A stretch of 64,000 nucleotides of DNA, taken from Dehalococcoidia bacterium (GTDB lineage Bacteria; Chloroflexota; Dehalococcoidia; UBA2979). This document shows positions 1 to 64,000 of the stretch, piece after piece. Within the stretch, counting starts at the first letter, position 1. Every line of letters starts with the position of its first letter. Both the position numbers and the translations under genes were made by a program. The stretch covers positions 640,001-704,000 of the forward strand of contig CAXXDN010000001.1 of NCBI GenBank assembly GCA_963667465.2. The letters are read 5' to 3'. Below the pieces are notes generated by a model that was not told the origin of the DNA, did not search any database, and saw only the letters and a program-made list of their open reading frames with translations.

Positions 1-111
1 TTCTGCTACGGCTACCTGGATTTCCGGGTGCGCGATCAGGGGCCCGTGGTCGGGATCCGCAGCACGCGTCCGGGCACACCGGCGATCGAGCACCACATTC
101 CCGTCCGTTAG
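1..111 (+). CDS. 3' end of an unidentified CDS (partial, runs in from window edge)
   Basis: Frame 1 is open from base 1 (FCYGYLDFRVRDQGPVVGIRSTRPGTPAIEHHIPVR*) to TAG 109-111; GC-rich third positions; too short to assign. Confidence 0.4.
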   Translation, partial: FCYGYLDFRVRDQGPVVGIRSTRPGTPAIEHHIPVR

Positions 112-140
112 CCACTCAAGCAGCCGGGCGCTCCGGGTGC

Positions 141-175
141 TGTGGACAATTCCGCCGGGCTTGTCGACATATACT
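141..175 (+). promoter_or_regulatory. Putative men operon promoter with an imperfect inverted repeat
   Basis: TGTGGACAA(141-149)-N11-TTGTCGACA(161-169), 8/9 dyad, abutting a TATACT -10-like hexamer at 170-175. Confidence 0.4.
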
Positions 176-209
176 TGGTCGAGCGGAGCACCCGGGAGCG
201 GATCAGCAG

Positions 210-1583
210 ATGCCCGAAGATAGCGGAGCGCCCTCCGAGCGCGAGCAGGCAAGCAGTCTGTCCGCGCGCGCGCTGCGCGCGGACAGCGGCCGCTTCGCCT
301 CGATCGCGCTCTCCGGCGACTTCGATCCGCGCAGCCTCCTGACCGGCCCCGACGCCGCCGAGGTGAGCGCCTGCTACGAGCAGCCGGACCGCGACCTCGT
401 GCTCGTCGGCGTCGGCGAGGCGGCGTGCGTCTACGCCCCCGCCGGCGGGGGCGCCGAGGCGATTCGCGATGCCGCGCTGCGCCTGCTTCGGGACGCTGCC
501 GAGCCCGGCGATCGTTCCGGCCCGCTGCGGCCCCGGTTGCTGGGCGGCTTCGCCTTCGATTCATCCGCGCCGGCCGGCGGGCCGTGGGTTGGATTCGACT
601 ACGGATGGCTGAGTCTCCCCCGGCTGCTCTTCGTGCGCGACGGGGAGGACTGCGGGGTCGTGCTCGCCCCGGGCAGCCACCCCGCCGAGGTTAACTATCT
701 GATCGAACGCGCCGCACGCGCCGAACCGGACACGCGCGAGCGGCCGGCGACGGCGCTGCGCGTGGTCTGGGACATCAACCGCCCGGCGCTGATGTACGCC
801 GTGGCCGAGATCGCCGCGGAGGTTCGCGCAGGGCTCTACGAGAAGGCCGTGCTCGCCTCGGTGCGCGAGATCGAGACGGCCGCTGCGATCGACCCCGGAG
901 CGACGCTCGCGCGGCTGCGGGCGGACTATCCGCACTGCCACCTGTTCAGCTTCCGCCGCGGCGACGCGATCTTCCTCGGGGCCAGCCCGGAGCAGCTGGC
1001 CGGACTGCGCGGCGGCGCCGTCAGCACGCTCGGCCTCGCCGGCTCCGCCCGCCGCGGCCGGACGCCCGAGGAGGATGCGGAGCTTGGCGAGGCGTTGCTG
1101 CGTGACGCCAAGGAGCGGATCGAGCACGAGATCGTCGTGCGCGCCTTGCGCGAGGGCGTCTCCGCCCTCGCCGGCGACCTGGAGGCCCCCAACCGCCCGG
1201 AGCTGCTGCGCCTGCACAACATCCAGCATCTCGCCACCGAGGTGCGGGGGCGCGCCCTCCCGGGGGTCGACATCCTCGACCTGGTCGACCGGCTCCACCC
1301 GACGCCGGCAGTCTGCGGCTGGCCGTCCGCGACCGCCCGCGAGGTGATCGCGCGCCACGAGCGCTTCGATCGCGGCTGGTACGCCGGCCCGGTCGGCTGG
1401 ATGGACGGCGCGGGCGAGGGCGAGTTCGCGGTCGGGCTGCGCTCGGCGCTGGTCCGCGGCCGCCGCGCCTGGCTCTTCTCCGGCGCGGGCGTCACGGGCG
1501 ACTCCACCCCGGAGTCCGAGCTCGCCGAAATCGAGCTCAAGTTCCGCCCGCTCACGAGCGCCCTCGGCGGCGGTGCGATGTGA
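210..1583 (+). CDS. menF: Isochorismate synthase
   Basis: Chorismate-binding motifs EKAVLA, GASPE, KERIEH, QHLAT, LHPTPAVCG, RGWYAGPVGW, GAGV; first gene of men cluster. Confidence 0.9.
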   Translation: MPEDSGAPSEREQASSLSARALRADSGRFASIALSGDFDPRSLLTGPDAAEVSACYEQPDRDLVLVGVGEAACVYAPAGGGAEAIRDAALRLLRDAAEPGDRSGPLRPRLLGGFAFDSSAPAGGPWVGFDYGWLSLPRLLFVRDGEDCGVVLAPGSHPAEVNYLIERAARAEPDTRERPATALRVVWDINRPALMYAVAEIAAEVRAGLYEKAVLASVREIETAAAIDPGATLARLRADYPHCHLFSFRRGDAIFLGASPEQLAGLRGGAVSTLGLAGSARRGRTPEEDAELGEALLRDAKERIEHEIVVRALREGVSALAGDLEAPNRPELLRLHNIQHLATEVRGRALPGVDILDLVDRLHPTPAVCGWPSATAREVIARHERFDRGWYAGPVGWMDGAGEGEFAVGLRSALVRGRRAWLFSGAGVTGDSTPESELAEIELKFRPLTSALGGGAM

Positions 1584-3424
1584 GCGCGGCGCCGTCCGTG
1601 AACGCCGCCTACCGCTGCCTCGGCGCGCTCGCGCGGCAGCTGGCCGCCAGCGGCGTGCGCCACGCCGTGATCGCTCCCGGCTCGCGCTCCACGCCGCTCG
1701 CGCTTGCGCTCGACCGGACCGAGGGGCTGCGCAGCTGGCTGCACCTCGACGAGCGGGCGGCCGGCTACTTCGCGCTCGGCCTCGCCCGGCAGTTGCACGA
1801 GCCGGTCGCGATCGTCACCACCTCCGGCACCGCCGCCGCGAACCTCCACCCGGCAATCGCCGAGGCGTCCCTCTCGCGCGTGCCGCTGATCGCGCTCACC
1901 GCCGACCGGCCGCCCGAGCTGCGCGACACGGGCGCGAACCAGACGATCGAGCAGCACGGCCTCTACGGTCGCCACGTGCGCTGGTTCGCCGAGCTGCCAG
2001 TGCCCGATGGCTCGCCCGGCCTCGAGGCCCACGCGCAGCGCAGCGCGGCCCGCGCCGTCGCCGTGGCCGCCGGCCCGCCGGCCGGTCCGGTGCACCTCAA
2101 CGTCCCGCTGCGCGAGCCACTGATCGAGCCGGGCTGGGAGGCTGCCCTCGAGGCCTCGATCGCGCCGCCGGTCGCGGTCTCCGCTCCGCCAACGCGTGAC
2201 GCCTCCGTGGCGGCGGCGCTACTCCTGGAGGCTGCCTCCGGGCGGGACGGGCTGATCTTCTGCGGGCCCGCGAACGGCGACCTGCCCGCGCGCGCGATCA
2301 CCAGGCTGGCGGCGGCGCTCGGCTGGCCGATCCTCGCGGACCCGCTCTCCGGCCTGCGCGCGGGCGCGCACCCGCTCACGCACGTCGTCGAGGCCTACGA
2401 CGCGCTGCTGCGATCGACGCGCTTCGCCTCCGACCCGGGAACCCGGCCCGAGGTTGTGCTGCGCTTCGGCGCGGCCCCGACAACGCGGCCGCTGCTCGAG
2501 TACCTCGCGGGCCTCGAGGGCGTCCCGCAGCTGGCCGTCGACGCCCCCGGCGGCTGGCGCGACGCGGACGCGACCGTCAGTGCGATGCTCTGGGCGGACC
2601 CCGCCGCGCTCTGCGAGGCGGCTGTCGCGGCGCTGTCCGCGCGCCACCCGAGCGCCTTCCGCGGTACCCCCGACGACCCCGCGCGCAGCGCCGCCCGCAG
2701 CGCGCCGGACCGCGCCTTCCCGGAACGCTGGACGAACGCCAACGCCGCCGCCCGCCGCGCGCTCGGCGAGGCGATCGCCGCGCTCGACGAGCCGTTCGAG
2801 GGCATGCCGCCGGGGGCGCTCGCGTCCGCCCTGCCGGATGGCGCGACGCTCGTCGCGGGCAACTCGATGCCCGTCCGCGACCTCGATTCGTTCTTCCCCG
2901 CCAGCTCGCGCCGCATCCGCATCGTCGGCACGCGCGGGGCCTCGGGTATCGACGGCGTGGTTTCGGCGGCGGTCGGGGCCGCGGCGGCGGGCGAGGGGCC
3001 GGTTGCCGTGCTGGTCGGCGATCTCTCGTTCCTGCACGACCTCAACGGCCTCTGGCCGCTGCGCGCACACGGTCTCTCGCTGCTCGTCGTCCTGGTCAAC
3101 AACGACGGCGGGGGCATCTTCCACTTCCTGCCGCAGCGCGAGCAGGCCAGCGCGCAGTTCGAGGACTGGTTCGGCACGCCGCACGGCCTCGACTTCGAGG
3201 GCGCGATCGGCGCCTTCGGCGGCCGCCTGCTGCGGCCAGCCCTCGGCGAGTGGCGCGAGGCGATCGGCGGGGCGCTCGCCGCGCCCGGACTGACCGTGCT
3301 CGAGCTGCGCACCGAGCGCGACCGCAACGTCGAGCTGCATCGCGAGGTCTGGGCGCGCGTCGACGGCGCGCTGCGCGAGTTGGATCTCGACGCCGCGCCG
3401 GCGACATCCGCCCCCGCACGCTGA
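1580..3424 (+). CDS. menD: SEPHCHC synthase (ThDP-dependent)
   Basis: PGSRSTPL, DERAAGYFALG, TTSGTAAAN, TADRPPEL, GNSMPVRD, RGASGIDG, GDLSFLHDLNG, NNDGGGIF, FGTPH. Confidence 0.95.
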   Translation: MSAAPSVNAAYRCLGALARQLAASGVRHAVIAPGSRSTPLALALDRTEGLRSWLHLDERAAGYFALGLARQLHEPVAIVTTSGTAAANLHPAIAEASLSRVPLIALTADRPPELRDTGANQTIEQHGLYGRHVRWFAELPVPDGSPGLEAHAQRSAARAVAVAAGPPAGPVHLNVPLREPLIEPGWEAALEASIAPPVAVSAPPTRDASVAAALLLEAASGRDGLIFCGPANGDLPARAITRLAAALGWPILADPLSGLRAGAHPLTHVVEAYDALLRSTRFASDPGTRPEVVLRFGAAPTTRPLLEYLAGLEGVPQLAVDAPGGWRDADATVSAMLWADPAALCEAAVAALSARHPSAFRGTPDDPARSAARSAPDRAFPERWTNANAAARRALGEAIAALDEPFEGMPPGALASALPDGATLVAGNSMPVRDLDSFFPASSRRIRIVGTRGASGIDGVVSAAVGAAAAGEGPVAVLVGDLSFLHDLNGLWPLRAHGLSLLVVLVNNDGGGIFHFLPQREQASAQFEDWFGTPHGLDFEGAIGAFGGRLLRPALGEWREAIGGALAAPGLTVLELRTERDRNVELHREVWARVDGALRELDLDAAPATSAPAR

Positions 3425-4260
3425 TGGGCGGCGCAACGACCGTCGAGATCGACGGTCTCTCGTTCCACGTCACCAGCGAGGGCGCTGGCCCCCCGATCGT
3501 GCTGCTGCACGGCTTCACCGGCTCCGCCGGCGCCTGGCGCGCCCTGACCGGCCGCCTCGCGCGCGAGTACCGCACGATCGCCCCGGACCTCGTGGGCCAC
3601 GCCCGCTCCGCGGCTCCCGAGGCGGTCGAGCGCTACGCGATCCGCCGCGCCGCCGCCGACCTCGTGGCGCTGTTGCGTACGCTTGGCCACGAGCGCGCCG
3701 CCTGGCTCGGCTACTCGCTCGGCGGGCGGGTCGCGCTGCAGGTCGCCGCGGACCACCCGCGGGCCGTCGCCGCGCTGCTGCTCGAGGGCGCCTCGCCCGG
3801 TATCGCGGACGACGCGGAGCGGGAGGCGCGGCGCGCCTCCGACGCCGCACTCGCCGAGCGCATCGAGCGCGCCGGCGTCGAGGCTTTTGTCGACGAGTGG
3901 GAGCGAGTCCCGCTGTTCGCCTCGCAGCGCGACATGCCGGAGCAGGCGCGCGCCGCCGTCCGCGCCACGCGGCTGGCGCAGCGCGCGCGCGGCCTCGCGA
4001 ACTCGCTGCGCGGGATGGGCGTGGGGGTGCAGGCGCCGCTGCACGAGCGGCTGCCGTCGATCGATGCCCCGGCGCTGTTGCTTGCCGGTTCGCTCGACGA
4101 GAAGTACGTCGCGATCGCCGGGGATATGGCGCGCACGCTGCCGGACGCTACGATTGGCGTGATCGAGGGCGCCGGTCATGCCGCGCACCTCGAACGGCCC
4201 GGGGCGTTCGCGCAGCTGGTCGAGGACTACCTGGGCCGCGAGTACCCGCCCACGGGTTAA
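3424..4260 (+). CDS. menH: SHCHC synthase (alpha/beta hydrolase)
   Basis: LHGFTGS, GYSLGGRVAL, LEGASPG, DEKY, AGHAAHLE; ATG 3424 overlaps menD TGA. Confidence 0.9.
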   Translation: MGGATTVEIDGLSFHVTSEGAGPPIVLLHGFTGSAGAWRALTGRLAREYRTIAPDLVGHARSAAPEAVERYAIRRAAADLVALLRTLGHERAAWLGYSLGGRVALQVAADHPRAVAALLLEGASPGIADDAEREARRASDAALAERIERAGVEAFVDEWERVPLFASQRDMPEQARAAVRATRLAQRARGLANSLRGMGVGVQAPLHERLPSIDAPALLLAGSLDEKYVAIAGDMARTLPDATIGVIEGAGHAAHLERPGAFAQLVEDYLGREYPPTG

Positions 4261-4284
4261 CGGGATGTAGCGCAGGGGGAAGCG

Positions 4285-5127
4285 ATGAGCGAGGCAGACG
4301 GCGCGGCCGGCGCGGTCGAGTGGCAGCAGGCCGGCGACTACACGGACATTCTCTACGAGACCTCGGGCGGCATCGCCAGGATCACGATCAATCGCCCGGA
4401 GGTGCATAACGCCTTCCGGCCGCAGACGGTCGACGAGCTGCTCGGTGCGTTCATGGAGGCGCACCACGACGCCGCGATCGGCGTGGTGCTCTTCACCGGC
4501 GCGGGCACACGCGCCTTCTGCTCCGGCGGCGACCAGCGCGTGCGCGGCGAAGGCGGCTACGTCGGCGACGACGGCGTGCCGCGCCTGAACGTGCTGCCGC
4601 TCCAGCGCTACATCCGCTCGATGCCGAAGCCGGTGATCGCCCTCGTCAACGGCTACGCGATCGGCGGCGGCCACGTGCTGCACGTGATCTGCGACCTCTC
4701 GATCGCCTCGGAGACGGCGATCTTCGGGCAGACCGGCCCGCGCGTCGGCTCCTTCGACGCCGGCCTCGGCGCGACGCAGCTGGCGCGCATCGTCGGGCAC
4801 AAGAAGGCGCGCGAGATCTGGTTCCTCTGCCGCCAGTACAGCGCGCAGCAGGCGCTCGACATGGGCCTCGTCAACGAGGTCGTCCCGCCCGGGGAGCTGG
4901 AGGCCGAGGGCGTGCGCTGGGCGAACGAGATCCTGGAGCTGAGTCCGACCGCGCTGCGCTTCCTCAAGATGTCCTTCCTCGCCGACACGGACGGCCTCGC
5001 CGGCATCCAGCAACTCGCCGGCGATGCGACCTCGCTCTTCTACATGTCCGACGAGGGCAAGGAGGGCAAGAACGCCTTCCTCGAGAAGCGCCAGCCGGAC
5101 TTCTCGAAGTTCCCCCGCCTCCCCTGA
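4285..5127 (+). CDS. menB: 1,4-dihydroxy-2-naphthoyl-CoA synthase
   Basis: [65 protein letters not shown]. Confidence 0.97.
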
Positions 5128-5143
5128 GCGGCGGAGCCCCGGT

Positions 5144-6061
5144 GTGAGCGGCGAGGCGGCGCGCGTGAAGCCATCAGACGGCGCCCCGTCCGGCCTCAAG
5201 GTCTGGGTGCTGGCGGCGCGCCTGCCGACGCTGACGGCGGCGATCGCACCCGTCGCCGTCGGCACGGGCGTCGCCGTGCACGACGATCGCTTCAGCCTCG
5301 GCCCCGCGCTCGCCGCGCTGCTCGGCGCGCTCGCGATCCAGGTCGGCGCGAACCTCGCGAACGACGTCTCCGACTTCCGCCGCGGCGCGGACACGGCGGA
5401 GCGGATCGGCCCGCCGCGCGTCACCCAGCTCGGGCTGCTCAGCCAGCGCCAGGTGCTGACCGCGATGTGGGTGGCCTTCGCGGTCGCGGCGCTGACCGGC
5501 GTCTACCTCATGGCCGTCGCGGGCTGGCCCGTGATCGCCGCCGGAGTCGCCTCGATCCTCGCGGCGATCGCCTACACGGGCGGGCCGTGGCCGTTCGGCT
5601 ATCGCGGACTGGGCGAGGTCTTCACCTTCGTCTTCTTCGGCCTCGTCGCCGTCTGCGGCACCTACTACGTGCAGGCGGAGCTGCTCACCTTCGAGGTGCT
5701 GGCGGCGGCCGTGCCCGTCGGGTTCACCGTCTCCGCGATCCTGATCGTGAACAACGTGCGCGACATCGAGACGGACGCCGTCGCGGGCAAGCGCACGCTC
5801 GCCGTGATGCTCGGGCGGCGGCTCGCGCGCTGGCAGTTCGGCGTCACGCTCGCCCTCGCCTGGCTGACGGCGCTGGCGCTCTGGCCGATCGGCTTCGGCC
5901 CGCAGGCGCTGCTCGCGCTGCTCGCGCTGCCGCTCGCGATCGGCCCGCTGCGCGCCGTGCTGCGCAGCGAGGACGGCCCGACGCTCAACACCGCGCTGCG
6001 CGCCACCGCACGGCTGCACCTCGCCCTCGGCCTGCTGATCGCCATCGGCGCGGCGCTGTAG
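5144..6061 (+). CDS. menA: 1,4-dihydroxy-2-naphthoate polyprenyltransferase
   Basis: RLPTL, QVGANLANDVSDFRRGAD, YTGGPWPFGYRGLGE, NNVRDIETDAVAGKRTLAV; multi-TM; GTG start with GGAG upstream. Confidence 0.93.
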   Translation: MSGEAARVKPSDGAPSGLKVWVLAARLPTLTAAIAPVAVGTGVAVHDDRFSLGPALAALLGALAIQVGANLANDVSDFRRGADTAERIGPPRVTQLGLLSQRQVLTAMWVAFAVAALTGVYLMAVAGWPVIAAGVASILAAIAYTGGPWPFGYRGLGEVFTFVFFGLVAVCGTYYVQAELLTFEVLAAAVPVGFTVSAILIVNNVRDIETDAVAGKRTLAVMLGRRLARWQFGVTLALAWLTALALWPIGFGPQALLALLALPLAIGPLRAVLRSEDGPTLNTALRATARLHLALGLLIAIGAAL

Positions 6062-6071
6062 GGTTGGCGGC

Positions 6072-7229
6072 ATGACCGGGGAGCGCGGCAACACCACGGC
6101 GCCGAAGCCACCCGGCGCCTCGCCGATCGTCAGTGTCCGCTGGCGCCCCTTCCGCCTTCCGCTGCACGCGCCGATCGCGACCGCCGGGGGCACGATCGAG
6201 CAGCGCGAGGGCGTCCTCGTCGAGCTGCGTGACGCCGACGACCGCCGCAGCTTCGGCGAGGCCTCGCCGCTACCCGGGGACGGGCACGGCGGGGCGCCCG
6301 ACGTGCTGCGGCTGCTGGGCGAGTGGGCCCCAGGCCTGCTCGCCGGCGAGGGCTTGCCCGCGGGGCTGCATGCGCCCGCGGCTGCTGCGCTGCTCTGCGC
6401 CCTGGACGACGCGCGCCTCGACCTCGATGGGCGGCGGAGGGGCCTCCGAGTTGCCTCGATCATCGGCGGAGGGGCAGTCCGCGAGGTCCGCGTGAACGCC
6501 GTGATCGGGAACGGTCCGCCGGAGTGGGTGGGGGAGCAGGCCGCGGCCGCCGTCGCCGCGGGCTACGGCACGCTCAAGCTCAAGGTCGCCGCCGGGTCAC
6601 TTGCCGAGGATCGCCGGCGTGTGCAGGCCGCGCGCGAGGCCGCGCCGGACGTGCGCCTGCGCCTGGACGCGAACGGAGGCTGGGACACGGCCACCGCTCG
6701 CGAGGCGATAGCCAGCCTCGCGCACTACAAACTCGAGTATGTCGAGCAGCCGGTGCCCGCGCGCGATCTGGAGGGCCTGGCTCGCCTGCGCGCCGAAGGA
6801 ACCTGCCTCATCGCCGCGGACGAGTCGGTCGCCGATGCAGCGGAAGCGGAGCGCGTCCTCGATAGCGACGCCGCCGACGTGCTGGTGCTCAAGCCGATGC
6901 GCCTCGGCGGGATCCGCCGCGCCCTCAATCTCGCCCGCGATGCGTCCCGGGAGGGCGTCTCCTGCGTCGTCACCACCAGCTTCGACTCCAGCCTCGGGGT
7001 GGCCGGCGCGCTGCACCTTGCCGCGGCCCTCGATGCGTTCGCCGCCCGGGGCGGATTCGCGCACGGGCTCAGTACGGCTGAGCATCTCGCAGCGGACCTC
7101 GTCGCGCGACCGCTCGTCCCCGCCAGGGGCGTGCTGCGCGTGCCCTCGACTGTCGGCCTCGGCATCGAGCCGGACGAGGCCGCCCTCGAGGCAGCCGCGA
7201 CGGGCGACTGGGTCGAGGTGCGCGGCTGA
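6072..7229 (+). CDS. menC: o-succinylbenzoate synthase (enolase superfamily)
   Basis: GEASPLPG, KLKV, RLDANGGW, EQP, DES, LKPMRLGG; position in men cluster. Confidence 0.85.
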   Translation: MTGERGNTTAPKPPGASPIVSVRWRPFRLPLHAPIATAGGTIEQREGVLVELRDADDRRSFGEASPLPGDGHGGAPDVLRLLGEWAPGLLAGEGLPAGLHAPAAAALLCALDDARLDLDGRRRGLRVASIIGGGAVREVRVNAVIGNGPPEWVGEQAAAAVAAGYGTLKLKVAAGSLAEDRRRVQAAREAAPDVRLRLDANGGWDTATAREAIASLAHYKLEYVEQPVPARDLEGLARLRAEGTCLIAADESVADAAEAERVLDSDAADVLVLKPMRLGGIRRALNLARDASREGVSCVVTTSFDSSLGVAGALHLAAALDAFAARGGFAHGLSTAEHLAADLVARPLVPARGVLRVPSTVGLGIEPDEAALEAAATGDWVEVRG

Positions 7230-7241
7230 GGGCGGCGCACG

Positions 7242-7297
7242 TTGACGCCTTCGCGGCCACACTCAAGAATGGCCGGGCTGCCCGGAGGCCGGGCAGC
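7242..7297 (+). promoter_or_regulatory. Putative sigma70 promoter plus 9-bp hairpin upstream of the hotdog pair
   Basis: TTGACG(7242)-N17-AAGAAT(7265); GCTGCCCGG-AGG-CCGGGCAGC at 7277-7297. Confidence 0.4.
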
Positions 7298-7321
7298 GGG
7301 CTTCCCGGGGACGGCAGGCGA

Positions 7322-7753
7322 ATGAGCGACGAACCCCTCTTCGAGTACGACGAGAGCGTGATCGGCGTCGAGCGCAACGTGGGCACCCTCGAGGTGACCG
7401 CGGAGCGGCTGGAACGCTACTGCGCGGTCGTCGGCGAGACCAACCCGCGCTACGTGGAGGAGCAGCAGGCGCCGCCGAGCTTCCTGCAGCGCATGCGCTT
7501 CGCTCCCGGGCCGGACCCGCGCGTGCGCTTCGGTAACGTCACCTTCCACGCCGGCTCACGCCTGGAGCAGCTCGCGCCGGTGCGCGTCGGCGACGTGCTC
7601 ACCGGCTACGCGCAGGCGAAAGAGGTCTACGCCAAGACCGGCCGCAGCGGCACGATGGTGTTCGCCGTGCGCCGCCTCACCTACCGTAACCAGCGTGGCG
7701 AGGACGTCGCCTACTCCGACCAGACCACGGTCCATCGGCAGGTCGGCGAATGA
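7322..7753 (+). CDS. MaoC/FAS1-like dehydratase hotdog protein (N-type subunit)
   Basis: YCAVVGETNPRY, APPSF, HAG, VGDVL, KTGRSGTMVF, NQRGE pattern. Confidence 0.8.
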   Translation: MSDEPLFEYDESVIGVERNVGTLEVTAERLERYCAVVGETNPRYVEEQQAPPSFLQRMRFAPGPDPRVRFGNVTFHAGSRLEQLAPVRVGDVLTGYAQAKEVYAKTGRSGTMVFAVRRLTYRNQRGEDVAYSDQTTVHRQVGE

Positions 7754-8196
7754 GCCAGCCATACTTCGAAGACATCGACGTCGGCGACGAGATCGAGAGT
7801 GCCTGGACCGCGCAGCGCGAGCAGGTCCTCGAGTACATCGAGCTTGAGCCGGGCGGCCCGGCCGACGACACGCAGGGTCGCTTCACCGATCCGGTGCGGG
7901 CGAAGAAGCTCGGCTTCGAGCGCCCGATCGTGCCCGGCGCGCTGAGCATGTCCGTGCTGACCCGGCTGGTGACCGACTGGATGGGCCCCAACGGCGCCCT
8001 CGAGTCGATCGACATCAACTTCCGCCGCCCGGTGCTGCACGAGGACGAGCTGCGCTCGCTGGGCCTTATCATCGACACCGAGCCGGCCGAGGACGGTGGC
8101 CGCGTACGCATCGACGTCTACTTTGAGAACAACCGCGGCGAGCGCCCGTTGCAGGGCGTCGCCGTCGTCAGGCTGCCCTCGCGAGCGGGCTCCTAG
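7750..8196 (+). CDS. MaoC-like hotdog protein
   Basis: YFEDIDVGDE, D..RAKKLGFERPIVPG, LVTDW, FRRPV; ATGA overlap with preceding gene. Confidence 0.75.
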   Translation: MSQPYFEDIDVGDEIESAWTAQREQVLEYIELEPGGPADDTQGRFTDPVRAKKLGFERPIVPGALSMSVLTRLVTDWMGPNGALESIDINFRRPVLHEDELRSLGLIIDTEPAEDGGRVRIDVYFENNRGERPLQGVAVVRLPSRAGS

Positions 8197-8224
8197 GCGA
8201 GCGGCCGGCGGGAGCGAGGGCCGC

Positions 8225-8650
8225 GTGGACCTGCTGACCGACCCGTTCGGCGACTGTGGGGCGGCCATGGTGCCGCTGCGACTGGCCGCCGGTGTGGTCT
8301 TCGTGCACGCGGGGTACGGCAAGTTCCAGCGTGGCATCGGTGGGTTCGGCTCGTGGCTGAGCGAGCTCGGCTATCCGCTGGGACAGCCCACGGCGCGGCT
8401 GGTCGCGAGCCTCGAGGTCCTCGGTGGCCTCGCGCTGATTCTCGGGCTGTTCGCGCACTGGGTCGCCATCCCGCTGGCGCTGATGATGGTGGTGGCGGCG
8501 TACACGAACGCGGTGAAGCTGCGCCTGCCGTTCGCGGGCAACGAGAACGCGCAGGGCTGGGAGCTCGACCTCCTGCTGGTCGCCCTCCTCGTCGCGCTCA
8601 TCCTCGGCGGCTCGGGCCCGCTCTCCCTGGACGCGCTGATCTCCGGGTAG
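8225..8650 (+). CDS. DoxX family membrane protein
   Basis: LRLAAGVVFVHAGYGK, EVLGG..LILG, GWELDL, GSGPLSLD. Confidence 0.88.
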   Translation: MDLLTDPFGDCGAAMVPLRLAAGVVFVHAGYGKFQRGIGGFGSWLSELGYPLGQPTARLVASLEVLGGLALILGLFAHWVAIPLALMMVVAAYTNAVKLRLPFAGNENAQGWELDLLLVALLVALILGGSGPLSLDALISG

Positions 8651-8694
8651 GGCGATAGCGCGGTCTCGAATCGGTTGCCAGTGCCGTCCGGCGG

Positions 8695-8723
8695 TTGACG
8701 TGTGTTAAGTCAGGACTTAACTT
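8695..8723 (+). promoter_or_regulatory. Promoter with perfect operator palindrome for the TA-chaperone operon
   Basis: TTGACG(8695)-N17-TAACTT(8718); GTTAAGTC-AG-GACTTAAC at 8704-8721. Confidence 0.65.
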
Positions 8724-9096
8724 GCCTCTGAGAGCAATCTGCTCTGGCTCGGCATACGCGGTGCTCGCGCACGTACGGGACAATGGCAGTTGTCAAGTCG
8801 AGGAGTACCTCGATGGGCTCTCAATACGAGACCGGAAGCGAATCACGACCCTGCTGGAGCGGGCCGCGGAACAAGGGCCGCCGAGGAACAAGGAGAAGTC
8901 CGCGTCAATCGAGGACTTCTTCGAGTTCAAGGCTTACCAGGTGCGGATCTTCTATGACTACCTGCCCGAGAAGCGGATCGTCCTCTTCTACGGGTTCACC
9001 AAGAAGAGGAGCAAGACTCCAAACAACGTGATAGAGACTGGCAGAAGGCTCTGTCAGGAGGTACGCAACGAGGATCGTCGAAAGGAGTGGCGATGA
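8722..9096 (+). CDS. RelE/HigB-family toxin (Gp49/DUF891-like); start uncertain (8695, 8722 or 8761)
   Basis: VEEYLDGL, FFEFK..QVRIFY, LFYGFTKKRSKTP; upstream of an HTH gene. Confidence 0.8.
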   Translation: MPLRAICSGSAYAVLAHVRDNGSCQVEEYLDGLSIRDRKRITTLLERAAEQGPPRNKEKSASIEDFFEFKAYQVRIFYDYLPEKRIVLFYGFTKKRSKTPNNVIETGRRLCQEVRNEDRRKEWR

Positions 9097-9464
9097 TCAG
9101 GCTGCAGGACTGGATCGATGAGTTCCAGGGAGATCCCGACTACGAGTTCGACAAGCTCGCCCTTGAGCTCGGCGAGCAGATCGTGGCTCGCATGGAGGAG
9201 CAGGGCATGACGCAGGCCGATCTCGCCCGGAAGATGGACATGAGCCGGGCGCGTATCAATCAGATTCTGCGCGGTAGTGACAATCTGACGTTGAAGAGCA
9301 TCGTCGCGGTGGCGATCGGCCTCGACGCCCGCGTTGATCTCGAGATCAAGCCGGTCAGGCCTGCCCAGCGTCTCTCCCGCCGCGACTGCCGACCGGTCAT
9401 CCGCGTGGGTGCGCATACTGTCGGCGAAGAGCCCCCGGCATCGGTGCTGGCCGCCGCCGCCTAG
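9093..9464 (+). CDS. Xre/Cro HTH antitoxin (HigA-like) with C-terminal extension
   Basis: GMTQADLARKMDMSRARINQILRG..NLTLKSI; AAGGAG RBS; ATGA overlap with toxin. Confidence 0.85.
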   Translation: MIRLQDWIDEFQGDPDYEFDKLALELGEQIVARMEEQGMTQADLARKMDMSRARINQILRGSDNLTLKSIVAVAIGLDARVDLEIKPVRPAQRLSRRDCRPVIRVGAHTVGEEPPASVLAAAA

Positions 9465-9469
9465 CAGCG

Positions 9470-9886
9470 ATGGCTTCCAAGCTCCGCCTGCGGGAGGCAG
9501 CCTCGGCCGCCCTCGATCTCCGGCGTTTCTGGATCGAACGGCTCGAGTATCAAGAGGACGAGGAGATTCCGGTCGACTTGCCGGAGACGACCGTCCGCGT
9601 CTCCCGCCCCGAACTTCTCGAATCGGACGGGGATGAGTACTTCGTCACACTGCGGGTGAGGATCGCGCAGGGCGAGGCTCGTGTGATCGACCTCACGATC
9701 GTCGGCATCTTTGGGCTTCAGCCCAGCGACGAGTATCGTGCTCGCGCGATGCGTATGCTCGAGTACAACGGGACAGCGATCCTGTTCAGCGCCGCACGCG
9801 GTGTCATTGAGTCCGTGACCGGGGTCAGCGGGTTCGGGCGGATGCATGTGCCGTCCGTCGATCTCGCCGAACTCATCGAACGCTAG
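9470..9886 (+). CDS. SecB-like chaperone
   Basis: 138 aa; YFVTLRV, IDLTIVGIF, NGTAILFSAARGVIESVT..GF..MHVPSVD match the SecB fold C-terminal pattern. Confidence 0.75.
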   Translation: MASKLRLREAASAALDLRRFWIERLEYQEDEEIPVDLPETTVRVSRPELLESDGDEYFVTLRVRIAQGEARVIDLTIVGIFGLQPSDEYRARAMRMLEYNGTAILFSAARGVIESVTGVSGFGRMHVPSVDLAELIER

Positions 9887-9928
9887 CAAGCCGCCACAAC
9901 CCACCTCCGGCGCGCGTACCATCGCGCC

Positions 9929-11044
9929 ATGCACCGCCTGCATCCGAGGCGCATCGAGGGCTGGAGCGTGCGGCGGCGGGTCAGGGTCGTCGTGTGGCTG
10001 CTCATGCTGCTGACGGTCGTTGCCGCGGCGCCCACGGCGCACTCCTGCCTGCGCGCCACCGCCTTCACTGCCGACGTCGTGCTGCAACTGCCCGTGCGGC
10101 CCCTCGCCTGGAGCACGCACGCTCCATCCGTCGAGGACATCGAGTGGAGTGGCGAGGTCGGGGGCCGCGGACAGCTGACGCTGCCGGAGGGCGACAACGA
10201 GCGGCCCGCGATCATCCTTGTCCTCGGCGCCGACCCCGCCCCGTCTGACGACGACCGCGTGCTGAGCCTCACCGGAGGCCTCGCCCGCATCGGCTTCGTC
10301 GTGCTGCTCACCGAGTCCGACGACCTCAACGCCGCCGTGGTGCTGCCGAGCGAGATCCCGAGGCTCGTTGGCGCATTCGAGGCGCTCGAGCAGCATCCGC
10401 GCGTGAACAAGGAGCAGATCGGCTACGTCGCGCTCTCAGCCGGTGGCTCGCTCGCGATCGTCGCGGCCGCGCAGCCCGAGATCGCCGACCGCGTCTGGTA
10501 CGTGGTCGCGCTCGGCCCGTACTACGACGCCGAGACGCTCGCCGCTGCCGTTACCTCCTACCGCTTCCGCGGCCCCGAGGGCATCGAGGAGTGGGAGCCC
10601 GCGGGCATCGCGCGGCGCGTCGTGCGCAACACGCTGCTCGCCGGGCTGCCCGAGGCCGAGCGCGCCGCGATCGAGGCGGGCGAGGCGGCCCAGACCGCGG
10701 GCGGGGCGGCGGTGGCCGAGCTGCTGCAGCTCCCGACCCTCGATCGCGCGGAGGAGCTGATCGCCTCGCTGCCGGCGGCGCAGCGCGCGCACCTCGAGGC
10801 GGTGAGCCCGCGCTACAGCAGCGGCGGGCTGCGCGCCCCGCTCTATCTGCTGCACGACCGCAGCGACGAGTTCATTCCCTGGACGGAGTCCGAGGCGCTG
10901 GCCGAGGCGTACGAGCCGGACAGCTACCACCGGCTCGACCTCTTCCAGCATGTCGAGCCCGACCCCGGCAACGTCGAGCACATGCTGCGCGACGGCTGGC
11001 GCATCCTGCGCCTGATCGTGGGCATTCTCGAGGGCGCGCGCTGA
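9929..11044 (+). CDS. Membrane-anchored alpha/beta hydrolase-fold protein
   Basis: N-terminal hydrophobic segment; ALSAGG nucleophile elbow; LLHDRSDEFIP; FQHV. Confidence 0.6.
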   Translation: MHRLHPRRIEGWSVRRRVRVVVWLLMLLTVVAAAPTAHSCLRATAFTADVVLQLPVRPLAWSTHAPSVEDIEWSGEVGGRGQLTLPEGDNERPAIILVLGADPAPSDDDRVLSLTGGLARIGFVVLLTESDDLNAAVVLPSEIPRLVGAFEALEQHPRVNKEQIGYVALSAGGSLAIVAAAQPEIADRVWYVVALGPYYDAETLAAAVTSYRFRGPEGIEEWEPAGIARRVVRNTLLAGLPEAERAAIEAGEAAQTAGGAAVAELLQLPTLDRAEELIASLPAAQRAHLEAVSPRYSSGGLRAPLYLLHDRSDEFIPWTESEALAEAYEPDSYHRLDLFQHVEPDPGNVEHMLRDGWRILRLIVGILEGAR

Positions 11045-11082
11045 GGCGCGCCGCGCGCCTGACGGGCTGGTAGGGTCCGGGC

Positions 11083-11391
11083 ATGGACGAGGCGCCGGTG
11101 CTGCTGCTCACCTCCTGGCATCTGCCGCGGATGCGATCGATGCCGCGCGCCTTCTGGAGGGTGCGCGCCCTCGACCGGCGCACGCGCTCGCAGCAGGGCT
11201 GCCTGCGCGTGCACCGCTGGGCCTCGCGCCGTTCGCTGCTGCTCACCACCTGGTGGCGCAGCCGCGCCGCCGCCGAGACCTGGCTCGCCTCGCCGTCGTT
11301 CCGCGAGGCCGACGATCGGCTGCGGGCAATCCCCGGCGCCGAGACGCGCGTCGATCTGCGCGAGTGTCCCGAGGGATCGCTGAGCGCGTAG
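11083..11391 (+). CDS. Small hypothetical protein, possibly ABM/DUF3291-like
   Basis: LLTTWWRSRAAAETW pattern; -10-like TAGGGT 6 nt before ATG. Confidence 0.45.
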   Translation: MDEAPVLLLTSWHLPRMRSMPRAFWRVRALDRRTRSQQGCLRVHRWASRRSLLLTTWWRSRAAAETWLASPSFREADDRLRAIPGAETRVDLRECPEGSLSA

Positions 11392-11403
11392 CGCTCGCCG
11401 GAG

Positions 11404-12774
11404 CTACTCGGCCCGGAGTTCGTCGCGCAGCGCCTGCGCCTCGGCCTGCAACGTCGCGCTCACCGTGACCGGGTAGGGCTCAGCCGGCTCTTCGAGCCCG
11501 CGCAGCGCGGCGGGCAGCCGCTCACGCTCCCGATCAGCCCGCTCCCGTGCCTCCCCGATCGTTCGCATCCCCGCCTCGAGGCGCGCGCCGCCGCGCATCA
11601 CTTGCTCCAGCAGCGGCTCCCCGTTGAGCCGCTCGTCCGCGCGCGCGATCACGTCGCTGCTCGCGATGCCCGCGGAATCGCGCAGGCGGAAGACCTGCTT
11701 ACGCCCGGGCAGCGTCTCCTTCTTGGTGGAGAGCTTGATGCGCCCCCGGCCGTCGTAGGCGGCCAGCTTGTAGACGGCGTCGAACGTGGGCGCGTCGGCC
11801 GAGGACACGGCGCGCGTCCCGACGCCGAACGCGTCGATCGGCGCGCCCGCCGCGACGAGCTCGGCGATCCGCAGCTCGTCGAGGCCTCCACTGCCGACGA
11901 TCTCCACCTGTTCCAGCCCGGCTGCATCGAGGATCGCGCGCGCCTCGAACGCGAGCTCGGCGAGCGGCTCCGAGTCCAGCCGCACGGCGCGCACGCGGAA
12001 GGCATCGCCCAGCTCGGCGGCCAGCAGCGCCACGCGGCGCATACCCTCGGCGGTGTCGTAGGTGTCGACGAGCAGGACGGTGTCGGGGTGGGTCGCGACG
12101 AAGCTGCGGAACGCCTCGGCTTCGTCGTCGTGGGCCTGCACGTAGCTGTGCGCCATCGTGCCGGCCGGCGGGATGCCGTAGCGGTCGGCGGCGAGCACGT
12201 TCGAGGTCGCCGCCATGCCCGCGAGGTAAAGCGCTCGCGCCGCCTTCAGCGCCGCGTCCGTGCCGTGCGCGCGCCGCGTCCCGAAGTCCACCACCGGCCG
12301 CCCCGCCGCTGCCTCGACGATGCGCGCGCCCTTCGAGGCGATCAGTGTCTGCAGGTGCAACTGGTTGAGCAGGTAGGTCTCGGCCAGCTGCGCCTCCGGC
12401 AGCGGCGCCTCGACGGCGAGCAGCGGCTCGCCGCCGAAGGCGGGCGTTCCCTCGGGCATCGCGTACACGTCGCCCGTGAAGCGCAGCCCGGCAAGCCAGT
12501 CGAGGAAGCCCGCGGGGAAGCGTCCGTCGCGCTCCAGCGCGGCAAGCGCCTGCTCGCCGAAGCGCAGGCCCTCGAGGTAGGCGAGCGCGTCGTCGAGGCC
12601 GCAGGCGAGCAGGTAGTTGCGATTCGCGGGCAGCGAGCGCGCGTACAGCTCGAACGTGGCGCGGGCGGTCAGGCCGTGCTCGGCGTAGGCCTGCAGCATC
12701 GTGAGCTGGTAGAGGTCCGTGAACAGCGCGCGGCCCGGCTCGTCGAGTCCGCCGCCGAGTGGCTCGGAAGTCAC
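11404..12774 (-). CDS. pncB: Nicotinate phosphoribosyltransferase
   Basis: LFTDLYQLTMLQAY, DFGTRRAHG, TSNV, GTMAHS, LVDTYD, VRLDS, FGVGT, VYKL. Confidence 0.95.
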   Translation of the reverse strand: MTSEPLGGGLDEPGRALFTDLYQLTMLQAYAEHGLTARATFELYARSLPANRNYLLACGLDDALAYLEGLRFGEQALAALERDGRFPAGFLDWLAGLRFTGDVYAMPEGTPAFGGEPLLAVEAPLPEAQLAETYLLNQLHLQTLIASKGARIVEAAAGRPVVDFGTRRAHGTDAALKAARALYLAGMAATSNVLAADRYGIPPAGTMAHSYVQAHDDEAEAFRSFVATHPDTVLLVDTYDTAEGMRRVALLAAELGDAFRVRAVRLDSEPLAELAFEARAILDAAGLEQVEIVGSGGLDELRIAELVAAGAPIDAFGVGTRAVSSADAPTFDAVYKLAAYDGRGRIKLSTKKETLPGRKQVFRLRDSAGIASSDVIARADERLNGEPLLEQVMRGGARLEAGMRTIGEARERADRERERLPAALRGLEEPAEPYPVTVSATLQAEAQALRDELRAE

Positions 12775-12781
12775 GTCTCGC

Positions 12782-13372
12782 TCACTCGATCGTCGCGCCC
12801 GCTTCGCGGATCGCCGCGAGCGCGCGCTCGCCGTCGCCGGGTTCGAGGTCCACGGCGCTGATCGCCCCGGCGATCACGATCGTCGCGAAGCCGAGCCGGC
12901 AGGCGTCGAGCGCCGTCTCCTTGACGCAGTAGTCCGTCGCCAGCCCCGTGATCACAACGCGCTCGACGCCGCGATCGCGCAGCAGCGCCTCCAGTTCCGT
13001 CGCTTCGTGCTCCCCGCTCTGCGGGTCGCGCTGGCTGAAGGCGGAGTAGCCGTCGCTGCCGTCGGCGCCCTTGCGCACGCGCGGTGCGCCCTCGACGGCC
13101 GCGAGGTCGGCGTGCAGCTCGGCGCCCCAGCTGCCGGCGACGCCGTGCACGGGCCAGCTGCCGCCGTCCTGCGCGAAGTGCGGGGTGTGCTCCGGGTGCC
13201 AGTCCTGCGAGTAGGCGACGAGCGCGCCGCCCGCGAGGGCGCGAGCGATCTCCTTGTTGCTGCGCGCGATCGCGCCGGCCGCGCCGGCCACGTAGAGGCT
13301 GCCGTCAGGGTGGGCGAAGTCGTTCTGCACGTCGACCACCACCAGCGCGGTCTGCGCGTCGTAGTCCACCAT
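12782..13372 (-). CDS. pncA: Nicotinamidase/pyrazinamidase
   Basis: VDVQNDF..GSL, QDWHP, WPVH, YSAF, GLATDYCVKETALDA; co-oriented with pncB. Confidence 0.92.
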   Translation of the reverse strand: MVDYDAQTALVVVDVQNDFAHPDGSLYVAGAAGAIARSNKEIARALAGGALVAYSQDWHPEHTPHFAQDGGSWPVHGVAGSWGAELHADLAAVEGAPRVRKGADGSDGYSAFSQRDPQSGEHEATELEALLRDRGVERVVITGLATDYCVKETALDACRLGFATIVIAGAISAVDLEPGDGERALAAIREAGATIE

Positions 13373-13505
13373 CGCGCCACCTCCCCGCCGGGCGTCCGCA
13401 GCCTCCCCTGCCGGCGCAGCATAGCGGGCCGCCGCGACGGCGCGCCGGGGCTGCGGGCGAGGGCGCGCGATGTGCTATCGTCGCTCCGCTTCGGGGGGTC
13501 CGCGC

Positions 13506-13934
13506 GTGTCGCTATCCGTCGACGACCGGCTCCTGATCCTCGATCTCGCCGCGCGCTACAACCACGCGGTGGATTCGGGCGACCACGAGGGCGTAGCGGC
13601 GCTCTTCACCGAGGACGGCGCGATCGAGGCGACCGCCACCGGCACGATCGCGGGCCGGGCCGCGATCGCCGACTACATCGGCTCGCGGCCGGACGGCTGG
13701 CAGCGCCGCCGCCACCTCAACAACAACGCGATCATCGAAGGTGTCCCGGGCGATGACGACGCCGCGAGACTGGCGATGTACGTCATGGTCTTGAGCCGCC
13801 GCGAGACCGTCCAGCCGCGCCTGCTCGGACGCTACGAGGACGAGCTGCGCCGCGCGGACGGCGAGTGGCGCTTCCTGAGGCGCCGCATCATCGCGGACGC
13901 GGACGCCGCCAGCGGACGCCGGGCGGAGGGGTAA
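13506..13934 (+). CDS. NTF2-like/SnoaL_4 protein, copy 1
   Basis: DRLLILDLAARYNHAVD, FTEDG, GRYEDELRR..GEWRF. Confidence 0.85.
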   Translation: MSLSVDDRLLILDLAARYNHAVDSGDHEGVAALFTEDGAIEATATGTIAGRAAIADYIGSRPDGWQRRRHLNNNAIIEGVPGDDDAARLAMYVMVLSRRETVQPRLLGRYEDELRRADGEWRFLRRRIIADADAASGRRAEG

Positions 13935-13936
13935 CG

Positions 13937-14338
13937 ATGCCGCTGTCAGCCGAGGATCGGATGGAGATTCTCGCCCTCGTGACGCGCTACAACCACGCCG
14001 TCGATGCGGGCGACATCGACACGCGGTCCGAGACCTTCACCGAGGATGGCGTGTGGGACTCGGATACCGGCGGAGTGGTCACGAGCCGCGAGGCAATCCG
14101 CGAGCACGCCGCCACCCGCGCGCCGCAGGCCCACCTGCGCAAGCACTGGACGAACAGCCCGGTCATCGAGGGCGACGGCGATCACGCGACGATCAAGCAG
14201 TACCTCTGGCTGGTCGAGACGGTGGAGCCTCGGCGCACGCTGATGATCGGGACTTACTACGACACGCTGCGGCGCGAGCCGGGAGGCTGGCTCTTCGCCA
14301 GGCGCGAGCTGCGCGTTCACTCCCGCATCGACTACTGA
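13937..14338 (+). CDS. NTF2-like/SnoaL_4 protein, copy 2
   Basis: MPLSAEDRMEI..RYNHAVD, FTEDG, KHW, GTYYDTLRR..GWLF; GGAGG RBS. Confidence 0.85.
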   Translation: MPLSAEDRMEILALVTRYNHAVDAGDIDTRSETFTEDGVWDSDTGGVVTSREAIREHAATRAPQAHLRKHWTNSPVIEGDGDHATIKQYLWLVETVEPRRTLMIGTYYDTLRREPGGWLFARRELRVHSRIDY

Positions 14339-14368
14339 ACGGCACAAGGAAGCCCGGAGGAGACTCCT

Positions 14369-14752
14369 ATGCCGCTGTCCGTTGACGACCGCCTCGAGAT
14401 CCTCGAGCTGATGGCGCGCTACAACCACTGCGCCGACGGCGGCGACGGCGAGGGCTTCGCCGACACCTTCACCGAGGACGCGCTGTTCGAGGGCAGCATG
14501 AGCAGCGCGCGCGGCCGCGAGGAGCTGGTGCAGGTGATCGCCAGCGGTGGCGGCCTCTGGAAGCACTGGCTCAACAGCCCGATCATCGAGGGCGACGGCG
14601 ACCACGCGACCGCAAAGGTCTACCTCGTTCGCACCGGTCTCAACGAGGACGGGGTGGTGGGGCTGATCGCGAGCGGGACGTACCACGACACGCTCGTGCG
14701 TAGCGACGGCGAGTGGAAGTTCATGCATCGCAAGGTCCTCCCGGACCAGTAG
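14369..14752 (+). CDS. NTF2-like/SnoaL_4 protein, copy 3
   Basis: MPLSVDDRLEI..RYNH, FTED, KHW, GTYHDTL..GEWKF; GGAGG RBS. Confidence 0.85.
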   Translation: MPLSVDDRLEILELMARYNHCADGGDGEGFADTFTEDALFEGSMSSARGREELVQVIASGGGLWKHWLNSPIIEGDGDHATAKVYLVRTGLNEDGVVGLIASGTYHDTLVRSDGEWKFMHRKVLPDQ

Positions 14753-14810
14753 GAACGCAGGAACACAGGAACGTACGAGGCCTCGCCTCGCAGGAAGGAC
14801 GGTGGACGCC

Positions 14811-15197
14811 ATGCCCCTCTCAATTGAGGACCAGCTCGACATCATGGAGCTGATGGCCCGCTACAACCACGCGATCGACAGCAGCCAACCCGAGGCCTGG
14901 GCCGACACCTTTACCGAGGACGGCGTCTTCGAGGGCAGTGTCGGGACGGTCAGCGGACGCGAGGAGCTGCTGGCGTTCGTGCGCAACCGTGATCAAAGCA
15001 ATCCGATCCGGCACTGGAACAACAACATCCTGATCGATGGCGACGGCGACGACGCGACCGCGAAGGTCTACCTCGTGACGTTCGACGTCACCGGCCCGCC
15101 GACGGTTCGCGTGTCCGGCATGTACCACGACACGCTGAAGCGCGTGGACGGGCAATGGAAGTTCACGCACCGCAAGGTCCAGAGCGACGCCTCCTAG
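14811..15197 (+). CDS. NTF2-like/SnoaL_4 protein, copy 4
   Basis: MPLSIEDQLDI..RYNHAID, FTEDG, RHW, GMYHDTL..GQWKF. Confidence 0.85.
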   Translation: MPLSIEDQLDIMELMARYNHAIDSSQPEAWADTFTEDGVFEGSVGTVSGREELLAFVRNRDQSNPIRHWNNNILIDGDGDDATAKVYLVTFDVTGPPTVRVSGMYHDTLKRVDGQWKFTHRKVQSDAS

Positions 15198-15216
15198 CGA
15201 GGCGGGAGGGAACCCC

Positions 15217-15666
15217 GTGCCGCTGTCGTGCGACGACCGGCTCGACATCCTCGAGGTGGCCGCCCGTTACTGCCGGGCGCTCGATCGCGGGGACGCCGAG
15301 GGGCTCGAGGCCGTCTTCACGGAGGACGCCGTCTGGGAGTCCTCGGCGCGCGGGCAGCGTCGGGGCCGCTCGGCGATCGTCGACGAGTTCCGCGCGCGGG
15401 CGGAGCAGGCGCACACCCGCAAGCACTGGACCAGCAACGCCGTCATCGAGGGTGACGGAGACGAGGCCTCGCTGACGCTCGACCTGCTTGTGCTGCACCT
15501 CGATGATGGGGACGTGCGGCCGGGTACGAGCGGCGTGTACGAGGACAGGCTGAGGCGCGACGCCGCCGGTTGGCGGATCGCGTATCGCAAGATCACGGTG
15601 GACGGCCAGCGGGCCGGCTTCCGCGGCGTGCCGGCGCAGCCGGCGGGAAAGGATGCGACCCGATGA
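15217..15666 (+). CDS. NTF2-like/SnoaL_4 protein, copy 5
   Basis: PLSCDDRLDI..RYCRALD, FTEDA, KHW, GVYEDRLRR..GWRI. Confidence 0.85.
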   Translation: MPLSCDDRLDILEVAARYCRALDRGDAEGLEAVFTEDAVWESSARGQRRGRSAIVDEFRARAEQAHTRKHWTSNAVIEGDGDEASLTLDLLVLHLDDGDVRPGTSGVYEDRLRRDAAGWRIAYRKITVDGQRAGFRGVPAQPAGKDATR

Positions 15667-16724
15667 GAGTCACATGCGGACTGCACCCCCACAAGAAGAT
15701 GGGCGAGGCCCCCGCCTTCGCTCGCAAAAGCGAGGCGATGGGCTACGACGCGCTCTGGGTGCCCGAGGCACAGCACAACCCGTTCACCGCGCTCGCGCTG
15801 GTCGCCGAGCACAGCGAGAACGTGCGCATCGGGACCAACGTCACGGTCGCCTTCGCCCGCTCGCCCTACGTGATGGCGAACCACGGCTGGGACCTGCAGG
15901 AGTACTCCGGCGGCCGCCTCGTGATTGGAATGGGCACCCAGATCAAGGGCCACAACGAGCGGCGCTTCTCCGTGCCCTGGGGCCCGCCTCACCCGCGGCT
16001 CCGCGAGTACGTGGAGATGATGAAGGCCTGCTGGCACACCTGGCGAACCGGCGAGAAGCCGAACTACGAGGGCGAGTACTACCGCTACACCCTCGACGCC
16101 TGGAACTGGAACCCGGGTCCGATCGACTACCCCGACCCGCAGATCGCCCTCGCGGCGGTCCGGCCGCTCAACACGCGGCTGGCCACCGAGGTCGCCGACG
16201 GCGTGCTCTGGCACGGCATGATGAGCTGGGCCTACCGCGACAACGTGCTCGTCCCCGCCCTCGAGGAGGGCGCGCGCCGCTCGGGCCGGGATCTGAAGGA
16301 CCTGATCGTCTCCGGGGGCGGCTTCGTCGTGACGGCGAAGACCGAGGACAAGCTGGTCGAGGCGATGGCCGAGCAGAAGCGCTGGATGTCCTTCTACGCC
16401 TCCACCCGCAGCTACCACCCGGCCATGATCATGGCCGGCCTCGAGGATGAGGCGATGCTGCTGCACCGGCTCTCGATCGAGCAAAAGTGGGCGGAGATGG
16501 TGAAGATCATCGACGACGACTTCCTCGAGAAGTTCGCGATCATCGGCACCTGGGACGAGATCCCCGCGAAGATGCGCGACGTGTACGGCGGCCTCAACAC
16601 CGAGATCAGCTTCAGCGCCGACATCGAGGACCCGGACGACGAGGACCACATCATCGAGGTGATGAACGAGATCAAGGCGATCCCGTCCTACGGCGAGATG
16701 GAGCGCACACCCGTCGCCGCCTGA
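15663..16724 (+). CDS. LLM-class (probably F420-dependent, TIGR03617-like) oxidoreductase, copy 1
   Basis: EAQHNPF, AFARSP, WDLQEYSGGR, GTQIKGHNERRFSVPW, FYASTRSY; ATGA overlap with SnoaL copy 5. Confidence 0.88.
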   Translation: MRVTCGLHPHKKMGEAPAFARKSEAMGYDALWVPEAQHNPFTALALVAEHSENVRIGTNVTVAFARSPYVMANHGWDLQEYSGGRLVIGMGTQIKGHNERRFSVPWGPPHPRLREYVEMMKACWHTWRTGEKPNYEGEYYRYTLDAWNWNPGPIDYPDPQIALAAVRPLNTRLATEVADGVLWHGMMSWAYRDNVLVPALEEGARRSGRDLKDLIVSGGGFVVTAKTEDKLVEAMAEQKRWMSFYASTRSYHPAMIMAGLEDEAMLLHRLSIEQKWAEMVKIIDDDFLEKFAIIGTWDEIPAKMRDVYGGLNTEISFSADIEDPDDEDHIIEVMNEIKAIPSYGEMERTPVAA

Positions 16725-16777
16725 CGCGGCGACGGGCCTCGCCGGACGCGGGCCGGCGGGAGGGGACGAGCAGCGCG

Positions 16778-17839
16778 ATGAGGGTGACGTGCGGGCTGCA
16801 CCCGCACCGGAAGATGGCCGAGGCCCCCGCCTTCGCGCGCAAGCGCGAGGCGATGGGCTTCGACGGGCTGTGGGTGCCCGAGGCGCAGCACAACCCCTTT
16901 ACGGCCCTCGCGCTGGTCGCCGAGCACAGCGAGCACGCGCGCATCGGCTCGAACGTCACGGTCGCCTTCGCGCGCTCGCCGTACGTAATGGCGAACCACG
17001 GCTGGGACCTGCAGGAGTACTCCGGCGGGCGCTTCATCATCGGCATGGGCACGCAGGTGAAGGGGCACAACGAGCGCCGCTTCTCGGTGCCGTGGGGCCC
17101 GCCCAACCCGCGCCTGCGCGAGTACATCGAGATGATGCGCGCCTGCTGGCACACCTGGCGGACCGGCGAGAAGCCGAACTACGAGGGCCGCTACTACCGT
17201 TACAGCCTCGACGCCTGGAACTGGAACCCCGGCCCCATCGACTACCCGGACCCGCCGATCGTGCTGGCCGCCGTGCGGCCGCTCAACACGCGGCTCGGCG
17301 CGGAGGTCGGCGACGGCGTGCTCTGGCACCGCATGATGAGCTGGGCCTACCGCGACCAGGTGCTCGTCCCCGCCCTCGAGGAGGGCGCGCGGCGCGCCGG
17401 CAAGGATCCGAAGGACCTCGTGATCGCCGGGGGCGGCTTCGTCGTCACGGCGAAGACCGAGGAGAAGCTCGTCGCCGAGCTGGCCGAGCTGAAGCGCTGG
17501 ATGTCCTTCTACGGCTCCACCCGCAGCTACCACGACGCGATGATCATGGCAGGCCTCGAGGACGAGGCGATGCTGCTCCACCGCCTTTCGATCGAGCAGA
17601 AGTGGGACGAGATGGTGAAGATCATCGACGACGACTTCCTCGAGAAGTTCGCCATCGTCGGCACCTGGGACGAGATCGCCGGCAAGATGCGCGAGGTCTA
17701 CGGCGGCCTCAACACCGAGATCCAGCTCCGCATGGAGATTGAGGACCCCGACGACGAGGAGCACATCAAGGAAATCATGGCCGAGGTCAGGACCATCCCC
17801 GGCTACGGCGAGATCGAGCGCCCCCCCGCCGCCGCGTAG
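16778..17839 (+). CDS. LLM-class oxidoreductase, copy 2 (close paralogue of copy 1)
   Basis: Same motifs and same length (1062 bp) as 15663-16724. Confidence 0.88.
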   Translation: MRVTCGLHPHRKMAEAPAFARKREAMGFDGLWVPEAQHNPFTALALVAEHSEHARIGSNVTVAFARSPYVMANHGWDLQEYSGGRFIIGMGTQVKGHNERRFSVPWGPPNPRLREYIEMMRACWHTWRTGEKPNYEGRYYRYSLDAWNWNPGPIDYPDPPIVLAAVRPLNTRLGAEVGDGVLWHRMMSWAYRDQVLVPALEEGARRAGKDPKDLVIAGGGFVVTAKTEEKLVAELAELKRWMSFYGSTRSYHDAMIMAGLEDEAMLLHRLSIEQKWDEMVKIIDDDFLEKFAIVGTWDEIAGKMREVYGGLNTEIQLRMEIEDPDDEEHIKEIMAEVRTIPGYGEIERPPAAA

Positions 17840-17843
17840 CCCC

Positions 17844-18467
17844 TCAGACCGGGCGGCGCCAGCGCGCCCAGTCGAACGCTGCGATGCCGTGCTCGGTGAG
17901 CTGCCAGATGCTCGGCTGCGGGCGGCCGTTCGCGATCTCGAGGAAGCCGATGGTGCCGAGGCGCGTCGCGAGGTTCCTCGGCAGCGTCGGGGAGCCGGGG
18001 TTCACGCAGAGCACGCCGTCGACCCACTCGACCCACTCGGAGTGCGTGTCGCCGAAGATCATCACGTCCAGGTCCGTGCGGCCGCAGTAGCGCTGCATCG
18101 CCCGCTCCAGCGTCCAGCCACCCTGGGCGGGCACGGGGACCGTGTGGGCGATGCCCACGAGCAGCCCGGCGAGCTCCAGCAGCCAGCCCTCGCGCAGCCG
18201 CGGGTCCTCGGGCTGCACGGGCCGCCCGCCCGAGCCGTCGTCGCCGTTGCCGCGCGCGACGTAGGTGGGCGCGACCTCCGAGAGCTCGTCGATCACGGAG
18301 AGGTCGTGGATGTCACCGGCGTGCAGGATGCAGTCCACGCCGCGGAACGCCTCGAACACCTGCGGCCAGAGCTTCGGCAGCGCCTCGGGAATGTGCGTGT
18401 CGGAGATCAACCCGATGCGCAGCGAGTCCGCGCTCGCGAGCCGTTCGAGGGCTTCGAGTTCCTGCAC
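17844..18467 (-). CDS. YfcE-like metallophosphoesterase
   Basis: ISDTH, HAGD, RGNGD, GDTH, NPGSPT. Confidence 0.88.
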   Translation of the reverse strand: MQELEALERLASADSLRIGLISDTHIPEALPKLWPQVFEAFRGVDCILHAGDIHDLSVIDELSEVAPTYVARGNGDDGSGGRPVQPEDPRLREGWLLELAGLLVGIAHTVPVPAQGGWTLERAMQRYCGRTDLDVMIFGDTHSEWVEWVDGVLCVNPGSPTLPRNLATRLGTIGFLEIANGRPQPSIWQLTEHGIAAFDWARWRRPV

Positions 18468-18475
18468 TGACGCCG

Positions 18476-19279
18476 TCAGACCCCGCGCAGGTGGCTGAGC
18501 ACGGCGCGGGCGGCCTCGGCCGGTTGCTCCTCGACCACCATGTGGCCTGCGCCCGGCATGACTTGCGCGATCGCGTCTGGCAGCAGCGCGCGGTAGGCGT
18601 CGACGTACGGGCCGGGCGGGACGACGGCGTCCTCGGCGCCCCAGAGCAGCAGCGAGGCCGCGCGCACGCGGTAGGCGCGGCGCGCGAAGCCCTTGTCGGG
18701 CAGCGGCCAGAGGTACTTGGCCGCGCCGATCAGCCCGCGCCGCCGGGCGCGGTTCCAGAGTCGCGCCTCCTCGCGATCGGCGGGGGGCGTGAACATGCGC
18801 CTGGCCGCAGGGCTCTCGATGTCGGCGAAGATTGTGCGGGCGAGCGTGCCGGGGGTGAGACCGAAGATGTCCGGCTGCGGCGCTTCTTCCAGCCACAGCC
18901 CGAGCGCGCTGATCAGCGCCAGCCGCCGCACGCGCGCCGGAAAGAAGGCCGCGATCTCCTGCGCCAGAAACGCCCCGAACGAGTGGCCCACCACGTCGAC
19001 CGGCCCATCGAGGCCGAGCGCCGTGAGCAGGTCGTCGTGGTGCAGCGTGATCTCAGTGACGTTTTCGTAGACGAACTCCGCGCCCTCGGAGCCCTCGAAG
19101 CCGGGCGGCGAGGGCGCGTACACGGTCGCGCTCGCGGCGAGGGCGTCGATGAACTCGTCCTCGACGAGTCCGAAGGTGCCGTGCAGGTAGAGCAGCGGCG
19201 GCCCTTCGCCGGTGATGCGCACGGGCACCTCGACGGAGCCGTCGAAGGTGCGGACGAGGAGCTGCTGTTGCTCAGGCAC
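18476..19279 (-). CDS. Alpha/beta hydrolase
   Basis: LHG, GHSFGA, WGAED, AGH; overlaps upstream LLM gene. Confidence 0.85.
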   Translation of the reverse strand: MPEQQQLLVRTFDGSVEVPVRITGEGPPLLYLHGTFGLVEDEFIDALAASATVYAPSPPGFEGSEGAEFVYENVTEITLHHDDLLTALGLDGPVDVVGHSFGAFLAQEIAAFFPARVRRLALISALGLWLEEAPQPDIFGLTPGTLARTIFADIESPAARRMFTPPADREEARLWNRARRRGLIGAAKYLWPLPDKGFARRAYRVRAASLLLWGAEDAVVPPGPYVDAYRALLPDAIAQVMPGAGHMVVEEQPAEAARAVLSHLRGV

Positions 19280-20474
19280 CGGGCGCCCTCCGCGCGTGCT
19301 GCGGGTACCACTCGTCTTCCCACTCGGAGTGGATGTGCCGCAGGTTCGGCAGCACCTCCTTCGCGATGCGGGTCATGTTGTACTCGGCGGTGTCGCGCGG
19401 CATCGAGCCGAAGTGCGCCATCACCATGATCGCGCCGAGGTTGATCTCCTTGACCAGCCACTCGAGCTTCTCGGTCACCTGCTTCGGCGAGCCGTGGATG
19501 ATCACGCCCTCGTCGATCAGCTGCGCCCACTTGCGCTCGATGATGCGCACGTCCGTGTATTCGGTGGTGAAGCCGCCGGCGATCGTCTTCTCCGTACGGT
19601 AGCCGGGGGCGTCGATGAAGCCGCCGTAGACGTGCTGGGTCTTGTTGTAGAACCACTCGATGTGCTCGGCGTAGAGCTGCTCGGCGTGCTCCTCGCTGTC
19701 GCCGACGCCGATGAACTGGATGATGCCGGCGCGGTAGGGATTGCGCGGCAGGTCGTAGGAGTCGACGACGGGCCAGAACTCCTCGAAGGTCTTCTGGGAG
19801 CGCTTGAAGCCGGAGAAGGAGAGTGCGGCGTACATGTGGCCGCGCTGGCAGACCCAGTCCCAGGTCTCGACGGAGCCGCCGCCGGGGATCCAGATCGGCG
19901 GGCGCGGCTGCTGGATGGGCCGGGGCCAGATGTTGACGTAACGGAGCTGCGTGTAGCGCCCGTTGAAGGCGAACGGCTCCGGCTCGGCCCAGGAGCGCGT
20001 GATCAGCTGCTCCGCCTCGCGGTACTTGTCGCGCAGCGTGACCGGGTTCTGCCCGTAGCAGTAGTTCGTGTCCATGCTCGTGCCGACGGGGAAGCCGGCG
20101 ACGATGCGGCCCCCGCTCATGCAGTCGAGCATCGCGATCTCCTCGGCGACGCGGGTGGGCGGGTTGTAGAGGGCGATGCTGTCGCCGAGCAGGACGATGG
20201 CGACGTCCTTCGTCTGGCGCGCGAGGGCGGCGGCGATGATGTTCGGCGAGGGCATCAGCCCGTAGCCGTTCTGGTGGTGCTCGTTTACGCACACGCCGTC
20301 GTAGCCCAGCGTCGAGGCGAGGACGAGCTCGTCGATGTACTCGTCGTACAGCTCGCCGGTCTTCCGCGGGTCCAGCAGGTCCGAGGGGATGTCGACCCAG
20401 ACGCTGTGATGTTCCTCGCTGAAGTTGTCGGGCAGGTGGCGGTAGGGCATGAGGTGGAAGAAGTAGAACTTCAC
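19272..20474 (-). CDS. LLM-class flavin-dependent monooxygenase
   Basis: FHLMPY, NEHHQNGYGLMPSPN, RVAEEIAMLD.MSGGR, WPRPIQQPRPPIW. Confidence 0.9.
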   Translation of the reverse strand: MKFYFFHLMPYRHLPDNFSEEHHSVWVDIPSDLLDPRKTGELYDEYIDELVLASTLGYDGVCVNEHHQNGYGLMPSPNIIAAALARQTKDVAIVLLGDSIALYNPPTRVAEEIAMLDCMSGGRIVAGFPVGTSMDTNYCYGQNPVTLRDKYREAEQLITRSWAEPEPFAFNGRYTQLRYVNIWPRPIQQPRPPIWIPGGGSVETWDWVCQRGHMYAALSFSGFKRSQKTFEEFWPVVDSYDLPRNPYRAGIIQFIGVGDSEEHAEQLYAEHIEWFYNKTQHVYGGFIDAPGYRTEKTIAGGFTTEYTDVRIIERKWAQLIDEGVIIHGSPKQVTEKLEWLVKEINLGAIMVMAHFGSMPRDTAEYNMTRIAKEVLPNLRHIHSEWEDEWYPQHARRAPGA

Positions 20475-20582
20475 GCGCGCACTCTCCCTGGCTGCGGGCC
20501 CGCGCCTGCGAGCGCCTGCCGCATGATACGCGACCGCGTCACGAGGGCCGGTCCCGCCCGTCGCACCCGGGCCGGGTAGCAG

Positions 20583-20608
20583 CGGGGCCGCCCCTGCGGG
20601 CGGCCCCG
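20583..20608. terminator. GC hairpin downstream of the enoyl-CoA hydratase gene
   Basis: CGGGGCCGCCC-CTGC-GGGCGGCCCCG, 11-bp stem, no U tract. Confidence 0.45.
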
Positions 20609-20634
20609 GAAGCTCCAACCGAACGTCGAGGGCG

Positions 20635-21426
20635 TTAGCGGCCCTGGTAGTTGGCCTCGCGCTTCTCGGCGAAGGCGCGCGGGCCCTCCTTGGCGTCGTC
20701 GGTGTAGCGGATCGCCTGCGACTCGAAGTTCTCGATGCGCAGACCCTCGGCCAGCGTGGTGTTGAGGCCGCGGTAGGCCGCCTCCTTCGCCGCCATCACG
20801 GCCAGCGGGGCGTTCGCGCCGATCTCGGCGGCGATTTCGAGCGCCTTGTCCATCAGCTGGTCCGGCGGGACCACGTGGTTGACGAGGCCGATGCGGTGGG
20901 CCTCCGCCGCCGGGATGCGGCGGCCGGTCATCAGCAGCTCGAGCGCGACCCCGAACGGAACCAGCCGCCCGATGCGCTGCGTGCCGCCGGCGCCGGGGAT
21001 AATGCCGCGAGCGACCTCGGGGAGGCCGAACGAGGCGGTCTCCGAGGCGACGCGGATGTCGCACGCCATCGCCGTCTCACAGCCGCCACCGAGGGCGAAG
21101 CCGTTGACGGCGGCGATGATCGGCTTCCACATCTCCAGACCGCGGTAGAGCTGGGGCTCGGGCTGGTCCCAGAAGGTGTTGCGCTGCGGCGCACCACCGG
21201 CGGCGGCGTTGCGCTGCGCCATCTCCTTCAGGTCGGCGCCCGCGCTGAAGGCGCGGTCGCCGGCGCCGGTGATGACCACGCTGCGGATGTCGGAATCCTC
21301 GCGTACTCGTCCCCAGGCTTCGCCGACCGCGGCGATCAGCTCTGAGTTGAAGGCGTTCATCGACTCGGGCCGGTTGAGGGTCATCACAAACGTGTAGCCC
21401 TCCATGCGGGTTTCGAGTACGGCCAT
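20635..21426 (-). CDS. Enoyl-CoA hydratase/crotonase family
   Basis: LNRPESMNA, FSAGADLKE, GFALGGGCE, FGLPE, AFAEKR; AAGGAG RBS. Confidence 0.92.
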   Translation of the reverse strand: MAVLETRMEGYTFVMTLNRPESMNAFNSELIAAVGEAWGRVREDSDIRSVVITGAGDRAFSAGADLKEMAQRNAAAGGAPQRNTFWDQPEPQLYRGLEMWKPIIAAVNGFALGGGCETAMACDIRVASETASFGLPEVARGIIPGAGGTQRIGRLVPFGVALELLMTGRRIPAAEAHRIGLVNHVVPPDQLMDKALEIAAEIGANAPLAVMAAKEAAYRGLNTTLAEGLRIENFESQAIRYTDDAKEGPRAFAEKREANYQGR

Positions 21427-21544
21427 GCGTGCAGTCTCCTTGCGTGTCCTCGTTCGTTTCGTTGTCACCCCTCGCCGTTCGAGGGCGCGGCGCAACGCTA
21501 CGCCGCCCCGCCCGTCGAGTCAAAGCGAGGCGGCGTGTCTGCTC

Positions 21545-24178
21545 CTACTGCGATCCTCCTCCGCCTCCCGTGACCGGCAAGCGAGGCGGTCCTCCCGACA
21601 TCTCCGAGTCTGTGCCGACCGCCGGCTGTCCCGCGCGGTCCCCCAGTGGCGCCTCGAACTCGCTGCCGCGCAGCCACTCGCCCGGCCGCAGATCGGCGGG
21701 CACGAAGCGCACGTCCGGCACGATCACGATGCCGTTGGCGTCCCGGAAGCCGATCTCGACGCGGCCGTCGGCCATGCGCCGTGCGCGGATCCGCCCGACG
21801 GACTCGCCATCCAGCTCGATCATGGTGCTGATCTTCCAGCGGTCGACCTCGGCGTCGGTCTCGAGGAACCGCTTCCGCGGGATGAACGTCCGGCCGTCCG
21901 CGAATTCAACGCCGTGCTCGAGCCGTCCATCCTCGGCGAGCTGGACGATGATGCGCAGCCGCACCGCCTCCGGCGCGACCGCCGCCACCGGTGGAGGTGG
22001 TGGCGGCGGCGGTATGAGCCGGAAGTGCAGCGCGGTGTCGTCGATCCCCAGCTGGCCCATGAACCGCGAGACGTCGCTCCTGGATCCCAGCGCTGCGCAG
22101 AGCGCGGCGTCCGTCGCGTACTGGTAGAGGGGAAGCGCGAACCGCAGCTCGTCGTCGAGCGTGAGCAGCGCGCCGCTGTCCGCAACGCCCGCGGCCGCGA
22201 GGGCGTCGCTCAGCTGGGCGGGGCCGGCGCCGCACGCGGCCCGTGCCGCGAGGTCCGCGATCAGCCACTGAGCGACGGCAGGCGGCTCACCGTCGGCGGC
22301 GGAGCGGGTCGCGCCGATGACCGCCCCGGACATCGCGGCCGGCGAGGCAACCACCTCGGCGTGGGTGAGCTGCGCGTGCACGGCGAGCGCCTCCTCGAGC
22401 GTAAGCCCCTCGCCCTCGGCGACCCGCGCCTGCAGCGCCGTCCAGGCGGCGGCCGACGTCGCGTAGGAGTCGGCTGCTGCCTGCGCTGCGGCGAGCAGCA
22501 GGTTCTCGGCGGCGACGGGGCTAATCAGCTCGCCCGCGGCGAACGCCTCGCCGAGCCCGGACGCGGCGACCGCGTCCGCGTACTGGCGGCCAATCGCCGC
22601 AAGCAGTGTCCCCGACGAGAGGTCCGCGAGGCTGACCGGCTCCCCGGTCGCCTCGCCCGGCTCGCCGAGCGCGGCGATCAGCGGGCGCTCGAAGATGCCG
22701 GCGAGCAGGTACTCCTGCACGGCGGCGACGTAGATCGCCTGCGCCTCCAGCGCCGGGTCAATCTCGGCTTCCGGGTCGTCGGCGACGTTGACCTCGGGCG
22801 TCACGGCGCCCGCTTCAGCTTCGTCCCCTTCGCTCGGGGTCGCCGCGACGATGTAGTCCGTGCCGTCGATGCTGATGGTGACAGGACCGAACGCCGGGCC
22901 GGTCTGCACCAGGATCTCCTGCCGGAGCACGTGGATGCCGATCTCGTCGTCGTCCGGGTTGAAGGCGGCGACGAGGACGATGACCTGGGTGGGGCCGGGC
23001 TCGCCGAGCGTGAGCTCAAGCGGCGGCGCCTCGGGGATGGCGATGCTCGCGGCGCTCGCCGTGGCGGCGCCGGAGTGGTACGAGCTGCCAGCCTGCCAGC
23101 GTGACGGCGACGCGGGGATGGGGCTGGTTCGGTCGAACCCGCGCCGTCCACCCAAGGCGTACACCCTCGCGTAGGAGCCGTCGGCCGGCAGAGCGGACTG
23201 GCCGAGGTTGCCGACGCGGTAGCCGACCGCGAAGGGCTGGCCCGCGATGATCTGGTCGGGAATGTCGAGCGCTTCGACCTTCAGCTTGAACGCGCTCTCG
23301 TCGACGAGGCTGACGGTCAGCGTGAAGTCATCGGGCGATGACACGCCGTCGCGCGCCCGGTAGGTGGTTGCCTCGACCAGGTACGTGCCCGCCGGCAGAT
23401 CGTTCTCGATCCGCGCGTCGTGCTGGGTGCCGCTGTCGTCGTCGCTGTCGATGAAGCTGCCATCCGGTCGCAGCAGATAGACGTAGGGATCGCCCTCTTC
23501 CGACACCACGTCGATCCGCACGAGGCCTTCCTCGGGCAGTTCGAAGCTGTAGGTGAACGCAGGGGCGTCCTCGCGGTAGCGGGCGCTGCAGGCGTGCGGC
23601 CCCCACGTCTCCTCGGCCGTCAGCGTCTCATCGGGTTCGAGGGCGCCGAGGTCGATCGGCACGCATTCCAGGTCGGCGTGAATGACGAGCGTGAAGTCGG
23701 CCGCGCCGCGTGCGCGGCCGGCGCCCATCGCCGCCTCGATGAGGTAGACGCCCGGCGCGAGGTCGCGCTCGATGCGTGAGTCGAGGCCGGAGCGGCGGCG
23801 GTCGTCGTTGTGCGCGAGGCGGCTGCCGTCGGCCGCCAACAGGTGCAGGTACGGGTCGCCGTCAGGAGACGTGAGGTCGATTCGGACGCGGACGGACTCG
23901 GCCAGTTCGAAGCGATAGGTGTGTGCGTCGCTGTTGGGGAGGAAGCGTGAATCGCAGTCCTCGGTGGTCCAGCGGCCGCTCGCCCGGAGTTCGCCCTCGT
24001 CCTCGCTGCTGAGTGTGCCGAGGTCGGTGACCGCGCAGTCCGCCGTCTGGGCGCCCGCGCGTCCTGGGCTCTCAAGTGCGAGCGCGACCGCAAGGAGCGC
24101 GATCGCTGCGCAGAGCGCCCCCACGAGGAGGTGGGCGCCTGAGCGGGCCGCGAGGCCCGCGTGGATCGTGTTGTGCAT
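21545..24178 (-). CDS. Large exported protein: signal peptide, two PPC-like beta-sandwich domains, Ig-like region, poly-Pro linker, two C-terminal ~50-aa repeats
   Basis: Hydrophobic N-terminus ending in AGAQ; twice DPY.YL...DG.....DD...D.RIE.DL..G.YL.EA; PPPPPPPP; RI.....DGR.E.G..P..RF.....W twice. Confidence 0.75.
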   Translation of the reverse strand: MHNTIHAGLAARSGAHLLVGALCAAIALLAVALALESPGRAGAQTADCAVTDLGTLSSEDEGELRASGRWTTEDCDSRFLPNSDAHTYRFELAESVRVRIDLTSPDGDPYLHLLAADGSRLAHNDDRRRSGLDSRIERDLAPGVYLIEAAMGAGRARGAADFTLVIHADLECVPIDLGALEPDETLTAEETWGPHACSARYREDAPAFTYSFELPEEGLVRIDVVSEEGDPYVYLLRPDGSFIDSDDDSGTQHDARIENDLPAGTYLVEATTYRARDGVSSPDDFTLTVSLVDESAFKLKVEALDIPDQIIAGQPFAVGYRVGNLGQSALPADGSYARVYALGGRRGFDRTSPIPASPSRWQAGSSYHSGAATASAASIAIPEAPPLELTLGEPGPTQVIVLVAAFNPDDDEIGIHVLRQEILVQTGPAFGPVTISIDGTDYIVAATPSEGDEAEAGAVTPEVNVADDPEAEIDPALEAQAIYVAAVQEYLLAGIFERPLIAALGEPGEATGEPVSLADLSSGTLLAAIGRQYADAVAASGLGEAFAAGELISPVAAENLLLAAAQAAADSYATSAAAWTALQARVAEGEGLTLEEALAVHAQLTHAEVVASPAAMSGAVIGATRSAADGEPPAVAQWLIADLAARAACGAGPAQLSDALAAAGVADSGALLTLDDELRFALPLYQYATDAALCAALGSRSDVSRFMGQLGIDDTALHFRLIPPPPPPPPVAAVAPEAVRLRIIVQLAEDGRLEHGVEFADGRTFIPRKRFLETDAEVDRWKISTMIELDGESVGRIRARRMADGRVEIGFRDANGIVIVPDVRFVPADLRPGEWLRGSEFEAPLGDRAGQPAVGTDSEMSGGPPRLPVTGGGGGSQ

Positions 24179-24362
24179 GTTTGGTCTCCCCCGCCGCATC
24201 GCGCCTAGTCTAGCAGGGTGCTGAAAGCCCCTTGAAGTCGGGGAACGGAGCGCTTCGAGGCATGGCGGTGCTCGGAACAACCCTTGAAAACAAAGGGCTT
24301 CCTGGTAGCCGCACGCAGCCGCTTCCGGGCCGGGACCGGCCCGGACGACTTTCGTCACCCTG

Positions 24363-25193
24363 CTAATGCTGCACGACTGCTCCGCCATCGACATTAATGC
24401 TCTGGCCGGTGATCCAGTTGCCCTGATCGCTGCACAGGTAGACCGTCATGTGGGCGATGTCCGAACCGTCCGAGGCGCGCCCCAGCGGCGTACCCGCCGC
24501 GACGCGCTCGTCCCAGATCCGGCCGCGCGGGATATCGTCCATGCGGAACGTGTCCACGGTACCCGGACAGATCGTGTTCACACGGATGTTATAGCGCCCC
24601 ATCTCCCCCGCCATGCAACCCGTCAGCGCATGGATACCTGCCTTGCTCGAGGCGTAGGCCGAGGCGTTCACGCTCAGCCGCTTCCCCGCGACCGAGGAGA
24701 TATTGACGATCGCGCCGCCCTCGTCCTGCTCGATCAGGTGCTGGCCGAAGTAGTGCGACATGTAAAAGGTGCCGTTGAGATTCACATCGATCACCCGCTG
24801 CCAGACCTCGATCGGGATCTCGACCGCGGGCGCGCGGTCTGGCCCGCGCGCAAACGCAGCGTTGTTGATCACAAAGTCGACCCGCCCGAACTCATCGAGG
24901 ATCCCCGCGAGCAGGGTCTGCACCGCGTCCGGCTTGCTCACGTCGCTGACGAGCGGCAGCGCGCGCTGGCCGGCGGCCTCGATCTCCTCGGCGACGGAAT
25001 GGATGTCGCGCCAGCCGGCTTCCTTTTCGTCGTCCGGGTAGCGCTCCGGCGGGCGGCCGGTGCCGGTGATCACGACGTCCGCGCCGGCCTTCGCCAGCTC
25101 GACGGCGATGCAGCGGCCGATCGAGCGCATGCGGCCCGCTCCGGTGACCACCGCTACCTTGCCCTCGAATCCCGTCAACTCGAGCCCGGCCAT
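24363..25193 (-). CDS. SDR oxidoreductase
   Basis: TGAGRMRSIG, NNAA, NISS, YASSK, ITGQSINVDGG. Confidence 0.92.
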   Translation of the reverse strand: MAGLELTGFEGKVAVVTGAGRMRSIGRCIAVELAKAGADVVITGTGRPPERYPDDEKEAGWRDIHSVAEEIEAAGQRALPLVSDVSKPDAVQTLLAGILDEFGRVDFVINNAAFARGPDRAPAVEIPIEVWQRVIDVNLNGTFYMSHYFGQHLIEQDEGGAIVNISSVAGKRLSVNASAYASSKAGIHALTGCMAGEMGRYNIRVNTICPGTVDTFRMDDIPRGRIWDERVAAGTPLGRASDGSDIAHMTVYLCSDQGNWITGQSINVDGGAVVQH

Positions 25194-25205
25194 CCGGAAC
25201 CTCCC

Positions 25206-26243
25206 TCAGTACCCGCGATCGGGGTCGACGATGTTATGCAGCTCCTCGCCAGCAAGGTAGCGGCGCAGGTTGTCGCAGAAAATAGAGGTCGCGACCTCGT
25301 TGTAGTTCTCGTTCCCGCCGCTGATGTGCGGCGTGAGGATCACGTTGTCCAGCGCCCAGAGCGGGCTGTCCGCGGGTAGCGGCTCGCGATCGAATACGTC
25401 GAGCGCGGCCCCGGCGATGACGCCCTCGCGCAGGGCGCTGATCAGCGCTGGCTCGTCGACGACCTCGCCGCGCGCGATGTTGATCAGGTACGAGCGATCG
25501 CCGCGCGCGCCCATGGTGCGCAACTGCCCGGCGCCGATCATGCCGCGTGTCTCCTCGGTCAGCGGCATGGCAAGCACCACGTAGTCGCTCTCCGCCAGCA
25601 GCTCGTCGAGGTCGCCCGGCGGCAGCACCTCGTCGGCGATTGCGTCCGGGCCACGCTCGGTGACGGAGCGGCGGATCGCGAGGACGCGGCAGCCGATCGC
25701 CTTCGCGAGCCGCGCGCACTCGGCGCCGATCGCGCCCATACCGACGACGCCGACGGTCCGGTCGGAGAGGTTGCGCGGCATGACCATGCGGTCGTACAAC
25801 CCGGCGGCCTGGTTGCGCGCGAGTGCGGGCCAGCCCTTCTCGAACATCAGCATGTAGGTCAGCACGAACTCCGCGATCGGCGTGGCGTGCAGCCCACTCA
25901 CGTTCGTGAACGTCAGGCCGGCACGGATCAGATCCGGGTCGACGCGGTCCGCGCCCGCCGAGGTGAGCTGCACCCAGCGCAGCGTCCCGGGCAGGCTGTC
26001 GGGCCGCACGAGGTCGGGCATCGCGCCGCTCCAGAACCCGAACATCACGTCCGCCTCGGCGAGTGCCGCGCGGATCTCGTCGAGGGGTGTCGCCGCCTGC
26101 CGCTCGCTGGGAAAGCGCCTCTTGCCGCGTAGCGCGGCGAGCAGGTCCTGGCCGAGCACAGAGACCTCGACGCGCGGATCGACCGCGCGGATGCGCTCGG
26201 CCAGCTCCGGTTCGAGGGGGAAGGTGACGACGACGCGAGTCAT
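25206..26243 (-). CDS. D-2-hydroxyacid dehydrogenase
   Basis: SAGAD, GMGAIG, PLTEET, INIARG, LDVF..EPLP, TPHISG. Confidence 0.92.
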   Translation of the reverse strand: MTRVVVTFPLEPELAERIRAVDPRVEVSVLGQDLLAALRGKRRFPSERQAATPLDEIRAALAEADVMFGFWSGAMPDLVRPDSLPGTLRWVQLTSAGADRVDPDLIRAGLTFTNVSGLHATPIAEFVLTYMLMFEKGWPALARNQAAGLYDRMVMPRNLSDRTVGVVGMGAIGAECARLAKAIGCRVLAIRRSVTERGPDAIADEVLPPGDLDELLAESDYVVLAMPLTEETRGMIGAGQLRTMGARGDRSYLINIARGEVVDEPALISALREGVIAGAALDVFDREPLPADSPLWALDNVILTPHISGGNENYNEVATSIFCDNLRRYLAGEELHNIVDPDRGY

Positions 26244-27466
26244 CGCGACTCGTTTCCGCGCATGGTGAGCAGCGCGATGCTGGCGGTGAAACCGTGCACG
26301 AAGGTCTTGCCGCCCACGGGGCCGATCTCGCCGCTGCAGAACATCCCGGCGGTCGGCGTCGGACCCAGTGCCTGCTCGAGGGCCTGCGCGTCGTGGTGCG
26401 GCTCGCCGAAGAGGCCCTGGCCGCGGCCGTTGCAGGAGCAGAGCAGCGCGCCGAGCACGTGCTCGCCCGGCGTCAGCCGCGTGCGCAGGGCGCGCAGGTG
26501 CTCGCGCAGATCGAGATCGGCGGCGCTGGCGTCGCGGAACTGGAACTGCAGCGTCTGGCCGAGGCGTGGCGAGGCGTTGATTGCGATCGCGCCGCTCTCC
26601 CGGTCCCCGCCCATGATGTTGCGGATCAGGAAGTCGCCACGCGCGTGCTGATGGCGGTACTCGTCCATCGCGAGGCCCACCAGCAGGTTGCGCTGCGCCC
26701 GCTCCCGCGTCTCCAGGTCGAGCTCGGCGAGCGTCTCCTGCAGCACGACCAGCGCGGGGCGTGACCCGAGCCCGCGCACGAGGTTGCCCTCACACTCCGT
26801 GATCGTCCACGGCTGGCCGATCGGCTCGGCGCCCTGCGCGACGACGGTGTGGATGCCGAAGGCGCCGCCGATGCCGGCCAGCACCGCGCCGGAGTCGCGC
26901 ACCTCGCCGTCGAGGAAGACGGCGGTGTTGCGCTGCAGCGGCTGCGCCGAGGCGAGCCCGCCGAGCACCGTCGCGTCCTTCTGGCGCTGCTCGATCGCGC
27001 TCACCAGCGTCTCGACGTCCGTGGTGAACGGATCGGCGAAGAGCAGCCAGGCCTGCGCGGAGGCCGCTTCGACACGGTCGAGGGCGGCCCGGGCCTCCTC
27101 GTTCGAGCCGATCGCCAGGGTGCTGATCGTAGCGCCGGGCAGGCTGAGCGCGAGCAGCGAGATCGCGGGCTGGTCCTCGGCCTCGTGGCCGGGGCCGATC
27201 ACGCCCATCCCGCTCGCCCCGGCCAGCCGCCGCGCGCCGGTTCCGGTGCGCAGGCGTTCCAGCACCTCGCCGTAGTGGTCCGAGAAGCGTGCGTCGATGA
27301 AGGCGAGCGCGAGGTCCGGCTCGCCGTCGAAATCGAGCGTGGCGAGGACGGCGTCGCACGCCTCCTCCCAGCTGGCGCCAGTCTGCACCGCGGCCGCGGC
27401 GCGCGCCTGGTTCGCCTGCGTGGCGGCGCGTGCGCCGTCGCTCCGCGCCGCCTGCTCGCTCGTCAT
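26240..27466 (-). CDS. FIST-domain signal transduction protein
   Basis: ADPF, GGLAS, VAQGAEPIG, DFLIRN, SCNGRG.GLF, GMFCSGEIGPVGG..FVHGFT. Confidence 0.9.
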   Translation of the reverse strand: MTSEQAARSDGARAATQANQARAAAAVQTGASWEEACDAVLATLDFDGEPDLALAFIDARFSDHYGEVLERLRTGTGARRLAGASGMGVIGPGHEAEDQPAISLLALSLPGATISTLAIGSNEEARAALDRVEAASAQAWLLFADPFTTDVETLVSAIEQRQKDATVLGGLASAQPLQRNTAVFLDGEVRDSGAVLAGIGGAFGIHTVVAQGAEPIGQPWTITECEGNLVRGLGSRPALVVLQETLAELDLETRERAQRNLLVGLAMDEYRHQHARGDFLIRNIMGGDRESGAIAINASPRLGQTLQFQFRDASAADLDLREHLRALRTRLTPGEHVLGALLCSCNGRGQGLFGEPHHDAQALEQALGPTPTAGMFCSGEIGPVGGKTFVHGFTASIALLTMRGNESR

Positions 27467-27494
27467 GGGTACCTCGTCCTGCTGCTTCGTGGCG

Positions 27495-28031
27495 CTACGC
27501 GAAGCTGCCGGCAATCGCGAGCGCGAGGCCGGTGACGATGGCTGCCGGAATCAGGCCGAGCACTGCCACGGCGATCGCCCGCCCGGTGCCGATGTCGAGC
27601 GCGGCCCGTACCGCGACGACCGTGGTGACCAGCACCCAGATGCCGACGATAGTGCCGACCAGGGCGTTGAGCACGGGCACGACGCCGATCAGCAGCAGGA
27701 TGCGCGGCGCGTTCGCGAAACCGAGCGTGCGCGCTACCTCGCCCCAGTCAGCGCTTGTCTCGGAGCCGGCGAGCAGTTTGGTGCCGATGAAGTAGGTGAC
27801 CCAGGCGTAGACGGCCCAGCCCACCAATCCGCCCAGGACCCCGAAGATCAGCCCGGCAACACCGAGCTCGCCGATAGCGGCGATGCCGCCGGCGATCGCG
27901 CCGAGGACGACGACGATGGCCGCCTGGGCGGTGGCGTCGCGGTCGTGCTCGACCTCCTCGTAGACGCTGCTGTCCAGGCGCGCCGCGCCGATCAGCCGAT
28001 CGACGAACGAGCGCTGTTCCAAGATCTCCAT
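27495..28031 (-). CDS. Yip1-family membrane protein
   Basis: DRLIGAARLD..YEEVEHD..AT.QA, RTLGFANAP; multi-TM. Confidence 0.75.
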   Translation of the reverse strand: MEILEQRSFVDRLIGAARLDSSVYEEVEHDRDATAQAAIVVVLGAIAGGIAAIGELGVAGLIFGVLGGLVGWAVYAWVTYFIGTKLLAGSETSADWGEVARTLGFANAPRILLLIGVVPVLNALVGTIVGIWVLVTTVVAVRAALDIGTGRAIAVAVLGLIPAAIVTGLALAIAGSFA

Positions 28032-28237
28032 GTCCCCTCCCTGGGCTCAACGTTGCCGGGGGCGCATCGTGAGCCCCCGCGAGAGTGTATGTTGGCGGGC
28101 GCACGCGCGTACAACACCGGGGACGCGTCCCCGGACAGGCTCGCGCGAAGCCGTCCGACGCGGCACCATGAGCAGCCGCTGCTCCGCCCGGCGACGCGCG
28201 GGCGCGCGGGCTGCGGCGCAAGGCTGGGGGAAGCAAC

Positions 28238-29026
28238 ATGACGACTGCCTCAATGACGCACCAGGAGCTCACCATCGAGGTCGCAGGCGGCGAGGTGTTC
28301 GTTCGCACGGGCGGCAGCGGCGCCCCGCTCTTCGTGATCCATCACGACATCGGCGCGCACGCCTGGACGCCCTTCTACGAGCGCCTGGCGGAGCACTTTA
28401 CCGTCTACCTCCCGGACCTTCCCGGCTTCGGCAAGTCGCAGCGCCCGGAGTGGGCGCGCAACGTGCGCGACATCGTCGCGCTCGCCGGCCTGACGCTGGA
28501 CGAACTCGAACTGCCGAACGCGAGTGTCGTCGGTCTCGGCTTCGGGGGCTACGTCGCCGCCGAGCTGGCGACGACGGCCCAGGCGCGCATCAACAAGCTC
28601 ACGCTCGCCGGCGCGATGGGCGTCAAGCCCGAGCAGGGCGAGATCTTCGACCAGTTCCTCGTGAGCCACGAGGACTACGTGCGCCGCGGCTTCGCCAACG
28701 CGGGGTCGTTTGAGGATCACTTCGGCGAGGAGTCAGACATCGAGCAGTTGATGGTCTGGGACATCAACCGCGAGATGACGACGCGCGTCGGCTGGAAGCC
28801 GTACATGCACAACATGGCGCTGCCCTACCTGCTCCCCAGCGTGCACACACCGACGTTGCTGGTCTGGGGCAGCGCGGACACGATCGTCCCGGCGAACAGC
28901 GGCGCGCTCTACTCTGAGAAGCTGCCCGACGCCCGCCTCGAGATCATCGAGGGTGCGGGCCACTGGCTCGAGCTCGATCGCCCGGACGATCTCGCCCGCC
29001 TGATCGTGGAGCACGAAGGCCGCTAA
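28238..29026 (+). CDS. Alpha/beta hydrolase-fold protein lacking the canonical Ser nucleophile
   Basis: HHDIG, PDLPGFG, GLGFGG in place of GxSxG, WGSAD, AGH. Confidence 0.8.
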   Translation: MTTASMTHQELTIEVAGGEVFVRTGGSGAPLFVIHHDIGAHAWTPFYERLAEHFTVYLPDLPGFGKSQRPEWARNVRDIVALAGLTLDELELPNASVVGLGFGGYVAAELATTAQARINKLTLAGAMGVKPEQGEIFDQFLVSHEDYVRRGFANAGSFEDHFGEESDIEQLMVWDINREMTTRVGWKPYMHNMALPYLLPSVHTPTLLVWGSADTIVPANSGALYSEKLPDARLEIIEGAGHWLELDRPDDLARLIVEHEGR

Positions 29027-29052
29027 CCCGTCCCGTCCGGTCCCGTCCCGGA

Positions 29053-29515
29053 GAGCGCGCTGCGCGCGCGCTCGGCCCGCCCACCCGCCCTCAATGGATG
29101 CGGGGCTACGCCCCGCGCCCCCTTCGTGGGGGCGCAGCCCCCCACACCCCCTCGGAAGTACCGGGCCGCCCCCGAGCTGCCGAGGCGTCGGCCCCCTCGC
29201 CCCTTGCGGGAGAGGGCGGAGGGTGAGGGGGAGGCGCGCAGCGCCCCCTCCGATGCCCGCCGGGCGAGAGCCCATCGAGGGCGCACGAACCTTCCGAGGC
29301 GAGCAGCAGCGGGGCGTGGGGGCGCAGCCCCCCCAACAGAAAGAAGAATGAAGGGCGGGTGGGTGGGCCGAGCGCGCGCGCTGCGCGCGCGCTCGTCCGA
29401 CGTCCGCTGGGCAAGAGCCTCCGGCGGCGCAACAGCCCATCGCTGCTCGTAGCGGCGTCGGGCGAGGGGCCCTCACCCCCGCCCTCTCCCCGGGGAGCAG
29501 AGGCAGGGGGAGCCG
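29053..29515. repeat. Composite REP/BIME-like region bounded by 30-bp inverted repeats
   Basis: 29062-29091 and 29352-29381 are 29/30 inverted; internal GGGGCGCAGCCCC hairpins and CCCTCACCCC..CTCTCCC..GGGAGAGGG-type units; lies between convergent genes. Confidence 0.8.
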
Positions 29516-29536
29516 GTTGCGGCTGAAGACGCGCTC

Positions 29537-29914
29537 CTACGCGGTGGGCAGCGGTGAGGCGAAGCTCAGTTCGTGCCCGTCCGGGTCCGTGAGGTGGAAG
29601 AAGCGCTCGCCCCAGGGCGCGTCGCGCGGCGGCGCATGCGGCCTGTATCCGAGCTCCAGCGCCCGCTCGTAGAGCGCAGCGACGTCGTGCGCGTAGAAGA
29701 TCACGCGCCCCCACCAGCCGGGCGGCTCGCCCTGCGCGATCAGGTTCAGGTAGCCCTCGCCCACGGCGAAGCTGGTGAACCCGGCGCCGGGGCCGCCGTA
29801 GCGCATTTCGAACCCGAGCGAGGCGTAGAACTCCACGGATCGGGCCATGTCCGCGGTCGCCAGCGTGACTGCGCTGATCCGCTCGATCGACCCCTCAGAA
29901 GCTGGTTCGGGCAT
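29537..29914 (-). CDS. VOC/glyoxalase family protein
   Basis: SAVTLAT.DMARS..FY..LG, GRVIF, APWGERFFHLTDPDGHELSF. Confidence 0.88.
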   Translation of the reverse strand: MPEPASEGSIERISAVTLATADMARSVEFYASLGFEMRYGGPGAGFTSFAVGEGYLNLIAQGEPPGWWGRVIFYAHDVAALYERALELGYRPHAPPRDAPWGERFFHLTDPDGHELSFASPLPTA

Positions 29915-30056
29915 CCCGTCCGACCCTCTCGCAGGACGCGCGCGGCGCGACGCGCAGTCTAGCCTCGCGCGAGGTTGCGAGCCGCTTGCGCGAGAGCGTC
30001 CCGGGCGCGAACGTGATCATGGGAGATTTGAGCCGCCCGCGTCAGTGGGAAGCCCC

Positions 30057-30632
30057 GTGGAACTTGAGCTGTTCGTCCTGCCCGCCCTGATCTTCGGGGC
30101 CCGCATCGTGGACACCACGATCGGCACCGTGCGGATCGTGCTGCTCGTCGCCGGGTCGCGCTGGATCGCGGCGCTGCTCGGCTTCATCGAGGTGTGCATC
30201 TGGCTGGCCGCGACCGGCGGCGTGGTCGCGAACCTCGACGACCCGGAGCTAATCGTCGCCTACGCTGCGGGGTTCGCGGTGGGCGTGCTGCTTGGCGGCT
30301 GGCTCGAGGAGCGGATCGCGCTCGGCTACCGCGTGGTCCAGGTCATCAACAACGACCCGAAGATCAACATCGCCGCCCGGCTGCGCGAGCGCGGCTACCG
30401 CGTGACCCGCATCGAGGGCCACGGGATGGAGGGTCCGGTCGAGGTCTCGATGCTGCTGGTCCGCCGTCGCGGGCTGCGGCGCGTGCTGCGCATCATCCGC
30501 TGGCTCGCCCCGCGCGCCTTCGTCACGATCGAGCGCGCCGAGCGTCCGATCGGTTCGCTCGCCTCGCCGGAGCCCGGCCTGCTGCGCTTCCCGTGGTCGC
30601 CGCTCTTCCCGCTCGGCGGCGTCCGCAAGTAG
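30057..30632 (+). CDS. DUF5698/DUF2179 (UPF0316-like) membrane protein
   Basis: IFGARIVDTTIGTVR, GFIEV.IW, YAAGFAVG, EERIALG, LRERGYRVT..G.G.EG, PRAF. Confidence 0.85.
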   Translation: MELELFVLPALIFGARIVDTTIGTVRIVLLVAGSRWIAALLGFIEVCIWLAATGGVVANLDDPELIVAYAAGFAVGVLLGGWLEERIALGYRVVQVINNDPKINIAARLRERGYRVTRIEGHGMEGPVEVSMLLVRRRGLRRVLRIIRWLAPRAFVTIERAERPIGSLASPEPGLLRFPWSPLFPLGGVRK

Positions 30633-30641
30633 CTCCGGGCG

Positions 30642-30851
30642 CTACGAGGACGGCGCCCGCGGGGAGTTCTCGAAGCCGGCCGGGCGGTGCGTGCCGTCGC
30701 AGAACGGCTTGTTGTCCGAGTGGCCGCAGCGACAGAGCGCGACCGCGCTGCCCTCGAAGGGGAGCGCGTTGCCGTCCGCGTCCAGCACCTCGATGTCCGA
30801 GCCGCGGATCAGGTATGGTCCGTCGTCCCTCACCTGCACCTGGATCGCCAT
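30642..30851 (-). CDS. CDGSH iron-sulfur domain protein
   Basis: DGPY..ALCRCGHSDNKPFCDGTH. Confidence 0.93.
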   Translation of the reverse strand: MAIQVQVRDDGPYLIRGSDIEVLDADGNALPFEGSAVALCRCGHSDNKPFCDGTHRPAGFENSPRAPSS

Positions 30852-30889
30852 CTCGTCCTCCGTTCCTTGCCCCTGGAGGTCGCCCGGCC

Positions 30890-31375
30890 CTATTCGCCCG
30901 CCGGGGCTCCCTCGACTGCCACACCGGTCTCGACTGCCACACCGGTCTCGATCAGCTCGAGCACGCGCTCCCGCAGCGGCGGCTCATCGATCTTCACCGA
31001 CTTCACATCGTGCTCGTCCCAGCTGATCTTCGCCGCGCCGTGGAACTCCCTGGCGGCCTCGGAGACGAGCACTTCGCGCTCCTCCGCGTCCGGGATGCCA
31101 GCGGCCAGCTCGTCCCCGCAGAGCTCGCGGATGCGGTCGCAGAGCAGCTGGTGCTTCTCGATGTCGTACATCAGCTCGCCGATGACGCACTGGCCGTACT
31201 GCCAGACATCGAACTCCAGGCCCTCGCGCTCCCACTCCAGCATGCGCTTCGGCGGGACCGGGTAACGCTCCAGCTCGGAGCGGATCCAGATGTCCTCGGG
31301 GTCGCGGCCCTCGCGACGGAAGAGCAGCGAGACGCGCGCCATGCCGTCGCCCTTGTATTGAATCTCCGTGCGCAT
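30890..31375 (-). CDS. Hypothetical protein
   Basis: GGAGG RBS, host-like codon usage; no family recognised. Confidence 0.65.
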   Translation of the reverse strand: MRTEIQYKGDGMARVSLLFRREGRDPEDIWIRSELERYPVPPKRMLEWEREGLEFDVWQYGQCVIGELMYDIEKHQLLCDRIRELCGDELAAGIPDAEEREVLVSEAAREFHGAAKISWDEHDVKSVKIDEPPLRERVLELIETGVAVETGVAVEGAPAGE

Positions 31376-31523
31376 CACCGCACCTCCGGTCCGGCCGCGG
31401 CGCGCGCGCGCCCGGGGCCCGTCGCTCACTCTAGCACCCCGCGAGGGGTCGCCGGCGCGCTCCGGCGCCTCGGCGGCCGCGCTCGTGCGCCATGTATAGT
31501 GACGCCGCGCAAGGGGGGTTGCC

Positions 31524-32522
31524 ATGGCGCTCACGTTCTCGTTCACCACGCCGATCTACCTGAAGTTCTTCAACCCGGACTGGGTCAGCCCGGACTCGCT
31601 GGTCGAGCTGGCGCACATCGGCGAGGAGGTCGGTTACGACGAGATCGCCGTCTTCGACCACTTCCTCGAGCCGCCCGAGTGGCAGCCGTCCTACGCGACG
31701 AACAGCTACGACCCGATGCCGCTGCTCGGCTTCCTCGCGGCCCACACCAGCGAGATCGGCATCGCCTCCGCGACGATCAACATCCCCTACCGCCACCCCG
31801 CCGTGATGGCGAACGAGCTGGCGACGATCGACAAGCTCTCCGGTGGCCGCCTCTGCATCGGCCTCGCCGCCGGCTACCTCGCCGAGGAGTACGACACGCT
31901 CGCGCTGGACTTCGCGAATCGCGGCGCGATCGCCGACGAGTACCTCGCGGCGATGATCGAGCTGTGGACCAACGAGTACGCCTCCTTCTCCGGCGAGTAC
32001 GTGAACTTCAACGAGGTGAAGCTCGCCTCGTTCCCCGTCCAGCAGCCGCACCCGGAGGTCTGGATCCACGGCGGCAACCTGCGCGCGTTGCGGCGCGCGA
32101 TCAGCTACGGGACCGGCTGGGGCCCGATCGTCGGGCCCGGCCTCTCGACCGGCTCCGGCAGCACGGACTTCAAGATCGGCGCCACCGACGACGGCGGCAC
32201 GGACGACCCCTACGCCGAGCTCGTGCAGGCGCTGGACCAGGAGCACCCCGGCGTCCACGTGCCGCACTCCAGGACCTACACCTGGATGACCGAGGTGCTG
32301 GAGCGCGAGCGTGACGCAATCGAGGCGCGCGACGAGCCCCTCGGCCTGTGGCTCAACTTCCGCGTCGACAAGAGCACCGTCGGTGACGCCAACAGCCTGA
32401 TCGAGGAGCAGGTCGAGCGCGGCGCGACGAAGCTCAGCGTCGGCATCAACGCCGAGACGCTCGAGGATCACAACGCGACGCTGCGCGCCATCGGCGAGCA
32501 GGTCCTGCCCAACTGGCGCTGA
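31524..32522 (+). CDS. LLM-class (F420-type, Rv2161c-like) oxidoreductase
   Basis: EEVGYD...FDH, DP..LL.FLAAHT, PYRHP, TIDKLSGGR, PVQQPHPEVW. Confidence 0.87.
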   Translation: MALTFSFTTPIYLKFFNPDWVSPDSLVELAHIGEEVGYDEIAVFDHFLEPPEWQPSYATNSYDPMPLLGFLAAHTSEIGIASATINIPYRHPAVMANELATIDKLSGGRLCIGLAAGYLAEEYDTLALDFANRGAIADEYLAAMIELWTNEYASFSGEYVNFNEVKLASFPVQQPHPEVWIHGGNLRALRRAISYGTGWGPIVGPGLSTGSGSTDFKIGATDDGGTDDPYAELVQALDQEHPGVHVPHSRTYTWMTEVLERERDAIEARDEPLGLWLNFRVDKSTVGDANSLIEEQVERGATKLSVGINAETLEDHNATLRAIGEQVLPNWR

Positions 32523-32546
32523 CGACACCCCGCGCCGCTGACGCCC

Positions 32547-32575
32547 CGGAGGCCCGCTGCCAAGGCGGGTCTCCG
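32547..32575 (+). terminator. Hairpin after the LLM gene
   Basis: CGGAGGCCCGC-N7-GCGGGTCTCCG (one G-U pair). Confidence 0.4.
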
Positions 32576-32619
32576 CGCGTGATCGCCCGGCGACTCGCGA
32601 GGCCTCGAGGAGGCGTGCC

Positions 32620-33522
32620 GTGCTGAGCGTCTTCTTCGAGGTGGTGCTGCCGGTCATGCTCGTCGCCGCTGCCGGGGCGGTGGTCGGGCGCTGGCGAGCC
32701 GTACCCGCCGAGCCGCTCTCGGCGGTGGTCTTCCTCCTGTTCACCCCGGCGCTGGTCTACGACTCGCTGGCGAACTCGGACCTGGCGGCGGGGCTCTCGC
32801 TGCGCATCGCCGCCGTGGCGCTGATCGGCTACGTCGTTGGCTACGTCGCGGCGACCGCCTGGTCGCTGCTCGTGCGGCACGAACCGCCACAGCGCGCGGC
32901 GTTTGCGCTGGTCGTGACCTCGCTCAACACCGGCAACATGGGCATCGCCGTCGCGCTGCTCGCCTTCGACGAGATCGGCGTGCAGGTCGCGGTCCTGACC
33001 TGGGTGGTGCACGCCACGCTCATCACCTCGGCGGGGATCGTGATCGCCACGCTGCCGAGCGGTTCCTCGAGGCGGGCGCTGGTCAAGCCCTTCGCCTACC
33101 CGGCGCTCTACGCGGCAGTCCTCGGCTTCATCGCGAACGGTCTGGACGCCGAGCTGCCCGTCACGATCGAGGCCCCGATCGCTACGCTGGCGGATGCCGC
33201 CGTGCCGGCGATGCTGGTGGTGCTGGGGCTGCAGCTCGGGCGCGGGCTCGGCGACCTCGGCGAGCTGGCGGACTCCGCCGCGGCGTCCGTGCTGCGGCTG
33301 CTGCTCGGGCCGCTGGTCGCCCTCGGTGCGGCGCTGGCGCTGGGCCTGGAGGGCACGACCCGGGACGTGGTCATCGTGCTGGCCGGGATGCCGACGGCGG
33401 TAATCGCCACGATCGTGGCGACGGAGTTCGACGTGCGTCCGCAGTTCGTCACGCGCTCCGTGGTGACCTCGACGCTGGCGAGCGTGGCGACGCTGACGGT
33501 GCTGCTGACGCTGGTCGGGTAG
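32620..33522 (+). CDS. AEC (auxin efflux carrier) family transporter
   Basis: FTPAL, NTGNMG, P.LYA, PAMLVVLGLQL, RLLLGP, GMPTAV, STL.S..TL. Confidence 0.9.
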   Translation: MLSVFFEVVLPVMLVAAAGAVVGRWRAVPAEPLSAVVFLLFTPALVYDSLANSDLAAGLSLRIAAVALIGYVVGYVAATAWSLLVRHEPPQRAAFALVVTSLNTGNMGIAVALLAFDEIGVQVAVLTWVVHATLITSAGIVIATLPSGSSRRALVKPFAYPALYAAVLGFIANGLDAELPVTIEAPIATLADAAVPAMLVVLGLQLGRGLGDLGELADSAAASVLRLLLGPLVALGAALALGLEGTTRDVVIVLAGMPTAVIATIVATEFDVRPQFVTRSVVTSTLASVATLTVLLTLVG

Positions 33523-33528
33523 GGCGTG

Positions 33529-33664
33529 GTCGCAAGGCGTCGTGTCAATTTGCTATCAGAGTCGCATAGATTGATAGCAAATTGAGGGTTGCTTGCGACG
33601 AATGCGAGCTTCACCAGCTTGTGATAGCTTTATATCAAGCCGAGAGAAACTGATAGCAAATTGA
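33529..33664 (+). promoter_or_regulatory. AT-rich operator region upstream of the Fic gene
   Basis: Perfect 14-bp inverted repeat TCAATTTGCTATCA(33545)-N13-TGATAGCAAATTGA(33572); third identical half-site at 33651-33664. Confidence 0.75.
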
Positions 33665-33674
33665 GAGTTGCACT

Positions 33675-35039
33675 GTGAAGATCCCACAGCGCCCGCCGCC
33701 GCTGGAGCAGCTCATCGAGGATCTTGGTGGTGATCCGGAGTTCATGTGGGGTGTCATCGCGACGAGCCGCCCCGTCGATGACAGGGGTCGCTACTTGCAC
33801 TGGGACCAACTGCGCAGGCGCACCCCTCCAGAGGGGTTGACCCACGAGGCGTGGTGGCTCGGCATGTCGATGGCGCGCCGGGGGGTCGCCCGGACGCTCC
33901 CGCTATCCGATGTCGACCACCGGCCGTTCCACTTCAGCAACATCGACCAGATCCAGGAACTGGTCCACCGCATCGACCAGCAGGCAAGCGGTCAGATCGT
34001 CGCGGGGGAAGTGGTAACGAGCCTCCAGGCGAGCGATCGTTACCTCGTGAGTTCCCTCCACGAGGAAGCCATCGCGTCCAGCCAACTTGAGGGCGCCAGT
34101 ACGACGCGACGCGTTGCCAAGGAGATGCTGCGGACCGGTCGGCGGCCCCGCGATCGCAGCGAGCAGATGATCCTCAACAACTTCGAGGTGCTCCGGGCGG
34201 CGGCAGCTTTGGCAGAGGCCGACAATCCCCTGACGCCTCGCGATGTCCTCGATCTGCAGCGCACCGCCATGGTTGAGACGCTCGAAGATGAGCGCGACGC
34301 CGGCAGGTTTCAACGTCCCGAGGACAAGCGCGTCGTCGTCGAGTGGAATGACGGGACAATCATCCATCGTCCGCCTCCCGCTGGCGATCTTCCCGCGCGC
34401 CTCGATCAGCTGTGCGAGTTTGCCAACGGACTCAGCGGTGAGGGGTTCATTCACCCGGTCGTGCGCGCAATCGTTCTGCACTTTGCGCTCGCCTACGACC
34501 ACCCCTTCGCCGACGGCAACGGACGCACGGCGCGCGCCCTCTTCTACTGGTCGATGCTGCGCTCCGGATACTGGCTGACACAGTACCTCACGATCTCCAG
34601 CATCCTCCGCGGGGCGCCAGCGCAGTACGCGAGATCGTATCTGCATGTCGAAACGGACGGCGGCGACTTGACGTACTTCGTGCTCTACCAACTCGAGGTC
34701 ATCGAGCGCGCGCTCAAGGGCCTCGACGAGTACCTGAAGCGGAAGATGGCGGAGCAGCGGCGAGCCGAGCGAATATTGCGAGACAGCCGACTCCTCAACC
34801 ACCGTCAGATCGCGCTCGTGAGCGACGCTATGCGCGATCCGGACGCGTGGTTCACGATCCAGGAGCAAGCGCGGCGGCACCGCGTTACCTATGCCACGGC
34901 CCGCTCTGACCTGCTGGGGCTCGAGGAGCAAGGTCTCTTCAGCAAGACCCGCATCGGCAAGAAGTTTGTCTTCCGGCCCAGTGCCGATCTCACCGAGAGG
35001 TTCAGCGGATCTCGCACCCGGCTGGGAGCGCACAGATGA
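33675..35039 (+). CDS. Class II Fic protein (AMPylase) with C-terminal winged HTH
   Basis: HPFADGNGRTAR catalytic motif; SSQLEG inhibitory motif; NHRQ...TYATARSDLLGL. Confidence 0.92.
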   Translation: MKIPQRPPPLEQLIEDLGGDPEFMWGVIATSRPVDDRGRYLHWDQLRRRTPPEGLTHEAWWLGMSMARRGVARTLPLSDVDHRPFHFSNIDQIQELVHRIDQQASGQIVAGEVVTSLQASDRYLVSSLHEEAIASSQLEGASTTRRVAKEMLRTGRRPRDRSEQMILNNFEVLRAAAALAEADNPLTPRDVLDLQRTAMVETLEDERDAGRFQRPEDKRVVVEWNDGTIIHRPPPAGDLPARLDQLCEFANGLSGEGFIHPVVRAIVLHFALAYDHPFADGNGRTARALFYWSMLRSGYWLTQYLTISSILRGAPAQYARSYLHVETDGGDLTYFVLYQLEVIERALKGLDEYLKRKMAEQRRAERILRDSRLLNHRQIALVSDAMRDPDAWFTIQEQARRHRVTYATARSDLLGLEEQGLFSKTRIGKKFVFRPSADLTERFSGSRTRLGAHR

Positions 35040-36241
35040 CGGCTCCGCTGGCGGGCATTCGCGTGATCGAGGCGGCGACGTGGCTGGCGGCGCCCTCGGC
35101 GGCGGCGCTGCTGGCCGATCTCGGCGCTGACGTGATCAAGATCGAGCCGCCGGGCGGCGACCCCTGGCGGCATTTCGATCCGAGCTCGATGGGCTTCGAG
35201 GAGCCCTCGGCGATCCAGTACGGCTTCGAGTTCGACAACCGCGGCAAGCGCTCGATCGCCATCGACCTGCGGCAGGCCGGCGCGCCGGAGCTGGTGCGGC
35301 GGCTCTGCGAGGGCGCCGACGTCTTCGTCACCAACCTGATGCAGCGCGAGCGCTGGGGCATCGACGCGGCGACGCTGCGCGCCGCCAACCCGGCGCTGAT
35401 CCACGCCGCCGTCAGCGGCTACGGCGAGCAGGGCCCCGCCGCCGACCGCGAGGGCTTCGACTACGCCGCGTTCTGGGCCAGCTCCGGCATCATGGGTCTC
35501 AGCGGCGAACCCTCCTCGCCGCCGCCGTTCTGCCGCACGGGCCAGGGCGACCACGCCACCGCGCTCAACCTGCTCAGCGCGATCCTCGTCGCGCTGCGCC
35601 TGCGCGACCAGAGCGGCGAGGGCCAGAGCGTCGAGGTCAACCTGCTGCAGACCGGGCTGTGGACGATCGGCGCCGACGTGGCCGTCGCCGCCGTCAGCGG
35701 CGAGCAGCCCCGCCGCTACGACCGCTCGCAGCCATGGAACCCGATCCGCAACTCCTATCAGACCCGCGACGGCCGCTGGCTGCTGCTCGGTATGACCCAG
35801 GCTGATCGCTTCTGGCCCCGCTTCGTCGCCATGATCGGCGAGCCCGCGTGGGCGCTCGATCCGCGCTTCGCGAACCTCGAGGGCCGCAAGCGGCACGCCG
35901 CCGAGCTGCGCCAGCGGATCGAGGAACTGATCGCCTCGGCCGACCTCGCCGAGTGGGCACGGCGGCTGGACGAGGCGGAGCTTGTCTGGGCGCCCGTCGC
36001 GACCCTGCCGGAGGCGCTGGCCGACCCGCAGGTGGAGGCGAACGGCATGCTCGAGGAGGTCCAGCACCCGGAAGCCGGCGCCTTCCGCACGCTGGCCGCG
36101 CCGTTCCACATCAGCGGCGCGCAGACCGGGGTGCGCGGACCGGCGCCCGCGCCCGGCGAGCACACCAGCGAGGTGCTGGACGAGATCGGCCTCGGCGACG
36201 ACGAGATCGCGGGCCTCGCGGCGTCCGGCGTCTTCGGGTAG
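35036..36241 (+). CDS. Class III CoA-transferase (CaiB/BaiF)
   Basis: PLAGIRV, LADLGADVIKIEPPGGD, NRGKRSI, GFD, GQGDHAT, GEHT.EVL. Confidence 0.92.
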   Translation: MTAPLAGIRVIEAATWLAAPSAAALLADLGADVIKIEPPGGDPWRHFDPSSMGFEEPSAIQYGFEFDNRGKRSIAIDLRQAGAPELVRRLCEGADVFVTNLMQRERWGIDAATLRAANPALIHAAVSGYGEQGPAADREGFDYAAFWASSGIMGLSGEPSSPPPFCRTGQGDHATALNLLSAILVALRLRDQSGEGQSVEVNLLQTGLWTIGADVAVAAVSGEQPRRYDRSQPWNPIRNSYQTRDGRWLLLGMTQADRFWPRFVAMIGEPAWALDPRFANLEGRKRHAAELRQRIEELIASADLAEWARRLDEAELVWAPVATLPEALADPQVEANGMLEEVQHPEAGAFRTLAAPFHISGAQTGVRGPAPAPGEHTSEVLDEIGLGDDEIAGLAASGVFG

Positions 36242-36286
36242 CGTGCGCCTGTCGGCGTCGCACGCGGGCGCGCGAGGAGGCTCCTG

Positions 36287-37015
36287 ATGGCCATGCAGCC
36301 GCTGCGCCGCATCGAGGCGTTCTACCCGCCGGAGCAGCTTGTGACGGCCACGCAGGGGCGCCGCCTCGGCGGCTGGGCGCTGGACCTGATCGCGATCGTG
36401 GCGACGTTCGGCGTCGGCTGGCTGATCTGGTTCCTGATCGTGGCCCAGCGGGGGCAGACGCCGGGCAAACAGATGCTCGGCATGTACATCATGCGCGAGG
36501 ACGGCAGCCGCGCCGGCGGCTGGTTCACGATCCTGCGCGAGATCGTCGTCAAGACGCTGTTCTCGATCGTGATCTCCGTGATCAGCGGGGTCACCAATGG
36601 CCTCGGCAGCCTGCTCTGGCTGCCCGCCGCCCTGTGGTGCACGTGGGATCGCGAGCGCCAGTGCCTCTGGGACAAGGTCGCCAACACCTACGTCGCGCAC
36701 TCGCCCGAGGGCTACCGCCCGCCGACCGCGGCGGAGCTGCGGATGCAGGGCGAGGAGCCGCCCGCGACGGCGGGCCGCACGACGGCCTCGCCCGCCTCGC
36801 CGTCCGGCCTCATGGACTACCCGCGCGCACGCCCCGGGCTCGAGGAAGACCCGCTGGAGCGTGACATGAGCGCAGAGGCCCTGGCCTCCACGCCCACGAC
36901 CCGCGAGAGCAGCGCCGCCGATCGCCTGCGCGAGCTGCAGCGCCTCCGCGACGAGGGCCTGATCACCCCCGAGCAGTACGAGGAGCGCCGCGCTGCCATC
37001 CTCGAGGATCTGTAG
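36287..37015 (+). CDS. RDD-family membrane protein with C-terminal SHOCT-like domain
   Basis: RRLGG..LD, GQTPGK, RQCLWDKVANTYV; LRELQRLRDEGLIT.EQYEERRA.IL. Confidence 0.85.
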   Translation: MAMQPLRRIEAFYPPEQLVTATQGRRLGGWALDLIAIVATFGVGWLIWFLIVAQRGQTPGKQMLGMYIMREDGSRAGGWFTILREIVVKTLFSIVISVISGVTNGLGSLLWLPAALWCTWDRERQCLWDKVANTYVAHSPEGYRPPTAAELRMQGEEPPATAGRTTASPASPSGLMDYPRARPGLEEDPLERDMSAEALASTPTTRESSAADRLRELQRLRDEGLITPEQYEERRAAILEDL

Positions 37016-37116
37016 CAACGAGTTGTAGCCCTCGCCCCCCACCCCGTCGCCACCCCTCCTCCCGTGGCGTAGCCTGCGCCCGGCGCAGCCGCGTCGCGTG
37101 CGAGAGGGAGGCCGCC

Positions 37117-37854
37117 ATGGGCAGGCTCGAGGGCAAGACCGCGCTGATCACCGGCGGCGCGCGGGGGCAAGGCGCCGCCGAGGCCGCACTGTTCGCCGAG
37201 GAGGGCGCGAACGTCGTACTCACCGACGTGCTCGACGCGGACGGCGAGCGGACGGCCGATACCGTCGGCGGCACCTTCCTGCACCACGACGTGACCAGCG
37301 AGGACGAGTGGGCGGCCGTCGTCGCGCGCGCCGTCGAGCTGCACGGCGGCATCGACATCCTGGTGAACAACGCCGGGATCTACATCGAGAACTCGCTCGT
37401 CGGCAGCGAACTTGACGAGTACCGGCGCGTGATAGAGGTCAACCAGATCGGCGTCTACCTCGGGATGCGCGAGGTCGTGCCGGTGCTGATCGAGCGCGGA
37501 GGCGGCTCGATCGTGAACATCTCTTCCACCGCTGGCCTGCAGGGCGCCCCCGGCTCGTTCGCCTACTCCGCGAGCAAGTGGGCGGTGCGCGGCATGACGA
37601 AGTCGGCGGCGGTGCGACTCGGCCCGCACGGCGTCCGTGTGAACTCGATCCATCCGGGCGCGGTCGACACGCCGATGATTGCCGATACGCGGATGGCCGA
37701 TCCCGCCAACCGCGAGGTGTTGCTGGGCGTGATTCCGCTGGGCCGGATGGCGCAACCCGAGGAGGTGGCGCGGCTCGCGCTGTTCCTCGCCTCGGACGAG
37801 AGTTCCTACAGCACCGGCTCTGAGTTCGTGATCGACGGCGGCCTGACGGCCTGA
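37117..37854 (+). CDS. SDR (3alpha,20beta-hydroxysteroid dehydrogenase-like), tandem copy 1
   Basis: TGGARGQG, NNAG, YSASKWAVRGMTKS, VNSIHPG, TGSEFVIDGG. Confidence 0.92.
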   Translation: MGRLEGKTALITGGARGQGAAEAALFAEEGANVVLTDVLDADGERTADTVGGTFLHHDVTSEDEWAAVVARAVELHGGIDILVNNAGIYIENSLVGSELDEYRRVIEVNQIGVYLGMREVVPVLIERGGGSIVNISSTAGLQGAPGSFAYSASKWAVRGMTKSAAVRLGPHGVRVNSIHPGAVDTPMIADTRMADPANREVLLGVIPLGRMAQPEEVARLALFLASDESSYSTGSEFVIDGGLTA

Positions 37855-37931
37855 CGCGCGCTCGCGGGCAGCCGGACGCCTCGCGTAGCCTGCGCCCCGG
37901 CGCGTAGACGCCGCGCGAGGGGGAGGCAGCT

Positions 37932-38669
37932 ATGGGCAGGCTCGAGGGCAAGACGGCGCTGATCACCGGCGGCGCGCGCGGGCAGGGCGCCGCGGAGGCG
38001 GCGCTGTTCGCTGAGGAGGGCGCGAACGTCATCCTCACCGACGTGCTCGACGATGACGGCGAGCGGACTGCTGACATCATCGGCGGCACGTTCCTGCACC
38101 ACGACGTGACCAGCGAGGACGAGTGGGCGGCGGTCGTCGCGCGCGCCGTCGAGTTGCACGGCGGACTGGACGTGCTGGTCAACAACGCCGCGATCTACAG
38201 CCCGTCCCCGTTCCTCGAAACCGAGCCTGACGAGTACCGGCGGGTGATCGAGGTCAACCAGGTCGGTGTCTACCTCGGGATGCGCGAGGTCGCTCCGGTC
38301 ATGATCGAGCGCGGGGGCGGCTCGATCATCAATATCTCCTCGGGCGCGGGCATGCGCGCCGGCTCCAGCGGGTTCGCCTACGCGGCGAGCAAGTGGGCGG
38401 TGCGGGGCATGACGAAGTCGGCCGCTGTGCAACTCGGCCCGCACGGCATCCGCGTCAACTCGATCCATCCCGGCCTGATCGATACGGTGATGCTGGGTCA
38501 GACCCGGATCGTCCAGCGGGGCAACCTCGACGCGGCGGTGGAGCGTATCCCGCTGCGCCGGGTTGGCCAGCCCGAGGAGGTCGCGAGACTCGCGCTCTTC
38601 CTCGCCTCGGACGAGAGCGCCTACAGCACCGGCTCCGAGTTCATCGTGGACGGCGGCGCGCTGGCCTGA
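37932..38669 (+). CDS. SDR, tandem copy 2
   Basis: Same scaffold, YAASK; 738 bp. Confidence 0.92.
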   Translation: MGRLEGKTALITGGARGQGAAEAALFAEEGANVILTDVLDDDGERTADIIGGTFLHHDVTSEDEWAAVVARAVELHGGLDVLVNNAAIYSPSPFLETEPDEYRRVIEVNQVGVYLGMREVAPVMIERGGGSIINISSGAGMRAGSSGFAYAASKWAVRGMTKSAAVQLGPHGIRVNSIHPGLIDTVMLGQTRIVQRGNLDAAVERIPLRRVGQPEEVARLALFLASDESAYSTGSEFIVDGGALA

Positions 38670-38745
38670 CGCGCGCGGGCTGGCGGGTTGGACGCGTGGC
38701 GTAGCCTGCGCGCGGCGCATTCGCGTCGCGCGGGAGGAGGCCGCG

Positions 38746-39483
38746 ATGGACAGGCTCGAGGGCAAGACGGCGCTGATCACCGGTGGGGCGCGCGGACAGG
38801 GCGCGGCGGAGGCGAGGCTCTTCGCCGAGGAAGGCGCAAACGTCGTCCTCACAGACGTGCTCGACGAGGAGGGCGAGCAGACGGCCGCCGAAGCCGGCGG
38901 CGCCTTCCTCCACCACGACGTGACGAGCGAGGAGGAGTGGGCGTCCGTCGTCGCTCGCACGGTCGAGCTGCACGGCGGGATCGACGTGCTGATCAACAAC
39001 GCCGGCATCTACATGCCGACGCCCCTCGTCGGCGGCGATCTCGGCGACTATCGGCGCGTGATCGAGGTCAACCAGGTGGGCGTCTACCTCGGGATGCGCG
39101 AGGTTGCGCCGGTGATGATCGAGCGCGGAGGCGGCTCGATCATCAATATCTCCTCGGTCGGCGGTCTGCGCGGCGGCGGTGTCGCGTTCGGCTACACCGC
39201 GAGCAAGTGGGCGGTGCGCGGCATGACGAAGTCGGCGGCGGTCGCACTGGGCCGCTACGGCATCCGCGTGAACTCGGTTCACCCGGGTCCGATCGAGACC
39301 CCGATGCTGTACCAGATCCCGGCTATCGAGGCGGGCGGGCTCGACGAGACGTTGCGGCGCGTCCCGCTGGGCCGGGTCGCTGAGGCCGGGGAAGTCGCGA
39401 AGCTCACGCTGTTCCTCGCCTCGGACGAGAGCGCCTACAGCACGGGCTCCGAGTTCGTGATCGACGGGGGCATGACGGCCTGA
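38746..39483 (+). CDS. SDR, tandem copy 3
   Basis: Same scaffold, YTASK; GGAGGAGG RBS; 738 bp. Confidence 0.92.
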   Translation: MDRLEGKTALITGGARGQGAAEARLFAEEGANVVLTDVLDEEGEQTAAEAGGAFLHHDVTSEEEWASVVARTVELHGGIDVLINNAGIYMPTPLVGGDLGDYRRVIEVNQVGVYLGMREVAPVMIERGGGSIINISSVGGLRGGGVAFGYTASKWAVRGMTKSAAVALGRYGIRVNSVHPGPIETPMLYQIPAIEAGGLDETLRRVPLGRVAEAGEVAKLTLFLASDESAYSTGSEFVIDGGMTA

Positions 39484-39533
39484 CGCGCGCGCGCCCGAGG
39501 GCGTAGCCTGCCTTCCGTCGAAGGGAGGCCGCC

Positions 39534-40271
39534 ATGGGCAGGCTCGAGGGCAAGACGGCGCTGATCACCGGTGGGGCGCGCGGACAGGGCGCGGCGGAGG
39601 CGAGGCTCTTCGCCGAGGAAGGTGCAAACGTCGTCCTCAGCGACGTGCTCGACGAGGCCGGCGAACGGACGGCCGACATCATCGGCGGCGCCTTCCTCCA
39701 CCACGACGTGACCAGCGAGGAGCAATGGGCGGCCGTCGTCGCTCGCACGGTCGAGCTGCACGGCGGCATCGACGTGCTCGTGAACAACGCCGGCGTCTAC
39801 CGTGGGTCGTCGCTGATCGACTGCGGCATCGAGGAGTACCGGCTCGTAATCGAAGTCAACCAGATCGGCGTCTTTCTCGGGATGCGTGAGGTCGCGCCGG
39901 TACTGATCGAGCGCGGGGGCGGCTCGATCGTCAACATCTCCTCGGTCGCCGGAATGCGCGCCGGTCGCAGCGGCTTCGCCTACGGCGCCAGCAAGTGGGC
40001 GGTGCGAGGCATGACCAGATCGGCCGCCGCGCAGCTCGGCCCGCACGGGATCCGCGTCAACTCGATCCACCCGGGCGTGATCGAGACGCCGATGCTCGCC
40101 GATACCAGCATGGCCGACCCCGCCAACATCGCGGAGGTGAGCGGACGGGCGCCGCTCGGGCGCATCGGGCGGCCCGAGGAGGTCGCGCGGCTCGCGCTGT
40201 TCCTCGCCTCGGACGAGAGCTCCTACAGCAGCGGCTCCGAGTTCATCGTTGACGGCGGCCTGATCGCCTGA
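39534..40271 (+). CDS. SDR, tandem copy 4
   Basis: Same scaffold, YGASK; 738 bp. Confidence 0.92.
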   Translation: MGRLEGKTALITGGARGQGAAEARLFAEEGANVVLSDVLDEAGERTADIIGGAFLHHDVTSEEQWAAVVARTVELHGGIDVLVNNAGVYRGSSLIDCGIEEYRLVIEVNQIGVFLGMREVAPVLIERGGGSIVNISSVAGMRAGRSGFAYGASKWAVRGMTRSAAAQLGPHGIRVNSIHPGVIETPMLADTSMADPANIAEVSGRAPLGRIGRPEEVARLALFLASDESSYSSGSEFIVDGGLIA

Positions 40272-40277
40272 CCGCGG

Positions 40278-40658
40278 CTAGCGCCCCTCGGGGAGCTGCA
40301 GCAGCTGCAGCGTGTTGCCGTCCGGGTCCGCGAAGGTGGCGACGAGGCCGCCCCACGGCTCGGGCCCGGGCGGGCGGCTGAACGCGACGCCCGCCTCGCG
40401 CAGCCGGACGTGCTCGGCCTCGATGTCCTCGACGGCGAAGTTGATCATCACGCGCAGCGGGTCGCGGGCCGGGCCGCCGATAGCCTCGTGGACGGCGATC
40501 GTGAGGCGCAGGCCACCCCACTCGAAGTCGACATGATTCGCGCGGTCGGCGCGCGGCGCGAGGCCGAGCGTCTCCACGTAGAAGTCGCGCAGCGCCCGGA
40601 AGCGCGCCGCCTCGGTCCAGACGAGGACGCCGTTGACGGGGCCGAGGCCGCTGCCCAT
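40278..40658 (-). CDS. VOC/glyoxalase family protein
   Basis: FYVETLGL, MINFAVEDIE, EPWGG..ATFADPDGNTLQL; AAGGAG RBS. Confidence 0.88.
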   Translation of the reverse strand: MGSGLGPVNGVLVWTEAARFRALRDFYVETLGLAPRADRANHVDFEWGGLRLTIAVHEAIGGPARDPLRVMINFAVEDIEAEHVRLREAGVAFSRPPGPEPWGGLVATFADPDGNTLQLLQLPEGR

Positions 40659-40698
40659 GGGGTCGCTCCTTCGCCCGCGATCGTCCCGGTGCGGCCAC

Positions 40699-41091
40699 GA
40701 GGGCGCAAGCGGTGGCAAGGAGGCCGCCTCCGGCTGCGCCGGCGAGCCCCTCATCCTCACTCTCTCCCGCCAGGGGAGAGGGGATCGGAGGGTCTCGCGG
40801 AGCCCTGAGGGCGCAAGCGGTGGCACGGAGGCGGCCCTCCGGCTGCGCCGGCGAGCCCCTCATCCTCACCCGTCAGGGAGAGAGGGGACCGGAGGGGCCT
40901 CGAGGGCGTAACAGCCGACCAAGCCCGTTGTCGGGCCGGCGAGCCCCCTCACCCCCGCCCTCTCCCCCAGGAGAGGGGGCCGGAGGGGGCTACATGGCTG
41001 AATGGAGCGGCCTCGAAGAATCCGGATTGGGGGCGTGGGGGGCGAAGCCCCCACAGAAGGAGGATCCGAGGGCGGGTGGGTGGGCTGAGCG
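40699..41091. repeat. Three tandem ~90-108-bp REP-like units plus one copy of the 29.3-kb module
   Basis: Units begin GAGGGCG at 40699, 40807, 40902 and end GGCGAGCCCC..CCTCA..GAGAGGGG..CGGAGGG; 41032-41091 matches 29311-29374. Confidence 0.8.
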
Positions 41092-41135
41092 GCGCGCAGC
41101 CCGCCACAGAGGGGACCGGAGGTGGAGGGCGCGGG

Positions 41136-42146
41136 TCAGCTGCTGCGGGGCTTTGGGCGCGGCGGTCGCCGCTTGGCGGTGGGGAAGATGTCGAGCTCGG
41201 ACTCGGGGGCGACTGCGTCGTCGAGGTGGCGGAAGGCGGCGGCGCCGATCATCGCGGCGTTGTCGGTGCAGAGCACGGGCGGGGGGATGAAGACCGGAAC
41301 CGGCGAGGCCTCGCGCACCGCCTCGCGCAGGCGGCCGTTGGCGGCGACGCCGCCAGCGACCAGCAGGCAGGCCACGCCCTCGCGCTCGGCGATCCGCGCC
41401 GCCTTGCGGGAGAGCACGTCCGCGACGGACTCCTCGAAGGCGTGGGCGACCTCGGCGGGCGGCAGGTCCGGCTCGGCGGCGACGCGCTGCGCGACGGCGG
41501 TCTTGAGGCCGGAGAAGGAGAAGTCGTCGCTGCCCGGCAGCCAGGCGCGCGGCAGCCGCAGCGAGCGCTCCTCGGCCGTCGCCGCCAACCGCGAGAGCGG
41601 CGGGCCCCCGGGGTAACCGAGGTCGAGCAGCCGCGCGACTTTGTCGAAGGCCTCGCCGGCGGCGTCGTCGCGTGTCCCGCCGAGGCGCTCGAAGCGGCCG
41701 TGGTCGAGCATCAGCAGCAGCTCTGTGTGCCCGCCGGAGACGACGAGCGCGAGCGCGGGCAGCGGGGGCTCTTCCTCGCCGAGCCAGTTGGCGCAGACGT
41801 GACCCTCCAGGTGGTCGACCGGGATCAGCGGCAGCCCGCGCGCCCAGGCGATGCCGCGCGCGGCATTGAGGCCGACAACGAGCGCGCCCGGCAGGCCTGG
41901 CCCCGCGGTGGCCGCGATCGCATCGAGGCGGTCCCAGTCGCACTCCGCCTCGGCGAGCGCCTGCCGCACCACCGGCAGCAGCGCGCGCAGGTGCTGGCGC
42001 GCCGCCACCTCGGGCACGACGCCGCCCGTTTCGGCGTGCAGCTCCTGCTGCGAAGCGACGACGCTGGAGAGCGCGCGCCGCCCATCGACGACGACCGCCG
42101 CCGCCGTCTCGTCGCAGGACGATTCGATCGCGAGCACCGTGGTCAT
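41136..42146 (-). CDS. tsaD: tRNA t6A37 threonylcarbamoyltransferase
   Basis: IESSCDETAAA, GGVVPEVAARQH, HLEGH, VSGGHT, DDAAGEAFDK, FSFSGLKTA, CTDNAAMI. Confidence 0.97.
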   Translation of the reverse strand: MTTVLAIESSCDETAAAVVVDGRRALSSVVASQQELHAETGGVVPEVAARQHLRALLPVVRQALAEAECDWDRLDAIAATAGPGLPGALVVGLNAARGIAWARGLPLIPVDHLEGHVCANWLGEEEPPLPALALVVSGGHTELLLMLDHGRFERLGGTRDDAAGEAFDKVARLLDLGYPGGPPLSRLAATAEERSLRLPRAWLPGSDDFSFSGLKTAVAQRVAAEPDLPPAEVAHAFEESVADVLSRKAARIAEREGVACLLVAGGVAANGRLREAVREASPVPVFIPPPVLCTDNAAMIGAAAFRHLDDAVAPESELDIFPTAKRRPPRPKPRSS

Positions 42147-42187
42147 GCGCTACAGGATATCGCGCCGACCGCTACGGTCCCGCCGCG

Positions 42188-44185
42188 TCACTCCGCCTCC
42201 GGCTCCGGCTCCAGCTCCGCGGCGGGATCGAAGGCCTCGATGCTTGTGCCGGTCAGGATGTAGATCGTGCCGCCGTCCGGGGAGAGCGCGAGCGCGCGGA
42301 TGTCGAGGAGGGCGGGGTGCACGAACTGGCGCAGGAACGCACCGTCGTCGCCGCTGGCGACGATGCGGCGGTTGCCGCGGTCGGCGACGTACAGCACGCC
42401 CTCGGCTGAGTCGCGCGCGATGCCTGCCGGCGTGTTCAGCGGCCGGTCGATGCCTTCGAGCAGCGGGCCCAGCTGCCTGCCGAGGCGGAAGCGGCGCGCC
42501 ATGTCGCCGACCAGCACGTGGAGATCGCCATCGACGATCAGCCGCAGCGCGCCCTCGTGCGGCGCGCCGCCCGTCGCCACTACGCCGGGCAGCGTTCCGC
42601 CGATCAGGCCGGTGCGCTCCGTGTCGAAGCCGTCGTCGATCGGGCGGTAGCGCCAGATCTCGGCGCCGAGCGTATCGAGGATGTAGAGGTTGCCCTCGTA
42701 CGCGTCGATCGCGTCGATCGCGCCCAGTTCGTCGGCGTCGCGCAGCGGCAGGGGGGCGGGTATCTCTCCGGGCACGAGCGCGAACAGCCTGCGCGACTCG
42801 TCGATCAGCAGCAGCCGGGAGGCCGCGGCGTCCCAGGCGATGACGCTCGGTCGCGAGGCGATCACGGTGCCGTAGCGCACGCCCGCGCGGTACGCCTCGA
42901 CCGCCGGCTCGCGCCCCGCGGGATCGATCGCGAAGGCACGCCCGCGATCGCCGTCGATCAGCCACAGCCAGTCCCCGCCGTAGACGAGGTTGACCGGACT
43001 GAGGGGCGCGGTCAGCGAGCCGGCGAACGGCAGGATGCGCCGCAGATCGGCGATCTCGACGACGCCGTTGATGTCGTCCAGTTGCTGCTGCACCCCGCCC
43101 TGGAGTTCGTCGATGCGCGGATCGTCGATGCCGACGGCGCGCGCCTGCTCAAGCTCGGCAAGCGCCGCCCGCAGTTGCTGGCGTTGCCACGCGATGTCCT
43201 CGTTCTCCGCGGCTGCGCCGAGGAAGGCGTTGGCGGCGGTAAGCCGCTCTTCGACCTCGGCCTGCGGATCGCCCTCGAGCAGCGGCGGCAGGTAGTAGGC
43301 GCCAGCCGCGGCGATCAGCGCGGTGAGCAGCAGCAGCCCTGCGATCAGCCAGCGCCGCCGGTTGCGTGGCGCGCCTGCCGAGCGGGGGCGGCGCAGGCCC
43401 GGCAAGCGCCGTCCGGACGGCGGCTGCGGAGCCGGCGAGGTGATGATCGGCGCCGGAGGTTCGCGGACGGCTGCTTCCCGCTCATCCGCGGGGCGCTCAC
43501 CGTCGGGGAAATCGATCTCCACCGGGGCGGGCTCGGCCGCGGCGTCGGACACATCGGCGATCAGCACCGCCGTCATGTCGTCCACCTGTCGGGTGAGGCG
43601 GAAAATCTCGGCGAGGGCGCGGTCCGGCTCGCTTCCCAGCGCCTGACCAATCGCCGCGGACCCGGCCGCGTCCTCGGCGGCGCTGCCGAGGATCAGGATC
43701 CGGGTCTGCTTGAGCGGGACGCCTGTGAACAGCGGCTCCAGCCGCTCGGCGCCGCCGAGGGGCTGAGCAGCGTCATCGCCCTCGGAGCTGATGCGGCGCA
43801 CGCCGTCGGGAGCGGCGACGTAGACGACGCCGGGGCCCGCCAGCGCGACCGTCGCGCTATCGCCGTGCACCGCCAGGCAGGTGACGCCGATCGAGACGCG
43901 GTGCTCGTGCAGCGAGCGGCTGTTCCACTCGGCCAGGTTGCGATTCGCCTGGCGCAGCGCGCGCAGCAGCCCGCCGGTGAGCGAGAGCGACTCGGCAGCG
44001 AAGAGGTCGGCGACGGCGCCCGCGACCTCCTGGCAGAAGCCGGCGGAGCGCTCGTCGGCGGGGTCGGCGAGGACAAAGAGGTGGACGCGCTCCTCGTCGC
44101 TGAAGCGCAGTTGCTCGGCGAGCCACGGCCCGTCCTCGCGAACCTCGCCGCCGACGATGGCGTAACGCCCGACCCAGGTGCTCAT
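42188..44185 (-). CDS. Bitopic membrane protein: degenerate PP2C-like N-terminal domain, TM helix, C-terminal NHL/beta-propeller (alternative TTG start 44227)
   Basis: LRALRQANRNL and DDMTAVLI; RRRWLIAGLLLLTALIAAAGAYY TM; NLYILD, LYVADRGNRRIV, IYILT blades. Confidence 0.7.
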   Translation of the reverse strand: MSTWVGRYAIVGGEVREDGPWLAEQLRFSDEERVHLFVLADPADERSAGFCQEVAGAVADLFAAESLSLTGGLLRALRQANRNLAEWNSRSLHEHRVSIGVTCLAVHGDSATVALAGPGVVYVAAPDGVRRISSEGDDAAQPLGGAERLEPLFTGVPLKQTRILILGSAAEDAAGSAAIGQALGSEPDRALAEIFRLTRQVDDMTAVLIADVSDAAAEPAPVEIDFPDGERPADEREAAVREPPAPIITSPAPQPPSGRRLPGLRRPRSAGAPRNRRRWLIAGLLLLTALIAAAGAYYLPPLLEGDPQAEVEERLTAANAFLGAAAENEDIAWQRQQLRAALAELEQARAVGIDDPRIDELQGGVQQQLDDINGVVEIADLRRILPFAGSLTAPLSPVNLVYGGDWLWLIDGDRGRAFAIDPAGREPAVEAYRAGVRYGTVIASRPSVIAWDAAASRLLLIDESRRLFALVPGEIPAPLPLRDADELGAIDAIDAYEGNLYILDTLGAEIWRYRPIDDGFDTERTGLIGGTLPGVVATGGAPHEGALRLIVDGDLHVLVGDMARRFRLGRQLGPLLEGIDRPLNTPAGIARDSAEGVLYVADRGNRRIVASGDDGAFLRQFVHPALLDIRALALSPDGGTIYILTGTSIEAFDPAAELEPEPEAE

Positions 44186-44323
44186 GTGGCCCGATCCGCT
44201 GGCCTGATTCGTGGGGAGGTTGCTCAAATTCGGCGCGCACGCCGACGGGGCGCCGATCGTGGCGCCCCGCCGTAACCATCATACCAGCGAGCGGAAGGCG
44301 AGCGAGGGAAGGCGCGGAGCAGC

Positions 44324-45586
44324 TCAGTTCTCGAAGCGGCGCAGGATCAGCACGGCGTTCTGGCCGCCGAAGCCGAATGAGTTCTTGGCGACGGTACGCA
44401 CGTCCGCGCTGCGCGGCTGGAGCGGGACGTAGTCGAGGTCGCACTCGGGGTCCGGGTGCTCCAGGTTGATGGTCGGGGCGATGGTCGAGGTGCGCAGTGT
44501 CTGGATTGCAGCGATCGTCTCGACGCCGCCGGCGGCCCCCAGCAAGTGGCCGATCTGGGACTTGAAGGCGGTCACGGGAATGCCGTACGCGTCCTCGCCG
44601 AACGCCGAGCGGATCGCTCGCGTCTCGGCGATGTCGCCGACCTCGGTCGCCGTGGCGTGCGCGGAGATGTAGTCGATTTCGCCCGGGGCGACGCCAGCGT
44701 CCTCGAGGGCGAGCTGGATCGCGCGCGCCGCGCCGGCGCCGTCCTCGGGGGGTGCGACCAGGAAGGTCGCGTCGGCGCTGACGCCGTAGCCGATCAGCTC
44801 GGCAAGCGGCTCGGCGCCGCGTCCGCGGGCGTGGTCGAGTTCCTCGAGCACCAGCAGCCCCGCACCTTCGGAGGGGGCGAAGCCGTCGCGGTCGCGGTCG
44901 AAGGGGCGCGACGACTCGCCCGGGCGGTCGTTGTAGGAAGTGGTGAGGGCGCGCATCGCGCAGAATCCGGCGAGTCCCAGTTCGGAGATGCCCGCCTCCG
45001 CGCCCCCGGCCAGCATCACGTCGGCGTGGCCGCGGCGGATCACCTCGCTGGCGTCGCCGATCGCTTGCGTGGCGGCGGCGCAGGCGGTGGTCACCGTGTT
45101 CGTGTAACCGCGCAGGCCGAGCTGGATGCTGAGGTTCCCCGCCGCCATGTTCGGCAACATCTTCGCCATGTAGAGCGGATCCACGCGGTGTCCGCCGCGG
45201 TTGAGGATCGTGCGCATCGCCTGGTCGGCGTGCGGCAGGCTACCGTTGCCGGTGCCGAGCACGGCTCCCGCCCGGTTGTCGTCAATCGCCTCGAGGTCCA
45301 GCCGCGCGGCGGCGATTGCCTGCTTGCCGGCGGCGATCGCGAACTGCGAGAAGCGCGCCATGCGGCGCGCGTCTTTGCGGTCCATCCACTCGTTGGGCTC
45401 GAAGTCGTGGACCTGGCCGGCGACCTTGCAGGGGTAGTCGCTGGGGTCGATCGCCGTCAGCGCGGTGATGCCGGACTCGCCGTTGAGCGCGCGCTCCCAC
45501 AGCTCGTCGACGCTGTTGCCGAGGGGAGAGATCACGCCCATGCCGGTGACAACGACACGGCGATCCCTGCCATTGCGTTGCATCAT
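44324..45586 (-). CDS. fabF: Beta-ketoacyl-ACP synthase II
   Basis: RVVVTGMG, TACAAA, SRPFDRDRDGF, SAHATAT, KSQIGHLLGAAG, NSFGFGGQNA. Confidence 0.95.
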   Translation of the reverse strand: MMQRNGRDRRVVVTGMGVISPLGNSVDELWERALNGESGITALTAIDPSDYPCKVAGQVHDFEPNEWMDRKDARRMARFSQFAIAAGKQAIAAARLDLEAIDDNRAGAVLGTGNGSLPHADQAMRTILNRGGHRVDPLYMAKMLPNMAAGNLSIQLGLRGYTNTVTTACAAATQAIGDASEVIRRGHADVMLAGGAEAGISELGLAGFCAMRALTTSYNDRPGESSRPFDRDRDGFAPSEGAGLLVLEELDHARGRGAEPLAELIGYGVSADATFLVAPPEDGAGAARAIQLALEDAGVAPGEIDYISAHATATEVGDIAETRAIRSAFGEDAYGIPVTAFKSQIGHLLGAAGGVETIAAIQTLRTSTIAPTINLEHPDPECDLDYVPLQPRSADVRTVAKNSFGFGGQNAVLILRRFEN

Positions 45587-45622
45587 CCGGCCTCCAGCGG
45601 TGTCTCCATCGCTGGCGCTAGT

Positions 45623-46999
45623 TTAGCGCAGGCCGAGCGCGCGATCCCCGCTTACGCCCAGCAGCAGCTCCCGCGCCTCGGAGACCGTGTAGAGGCTGCC
45701 GATGACGAAGACGGCGCCCCCCTCGCCGGCCAGCGCGCGCGCCAGATCGAGGGCGGCCGTGACGTTCGGCTGCTGCTGCACCACCGCGCCCGCCTCGGCG
45801 AAGGCGGCGGCGACCTGCGAGGGGTCGGCCGCCCGCTCCGAGGACGGCGGGGCGATGATCACGGTCTCGTTTCCCGCGAGCAGCGGCGCGGCCAGCAGCG
45901 GGACGTCGCGGCCGGCCAGCAGGCCGACCACGAGGACGTGGGGTTGGGGTAGCGGGAGCTGCTGCACGGTCTCCCGGAAGCGCTCCGCCGCGAGCGGCGT
46001 GTGCAGCGCGTCCAGCACCACCAGTGGGCGCAGGCGCAGCACCTCGAAGCGCCCGCCCCAGCGGACCGAGGCAAGACCGTCGCGCACGGCCGCCTCAGGC
46101 AGCTCCCCGCCCGCTGCCTCCCAGGCGAGCTCCGCCGCGCGCACGGCGGTCGCCGCGTTCTCCGCCTGGTGGCGGCCGATCAGCGGCAGTCGCAGTCGCC
46201 GGTAGGTGCGCAGCGGCGTGCGCAGGTCCAGCTGTTGCCCGTCGAGGCCCTGCGAGGTCACCCGCAGCGCGCACTCGTCCGCCACCTCGTGCAGCGTTGC
46301 CCCGACCTCGGAGGCGCGGGAGCGCACCACGTCGAGCGCGCGATCGCGCAGCGGCGCGGCGACGGCCGCGCCCGGCGCGCGGATGATCGCCGCCTTCTCC
46401 GCCGCAATCTGCTCGATCGTGTCGCCGAGGATCGCCGTGTGCTCCAGGTCGATCGGCGTGACGACCGCGGCCTCCTTTGCGGCGTCGACGACGTTCGTCG
46501 TGTCGAGCCGCCCGCCGAGGCCGACCTCGAGCACCTGCCAGTCGCAGCCGGCCTCGGCGCCCGCGAGCCAGCCGAGCACGGTCAGCAGCTCGAAGTAGGA
46601 CCAGCCCTCGGTCGCCGCGTCGTCCAGCAGCGCCCCCGCGAGGCGGGCGAAGGCGGCGTGGCCGAGCGGTTCGCCGTCGATGCGCACGCGCTCGCGCGCC
46701 TGGTGCAGGTCGGGCGAGGTGAGCAGCAAGGTGTGTGCGCCGGCGGCGCGCAACTGCGCCTCGACCAGCGCCGCGGTCGAGCCTTTGCCCTTGGAGCCGG
46801 CGATGTGGACGGTGCGGCGGCGGTCCGGCCGGCCGGCCGCTTCGAGGAACGCCTCGATGTGGCTGATGCGAAAGCGCTTCGCCTCGCGCGGGTCGCCGCT
46901 GCGCTCGTAGCCGCCGCGCGCGAGCAGGCCGCGCACAGCCTCGGCGTAGGCGGCGAGGGTCGCCTGGTCCGGGAGGTCGCCGGGGCTGGTCGTGCTCAT
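45623..46999 (-). CDS. folC: Folylpolyglutamate synthase/dihydrofolate synthase
   Basis: HIAGSKGKGST, TSP, FE.LT, EVGLGGRLDTTN, DLEHT.ILG, EKAAI, W.GRFE, GSLY. Confidence 0.93.
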   Translation of the reverse strand: MSTTSPGDLPDQATLAAYAEAVRGLLARGGYERSGDPREAKRFRISHIEAFLEAAGRPDRRRTVHIAGSKGKGSTAALVEAQLRAAGAHTLLLTSPDLHQARERVRIDGEPLGHAAFARLAGALLDDAATEGWSYFELLTVLGWLAGAEAGCDWQVLEVGLGGRLDTTNVVDAAKEAAVVTPIDLEHTAILGDTIEQIAAEKAAIIRAPGAAVAAPLRDRALDVVRSRASEVGATLHEVADECALRVTSQGLDGQQLDLRTPLRTYRRLRLPLIGRHQAENAATAVRAAELAWEAAGGELPEAAVRDGLASVRWGGRFEVLRLRPLVVLDALHTPLAAERFRETVQQLPLPQPHVLVVGLLAGRDVPLLAAPLLAGNETVIIAPPSSERAADPSQVAAAFAEAGAVVQQQPNVTAALDLARALAGEGGAVFVIGSLYTVSEARELLLGVSGDRALGLR

Positions 47000-47075
47000 C
47001 GCTGCGAGGATAGCCCGCGGCCCGCTTGCGGCGAGCCGATCTTCTCAGGTGGACACAGAATATGGTAGCGTGTGC

Positions 47076-47097
47076 TCACGAACTACTTGTTTCGTGA
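47076..47097 (+). promoter_or_regulatory. Putative TA operator palindrome
   Basis: TCACGAA-N8-TTCGTGA just upstream of the antitoxin start. Confidence 0.5.
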
Positions 47098-47116
47098 CCA
47101 CGGAAAGCGATGCGTG

Positions 47117-47395
47117 ATGACTACCTACAGTGTCAGGGAGTTCAGGGCCCGGATCAGCGAGATTCTCCGGAGCGTGGAGGAAGGCGAGGAAGTGATCATT
47201 ACTCGTCGCGGGAAGCCCTGCGGCAAGGTCACACCCGTTCCGCCCTCGCCGGAGGACAAGCCATCACTCCGAACGCTGCGCGGTGCCTACGCCGACGTGC
47301 TCCCCGACGCGACCTACCAGGACTTCCTGGACATCAAGTCGATCTGGGAGCCCCGCATGCCGCCCGGCGAGGAGGATCACGACCGTGCTGGATAG
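47117..47395 (+). CDS. Phd/YefM-family antitoxin
   Basis: SVREFRARISEILRSVEEGEEVIITRRGKP. Confidence 0.9.
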   Translation: MTTYSVREFRARISEILRSVEEGEEVIITRRGKPCGKVTPVPPSPEDKPSLRTLRGAYADVLPDATYQDFLDIKSIWEPRMPPGEEDHDRAG

Positions 47396-47789
47396 CCCGG
47401 CCCGGTTTGTGGCAGATACCCATGCCCTTTGGTGGTACCTGACGACCCCCGAGCGGTTGAGTGCAGCCGTATCCGCCGTTTTCAGGCTGGTCGAGACCGG
47501 CAGCGCCACCCTCATCGTTCCCGCTATCGTGGTGGCCGAGCTGTACTATGTGTCCGTCAAGTTGCGGCGACCGTGGGCGCCGTCCGCGCTGTTGGATACG
47601 TTGGCCTCGGTCGGCGGTATCGAACTGTCCGACCTCGGCCGAGCGCAGCTCGACTGGCTCGATCGGCTCCCAGAGGTTCCTGAGATGCATGACCGCCTCA
47701 TCGCGGCCGAAGCGATGGTGCGCCAGGCGCCCGTGGTGACGCGTGACGCGGTGCTGTCTGATTCGCCTCAGATCGAGACGATCTGGTAG
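47385..47789 (+). CDS. VapC/PIN toxin
   Basis: ADTHALWWY, AELYY, EMHDRLIAA, VTRD; overlaps antitoxin; GAGGAGG RBS. Confidence 0.9.
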   Translation: MLDSPARFVADTHALWWYLTTPERLSAAVSAVFRLVETGSATLIVPAIVVAELYYVSVKLRRPWAPSALLDTLASVGGIELSDLGRAQLDWLDRLPEVPEMHDRLIAAEAMVRQAPVVTRDAVLSDSPQIETIW

Positions 47790-47855
47790 CCGACGGGAGG
47801 TCGGGCGGACTGCATCGCTCGCCCGACTCCAACCGCCCGTGCTAGCGTCCGGGCC

Positions 47856-48572
47856 ATGACGGCAACAGCGCGAGGCGGCTCCGACGACGGGCGCTGGCAG
47901 CCCGCATCCGAGCGCCCCGATCACCCGCTCGCTGCCATCGACGGCGCCTCGCTCGGCGGGGGACTGCGGCTGCGCGTCCTGCTTGGTCCGCGCAGCGCCG
48001 TCGGCTCGGCCTACTTCCGCTGCATGCTCGACGGGCCCGAGGGGCCGGCGGCTGCGCCGGTGATCTTCGGCCTGCACAACTCCGGACCGTTCCCGGGCTT
48101 CAACTGGGTTGAGGTGCTGGACTACACGAACGCTCCGCCGCTTGCGGGTGGGGGCGTGCAGCCGGTCTCGCCCGATGTCGAGCGCGCGTTGTTCGGGCAG
48201 CTCGCCGGGTTAGTCCCGACGGGCGGGCACCTGATGGCGGAGTACGACTCGCGCCCGCGGACCAGCACCGCGCGCGCGCTGGCGGCGGGCGTGCCGCCCG
48301 TTGCGACGCCGCTCGGCGCGCTGCTCTTCGACCTCGGCTGCGGGGTCGCCTTCCGTGACTGGTACATCTCCGAGGGCGGCCGCGAAGGCCCGCGCAAACT
48401 GCAGGGCTTCCGCGCTGCGAACGAGGAGCACGCGCGCACGCGCGGCCTCGAGACGATCGCCGCGCTGGACTCCTTCCTCGATCGCTCGCGCGTCGCCGAG
48501 GATCTGCGCGCGCTGACGGAGCCGCTCGCGCGCCGCGTGCGCGACGAGCTGCGCGAGCGCTACGGCGGGTGA
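47856..48572 (+). CDS. DUF1122-family protein
   Basis: WVEV, GGHLMAEY, T.RAL..GVPP.ATPLG, FRDWYISEGGREGPRKLQG. Confidence 0.8.
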   Translation: MTATARGGSDDGRWQPASERPDHPLAAIDGASLGGGLRLRVLLGPRSAVGSAYFRCMLDGPEGPAAAPVIFGLHNSGPFPGFNWVEVLDYTNAPPLAGGGVQPVSPDVERALFGQLAGLVPTGGHLMAEYDSRPRTSTARALAAGVPPVATPLGALLFDLGCGVAFRDWYISEGGREGPRKLQGFRAANEEHARTRGLETIAALDSFLDRSRVAEDLRALTEPLARRVRDELRERYGG

Positions 48573-48614
48573 CGCCGCCGGGGGCGCCCTCCTCGATGCG
48601 AAGGGTCGGGCGGC

Positions 48615-48947
48615 TCAGGTGCCGGGCGCGATCCAGTTCGCGCGTGGGAGGATCGCCACCACGAGGAGCGCGGCGCCGACGCCGGCACCACCCCACCAGA
48701 AGAGAACGTACGCCGCCGCGCAGCCGGTAATCGCGAGCGCAAGCCTGAGGCGTGGCCCGGGCGGATCGGGCGGCGCGAGCCGTACGGCAATCACAGCCCA
48801 CGGGATGATGACGAGCCAGTAGCTGATGGCGAAGTAGACCAGGACGGCGCCGGCGGCGTCCCAGAACTCCGGGTGGCGCCAGAAGGCGACCGCCAGCGCG
48901 GCCGCCGGAGGTCCGAGGAACAGGCCGGACGCCCGTAGCAGCTTCAA
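48615..48947 (-). CDS. Small membrane protein
   Basis: Several hydrophobic segments; TTG start with GGAGG upstream. Confidence 0.55.
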   Translation of the reverse strand: MKLLRASGLFLGPPAAALAVAFWRHPEFWDAAGAVLVYFAISYWLVIIPWAVIAVRLAPPDPPGPRLRLALAITGCAAAYVLFWWGGAGVGAALLVVAILPRANWIAPGT

Positions 48948-49161
48948 GGGGTCGCCTCCCTCGGCGCTGGCCTTCGAGGCCAGCTTGCAGGATACGGCGC
49001 GTGGCGGAGCACGGCGGTGGACCGCGCCGGGGCGTGTCCTGTCCGTCGTGTAGAATCGGGGAAACGACGGAGCGTCGCAGTGTCACGCGGCGCGTCACAC
49101 CCAACCGAGGCCGGGCGGCACAGCAGGATTCGCCCGCACGAGCGAGACGAAGGATGGCGTC

Positions 49162-50259
49162 ATGCCCCAAACCCTCAGCGTGATCAAGGCGGATGTCGGC
49201 GGCTACGTTGGCCACTCCGCGATGCACCCGGAACTGCTCGACGCGGGCCGCGAGTCGCTCGCCCAGGCCGTGCAGTCGGGGCTGCTGATCGACGCCCAGG
49301 CTCACGCCTGCGGCGACGACCTGTTCCTCGTGATGTCGCACGACCGCGGCGAGGACGACGAGGCGATCCACCGCCTCGCCTGGGACACCTTCCAGACGGG
49401 CACGGAGGTGGCGCAGAAGCTGCACCTCTACGGCGCGGGACAGGACATCCTCGTCGACGCCTTCTCCGGCAACATCCGCGGCGCGGGCCCCGGCTCGGCC
49501 GAACTGGAGCTCGAGGAGCGCCCGTCCGAGCCGGTGATCGTGTTCATGGGCGACAAGACCTCGGCGGGCTCGTTCAACCTGCCGTTCTTCAAGATGTTCG
49601 CCGACCCCTTCAACACCGCCGGCCTGGTCATCGCCGAGCCGCTGCATCAGGGCTTCTCCTTCGAGGTCCACGACGTCAAGGAGCACACCCGCATCTACCT
49701 CGACTGCCCGGACGAGATGTACGACCTGCTGGTCTTCATCGGATCGCCGGCGCACTTTGCCGTGAAGCGCGTGCGCAGCCGCAGCACCGGCGAGGTCGCG
49801 GCCGTCTCCTCGACCGACAAGCTCTCGCTGATCGCCGGCCGCTACGTTGGCAAGGACGACCCGACGGCGATCGTGCGCTGCCAGGGGGCCTTCCCCGCCG
49901 TCGGCGAGGTGATCGAGCCGTTCACGACTGCCTGGACCGTCGAGGGCTTCATGCGAGGCTCGCACTACGGGCCGTGGATGCCGACCTCGGTCGAGGACGC
50001 GCACCCGGCGCGTTTCGACGGCCCGCCGCGGATCATCGCGCTCGGCTTCCAGCTCGCGGAGGGCATGCTTGTCGGACCGCGCGACCTGTTCGACGACCCC
50101 TCATACGACAACGCTCGCGCCGAGGCGAACAACGTCAGCGACTACCTGCGCAAGCACGGCCCGTTCGAGCCGCATCGCCTGCCCCTCGACGAGATGGAGT
50201 ACACGACGATGCCGGCCGTCGCCGCCACGATGAAGGACCGCTGGGAGGCCATCGAGTAG
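49162..50259 (+). CDS. fbp: Bifunctional fructose-1,6-bisphosphate aldolase/phosphatase (FBPase class V)
   Basis: IKADVGG..GH, GDD, LYGAGQD, DPFNTAGL, YVGKDDP, MRGSH, HGPFEPHRLP..EMEYTT. Confidence 0.95.
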   Translation: MPQTLSVIKADVGGYVGHSAMHPELLDAGRESLAQAVQSGLLIDAQAHACGDDLFLVMSHDRGEDDEAIHRLAWDTFQTGTEVAQKLHLYGAGQDILVDAFSGNIRGAGPGSAELELEERPSEPVIVFMGDKTSAGSFNLPFFKMFADPFNTAGLVIAEPLHQGFSFEVHDVKEHTRIYLDCPDEMYDLLVFIGSPAHFAVKRVRSRSTGEVAAVSSTDKLSLIAGRYVGKDDPTAIVRCQGAFPAVGEVIEPFTTAWTVEGFMRGSHYGPWMPTSVEDAHPARFDGPPRIIALGFQLAEGMLVGPRDLFDDPSYDNARAEANNVSDYLRKHGPFEPHRLPLDEMEYTTMPAVAATMKDRWEAIE

Positions 50260-50294
50260 GGGCGGGAAGCCCGGCCGCACGGGAGCGCCGTCCG

Positions 50295-50567
50295 ATGCAG
50301 CTGTTCGTCGACGCCGACGAGGCCTACCTCGTGTGGACGCGCTGGCAGCCCGAGGGCTACGTGCTCAACGTCGGGCGCACCCCGCAGCCCTCGACGCCCC
50401 TCTTGCTGCATCTCGCCGTCTGCGAGCTGATCGCCGAGCCGGGCCAGCGCTACACCACGGGGGAGTCCATCAAGATCTGCTCCCTCGACCGCCAGGAGTT
50501 GATCGAATGGGCCGAACGCGAAGAGGTGGACGGCGAATTGAGCACGGACTGCCATTGCCTGTCCTGA
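50295..50567 (+). CDS. Small Cys/His-rich hypothetical protein
   Basis: GYVLN, LHLAVC, IKICS, CHC; 90 aa. Confidence 0.65.
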   Translation: MQLFVDADEAYLVWTRWQPEGYVLNVGRTPQPSTPLLLHLAVCELIAEPGQRYTTGESIKICSLDRQELIEWAEREEVDGELSTDCHCLS

Positions 50568-50595
50568 GGCGACGCGAGCTCCACGCGGACGGACG

Positions 50596-51015
50596 ATGAG
50601 CGGACAGGCTGCGGGCGGCGGGACGCTGCGCTTCCGCGCGCACGCCGACGCGATCGTGGAGCAGGCCGCACGCGAGTACCGTGAGCTGCTGCGCGAGATC
50701 GCCGCCTCGTTCGACCCGTTTCCGGAGTACCCCGGCTCGTTCTTCTCCTACGGCATCGAGGTCGAGCCGCCGCCCGGCGGCCAGGGCGAGGACGCCCCCG
50801 GCTGCGTCGTGCTTGGCGAGGACGGCGGGCTCTACGAGCTGCGCATCGGCTTCGAGGCGGACCAGCTCGACACCGACGATCCGGCGACGACTCGCTCCGA
50901 GCTGCGTGTGCCCCTCGAGGAGTTGAGCTCGGCCGAGTACGTCGCCTACGCCGGCCGCGCCGCCGAGGCCGCGCTGGCGCTGCTGGAGCAGGGCGCAGCG
51001 GGCGGTGAGCGGTAG
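50596..51015 (+). CDS. Hypothetical acidic protein
   Basis: DPFPEY, GCVVLGEDGGLYEL; host-like codon usage. Confidence 0.65.
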   Translation: MSGQAAGGGTLRFRAHADAIVEQAAREYRELLREIAASFDPFPEYPGSFFSYGIEVEPPPGGQGEDAPGCVVLGEDGGLYELRIGFEADQLDTDDPATTRSELRVPLEELSSAEYVAYAGRAAEAALALLEQGAAGGER

Positions 51016-51023
51016 CGGCCCGG

Positions 51024-51167
51024 CTATAGACGACGCACTCCTGGCAGCATCGCCATCTTGCGGTCCAACGTCAGAACCTCGAGGCCCGTGCGGGAGTATT
51101 CGTCGGCGATGAGACGGTCGAGCAAGCCCGCGCCGCCGGAAGCCTCAAGGGCCGCGAAGACCGCGCG
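51024..51167 (-). pseudogene. C-terminal remnant of a PIN/VapC gene
   Basis: Reverse frame reads ...GAGLLDRLIADEYSRTGLEVLTLDRKMAMLPGVRRL*; in-frame TGA at 51195-51197 leaves no N-terminal half. Confidence 0.6.
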
Positions 51168-51257
51168 CCCGACCCCGCCCCGCGAACGGAGCACTCACCC
51201 CAGGCCTCGAGGCGACTACGATGCCCCCGCGCGCCCAGGCTGCGAATGGAGGCGACG

Positions 51258-51668
51258 ATGGACCCCGCGGACCGGCAGGCGATTCATGACCTGATCGCTG
51301 ACTACTGTTACACCTTCGACACGGCCGACCACGACGCCTTCGCCGCGCTGTTCAGCGAGGACGCCGTCTTCGGCCGCGCCGGCAGCGAGGTGAGCGGCCG
51401 CGAGGCGATCCGCGAGCTGGTGAGCAACCGCTGGGTCGAGGAGCCGACGCCGCGCCGGCACATGGTCTCCAACATCCGGCTGCAGGAGCCGGACGCCGAT
51501 GGCAGCGTGCGCGGCAAGGCGATGTTCCTCGTCACAATCGCGACGACCGGAGAGTCGCGCGCACGCATCCTGGCGACCGGCTGGTACGACGACGTCTACG
51601 TGCGGACCGCCGAGGGCTGGAAGTTCCGCTACCGCGTCAACCACGTGGATCCGCGGGCGAGGGCGTAA
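51258..51668 (+). CDS. NTF2-like/SnoaL_4 protein (sixth in window)
   Basis: DRQAIHDLIADYC..D, FSEDA, RH..SN, GWYDDVY..GWKF; GGAGG RBS. Confidence 0.85.
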   Translation: MDPADRQAIHDLIADYCYTFDTADHDAFAALFSEDAVFGRAGSEVSGREAIRELVSNRWVEEPTPRRHMVSNIRLQEPDADGSVRGKAMFLVTIATTGESRARILATGWYDDVYVRTAEGWKFRYRVNHVDPRARA

Positions 51669-51692
51669 TCCGCTCAGTCCGGTCAGTGAGCG

Positions 51693-52040
51693 CTAGAGCT
51701 GGCCTCGTTCGAGGGCGGTGATTCGGGCCTCGTGTCCGCGGACGACCTGCTTCACCTCGGCCATGTCCTGGAGGAGCACCACCTGGCCCTCGGCCAACTG
51801 GGCGACGTCCCGCCGCAGGAGCGTGAAGTCACCGCGAAGATCGGCGAACTCCCCGCGCAGTAGCGTGAAGTCCTCGCGAAGCTCGGTGAAGTCCCCACGC
51901 AGGCGTGTGAAGTCTGCACGCAGCTCGGTCACGTCCTCGCGCAGTTGCGTGACATCGCGGGCGAGGGGCGCGATCTCCTCGCGGACGACCTGACGCACGA
52001 CGTCCAGCGGGACCGATCCGTTGGAACTCTGCTCGGGCAC
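51693..52040 (-). CDS. Small heptad-repeat coiled-coil protein
   Basis: LARDVTQ-LREDVTE-LRADFTR-LRGDFTE-LREDFTL-LRGEFAD-LRGDFTL-LRRDVAQ. Confidence 0.75.
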   Translation of the reverse strand: MPEQSSNGSVPLDVVRQVVREEIAPLARDVTQLREDVTELRADFTRLRGDFTELREDFTLLRGEFADLRGDFTLLRRDVAQLAEGQVVLLQDMAEVKQVVRGHEARITALERGQL

Positions 52041-52103
52041 GAGGCCTCTCTCTTGGGGAGCAGCATCGTAGCATGCCCGTGCCATCGAATCGAGGGCGGG
52101 TTG

Positions 52104-54602
52104 CTATGTCCCGGCGAGCGCCGCCCGGGGGATGAGCCGCACTGCACCGGACTCCGCGAGGTGGGCGATCTCCGCCTCCTCGTAGCCCGCCTCGGCGAGC
52201 ACCTCGGCGCCGTGCTGGCCGAGCAGCGGCGGTGGGAGGCGCAGCGAGGCGAGTCCGTCCTCGAAGCCCCAGGGCACGTTGAGCGTGCGCAGCGGGCCGA
52301 GCGTGGGGTGGCCCTCGATCGTCTGCACCATGCCCAGCGCCTCGGTCTGCGCGTCCGCGAGCAGCGAGCGCAGGTCGTGCATGCGCACGATTGTGTAGCC
52401 GAGCTCGTCCTGCACCAGGGTGCGCAGCTCCTCGAAGGGGATCTCGCGCGTGCGGTCGTTCACCAGCGGCGGCAGCAGGTGGAGGTTGCGCATCAGCCTG
52501 TCCGGCGCCTCGTAGCGCGGGTCGAGGAGCACCTCGGGGCGGTCGATGGCGATCAGGAACTTCGCCCAGGCGCCCTCGTCCCCGCGCATCGTGATCAGCG
52601 CGTGGCCGTCGGCGGTCTCGAAGCCGTGGTCGGGCTCCTCATCGGCGCCGGTGAGCGGACGGCCGACGCGATCCTCGACGGCCAGTTCGGCGCTGATCGT
52701 CCACTGGTGCTTCGCGATGAAGGCTTGCAGCAGCGAGGTCTGGACGTGCTGCCCCAGGCCGTGCCGCTCGCGCCAGAGCAGCGCCGTCAGCACCCCGTGC
52801 ACCCCGGCGATGCCCGCACCCACCGAGGCGAGGTCGTAGCCGTAGCGCACCGGCGGCTCGGAGGCGCGCCCGAGGTGCCGGTTGGAGCCGACGACGGCCT
52901 GCACGTCCAGCTCGCTCGCGGGCGCCTCGGCCAGCGGCCCCTCGGCGCCCTGCCCGCTGATCGAGAGATAGATCAGCCGCGGATAGCGCTCCGAGAGCTC
53001 CTCGTAGCCGAGGCCAAGGCGCTCCATCACGCCCGGCCGGTAGCCCTCGATCAGCACGTCGGCGTCGGCGAGCAGTCGCTCGAGGACGGCCCTGCCAGCG
53101 GGCGACTTGAGGTCGAGCGCGATGCCGCGCTTGTTGCGGTTGAGCTGCAGGTAGAGTGCGCTCTCCGGCTCGCCCTCCGCCGGGGTGTGCTGTGCTTCCA
53201 GGAACGGGCCGATCTCGCGGATCCAATCGCCCTCGGGTGGCTCGATCTTGATCACGTCCGCCCCGAGGTCGCCGAGCTGCATCGCGCAGATCGGCCCGGA
53301 CACCCCCTGCGAGAGGTCGAGCACGCGCAGCCCCGCGAGCGCGCCCGAGGGCCCGGGCGCCTCCGAGCGGGCCGCCGTGGCGCCGTTGCCGCGCGCGCCG
53401 TTGCTCGCGCCGGGCGCCGATCGTGGCAGCGCTGCCACCTCGTCCTTGAGCTCGCGCAGCACCTCGTCTGTGTGTTGACCCTGTGCGGGCGAGGGGCCCG
53501 TGATGCGCGCCCGGGACTTGTCGAAGCGCCAGTGTGGCTCGGCCGTGCCCATCTCGCCCCAGGGCGTGTCCATGACACTCAGGAAGCGCTGCCCGCTGGC
53601 CTGCGGGTGCGCCAGCAGGCCAGCGATCAGCGGCAGCCCCGTCCGCACCTCCGAGGCGGGCACGCGGGCGGCGCGCAACCGCTCGACCCACTCCGCGGCG
53701 GTCCGCTCGGCGAAGGCCGCCTCCAGCAGCGGGATCAGCGCCTCGCGGCGCGCGACGCGCAGCGCGTTGCTCGCGAAGCGCGGGTCGGCGGCGAGGTCCG
53801 GGCGCGCGATGGCTTCGCAGAGCCGGGTCCAGAGGCGCTGGTTGAGCGCGCTGACGGCGACGTAGCCCTCGGCGGTGGCGAACGACTGATCGGGCACGAT
53901 GTTGCTGCGCGCGCTGCCGAGGCGCGGCGGCGGCTCGCCGGTCGCGAGGTACTCGGCGATGCGCGTGGTCGCGCCGAACATCGTGGACTGCAGCTGCGAG
54001 TTCTGGATCCGCAGCCCCCGGCCGGTGCGTTCGCGCACCCAGAGCGCGACGAGCAGCGACTCGAGGTTGACGGCCGCCCCGTTCCAGTCGATCGAGGGCG
54101 TCCCGCGCGAGAACTCGGGCGGTCCGCCCGGCTGGCCGTTGAGGCTGGTCGCGCCACCCGCGGCCTGCGAGAACCACTCGTTGCTGGTCATGCCGACCAT
54201 CGGGCCGACCGGGCCGAAGGCGGAGCTTTGCAGGTAGATCAGGCGTGCGTTGAGCTCCTGCAGGCGCTCCCAGCCGAGCCCAAGCCGCTCCATCACGGCG
54301 GGCGAGCGGAAGTTCTCGATCAGCACGTCGGCGGTGCGGATCAGGTCCTCGGCGCGTGCGAACTCCTTGGGCTGCTTGAGGTCGAGCACGATGCCGCGCT
54401 TGCCGAGGTTGTTGCCGAGGAAAGTGTGGCCCATGCCACGCAGTTCGGGGCGGGTGCGGCGCACCATGTCGCCCTGCGGCGACTCCACCTTGATCACGTC
54501 CGCGCCGAGCCACGCGAGGTACTCGGCGGCGACCGGGCCGACGGCGGCCTGCCCGAGATCGAGCACGCGGATGCCGGTCAGCGGCGCTTCGAGTTCGCCC
54601 AT
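52104..54602 (-). CDS. Two-domain (fused) class III CoA-transferase
   Basis: Two GADVIK.E and two N..KRG motifs; GQH..EVL closes each half; GGAGG RBS before ATG 54602. Confidence 0.9.
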   Translation of the reverse strand: MGELEAPLTGIRVLDLGQAAVGPVAAEYLAWLGADVIKVESPQGDMVRRTRPELRGMGHTFLGNNLGKRGIVLDLKQPKEFARAEDLIRTADVLIENFRSPAVMERLGLGWERLQELNARLIYLQSSAFGPVGPMVGMTSNEWFSQAAGGATSLNGQPGGPPEFSRGTPSIDWNGAAVNLESLLVALWVRERTGRGLRIQNSQLQSTMFGATTRIAEYLATGEPPPRLGSARSNIVPDQSFATAEGYVAVSALNQRLWTRLCEAIARPDLAADPRFASNALRVARREALIPLLEAAFAERTAAEWVERLRAARVPASEVRTGLPLIAGLLAHPQASGQRFLSVMDTPWGEMGTAEPHWRFDKSRARITGPSPAQGQHTDEVLRELKDEVAALPRSAPGASNGARGNGATAARSEAPGPSGALAGLRVLDLSQGVSGPICAMQLGDLGADVIKIEPPEGDWIREIGPFLEAQHTPAEGEPESALYLQLNRNKRGIALDLKSPAGRAVLERLLADADVLIEGYRPGVMERLGLGYEELSERYPRLIYLSISGQGAEGPLAEAPASELDVQAVVGSNRHLGRASEPPVRYGYDLASVGAGIAGVHGVLTALLWRERHGLGQHVQTSLLQAFIAKHQWTISAELAVEDRVGRPLTGADEEPDHGFETADGHALITMRGDEGAWAKFLIAIDRPEVLLDPRYEAPDRLMRNLHLLPPLVNDRTREIPFEELRTLVQDELGYTIVRMHDLRSLLADAQTEALGMVQTIEGHPTLGPLRTLNVPWGFEDGLASLRLPPPLLGQHGAEVLAEAGYEEAEIAHLAESGAVRLIPRAALAGT

Positions 54603-54752
54603 GACGCCTCCGGGCGGTGGGGGTCTCGTGGCTCGTGAGTATACGAAGGCTGGCCGTGGGCGCGCAGCGGTCCGTCCTTCCTCACCGCCCATCCACGCCG
54701 CCGGCGGGCAGCCGCTAGGCTTCGCTCGGCGGTGAGCGCGGAGGAGGACGGG

Positions 54753-55187
54753 ATGATCACCTACGTCGACCACATCGGGATCGTGTCGCACAGCCTCGAG
54801 CAGGCCGGCGAGGTGCTGGTCGAGCGGCTCGGCCTCGCCTGGGACACTGACCGCGCGCCCATGCCCGAGGGCGGCTACTTCGCGCCGGAGCGCACGCGCA
54901 TCTTCTTCGTGCGGGTCGGCGTCGGCGAGACGAAGATCGAGATCCTGCTGCCCGACGACGCGCGGAGCGGCATCGGGCGGTACCTCGAGCGTCGGGGGCC
55001 GGGGCTGCACCACATCGGCTACGGCAGCGACGATGTGGTCGCCGACACGCAGCAGTTCATCGACAACGGCCTGCGCTACATCGACTTCGGCGAGCCGATC
55101 GAGGACATCACGGCCTCCTTCTTCCACCCCGCCTCGGCCAACGGCATCCTCACCGAGATCGTCCGCGACCGCCGCCCCGTCCACTGA
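54753..55187 (+). CDS. Methylmalonyl-CoA epimerase-like VOC protein
   Basis: DHIGI, IEILLP, RGPGLHHI, FFHP..ANGILTE; GGAGGAGG RBS. Confidence 0.8.
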   Translation: MITYVDHIGIVSHSLEQAGEVLVERLGLAWDTDRAPMPEGGYFAPERTRIFFVRVGVGETKIEILLPDDARSGIGRYLERRGPGLHHIGYGSDDVVADTQQFIDNGLRYIDFGEPIEDITASFFHPASANGILTEIVRDRRPVH

Positions 55188-55237
55188 TCGACGTGGGTGC
55201 GTCCGCCGGGCGTCCGATAAGCGGTAGACTCCGGGCG

Positions 55238-56776
55238 ATGCCGGACTTGGCCGACCACATCGCGCGCATCGCGCAGGATGAAGCGCTCCCGCAGCGCGTC
55301 GAGGAGGCCGCGCGCCAGACGGCGGTGCTTCCTGTCCTCGCTGCGCTGGGCTGGGACTGCTGGGACGGCAACGAGGTGACGCCGGAGTTCGAGGTGCGCG
55401 GCGGACGTGTGGACTACTGCCTCCAGGTTCCCGGCCAGCGTCTCGTGCTCATCGAGGTGAAGCGCACGGGCGCGGACCTCAGCGGGCCCCCGGAGGAGCA
55501 ACTGTTGCGCTACGCCTTCGACGAGGGCGTGCCGCTGGCCGCGCTCACCGACGGTCGCGTGTGGTGGTTGTACCTGTCTACCGCGACCGGGAGCTGGGAA
55601 CAGCGCCGCTTCTTCAGCATCGACTTTCGTCAGCAGGAGGCCGCTCACGCCGCCGCCAGCCTTGAGCGCTTCCTGCGCCGGGACGCGGTGACGAGCGGGA
55701 AGGCGCTGGAGGAGGCTCGACGCGAGTTCGAGAGCCAGGAGCGCGATCGGCGTGTCCGAGCGGCGTTGCAGGAGGCCTGGAAGCAAGTGCTTGGCGACCC
55801 GAACGGACTGCTGCGTGACTTGCTCGCCGAGGAGGTCAGGGAGATCGCGGGGCACCGTCCCGAAGCGCAGACAATTGCCGACTTCCTGAGGAGCGTATCG
55901 GGCGACACATCCTGGGAAACTGAGCCGCCCCGCCCTCCACCGCGCCGGACTCGTTCGAGGCGACCTCAGGACGCCGAGTCGGCTGGTCAGGCTGCTCCCG
56001 CGAGCGAGCCTGAACGTGTCCGGCACAGGACGCCCGTAGCTCCTCCTTCCGCGAGCTTCACTGGCCGTCGTGTCGCAGCCTTCGAACTCGATGGCACCAA
56101 GCACGAGGTCACGAGTTGGCGGCGGCTCCTGCCGGTGATATGCGAGCAACTCGCGAGGCGGGCCGGGCCGGCGTTCGCGCGGCGTGTCGCCGAGCTGCGG
56201 GGCCGAACGCGGCCCTATTTCAGTGTGTCGGGCGCGGAACTCCGCATGCCGCTTGAGATCCCGGGTGCGGGCGTCCATGTCGAGGGGAATCTCAGCGCAA
56301 GGCAGGCGGAGCGGGTCGCCAGGCTCACCTTGCACGCCGTCCGTGGCTCAGACGAGGGCTTCCGCATCATCCTGGCCGGGGAGCCGGATCCCGCAGGTGA
56401 GGTCGCGTCCCCCGGCGGGGGGACGGCCGTCGCTCCTCCCACGACGGACTTCAAGGGTCGTCACCCTGCGGCGTTCTGGGTCGACGGCAACCGGTACGAA
56501 GTGGCCCTCTGGAACGAGGTTCTGCGCCGGACGTGTGAGCAATTGGCGCAGGAGGTAGGACCGGCATTCGCAGAGCGCGTCGCGCAGCTTCGGGGTCGGC
56601 AGCGGCTCTACTTCAGTTCGTCAACTGCCGATCTCAGGCAACCGCTCAGCATCCCCGGCACAGACCTCTACGTCGAGGGGAAGTGGAGTGCTGACGGGTG
56701 CGTGCGCCTCGCGAGTCGCGTGCTTGTCGCAGTCCGCGGGAGTGACGAGGGCTTCCGCATCGAACTCGCGGAGTAG
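55238..56776 (+). CDS. HsdR-N-type PD-(D/E)XK nuclease fused to two tandem SeqA-like domains
   Basis: PE..RVDYCL..IEVK..EQLLRYA..LTDG..W; repeats LRGRTRPYFS..LR.P..IPG..VEGN and LRGRQRLYFS..LR.P..IPG..VEGK. Confidence 0.75.
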   Translation: MPDLADHIARIAQDEALPQRVEEAARQTAVLPVLAALGWDCWDGNEVTPEFEVRGGRVDYCLQVPGQRLVLIEVKRTGADLSGPPEEQLLRYAFDEGVPLAALTDGRVWWLYLSTATGSWEQRRFFSIDFRQQEAAHAAASLERFLRRDAVTSGKALEEARREFESQERDRRVRAALQEAWKQVLGDPNGLLRDLLAEEVREIAGHRPEAQTIADFLRSVSGDTSWETEPPRPPPRRTRSRRPQDAESAGQAAPASEPERVRHRTPVAPPSASFTGRRVAAFELDGTKHEVTSWRRLLPVICEQLARRAGPAFARRVAELRGRTRPYFSVSGAELRMPLEIPGAGVHVEGNLSARQAERVARLTLHAVRGSDEGFRIILAGEPDPAGEVASPGGGTAVAPPTTDFKGRHPAAFWVDGNRYEVALWNEVLRRTCEQLAQEVGPAFAERVAQLRGRQRLYFSSSTADLRQPLSIPGTDLYVEGKWSADGCVRLASRVLVAVRGSDEGFRIELAE

Positions 56777-56796
56777 CGAAGCGCGGCGCGTGGAGC

Positions 56797-56859
56797 GCCT
56801 CCTCCGAGATCCAGCGCAACATCATCGCCACGCGCGGCCTCGGCCTCCCGCGCCGCTGA
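56797..56859 (+). pseudogene. 3'-terminal remnant of an acyl-CoA dehydrogenase gene
   Basis: ASSEIQRNIIATRGLGLPRR* matches the ACAD C-terminal signature; no upstream body. Confidence 0.75.
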
Positions 56860-56965
56860 GTACTGCGCCCTCGACGAATCCGATGTGAGTGCGGGGCCTG
56901 CGGGGTACCCCGCGTCCGGTCGTGCCCGCTTCCGCCGGCAAGGCACGTGCCGGGCACGCACCCCC

Positions 56966-57058
56966 GAGGGCGCAACAACCCATCGAGCCGGGAGTCAGCA
57001 TGGCGAGCGCCCTCACCCCCACCCCCACTCTCTCCCCCAGGAGAGGGGGCCGGAGGGG
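56966..57058. repeat. Single copy of the REP-like unit
   Basis: 57030-57058 CTCTCCCCCAGGAGAGGGGGCCGGAGGGG is identical to 40960-40988; begins GAGGGCGCAAC. Confidence 0.75.
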
Positions 57059-57081
57059 AGGGGGCGGACCGGCGGGCGGCG

Positions 57082-58443
57082 CTACTCCATGTCGCGGAGG
57101 CGCGGGACGAGGGCGTAAGCGGCAATGGCGGTCAGCACCAGCAGCGCTGAGAAGCTGCCGAGGCCGAACTGCGGCCCCACTACCTCCGAGATCAGGCCGA
57201 CGGCGAAGGCGCCGAGGGCCATCGTGCCGACCTGCATCATGAAGATGCTCGCCATCCGGCCCCGGTACGCGTCTTCGACGTGGGTGTGCAGCAGCACGTT
57301 GTTGAGCGCCTGCCGCCCTGCCTCGCCCAGCCCGACGATGCCCATGAGCAGCAGCGACAGCACGTAGTTCGAGGAGGCGGAGAACGTCGCCAGCCCCACG
57401 CCGGCCACCACCACGCTCAGCAGCAGCAGCTTCCCGCGCCTCCTCGGGGCCAGCGAGGCCAGCGCGAGCGCCCCTGCCAGCGAGCCAAGACCCGCGACGC
57501 TCATCATCAGGCCGAGCTGCGCCGCACCCCCGTTCAGCACGTCGGCGACGAAGCCCGGCAGGATGCGGATGTAGGGCATCCCCAGGAATGAGGTCACGAA
57601 GCTGAGCGCGAGCAGCAGGAACACCGTGGGGGTGCGCACAGCGTAGGAGATGCCTTCGCGGATCTCGCCGATGCCGCCGCGCCTGCTCGTCGCGCCCGGC
57701 TCCGGCGACCGCTTCGGTACGCGCAGGAAGAGGAGAATCGAGACCACGAACAGCGCGGTCATGAGCACGTAGACCCACTCCGCGCCGATGAGTGCAAGCA
57801 GGATCCCCCCGAACGTCGGCCCCAGCAGCCGCATGCTGTTCATCCCGGCCATGTTCAGCGAAACGGCGTTCTGCAGCCTCGAGGTGCCCACGATCTCCGG
57901 CGGCATCGATTGCAGCGCCGGGAAGATCAGGCCGCTGGTCGCCCCCTGTGCCATCGCCGCGATCAGCAGGTGCTCGTAGCGCAGCATGTCGGCGAAGAGC
58001 AGGACCGCCACGGCGGCCGCGGTCACGGCTCCGCCGAGCTCGCCGATCTGCACCATGACCCGTTTCGAGCTGCGGTCGGCCAGGACACCGCCGTAGAGGG
58101 AAAAGCCGAGCATTACCACGGACAGGAACAGCGCCATCGTCCCCAGCGCCGCGTATGAGCCAGTGAGCTCGAACACGAGATAGCCGCGGGCGAGCAGTTG
58201 CATGTTCATCGTCGCGTTGAGGCCCAGCGTTGCGATGAAGAACCAGCGGAAGTCGCGATCGTCCAGCGACTCGAAGGTGCGGGCCCGCCGCAGGCGGGCG
58301 AGCCGCGAGGTCGGCGTCGCGCGCTCGGGTCGCGCGTCGAGGCGCGTGCCGCCTCGCGAGGGCGTGTCGGGGCGATCGGCGTCGCGGTGCGGTGTATTCG
58401 TCGGCCCGTCCCCCGCGAGCAGCGGGCGGCCGGGTTCCGCCAT
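57082..58443 (-). CDS. MFS transporter, paralogue 1
   Basis: F.SL..RDFRWF, GGVLADR..KR, QNAVSLN, GP..GG, YRGRM.S. Confidence 0.9.
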   Translation of the reverse strand: MAEPGRPLLAGDGPTNTPHRDADRPDTPSRGGTRLDARPERATPTSRLARLRRARTFESLDDRDFRWFFIATLGLNATMNMQLLARGYLVFELTGSYAALGTMALFLSVVMLGFSLYGGVLADRSSKRVMVQIGELGGAVTAAAVAVLLFADMLRYEHLLIAAMAQGATSGLIFPALQSMPPEIVGTSRLQNAVSLNMAGMNSMRLLGPTFGGILLALIGAEWVYVLMTALFVVSILLFLRVPKRSPEPGATSRRGGIGEIREGISYAVRTPTVFLLLALSFVTSFLGMPYIRILPGFVADVLNGGAAQLGLMMSVAGLGSLAGALALASLAPRRRGKLLLLSVVVAGVGLATFSASSNYVLSLLLMGIVGLGEAGRQALNNVLLHTHVEDAYRGRMASIFMMQVGTMALGAFAVGLISEVVGPQFGLGSFSALLVLTAIAAYALVPRLRDME

Positions 58444-58521
58444 CGCCGCCCCTGATCGCTCCGCGAGGACTCGAAGCGGCCACCAGCCTAGCGCAGCGGC
58501 GGGCGATGGCGCGGCCGGGCG

Positions 58522-59886
58522 CTACTGGATCTCGCGCACGCGCGGCACGAAGAGGTGCACGACGATCGCGACCAGCACCAACAACACGGCGAAGCTGCCG
58601 AGGCCGACCTGCGGGCCCACGAACTCGGCGATCAGGCCGACGACGAAGGCGCCGAGCGCCATCGTGCCGACCTGCGTCATCAGCACGCTCATCACGCGGC
58701 CCCGGTAGGCGTCCTCCGCGTACTGGTGGATCAGCACCACGTTGAGCGCCTGCCGCCCCGCCTCACCCACCCCGACGACGAACATCAGGACGATCGAGAG
58801 CACGAAGATCGAGGATGCGGAGAACGCTGTCAGGCCGATGCCCATGACCACCATGCTCAGCAGCAGCAGCTTGCCGCGCCGCCTCGACCGCAGGGAGGCG
58901 AGCACGAGCGCGCCGGTCAGCGATCCGAGGCCCGCGAGGCTCATCAGGATGCCAAGCTGCGCCGAGTCCCCGTTGAGCACGTCGGCCACGAAGCCCGGCA
59001 TGAGGCGGATGTAGGGCATCCCCAGCAGCGACGTCGTGAAACCGATCGCCAGCAGCGAGAACACCGTCGGCGTGCGCCGGATGTACGTGAAGCCCTCGCG
59101 CAGCTCCCGGATGACGTTCGCGGCGCTCATCGAGCGCGGGCGCGGCGCGCGCTTCGGCACACGGGCGAGCAGGACGATCGAGATCACGAACAGCGCGGTC
59201 ATGATCGTGTACACCCACTCCGCCTCGGTCACCGCAAGCAGCACGCCGGCGAGGGCCGGCCCGAGCAGCCGCATGACGTTCATGTTCGCTGTGTTGAGCG
59301 AGACGGCGTTCTGCAGCAGCGAGTGCTGGACGATCTCGGGCGGCATCGCCTGGCGGGCCGGCATCATCAGGCCACTGGTCACGCCCTGCGCGAACGCCGC
59401 GATCAGGAGGTGCTCCCAGCGCAGCAGATCGGCGAACAGCAGCGCTGCGACGACCGCCGCGTTGATCGCAGCCGCGATCTGCCCCAGCTGGAGGATCATG
59501 CGCTTCGAGCGCCCGTCGGCGAGCACGCCCCCATAGAGCGAAAACGTCAGCATCGAGACGGCGTGCACCAGCGCGAGGGTGCCGAGGGCGGCGTAGGAGC
59601 CGGTCAGGTCGAAGACGAGGAAGCCGCGCGCCAGCATCTGCATGTTCATCGCCGCGTTCTGGCTGAATGAGGCGAAGAAGAACCAGCGGAAGTCGCGGTC
59701 GTGTAGCGAGGCGAAGGTCGGCGCGGCGGCGACGCCCCTGATCAGTTGAGCGGGCGTCGGGAGCCCTTCCGCGTCCGCGTCCGGGCGCTGGCCCTCGTGC
59801 GAGGGCGCGTCCTCGCGGTCGTCGTCGCGGCGCTGTGCAGTCGTCGGCGCGCTCCCTCGCGAGCGGCCGGCGGGAGACGGCCGCAG
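58522..59886 (-). CDS. MFS transporter, paralogue 2; true start unresolved (no ATG/GTG/TTG upstream of 59649)
   Basis: Frame open to 59922; TFASLHDRDFRWFF homologous to paralogue 1 lies upstream of the first ATG. Confidence 0.75.
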   Translation of the reverse strand: MRPSPAGRSRGSAPTTAQRRDDDREDAPSHEGQRPDADAEGLPTPAQLIRGVAAAPTFASLHDRDFRWFFFASFSQNAAMNMQMLARGFLVFDLTGSYAALGTLALVHAVSMLTFSLYGGVLADGRSKRMILQLGQIAAAINAAVVAALLFADLLRWEHLLIAAFAQGVTSGLMMPARQAMPPEIVQHSLLQNAVSLNTANMNVMRLLGPALAGVLLAVTEAEWVYTIMTALFVISIVLLARVPKRAPRPRSMSAANVIRELREGFTYIRRTPTVFSLLAIGFTTSLLGMPYIRLMPGFVADVLNGDSAQLGILMSLAGLGSLTGALVLASLRSRRRGKLLLLSMVVMGIGLTAFSASSIFVLSIVLMFVVGVGEAGRQALNVVLIHQYAEDAYRGRVMSVLMTQVGTMALGAFVVGLIAEFVGPQVGLGSFAVLLVLVAIVVHLFVPRVREIQ

Positions 59887-59994
59887 CTGGTGGTCCTCGG
59901 AGGACTCGAAGTGGGGCCTAGCCTAGCGCAGGGTTGAGTCAGGGGCTGCGGCCGGTCCGGGTGGGGCTGGGCCTGGGGGCGCCCTGCCTGCGCC

Positions 59995-60309
59995 TCAGAA
60001 GCCTCCGCCGGGGAGGTGGGACGACATGTCCCGGTGCGCCTCGGAGCGCGCGTCGTCCGAACGACGCCGGAGGTCCGCTCCCTCGGCCTGCGCGCGGCGC
60101 CATGCTTCGGGGTCCGCGCCTTCGGCGAGGCCGCGGCTCGCGGCTCGCCCGCGTGTCCCCGGCAGGACGGCGACGATGATGAGGGCGGCGATGGTGAACG
60201 CGGCTCCGGACAAGGCCCACAGCCACACCCGGCGCCGCTTCCACCGTGCGACGGCGCCGCTAGCGGCGGCGCACATCGCCATCAACACGAGCAGCGGAAC
60301 GAGCTCCAT
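59995..60309 (-). CDS. Small two-TM membrane protein
   Basis: MCAAASGAVARWKRRRVWLWALSG..LIIVAVLPG; GGGAG RBS. Confidence 0.6.
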   Translation of the reverse strand: MELVPLLVLMAMCAAASGAVARWKRRRVWLWALSGAAFTIAALIIVAVLPGTRGRAASRGLAEGADPEAWRRAQAEGADLRRRSDDARSEAHRDMSSHLPGGGF

Positions 60310-60388
60310 GGCAAGACTCCCTTCGCCCAGGCGCATGACGGCTCACCGAGGTGCGTGAAGAATCACAACCAGCATAGCGGACCGCTAC

Positions 60389-60850
60389 TCACTCCTCCGT
60401 CGCCCGGCCTCTCGCCCGCGCCACGAAGCGCGCGGCGTCCTCCCTGCGGGTGATGCGGGCGCTCAGGGTCTCCTCAAGGAGCGTTTCACCTCTTCCCGGC
60501 AAGCTGGCGACGACGATCAGCGCGAGGTAGGCGAAGCCTGCGCCGAGCGCGATCCAGAGCCAGACACGCCGCCGCTTGCTCCGGGCGAGATAGCCGCACA
60601 AGGCCGCGCACATCACGGCGACAACCCCGTGCAGCGTGGTGATCGGCGAGTCGCGGTACAGGGGGGTGCCCTCGAGAAGGGGGACGAGGAGCTGGGGGCC
60701 AATCGCGAACAGGGCGCCAGGCGGCGCCCAGATCCACCAGCGGCGTCCGTTCTCGTGGGCCACGCCACCCGCAGCCACGGCGCCCACGACCGCGAACGTC
60801 ACGAACAGGGAGAACGCCACCCATGCGGGGAAATCAATCGCATTACCCAC
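60389..60850 (-). CDS. Membrane protein with two copies of the same two-TM motif
   Basis: VAHENGRRWWIW..G and MCAALCGYLARSKRRRVWLWIALG..LIVVASLPG. Confidence 0.6.
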   Translation of the reverse strand: MGNAIDFPAWVAFSLFVTFAVVGAVAAGGVAHENGRRWWIWAPPGALFAIGPQLLVPLLEGTPLYRDSPITTLHGVVAVMCAALCGYLARSKRRRVWLWIALGAGFAYLALIVVASLPGRGETLLEETLSARITRREDAARFVARARGRATEE

Positions 60851-61055
60851 GGAGCGCACTCCCTCGCGGCGCTCACTGGGCCGCGGATTCTGCCGCCGCG
60901 CCGCGGCCAGCGTCATAACGCTACATGATGGGTGAGCCGCAGGACGTCGCGGCGGTCGATCCCGGCAGCGCGACGGGGGACATTGATCCACCAGCCCCCC
61001 GCCCCGATGCTCCAGGGGTCGCTGACGACGTAGCGAGCGGCCGGAACGGGCGCCC

Positions 61056-62303
61056 TTGGCCACGAACCAACATCCCGCATCCTCGATCCGCGATCGCGCC
61101 GAGTCGAAGCGCGCCGTTGCGCTGCTGATCGGCCTGAACACGACCGCGCCGCTCGCGATCGACATGTTCCTGCCCTCGATGCCGAACATGGCGAGGGAGT
61201 TCGAGGCGCCGACCTCGACGGTCCAGCTCGCGGTCACGCTGTTCCTGCTCGCGTTCGCGGCCTCGCAACTCGTCTACGGGCCGGTCTCGGATCGCTTCGG
61301 ACGGCGCCCCGCCCTCGTCGTCGGGCTCGTGCTCTTCATCGGTGGGGGCCTGATGTCGCTGTTCGCGTGGTCGGCGGAGGCGCTGATCGTCGGGCGCATT
61401 ATCCAGGGCATCGGCGGCGGGGCCGGTCCCGCGATCGGCCGCGCGATGGTGCTCGATGTGTTCGGGCGACAGCGCGCGGCGCGGGTGCTGGCCTACATGA
61501 CGATCGCCACGCCGCTGGCGCCGACGCTCGCACCCATCATCGGCGGCGTGCTGCAGGACCTGTTCGACTGGCGCGCCGTCTTCGTGACGCTCATCGCTAT
61601 CGGCGTGTTCCTGCTCGTCGCCTACCAGTTGGTGCTGCCCGAGACCAACGTGCGCCGCGACCGTACGGCCCTCGGCGCGGTGCAGCTGGGCAGGAACTAT
61701 CGGGAGCTGTTCTCGAGCCGCATCTTTCTGGCCTACGCGCTGACGATGGGGTTGATGTTCAGCGGCCAGCTGGTCTTCATCTCCGGCTCGTCGTTCGTGC
61801 TGATCGATGAGCTTGGGCTCTCGGCAGGCCAGTTTGGGCTCGCCTTCGGATTCGCGGCGCTCGGGATCATGAGCGGGGCGTGGCTCTCGAGCCGGCTGGT
61901 GGTGCGCTGGCCGAACTCGCGGGTGGTGCTGCTCGGCGCGGTGTTCGGCGCAAGCGCCGGCGGCGTGATGGCGGTGCTCGCCTGGGGCGGCGTCGCCAAT
62001 CCGTGGGCCGTGCTGCTGCCGATGTTCGTGTTCGCCGCGGGAAACGGCCTCGCCCGTCCGCCGGCGATGGCCGGCGCGATGATCCCGTTCGAGCGTATGG
62101 CGGGTCTCGCCTCGGCGGTGCTCGGATTCACCCAGATGGCGATCGCGACGGTCTACAACATCGCGTTCAGCCAGCTGATCGCGATCGACCAGGTCGCCCT
62201 CGCGAGCGGCATCGCCGCCGCCGCGGCCGCCAACCTCGTCCTGCTGCTGCTGCTGCGCCCGCCCGCAAGCACGCCGGAGCGCCCGGCCGGGGCGGCCTCC
62301 TGA
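61056..62303 (+). CDS. Bcr/CflA-family multidrug MFS transporter
   Basis: PLAIDMFLPSMP, QLVYGPVSDRFGRRP, GRIIQG, AP.IGG, WRAVF, LPET, AG.ASA. Confidence 0.92.
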   Translation: MATNQHPASSIRDRAESKRAVALLIGLNTTAPLAIDMFLPSMPNMAREFEAPTSTVQLAVTLFLLAFAASQLVYGPVSDRFGRRPALVVGLVLFIGGGLMSLFAWSAEALIVGRIIQGIGGGAGPAIGRAMVLDVFGRQRAARVLAYMTIATPLAPTLAPIIGGVLQDLFDWRAVFVTLIAIGVFLLVAYQLVLPETNVRRDRTALGAVQLGRNYRELFSSRIFLAYALTMGLMFSGQLVFISGSSFVLIDELGLSAGQFGLAFGFAALGIMSGAWLSSRLVVRWPNSRVVLLGAVFGASAGGVMAVLAWGGVANPWAVLLPMFVFAAGNGLARPPAMAGAMIPFERMAGLASAVLGFTQMAIATVYNIAFSQLIAIDQVALASGIAAAAAANLVLLLLLRPPASTPERPAGAAS

Positions 62304-62313
62304 CGGAGGTTTC

Positions 62314-62760
62314 CTACGCGCGATCCGGTAGGTCTGGTTCGCCGATCCAGCGCACCCGGGCGGAGCTGCTCGCTGCCCGCCAGAACCGTTCGTCGGCGGT
62401 CCACAGCTCGCAATCGAGGGTCTCCGCGAGCGCCAGATAGTGGCTGTCGTAGATAGCGCCCTGTCCGAGCAGGCCCGCCAGCTCGAGGGCCCTGCTGTGC
62501 AAGCGTGGCGCTCCGAGCAGCTCGACACCGGAGGCCAGCATGGCTTCCAGCAGACGAGCCGCCTCGGCCACGGTCAGTTCGCCGCGCAGGACACGCCGAT
62601 GCAGCGCGTTGCTCACCTCCACCGGCAGGAGGTACGGCGCTGTTGGCGTCACGCCGTCGCCAGCCCAGCTCCGGGCGAGCGAGCGCGCGGAACCCGAGTC
62701 CGGCTCCCGGACCAGCCACTTGACCACCAGGCTCGCGTCCACGACGACGCGACCGTTCAC
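62314..62760 (-). CDS. VapC/PIN toxin
   Basis: VVDASLVVKW..E, EVSNAL, YDSHYLALAE, WTAD. Confidence 0.92.
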   Translation of the reverse strand: MNGRVVVDASLVVKWLVREPDSGSARSLARSWAGDGVTPTAPYLLPVEVSNALHRRVLRGELTVAEAARLLEAMLASGVELLGAPRLHSRALELAGLLGQGAIYDSHYLALAETLDCELWTADERFWRAASSSARVRWIGEPDLPDRA

Positions 62761-63041
62761 GATGAGGCGCGTTCCTCGCGGGCCTCGCGGATGAAGTCAA
62801 CCGAGTCTCCGGTGAACGTCCTGTCCCTGAGGAGTCCGTGTTGGAGCGCCTCGAGCCGGTCGAGCGCCTCGCCGAAGGGCAGGACGGCGAGTCCCTGTGA
62901 CTCCTCCTTCGCGAGTTCCTGCTCGATGGCGTTCTGACAGTACTGGCGCATGCTCACGCCCTTGAGTGCGGCGACGGCCTTCAGTCGCCGCTGCAGGGGC
63001 GCGTCGATGTCGAGGGTGAGTCGCTTCTTCTGGACGGCCAT
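62757..63041 (-). CDS. Ribbon-helix-helix-type antitoxin
   Basis: KKRLTLDID..LQRRLK..AA..GVSM; DSVDFIREARE C-terminus; overlaps the PIN gene. Confidence 0.8.
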   Translation of the reverse strand: MAVQKKRLTLDIDAPLQRRLKAVAALKGVSMRQYCQNAIEQELAKEESQGLAVLPFGEALDRLEALQHGLLRDRTFTGDSVDFIREAREERASS

Positions 63042-63060
63042 TGGCGCCTCCCGGCGGAAC

Positions 63061-63084
63061 TACAGAAATACAGAATAACAGAAG
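63061..63084. promoter_or_regulatory. Three 8-bp direct repeats upstream of the RHH antitoxin
   Basis: TACAGAAA-TACAGAAT-AACAGAAG; includes TATTCT -10-like hexamer on the minus strand. Confidence 0.55.
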
Positions 63085-63199
63085 CTGCGCGGTAGAACCT
63101 TCGCGAGCCCTGCCCGCCCCGCCGCGACGCTCTAGAATCGTCCGGCCGCCGCCGAGCACGTTGGCGCCGGGAAGATTGACGACCGGGGAGGATGCAGCA

Positions 63200-64000
63200 A
63201 TGCCGCCAGCGACCGGAACGCCCGCCTTCGAGGATCTGCCGACCATGGACGAGGGCAGCGAGGAGCGCCACGCCTGGGACGTCTGGGGCCGCGAAGACCA
63301 GGTCGGCTCCTTCAACCGGGTGACGGCGGAGCATGTCGTGGCCGCCGCCCGGCTCGTGCGCACGGGCAAGGTCATCAACCTCGATCTCCCGCTCAACGAG
63401 CCGGACCCGCCGCTCAGCGATCGCACCCGCTTCATCCACCACATCGAGACCGGCCGCCAGACGCGCGACGACTGGCTCGATGGCTTCTACCTGCAGGGCT
63501 CCAGCCAGTGGGACGCCCTCGCGCACGTGCGCTACCGCCAGTACGGCTACTGGGGCGGCCGCCAGGACGACGACGTCAACGAGGGCCGCGAGTGCGGCAT
63601 CGACCAGTGGGCCGAGCGCGGCATTGTCGGCCGCGGCGTGCTGATCGACGCGAAGCGCCACTACGGCTGCGCACCCGACGAGCGCTTCGCGATCAGCGGC
63701 CCGATGATCGAGGAGATCGCCGAGGCGGAAGGCGTTGCAATCGAGCCCGGCGACACATTGCTGCTCAACACCGGCTGGCTCGAGTGGGTGCTCTCGCTCG
63801 ACCTCGATACGCGTCTGGCCATGCAAGGGTCGGTTGCGCCGAACCCGGACGGGATGCAGGCGCCCGGCCTCGACGGGCAGCGCGAGACAGCGGCGTGGCT
63901 GTGGGACCGCGGGATCAGCGCCGTGGCCGCCGACACTCACGCGATGGAGGCGCTGCACGTCAAGCCCGAGGAGGGCTTCCAGCACCGCCGTCTGCTGCCG
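63200..64000 (+). CDS. Cyclase family (kynurenine formamidase-like) metal hydrolase, truncated by window end
   Basis: WDVWGREDQVGSFN, AARLVRTG, QGSSQWDALAH, GIVGRGVLID, GDTLLLNTGW, VAADT. Confidence 0.88.
   Translation, partial: MPPATGTPAFEDLPTMDEGSEERHAWDVWGREDQVGSFNRVTAEHVVAAARLVRTGKVINLDLPLNEPDPPLSDRTRFIHHIETGRQTRDDWLDGFYLQGSSQWDALAHVRYRQYGYWGGRQDDDVNEGRECGIDQWAERGIVGRGVLIDAKRHYGCAPDERFAISGPMIEEIAEAEGVAIEPGDTLLLNTGWLEWVLSLDLDTRLAMQGSVAPNPDGMQAPGLDGQRETAAWLWDRGISAVAADTHAMEALHVKPEEGFQHRRLLP

Follow-up and report, generated by a model that had tools for sequence, protein, structure and literature searches.

The window analysed here is a 64,000-nt stretch of DNA from genome G000, a 2-contig assembly of 2.97 Mb, and all coordinates are positions within it. 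Between 37117 and 40271 on the forward strand it contains four tandem genes for classical SDR enzymes, each 738 bp (245 aa) long. The equal lengths and the start-to-start spacing of 815, 814 and 788 bp, as given in a preliminary description of the sequence, were confirmed. The features of the locus are as follows:

31524-32522: luciferase-like monooxygenase
35036-36241, + strand: family III CoA-transferase of the CaiB/BaiF type (Pfam CoA_transf_3, E 1e-108)
36287-37015, + strand: RDD/SHOCT membrane protein adjoining the array upstream (Pfam RDD, E 1e-11; SHOCT, E 2e-7)
37064-37077, + strand: leader element GTGGCGTAGCCTGC before copy 1, with TAGCCT as a possible -10-like hexamer
37117-37854, + strand: SDR copy 1, type 1 (Pfam match; 95% nucleotide identity with G001_1)
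37375-37419, 37528-37566 and 37660-37734, + strand: predicted loops L1, L2 and L3 of copy 1 (from the alignment)
37883-37893, + strand: leader element before copy 2 (exact motif match)
37932-38669, + strand: SDR copy 2, type 2, a putative old chimera (from the alignment, whole-gene and segment trees and third-position distances)
38190-38234, 38343-38381 and 38475-38549, + strand: predicted loops L1, L2 and L3 of copy 2 (from the alignment)
38696-38709, + strand: leader element before copy 3 (exact motif match)
38746-39483, + strand: SDR copy 3, type T (ATG internal to a longer ORF)
38755-38832, + strand: nt 10-87 of copy 3, a gene-conversion tract with the same sequence as nt 10-87 of copy 4
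39004-39048, 39157-39195 and 39289-39363, + strand: predicted loops L1, L2 and L3 of copy 3 (from the alignment)
39501-39511, + strand: leader element before copy 4, 30 nt from the ATG and thereby closer than the others
39534-40271, + strand: SDR copy 4, type 4 (from the alignment, whole-gene and segment trees)
39543-39620, + strand: nt 10-87 of copy 4, the other member of the gene-conversion pair with 38755-38832
39792-39836, 39945-39983 and 40077-40151, + strand: predicted loops L1, L2 and L3 of copy 4 (from the alignment)
40278-40826, - strand: glyoxalase/VOC-fold protein in the downstream flank (Pfam Glyoxalase, E 4e-14)

TsaD, Fic and a transporter are also encoded in the flanks.

The enzymes of the array are classical SDRs by profile, motifs, catalytic tetrad and predicted fold. 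The Pfam profile adh_short_C2 matches all four copies with E 1e-63 to 1e-66 and scores of 215-224 bits, compared to a curated cut-off of 27. Classical SDRs are defined by the cofactor motif TGxxxGxG, the NNAG motif and a catalytic Asn-Ser-Tyr-Lys tetrad. In all four copies, and in all 24 copies aligned, residues 12-19 read TGGARGQG and the tetrad residues N109, S137, Y150 and K154 are invariant, as are P180 and D37. The NNAG motif is located at residues 84-87 of copies 1, 3 and 4, and copy 2 carries NNAA, like its whole type. The AlphaFold model of copy 1 (pTM 0.87) has a Rossmann-type fold with seven strands alternating with helices. D37 follows β2, which we take to be a mark of NAD preference, and suggests that the four enzymes prefer NAD. 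The top PDB relatives are Rv2002 (E 1e-63) and the 3α,20β-HSD 2hsd (E 7e-61), followed by a match with E 2e-59 (PDB 1nff, 2hsd, 1hdc). These are characterised enzymes and point to a kinship with EC 1.1.1.53. None of the NCBIfam equivalog cut-offs was reached by the four copies, and only the generic subfamily PRK07231 passed (227-251 bits, threshold 215). By their motifs, the four SDRs would be catalytically intact, probably NAD(H)-preferring members of the 3α/20β-HSD/FabG3 branch.

As the preliminary description had noted, the differences between the copies cluster in three segments, residues 87-101, 138-150 and 182-206. Of the 53 columns in these segments, 47 vary, compared to 46 of the 192 columns outside them (p 6e-18 by Fisher test, with segment limits drawn after inspection of the alignment). 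In the predicted fold, the segments correspond to the loops β4-αE and β5-αF and to the substrate-binding loop β6-αG, which agrees with their earlier assignment to the substrate pocket. The excerpted text of PMC3662788 describes the substrate loop β6-αG of SDRs as bounded by two prolines, and L3 is bounded by the invariant residues P180 and P207. In the loops, copies of the same type are 87% identical and copies of different types 46%. The loop dN/dS ranges from 0.76 to 1.93 among the paralogues and from 0 to 0.37 between G000 and G001 orthologues, with an orthologue loop dN of 0-0.035. An excess of pN over pS in the loops was significant in none of the six paralogue pairs (best p 0.058), and relaxed constraint after duplication would look alike, so that adaptive loop divergence is not claimed.

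The same locus was found in related genomes labelled as Dehalococcoidia or Chloroflexi MAGs. Copy number varies between species at this one syntenic locus: nine of the 20 loci carry one copy, three carry two, three carry three, four carry four and one carries five. All 45 copies are full-length ORFs with their own ribosome-binding site, and 42 of them are exactly 738 bp long. The array sits at this syntenic locus (CoA-transferase, RDD protein, one to five SDR copies, glyoxalase) in 17 of the 18 other genomes of the genus that were searched. For each of the 18 other loci from genus g1, including those with a single copy, tblastn gave an RDD match upstream of the SDR gene or genes; the match is partial in G009, and there is none in G023. 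The CoA-transferase precedes the array with 82-97% identity in 10 of the 11 other multi-copy loci and was not found there in G014. A downstream glyoxalase was detected by tblastn in each of the 11 other multi-copy loci and additionally in G009, but neither in the seven type-S loci nor in G023. The matches cover just 119-153 of the 182 aa, and the true start of this gene probably lies further in. Several sequencing runs containing array sequence are labelled as sponge metagenome, and none of the runs listed is from RNA.

In the whole-gene tree, the copies group by type across species and not by genome, the type labels being our own reading of the tree. Every copy of the window has a counterpart with 94-96% identity and the same mosaic in another species; due to this and to the whole-gene tree, the types are considered older than the species. 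All 11 multi-copy arrays are compatible with one left-to-right order, 1-b-O-2-M-(N/U)-T-4, which is an observed fit made without comparison to chance. Type T is nearest to the single-copy form and is the last copy in nine other multi-copy arrays. Type 4 is present in G000 and G001 only, among the genomes compared, and is itself a mosaic with a T-like 5′ end and a remainder that forms a separate lineage.

Each copy is preceded by the invariant element GCGTAGCCTGC and then by a GGAGG-type site before the ATG, as described previously. The window contains the element at four positions and nowhere else (37067, 37883, 38699 and 39501), compared to an expected count of 0.05, and none of 100 shuffles reached four. 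The core CGTAGCCT is unchanged in 42 of the 45 copies across genomes and lies 42-49 nt ahead of the ATG, or 30 nt in type 4. The hexamer TAGCCT may be a -10-like promoter element; the scan of 36200-41200 for sigma-70 promoters and terminators returned none of either. An Rfam scan of 36800-40500 with an E-value threshold gave no match up to E 1, so the conserved leader does not belong to a known RNA family. A structured leader is not claimed, because RNAalifold found a weak consensus structure (-6.5) for 42 leaders. A leader 10-mer is present at 15 genomic sites, four of them within the array, compared to 11 for the reversed control, and a leader 14-mer is found exactly only at two array copies, with one-mismatch matches at control level. 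Since these counts are close to the control, a leader regulon is not indicated. Leader exchange between types is genome-specific: the leader of copy 2 resembles that of the G001 type-1 gene and not that of its own orthologue G001_3.

Conflicting patches shared along the genes had been reported for the array and attributed to recombination or gene conversion, and both the conflict and its cause could be substantiated. Among 56 informative sites, 21 support the grouping 12|34, 18 support 14|23 and 17 support 13|24. They are spatially ordered, with 15 of the first 16 sites (nt 39-216) backing 12|34, and permutation tests on the site order gave p 0.001 for adjacent sites of the same pattern, p 0.002 for the longest run and 0 of 20000 shuffles for a PHI-type statistic. 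Segment-wise trees are in strong conflict, and no one tree fits all segments. Every segment rejects the trees of the other segments (delta lnL 116-580, p-AU <= 2e-5), and the whole-gene tree does not fit the 5′ segment (delta lnL 164), bearing in mind that the ML tree of a segment has a built-in advantage on its own data. In nt 1-228, copies 3 and 4 form a 97/97 clade with their G001 orthologues, which is rejected by AU tests in nt 229-540 (p 3e-8) and nt 541-738 (p 5e-9), the clades having been picked after viewing the trees. For the 5′ segment, the AU test does not formally reject a monophyletic type T (p 0.098).

Most of the exchange affects the leader and the first ~230 coding nt, a stretch that contains the NAD-binding end and lies upstream of the loops. 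In the 5′ third, third-position distances within types (0.12-0.22) approach those between types (0.21-0.28), and outside of it they are 0.01-0.15 within and 0.17-0.37 between types. Beyond nt ~240, nearly every copy has its own type as nearest relative. The copies group by type over most of the gene, and by genome or neighbour in the converted segment. One conversion tract is shared by copies 3 and 4, which are identical over 78 nt yet differ at 153 of 289 polymorphic sites; within it, 19 polymorphic sites in a row agree (per-pair p 2e-4, among 36 pairs compared). At sites 63, 87 and 93, G000_3 and G000_4 stand together against G001_4 and G001_5. The dS between copies 3 and 4 is 0.10 in codons 1-76 versus 0.54 in the remaining scaffold codons.

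Recombination involving the loops was found in fewer cases. At third positions, type 2 is nearest to type N in the middle segment (0.17, versus 0.27 to T) and nearest to type T in the 3′ segment (0.20, versus 0.32 to N). Type 2 is thus read from these distances as an old chimera with an N-like middle and a T-like 3′ end, and is the sole well-supported event recombining loops. Stringent diagnostic sites link it to T and S at three positions in the 3′ segment and to N, O and 4 at six in the middle; these sites are few and mostly non-synonymous, and for this reason the third-position distances were used. A second candidate is G002_3, whose 5′ half including L1 is foreign, but which may be an assembly chimera, as G002 is a 300-contig MAG with 6% contamination.

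Taken together, the array is probably a birth-and-death tandem SDR family with concerted evolution of its 5′ end and not an ongoing loop-shuffling library, because the 5′ part is scrambled and the loops are distinct between and conserved within types. It would have grown in situ from one ancestral gene to the present one to five copies, which belong to some nine stable types. Copies are gained and lost, presumably via unequal crossing-over among the units, and every unit brings along its own invariant leader and ribosome-binding site when duplicated. Short-tract gene conversion would repeatedly homogenise the leader and the first ~230 coding nt among neighbours, and the loop-bearing remainder would diverge fast after each duplication and then come under purifying selection within its type.

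A further reading, which we regard as rather unlikely, sees the array as a modular system. The leader and the NAD-binding 5′ third would form a front module kept interchangeable by gene conversion, and this common homology would now and then permit crossing-over where the module ends, which would yield new pocket combinations and copy sets; type 2 and perhaps G002_3 would be examples. Every species would then have a different selection of the about nine pocket types, suited to the alcohols or ketones found where it lives.

Still less probable is the active combinatorial library that the preliminary description had proposed, in which frequent recombination among the copies continually reshuffles the three specificity loops into new pockets. 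The recombination it needs is real according to the permutation tests and segment trees, type 2 combines N-like L1 and L2 with a T-like L3 and 3′ end, and in the fragmented G002 MAG a copy with a foreign L1 is present. Furthermore, a short contig of a related strain (run X8) leads from copy 1 into copy 2 with a jump of precisely one unit, although this joint may be an assembly artefact, as a 41-nt stretch at the joint fits both sides. However, the loop sets are type-specific and kept across species, they are near-constant between the close relatives G000 and G001, and the exchange takes place mostly upstream of them. Neither donor cassettes nor a dedicated recombinase or reverse transcriptase was found at the locus, where all copies are complete genes.

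An origin of the mosaic without recombination, by convergent loop changes and homoplasy at GC-saturated third positions on a near-star tree of paralogues, would fit the nearly equal totals of the three four-taxon patterns and the type-2 diagnostic sites, almost all of which are non-synonymous and in or near loops. It is very improbable given the spatial order of the patterns, with 11 of the first 16 informative sites at third positions, the change of the nearest type of type 2 at third positions alone, the 5′ within-type distances raised to between-type level and the identical 78-nt tract in otherwise divergent copies. That the mosaic is an assembly artefact, a chimeric consensus of paralogues, is the least probable reading: none of the short-read contigs examined spans the array, within which they break, and some related MAGs are fragmentary, but G000 consists of two contigs, all four copies recur at whole length with the same mosaic in separate assemblies of other species, and run contigs from two or three studies match copies 2 and 4 over 478-526 nt with zero differences. 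These pieces cross all three loops, and one of the runs may be the source of the window itself; most run-contig joints were disregarded, having sides of 27 nt or less.

Within the favoured birth-and-death scenario, the four enzymes most likely act on four different, related secondary alcohols or ketones, and their substrates may be alicyclic or steroid-like. Such a substrate class is plausible by homology and context. The nearest solved relatives, Rv2002 (FabG3) of Mycobacterium tuberculosis and the Streptomyces 3α,20β-HSD, share with the array enzymes the SDR motifs, Ser-Tyr-Lys, the length class and a near-full-length alignment. In contrast, they are single genes with shown steroid activity, and the array consists of four tandem paralogues known from sequence, whose pocket loops differ among each other and from those of the solved enzymes. 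Kinship does not settle a steroid substrate class, since in one published case an SDR close to hydroxysteroid dehydrogenases was inactive on the steroids tested, according to the available part of PMC9603792. It is pure speculation that the four paralogues form mixed tetramers via their near-identical subunit-interface helices.

Expanded paralogous SDRs, CaiB/BaiF CoA-transferases and luciferase-like monooxygenases are known from marine SAR202 Chloroflexi, where, in the passages available from Landry et al. (2017; PMC5395668), the SDR paralogues are given as ~50% identical to 3α(20β)-HSD or cyclopentanol dehydrogenase and are proposed to oxidise alicyclic alcohols before Baeyer-Villiger oxygenation. 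The array resembles these expansions in the luciferase-like monooxygenase and the CaiB-type CoA-transferase in its vicinity, the likeness being to SAR202 Chloroflexi and the genomes related to the window being labelled as Dehalococcoidia or Chloroflexi MAGs. Judging from the same passages, the SAR202 paralogues are dispersed genome-wide and anciently diverged, whereas those of the array are in tandem with segmental gene conversion.

The array is an ordinary gene family without a new mechanism. The literature covered, which was incomplete, yielded no paper on this array or on gene conversion among tandem SDR genes of bacteria. The xenobiotic enzymes NAT and CYP of vertebrates are birth-and-death families with partial concerted evolution, and the array is like them in the turnover of copies at one locus, the orthologous types across species, the restriction of conversion to part of the gene and the distinct specificity parts. 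It differs in that its enzymes are small, have a single domain and are encoded in tandem in a bacterium, with a conserved leader per unit, and in that the converted part is the leader and the cofactor-binding 5′ end. In pilin and surface-antigen variation, cassettes are diversified by gene conversion. The segmental, non-reciprocal transfer among homologous copies is similar here, but there are no silent or truncated donors, the variable parts are stable and the conserved end is exchanged.

The locus is thus a clean bacterial example of one gene with two evolutionary modes, in which the regulatory and cofactor-binding end is homogenised among the tandem copies and the pocket end stays distinct, its types being stably inherited in different species. 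With their scaffold almost unchanged, the roughly nine pocket variants form a natural series for mapping the specificity determinants of SDRs. This series could also be used to probe the published idea that SDR families of marine Chloroflexi attack alicyclic or sterol-like compounds.

The SDR array comprises four ORFs with start-to-start distances of 815, 814 and 788 bp and pairwise identities of 79-83% for DNA and 72-77% for protein.

SDR array of the window and surrounding features
24363-25193: further SDR gene, unrelated to the array, 12 kb upstream of it
31524-32522: luciferase-like monooxygenase gene, 4.6 kb upstream of the array
33675-35039: Fic-domain gene, between the transporter and CoA-transferase genes
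37117-37854, + strand: SDR copy 1, ORF of 738 bp
37932-38669, + strand: SDR copy 2, ORF of 738 bp
38746-39483, + strand: SDR copy 3, ORF of 738 bp
39534-40271, + strand: SDR copy 4, ORF of 738 bp
40694-40869: direct repeats of families D14 and D16, 108-109 bp apart, one pair of 34 nt being 100% identical

Each copy matches Pfam adh_short_C2 (E 1e-63 to 1e-66). In the alignment TGGARGQG, D37, N109, S137, Y150, K154, P180 and P207 are invariant, and all four proteins therefore look catalytically intact. D37 immediately follows predicted strand beta2 in the structure model, which we take to suggest a preference for NAD(H). Among proteins of solved structure, the best matches are Rv2002/FabG3 (E 1e-63) and 3alpha,20beta-hydroxysteroid dehydrogenase (E 7e-61); no copy reached an NCBIfam equivalog cut-off, the sole passing model being the generic subfamily PRK07231. 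No further close copy was found in the genome holding the window (G000, 2.97 Mb in 2 contigs), where the next paralogue is 49% identical.

Of 18 other genomes of the genus, 17 have homologues at E <= 1e-60, as does one of 22 genomes sampled from other genera. In total, 45 copies were taken from 20 loci (42 of exactly 738 bp), with one copy in nine loci, two in three, three in three, four in four and five in one. The locus is syntenic across the genus: an RDD protein gene lies upstream in 18/18 other loci, a glyoxalase gene (- strand) lies downstream in all 11 other multi-copy loci and in genome G009, and the CoA-transferase is kept at 82-97% in 10 of 11 multi-copy loci. Downstream of seven loci with the single-copy form (type S) the glyoxalase gene had no match.

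In the whole-gene tree, copies cluster by type (our own labels) rather than by genome. Copies 1, 2, 3 and 4 pair with copies 1, 3, 4 and 5 of genome G001 at 94-96% identity, and a common order 1-b-O-2-M-(N/U)-T-4 fits 11/11 multi-copy arrays. The type of copy 3 (terminal type T) forms the end of nine other multi-copy arrays and is nearest to the single-copy form. In G009 (L031), the only SDR found at the locus belongs to type 2 and not to type T, which points to loss of the rest of the array and not to a primitive state with one copy. Genome G012 holds two versions of the whole locus, on contigs of 1.29 Mb (L029) and 6.2 kb (L030), with differing arrays (M-M-T and N-T); possible explanations are a recent duplication, mixed strains and a second locus. 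Between G012a_1 and G012a_2 there are few differences, and none over nt 229-540.

As the preliminary description had stated, each SDR gene is preceded by a leader motif, GCGTAGCCTGC, with a GGAGG-type site 3' of it; these four are the only occurrences of the motif in the window (expected 0.05). Of 45 copies, 42 have the core CGTAGCCT unchanged, those of all seven single-copy genomes among them. The leader matched no known RNA family and yielded no convincing conserved fold; neither a sigma-70 partner hexamer nor an exact copy of the extended element elsewhere in the genome was found. It could plausibly serve as a -10-like element, which would give each gene its own promoter. Leaders have been exchanged between copies: G001_3 has the same leader as its neighbour G001_4, and G000_2 (copy 2) has the G001 type-1 leader. 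Two copies, one of them in genome G010, lack the element, lie directly behind the preceding gene and are probably co-transcribed with it:

L021, 4118-4136: 19-nt gap ahead of leaderless copy G001_2
L022, 5624-5653: 30-nt gap ahead of leaderless copy G010_4

The described conflict between shared patches was confirmed. The 56 informative sites divide 21/18/17 over the three groupings and are ordered along the gene (permutation p 0.001-0.002; PHI-type index matched by 0/20000 shuffles), with 12|34 dominant at nt 39-216, 14|23 at nt 544-688 and 13|24 in the final 30 nt. Trees of nt 1-228, 229-540 and 541-738 mutually disagree in AU tests with re-optimised branch lengths. The 5' data are incompatible with the whole-gene tree (delta lnL 164, p-AU 3e-59) and with the trees of the middle and 3' segments. 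For the middle segment the whole-gene tree is acceptable (delta 12, p 0.20), and the 5' (580) and 3' trees (148, p 1e-12) are rejected. On the 3' data, the whole-gene (46, p 2e-4) and middle trees (116, p 5e-7) are both rejected. Among clades named for testing only after the trees were seen, 14 copies from one genome group unite in the 5' segment irrespective of type (99/90; rejected elsewhere, p 2e-6 and 1e-82), as do copies 3 and 4 together with their orthologues from G001 (97/97; p 3e-8 and 5e-9 against this clade in the other two segments). For the 5' segment, a monophyletic type T was not formally rejected (p 0.098).

In the windowed nearest-neighbour map, type fidelity holds from about nt 240 on and is scrambled before. 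Third-codon-position distances in codons 1-76 are nearly equal within (0.12-0.22) and between types (0.21-0.28), and beyond them 0.01-0.15 and 0.17-0.37. Over nt 10-87 no difference separates copy 3 from copy 4, with 19 polymorphic sites in a row agreeing (p 2e-4, with 36 pairs tested), and their dS is 0.10 in codons 1-76 versus 0.54 in other scaffold codons. At sites 63, 87 and 93 copies 3 and 4 of G000 group together against the G001 pair, which dates part of the conversion to after the species split. The 12|34 patch reflects 5' conversion. Copy G002_3 has a foreign 5' half including the first variable loop; G002, however, is a 300-contig MAG with 6% contamination.

Differences cluster as described: residues 87-101, 138-150 and 182-206 make up 53 columns, of which 47 vary, compared with 46 of 192 elsewhere (p 6e-18, limits chosen after the alignment was viewed). 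The segments correspond to the beta4-alphaE loop, the beta5-alphaF loop and the beta6-alphaG region of an AlphaFold model (pTM 0.87), in which they are the parts of lowest confidence. The first and second presumably also line the substrate pocket. The third is bounded by two invariant prolines; flanking prolines mark the SDR substrate-binding loop, according to PMC3662788.

The loops were proposed to be reshuffled into a combinatorial library. Within types, loops are 87% and the scaffold 92% identical; between types the figures are 46% and 83% (excluding G002_3, G017_3, G023_1 and the outgroup). Between paralogues, dN/dS is 0.76-1.93 in loops and 0.15-0.33 in the scaffold, with loop pN > pS significant in 0/6 pairs; between G000 and G001 orthologues, loop dN/dS is 0-0.37 (dN 0-0.035). 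Recombination is supported by the conflicting segment trees, continued shuffling of the loops is not supported: the loop sets are type-specific, conserved and mostly not shuffled. One old event did recombine loops, giving type 2, whose closest type is N in the middle segment (third-position distance 0.17 vs 0.27 to T) and T in the 3' segment (0.20 vs 0.32 to N). This mosaic (AU p 0.005) is common to all seven species with type 2 and accounts for the 14|23 patches; the patch shared by copies 2 and 4 goes back to an ancestry of the middle segment that types 2, N, O and 4 have in common.

That the mosaic is an assembly artefact is unlikely. No contig of the runs examined spans the array, but the same four mosaics are present in assemblies of other species, and contigs from runs of two or three studies (one run may be the window's source) cover all three loops of copies 2 and 4 in 478-526-nt pieces with zero differences. 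In run X8, one contig of 353 nt from a related strain, with 7 differences, links window positions 37125-37275 to 38091-38292, copy 1 to copy 2, omitting exactly one 815-bp unit, with 41 nt compatible with both sides; either a true hybrid, formed when unequal crossover deleted a unit, or an artefact of short-read assembly could account for it.

The array adjoins genes for a CaiB/BaiF-type CoA-transferase, the luciferase-like monooxygenase and a transporter. According to Landry et al. (2017; PMC5395668), SDRs, CoA-transferases and monooxygenases, the three families found together here, are expanded in marine SAR202 Chloroflexi, where SDRs were proposed to oxidise alicyclic/sterol alcohols before Baeyer-Villiger oxygenation. 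As context, the suggested steroid-like or alicyclic substrates would fit this proposal. One study reports that an SDR close to hydroxysteroid dehydrogenases was inactive on the steroids tested (PMC9603792). The unrelated SDR gene adjoins genes for a 2-hydroxyacid dehydrogenase and a FIST-domain protein. The Fic-domain gene is present at the same spot in G004 and G012a and missing there in G001 and G010; this patchy presence and its GC3 of 0.80 (neighbours 0.95) suggest an inserted, possibly acquired gene. The direct repeats fall in the annotated N-terminus of the glyoxalase ORF, of which relatives match only 119-153 of 182 aa, and are thus probably intergenic. Outside the genus, many of the nearest relatives (L050-L069, 55-61% identity) come from MAGs of Acidimicrobiia, 'Candidatus Poriferisodalis' among them, and several of the runs that contain the window carry the label sponge metagenome; co-resident lineages may have exchanged genes.

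Overall, the observations of motif, clustering and patches hold, and their interpretation is supported in part. The array is a birth-and-death tandem family in which the leader and 5' third are under concerted evolution, and the pocket types are stable and diverged.
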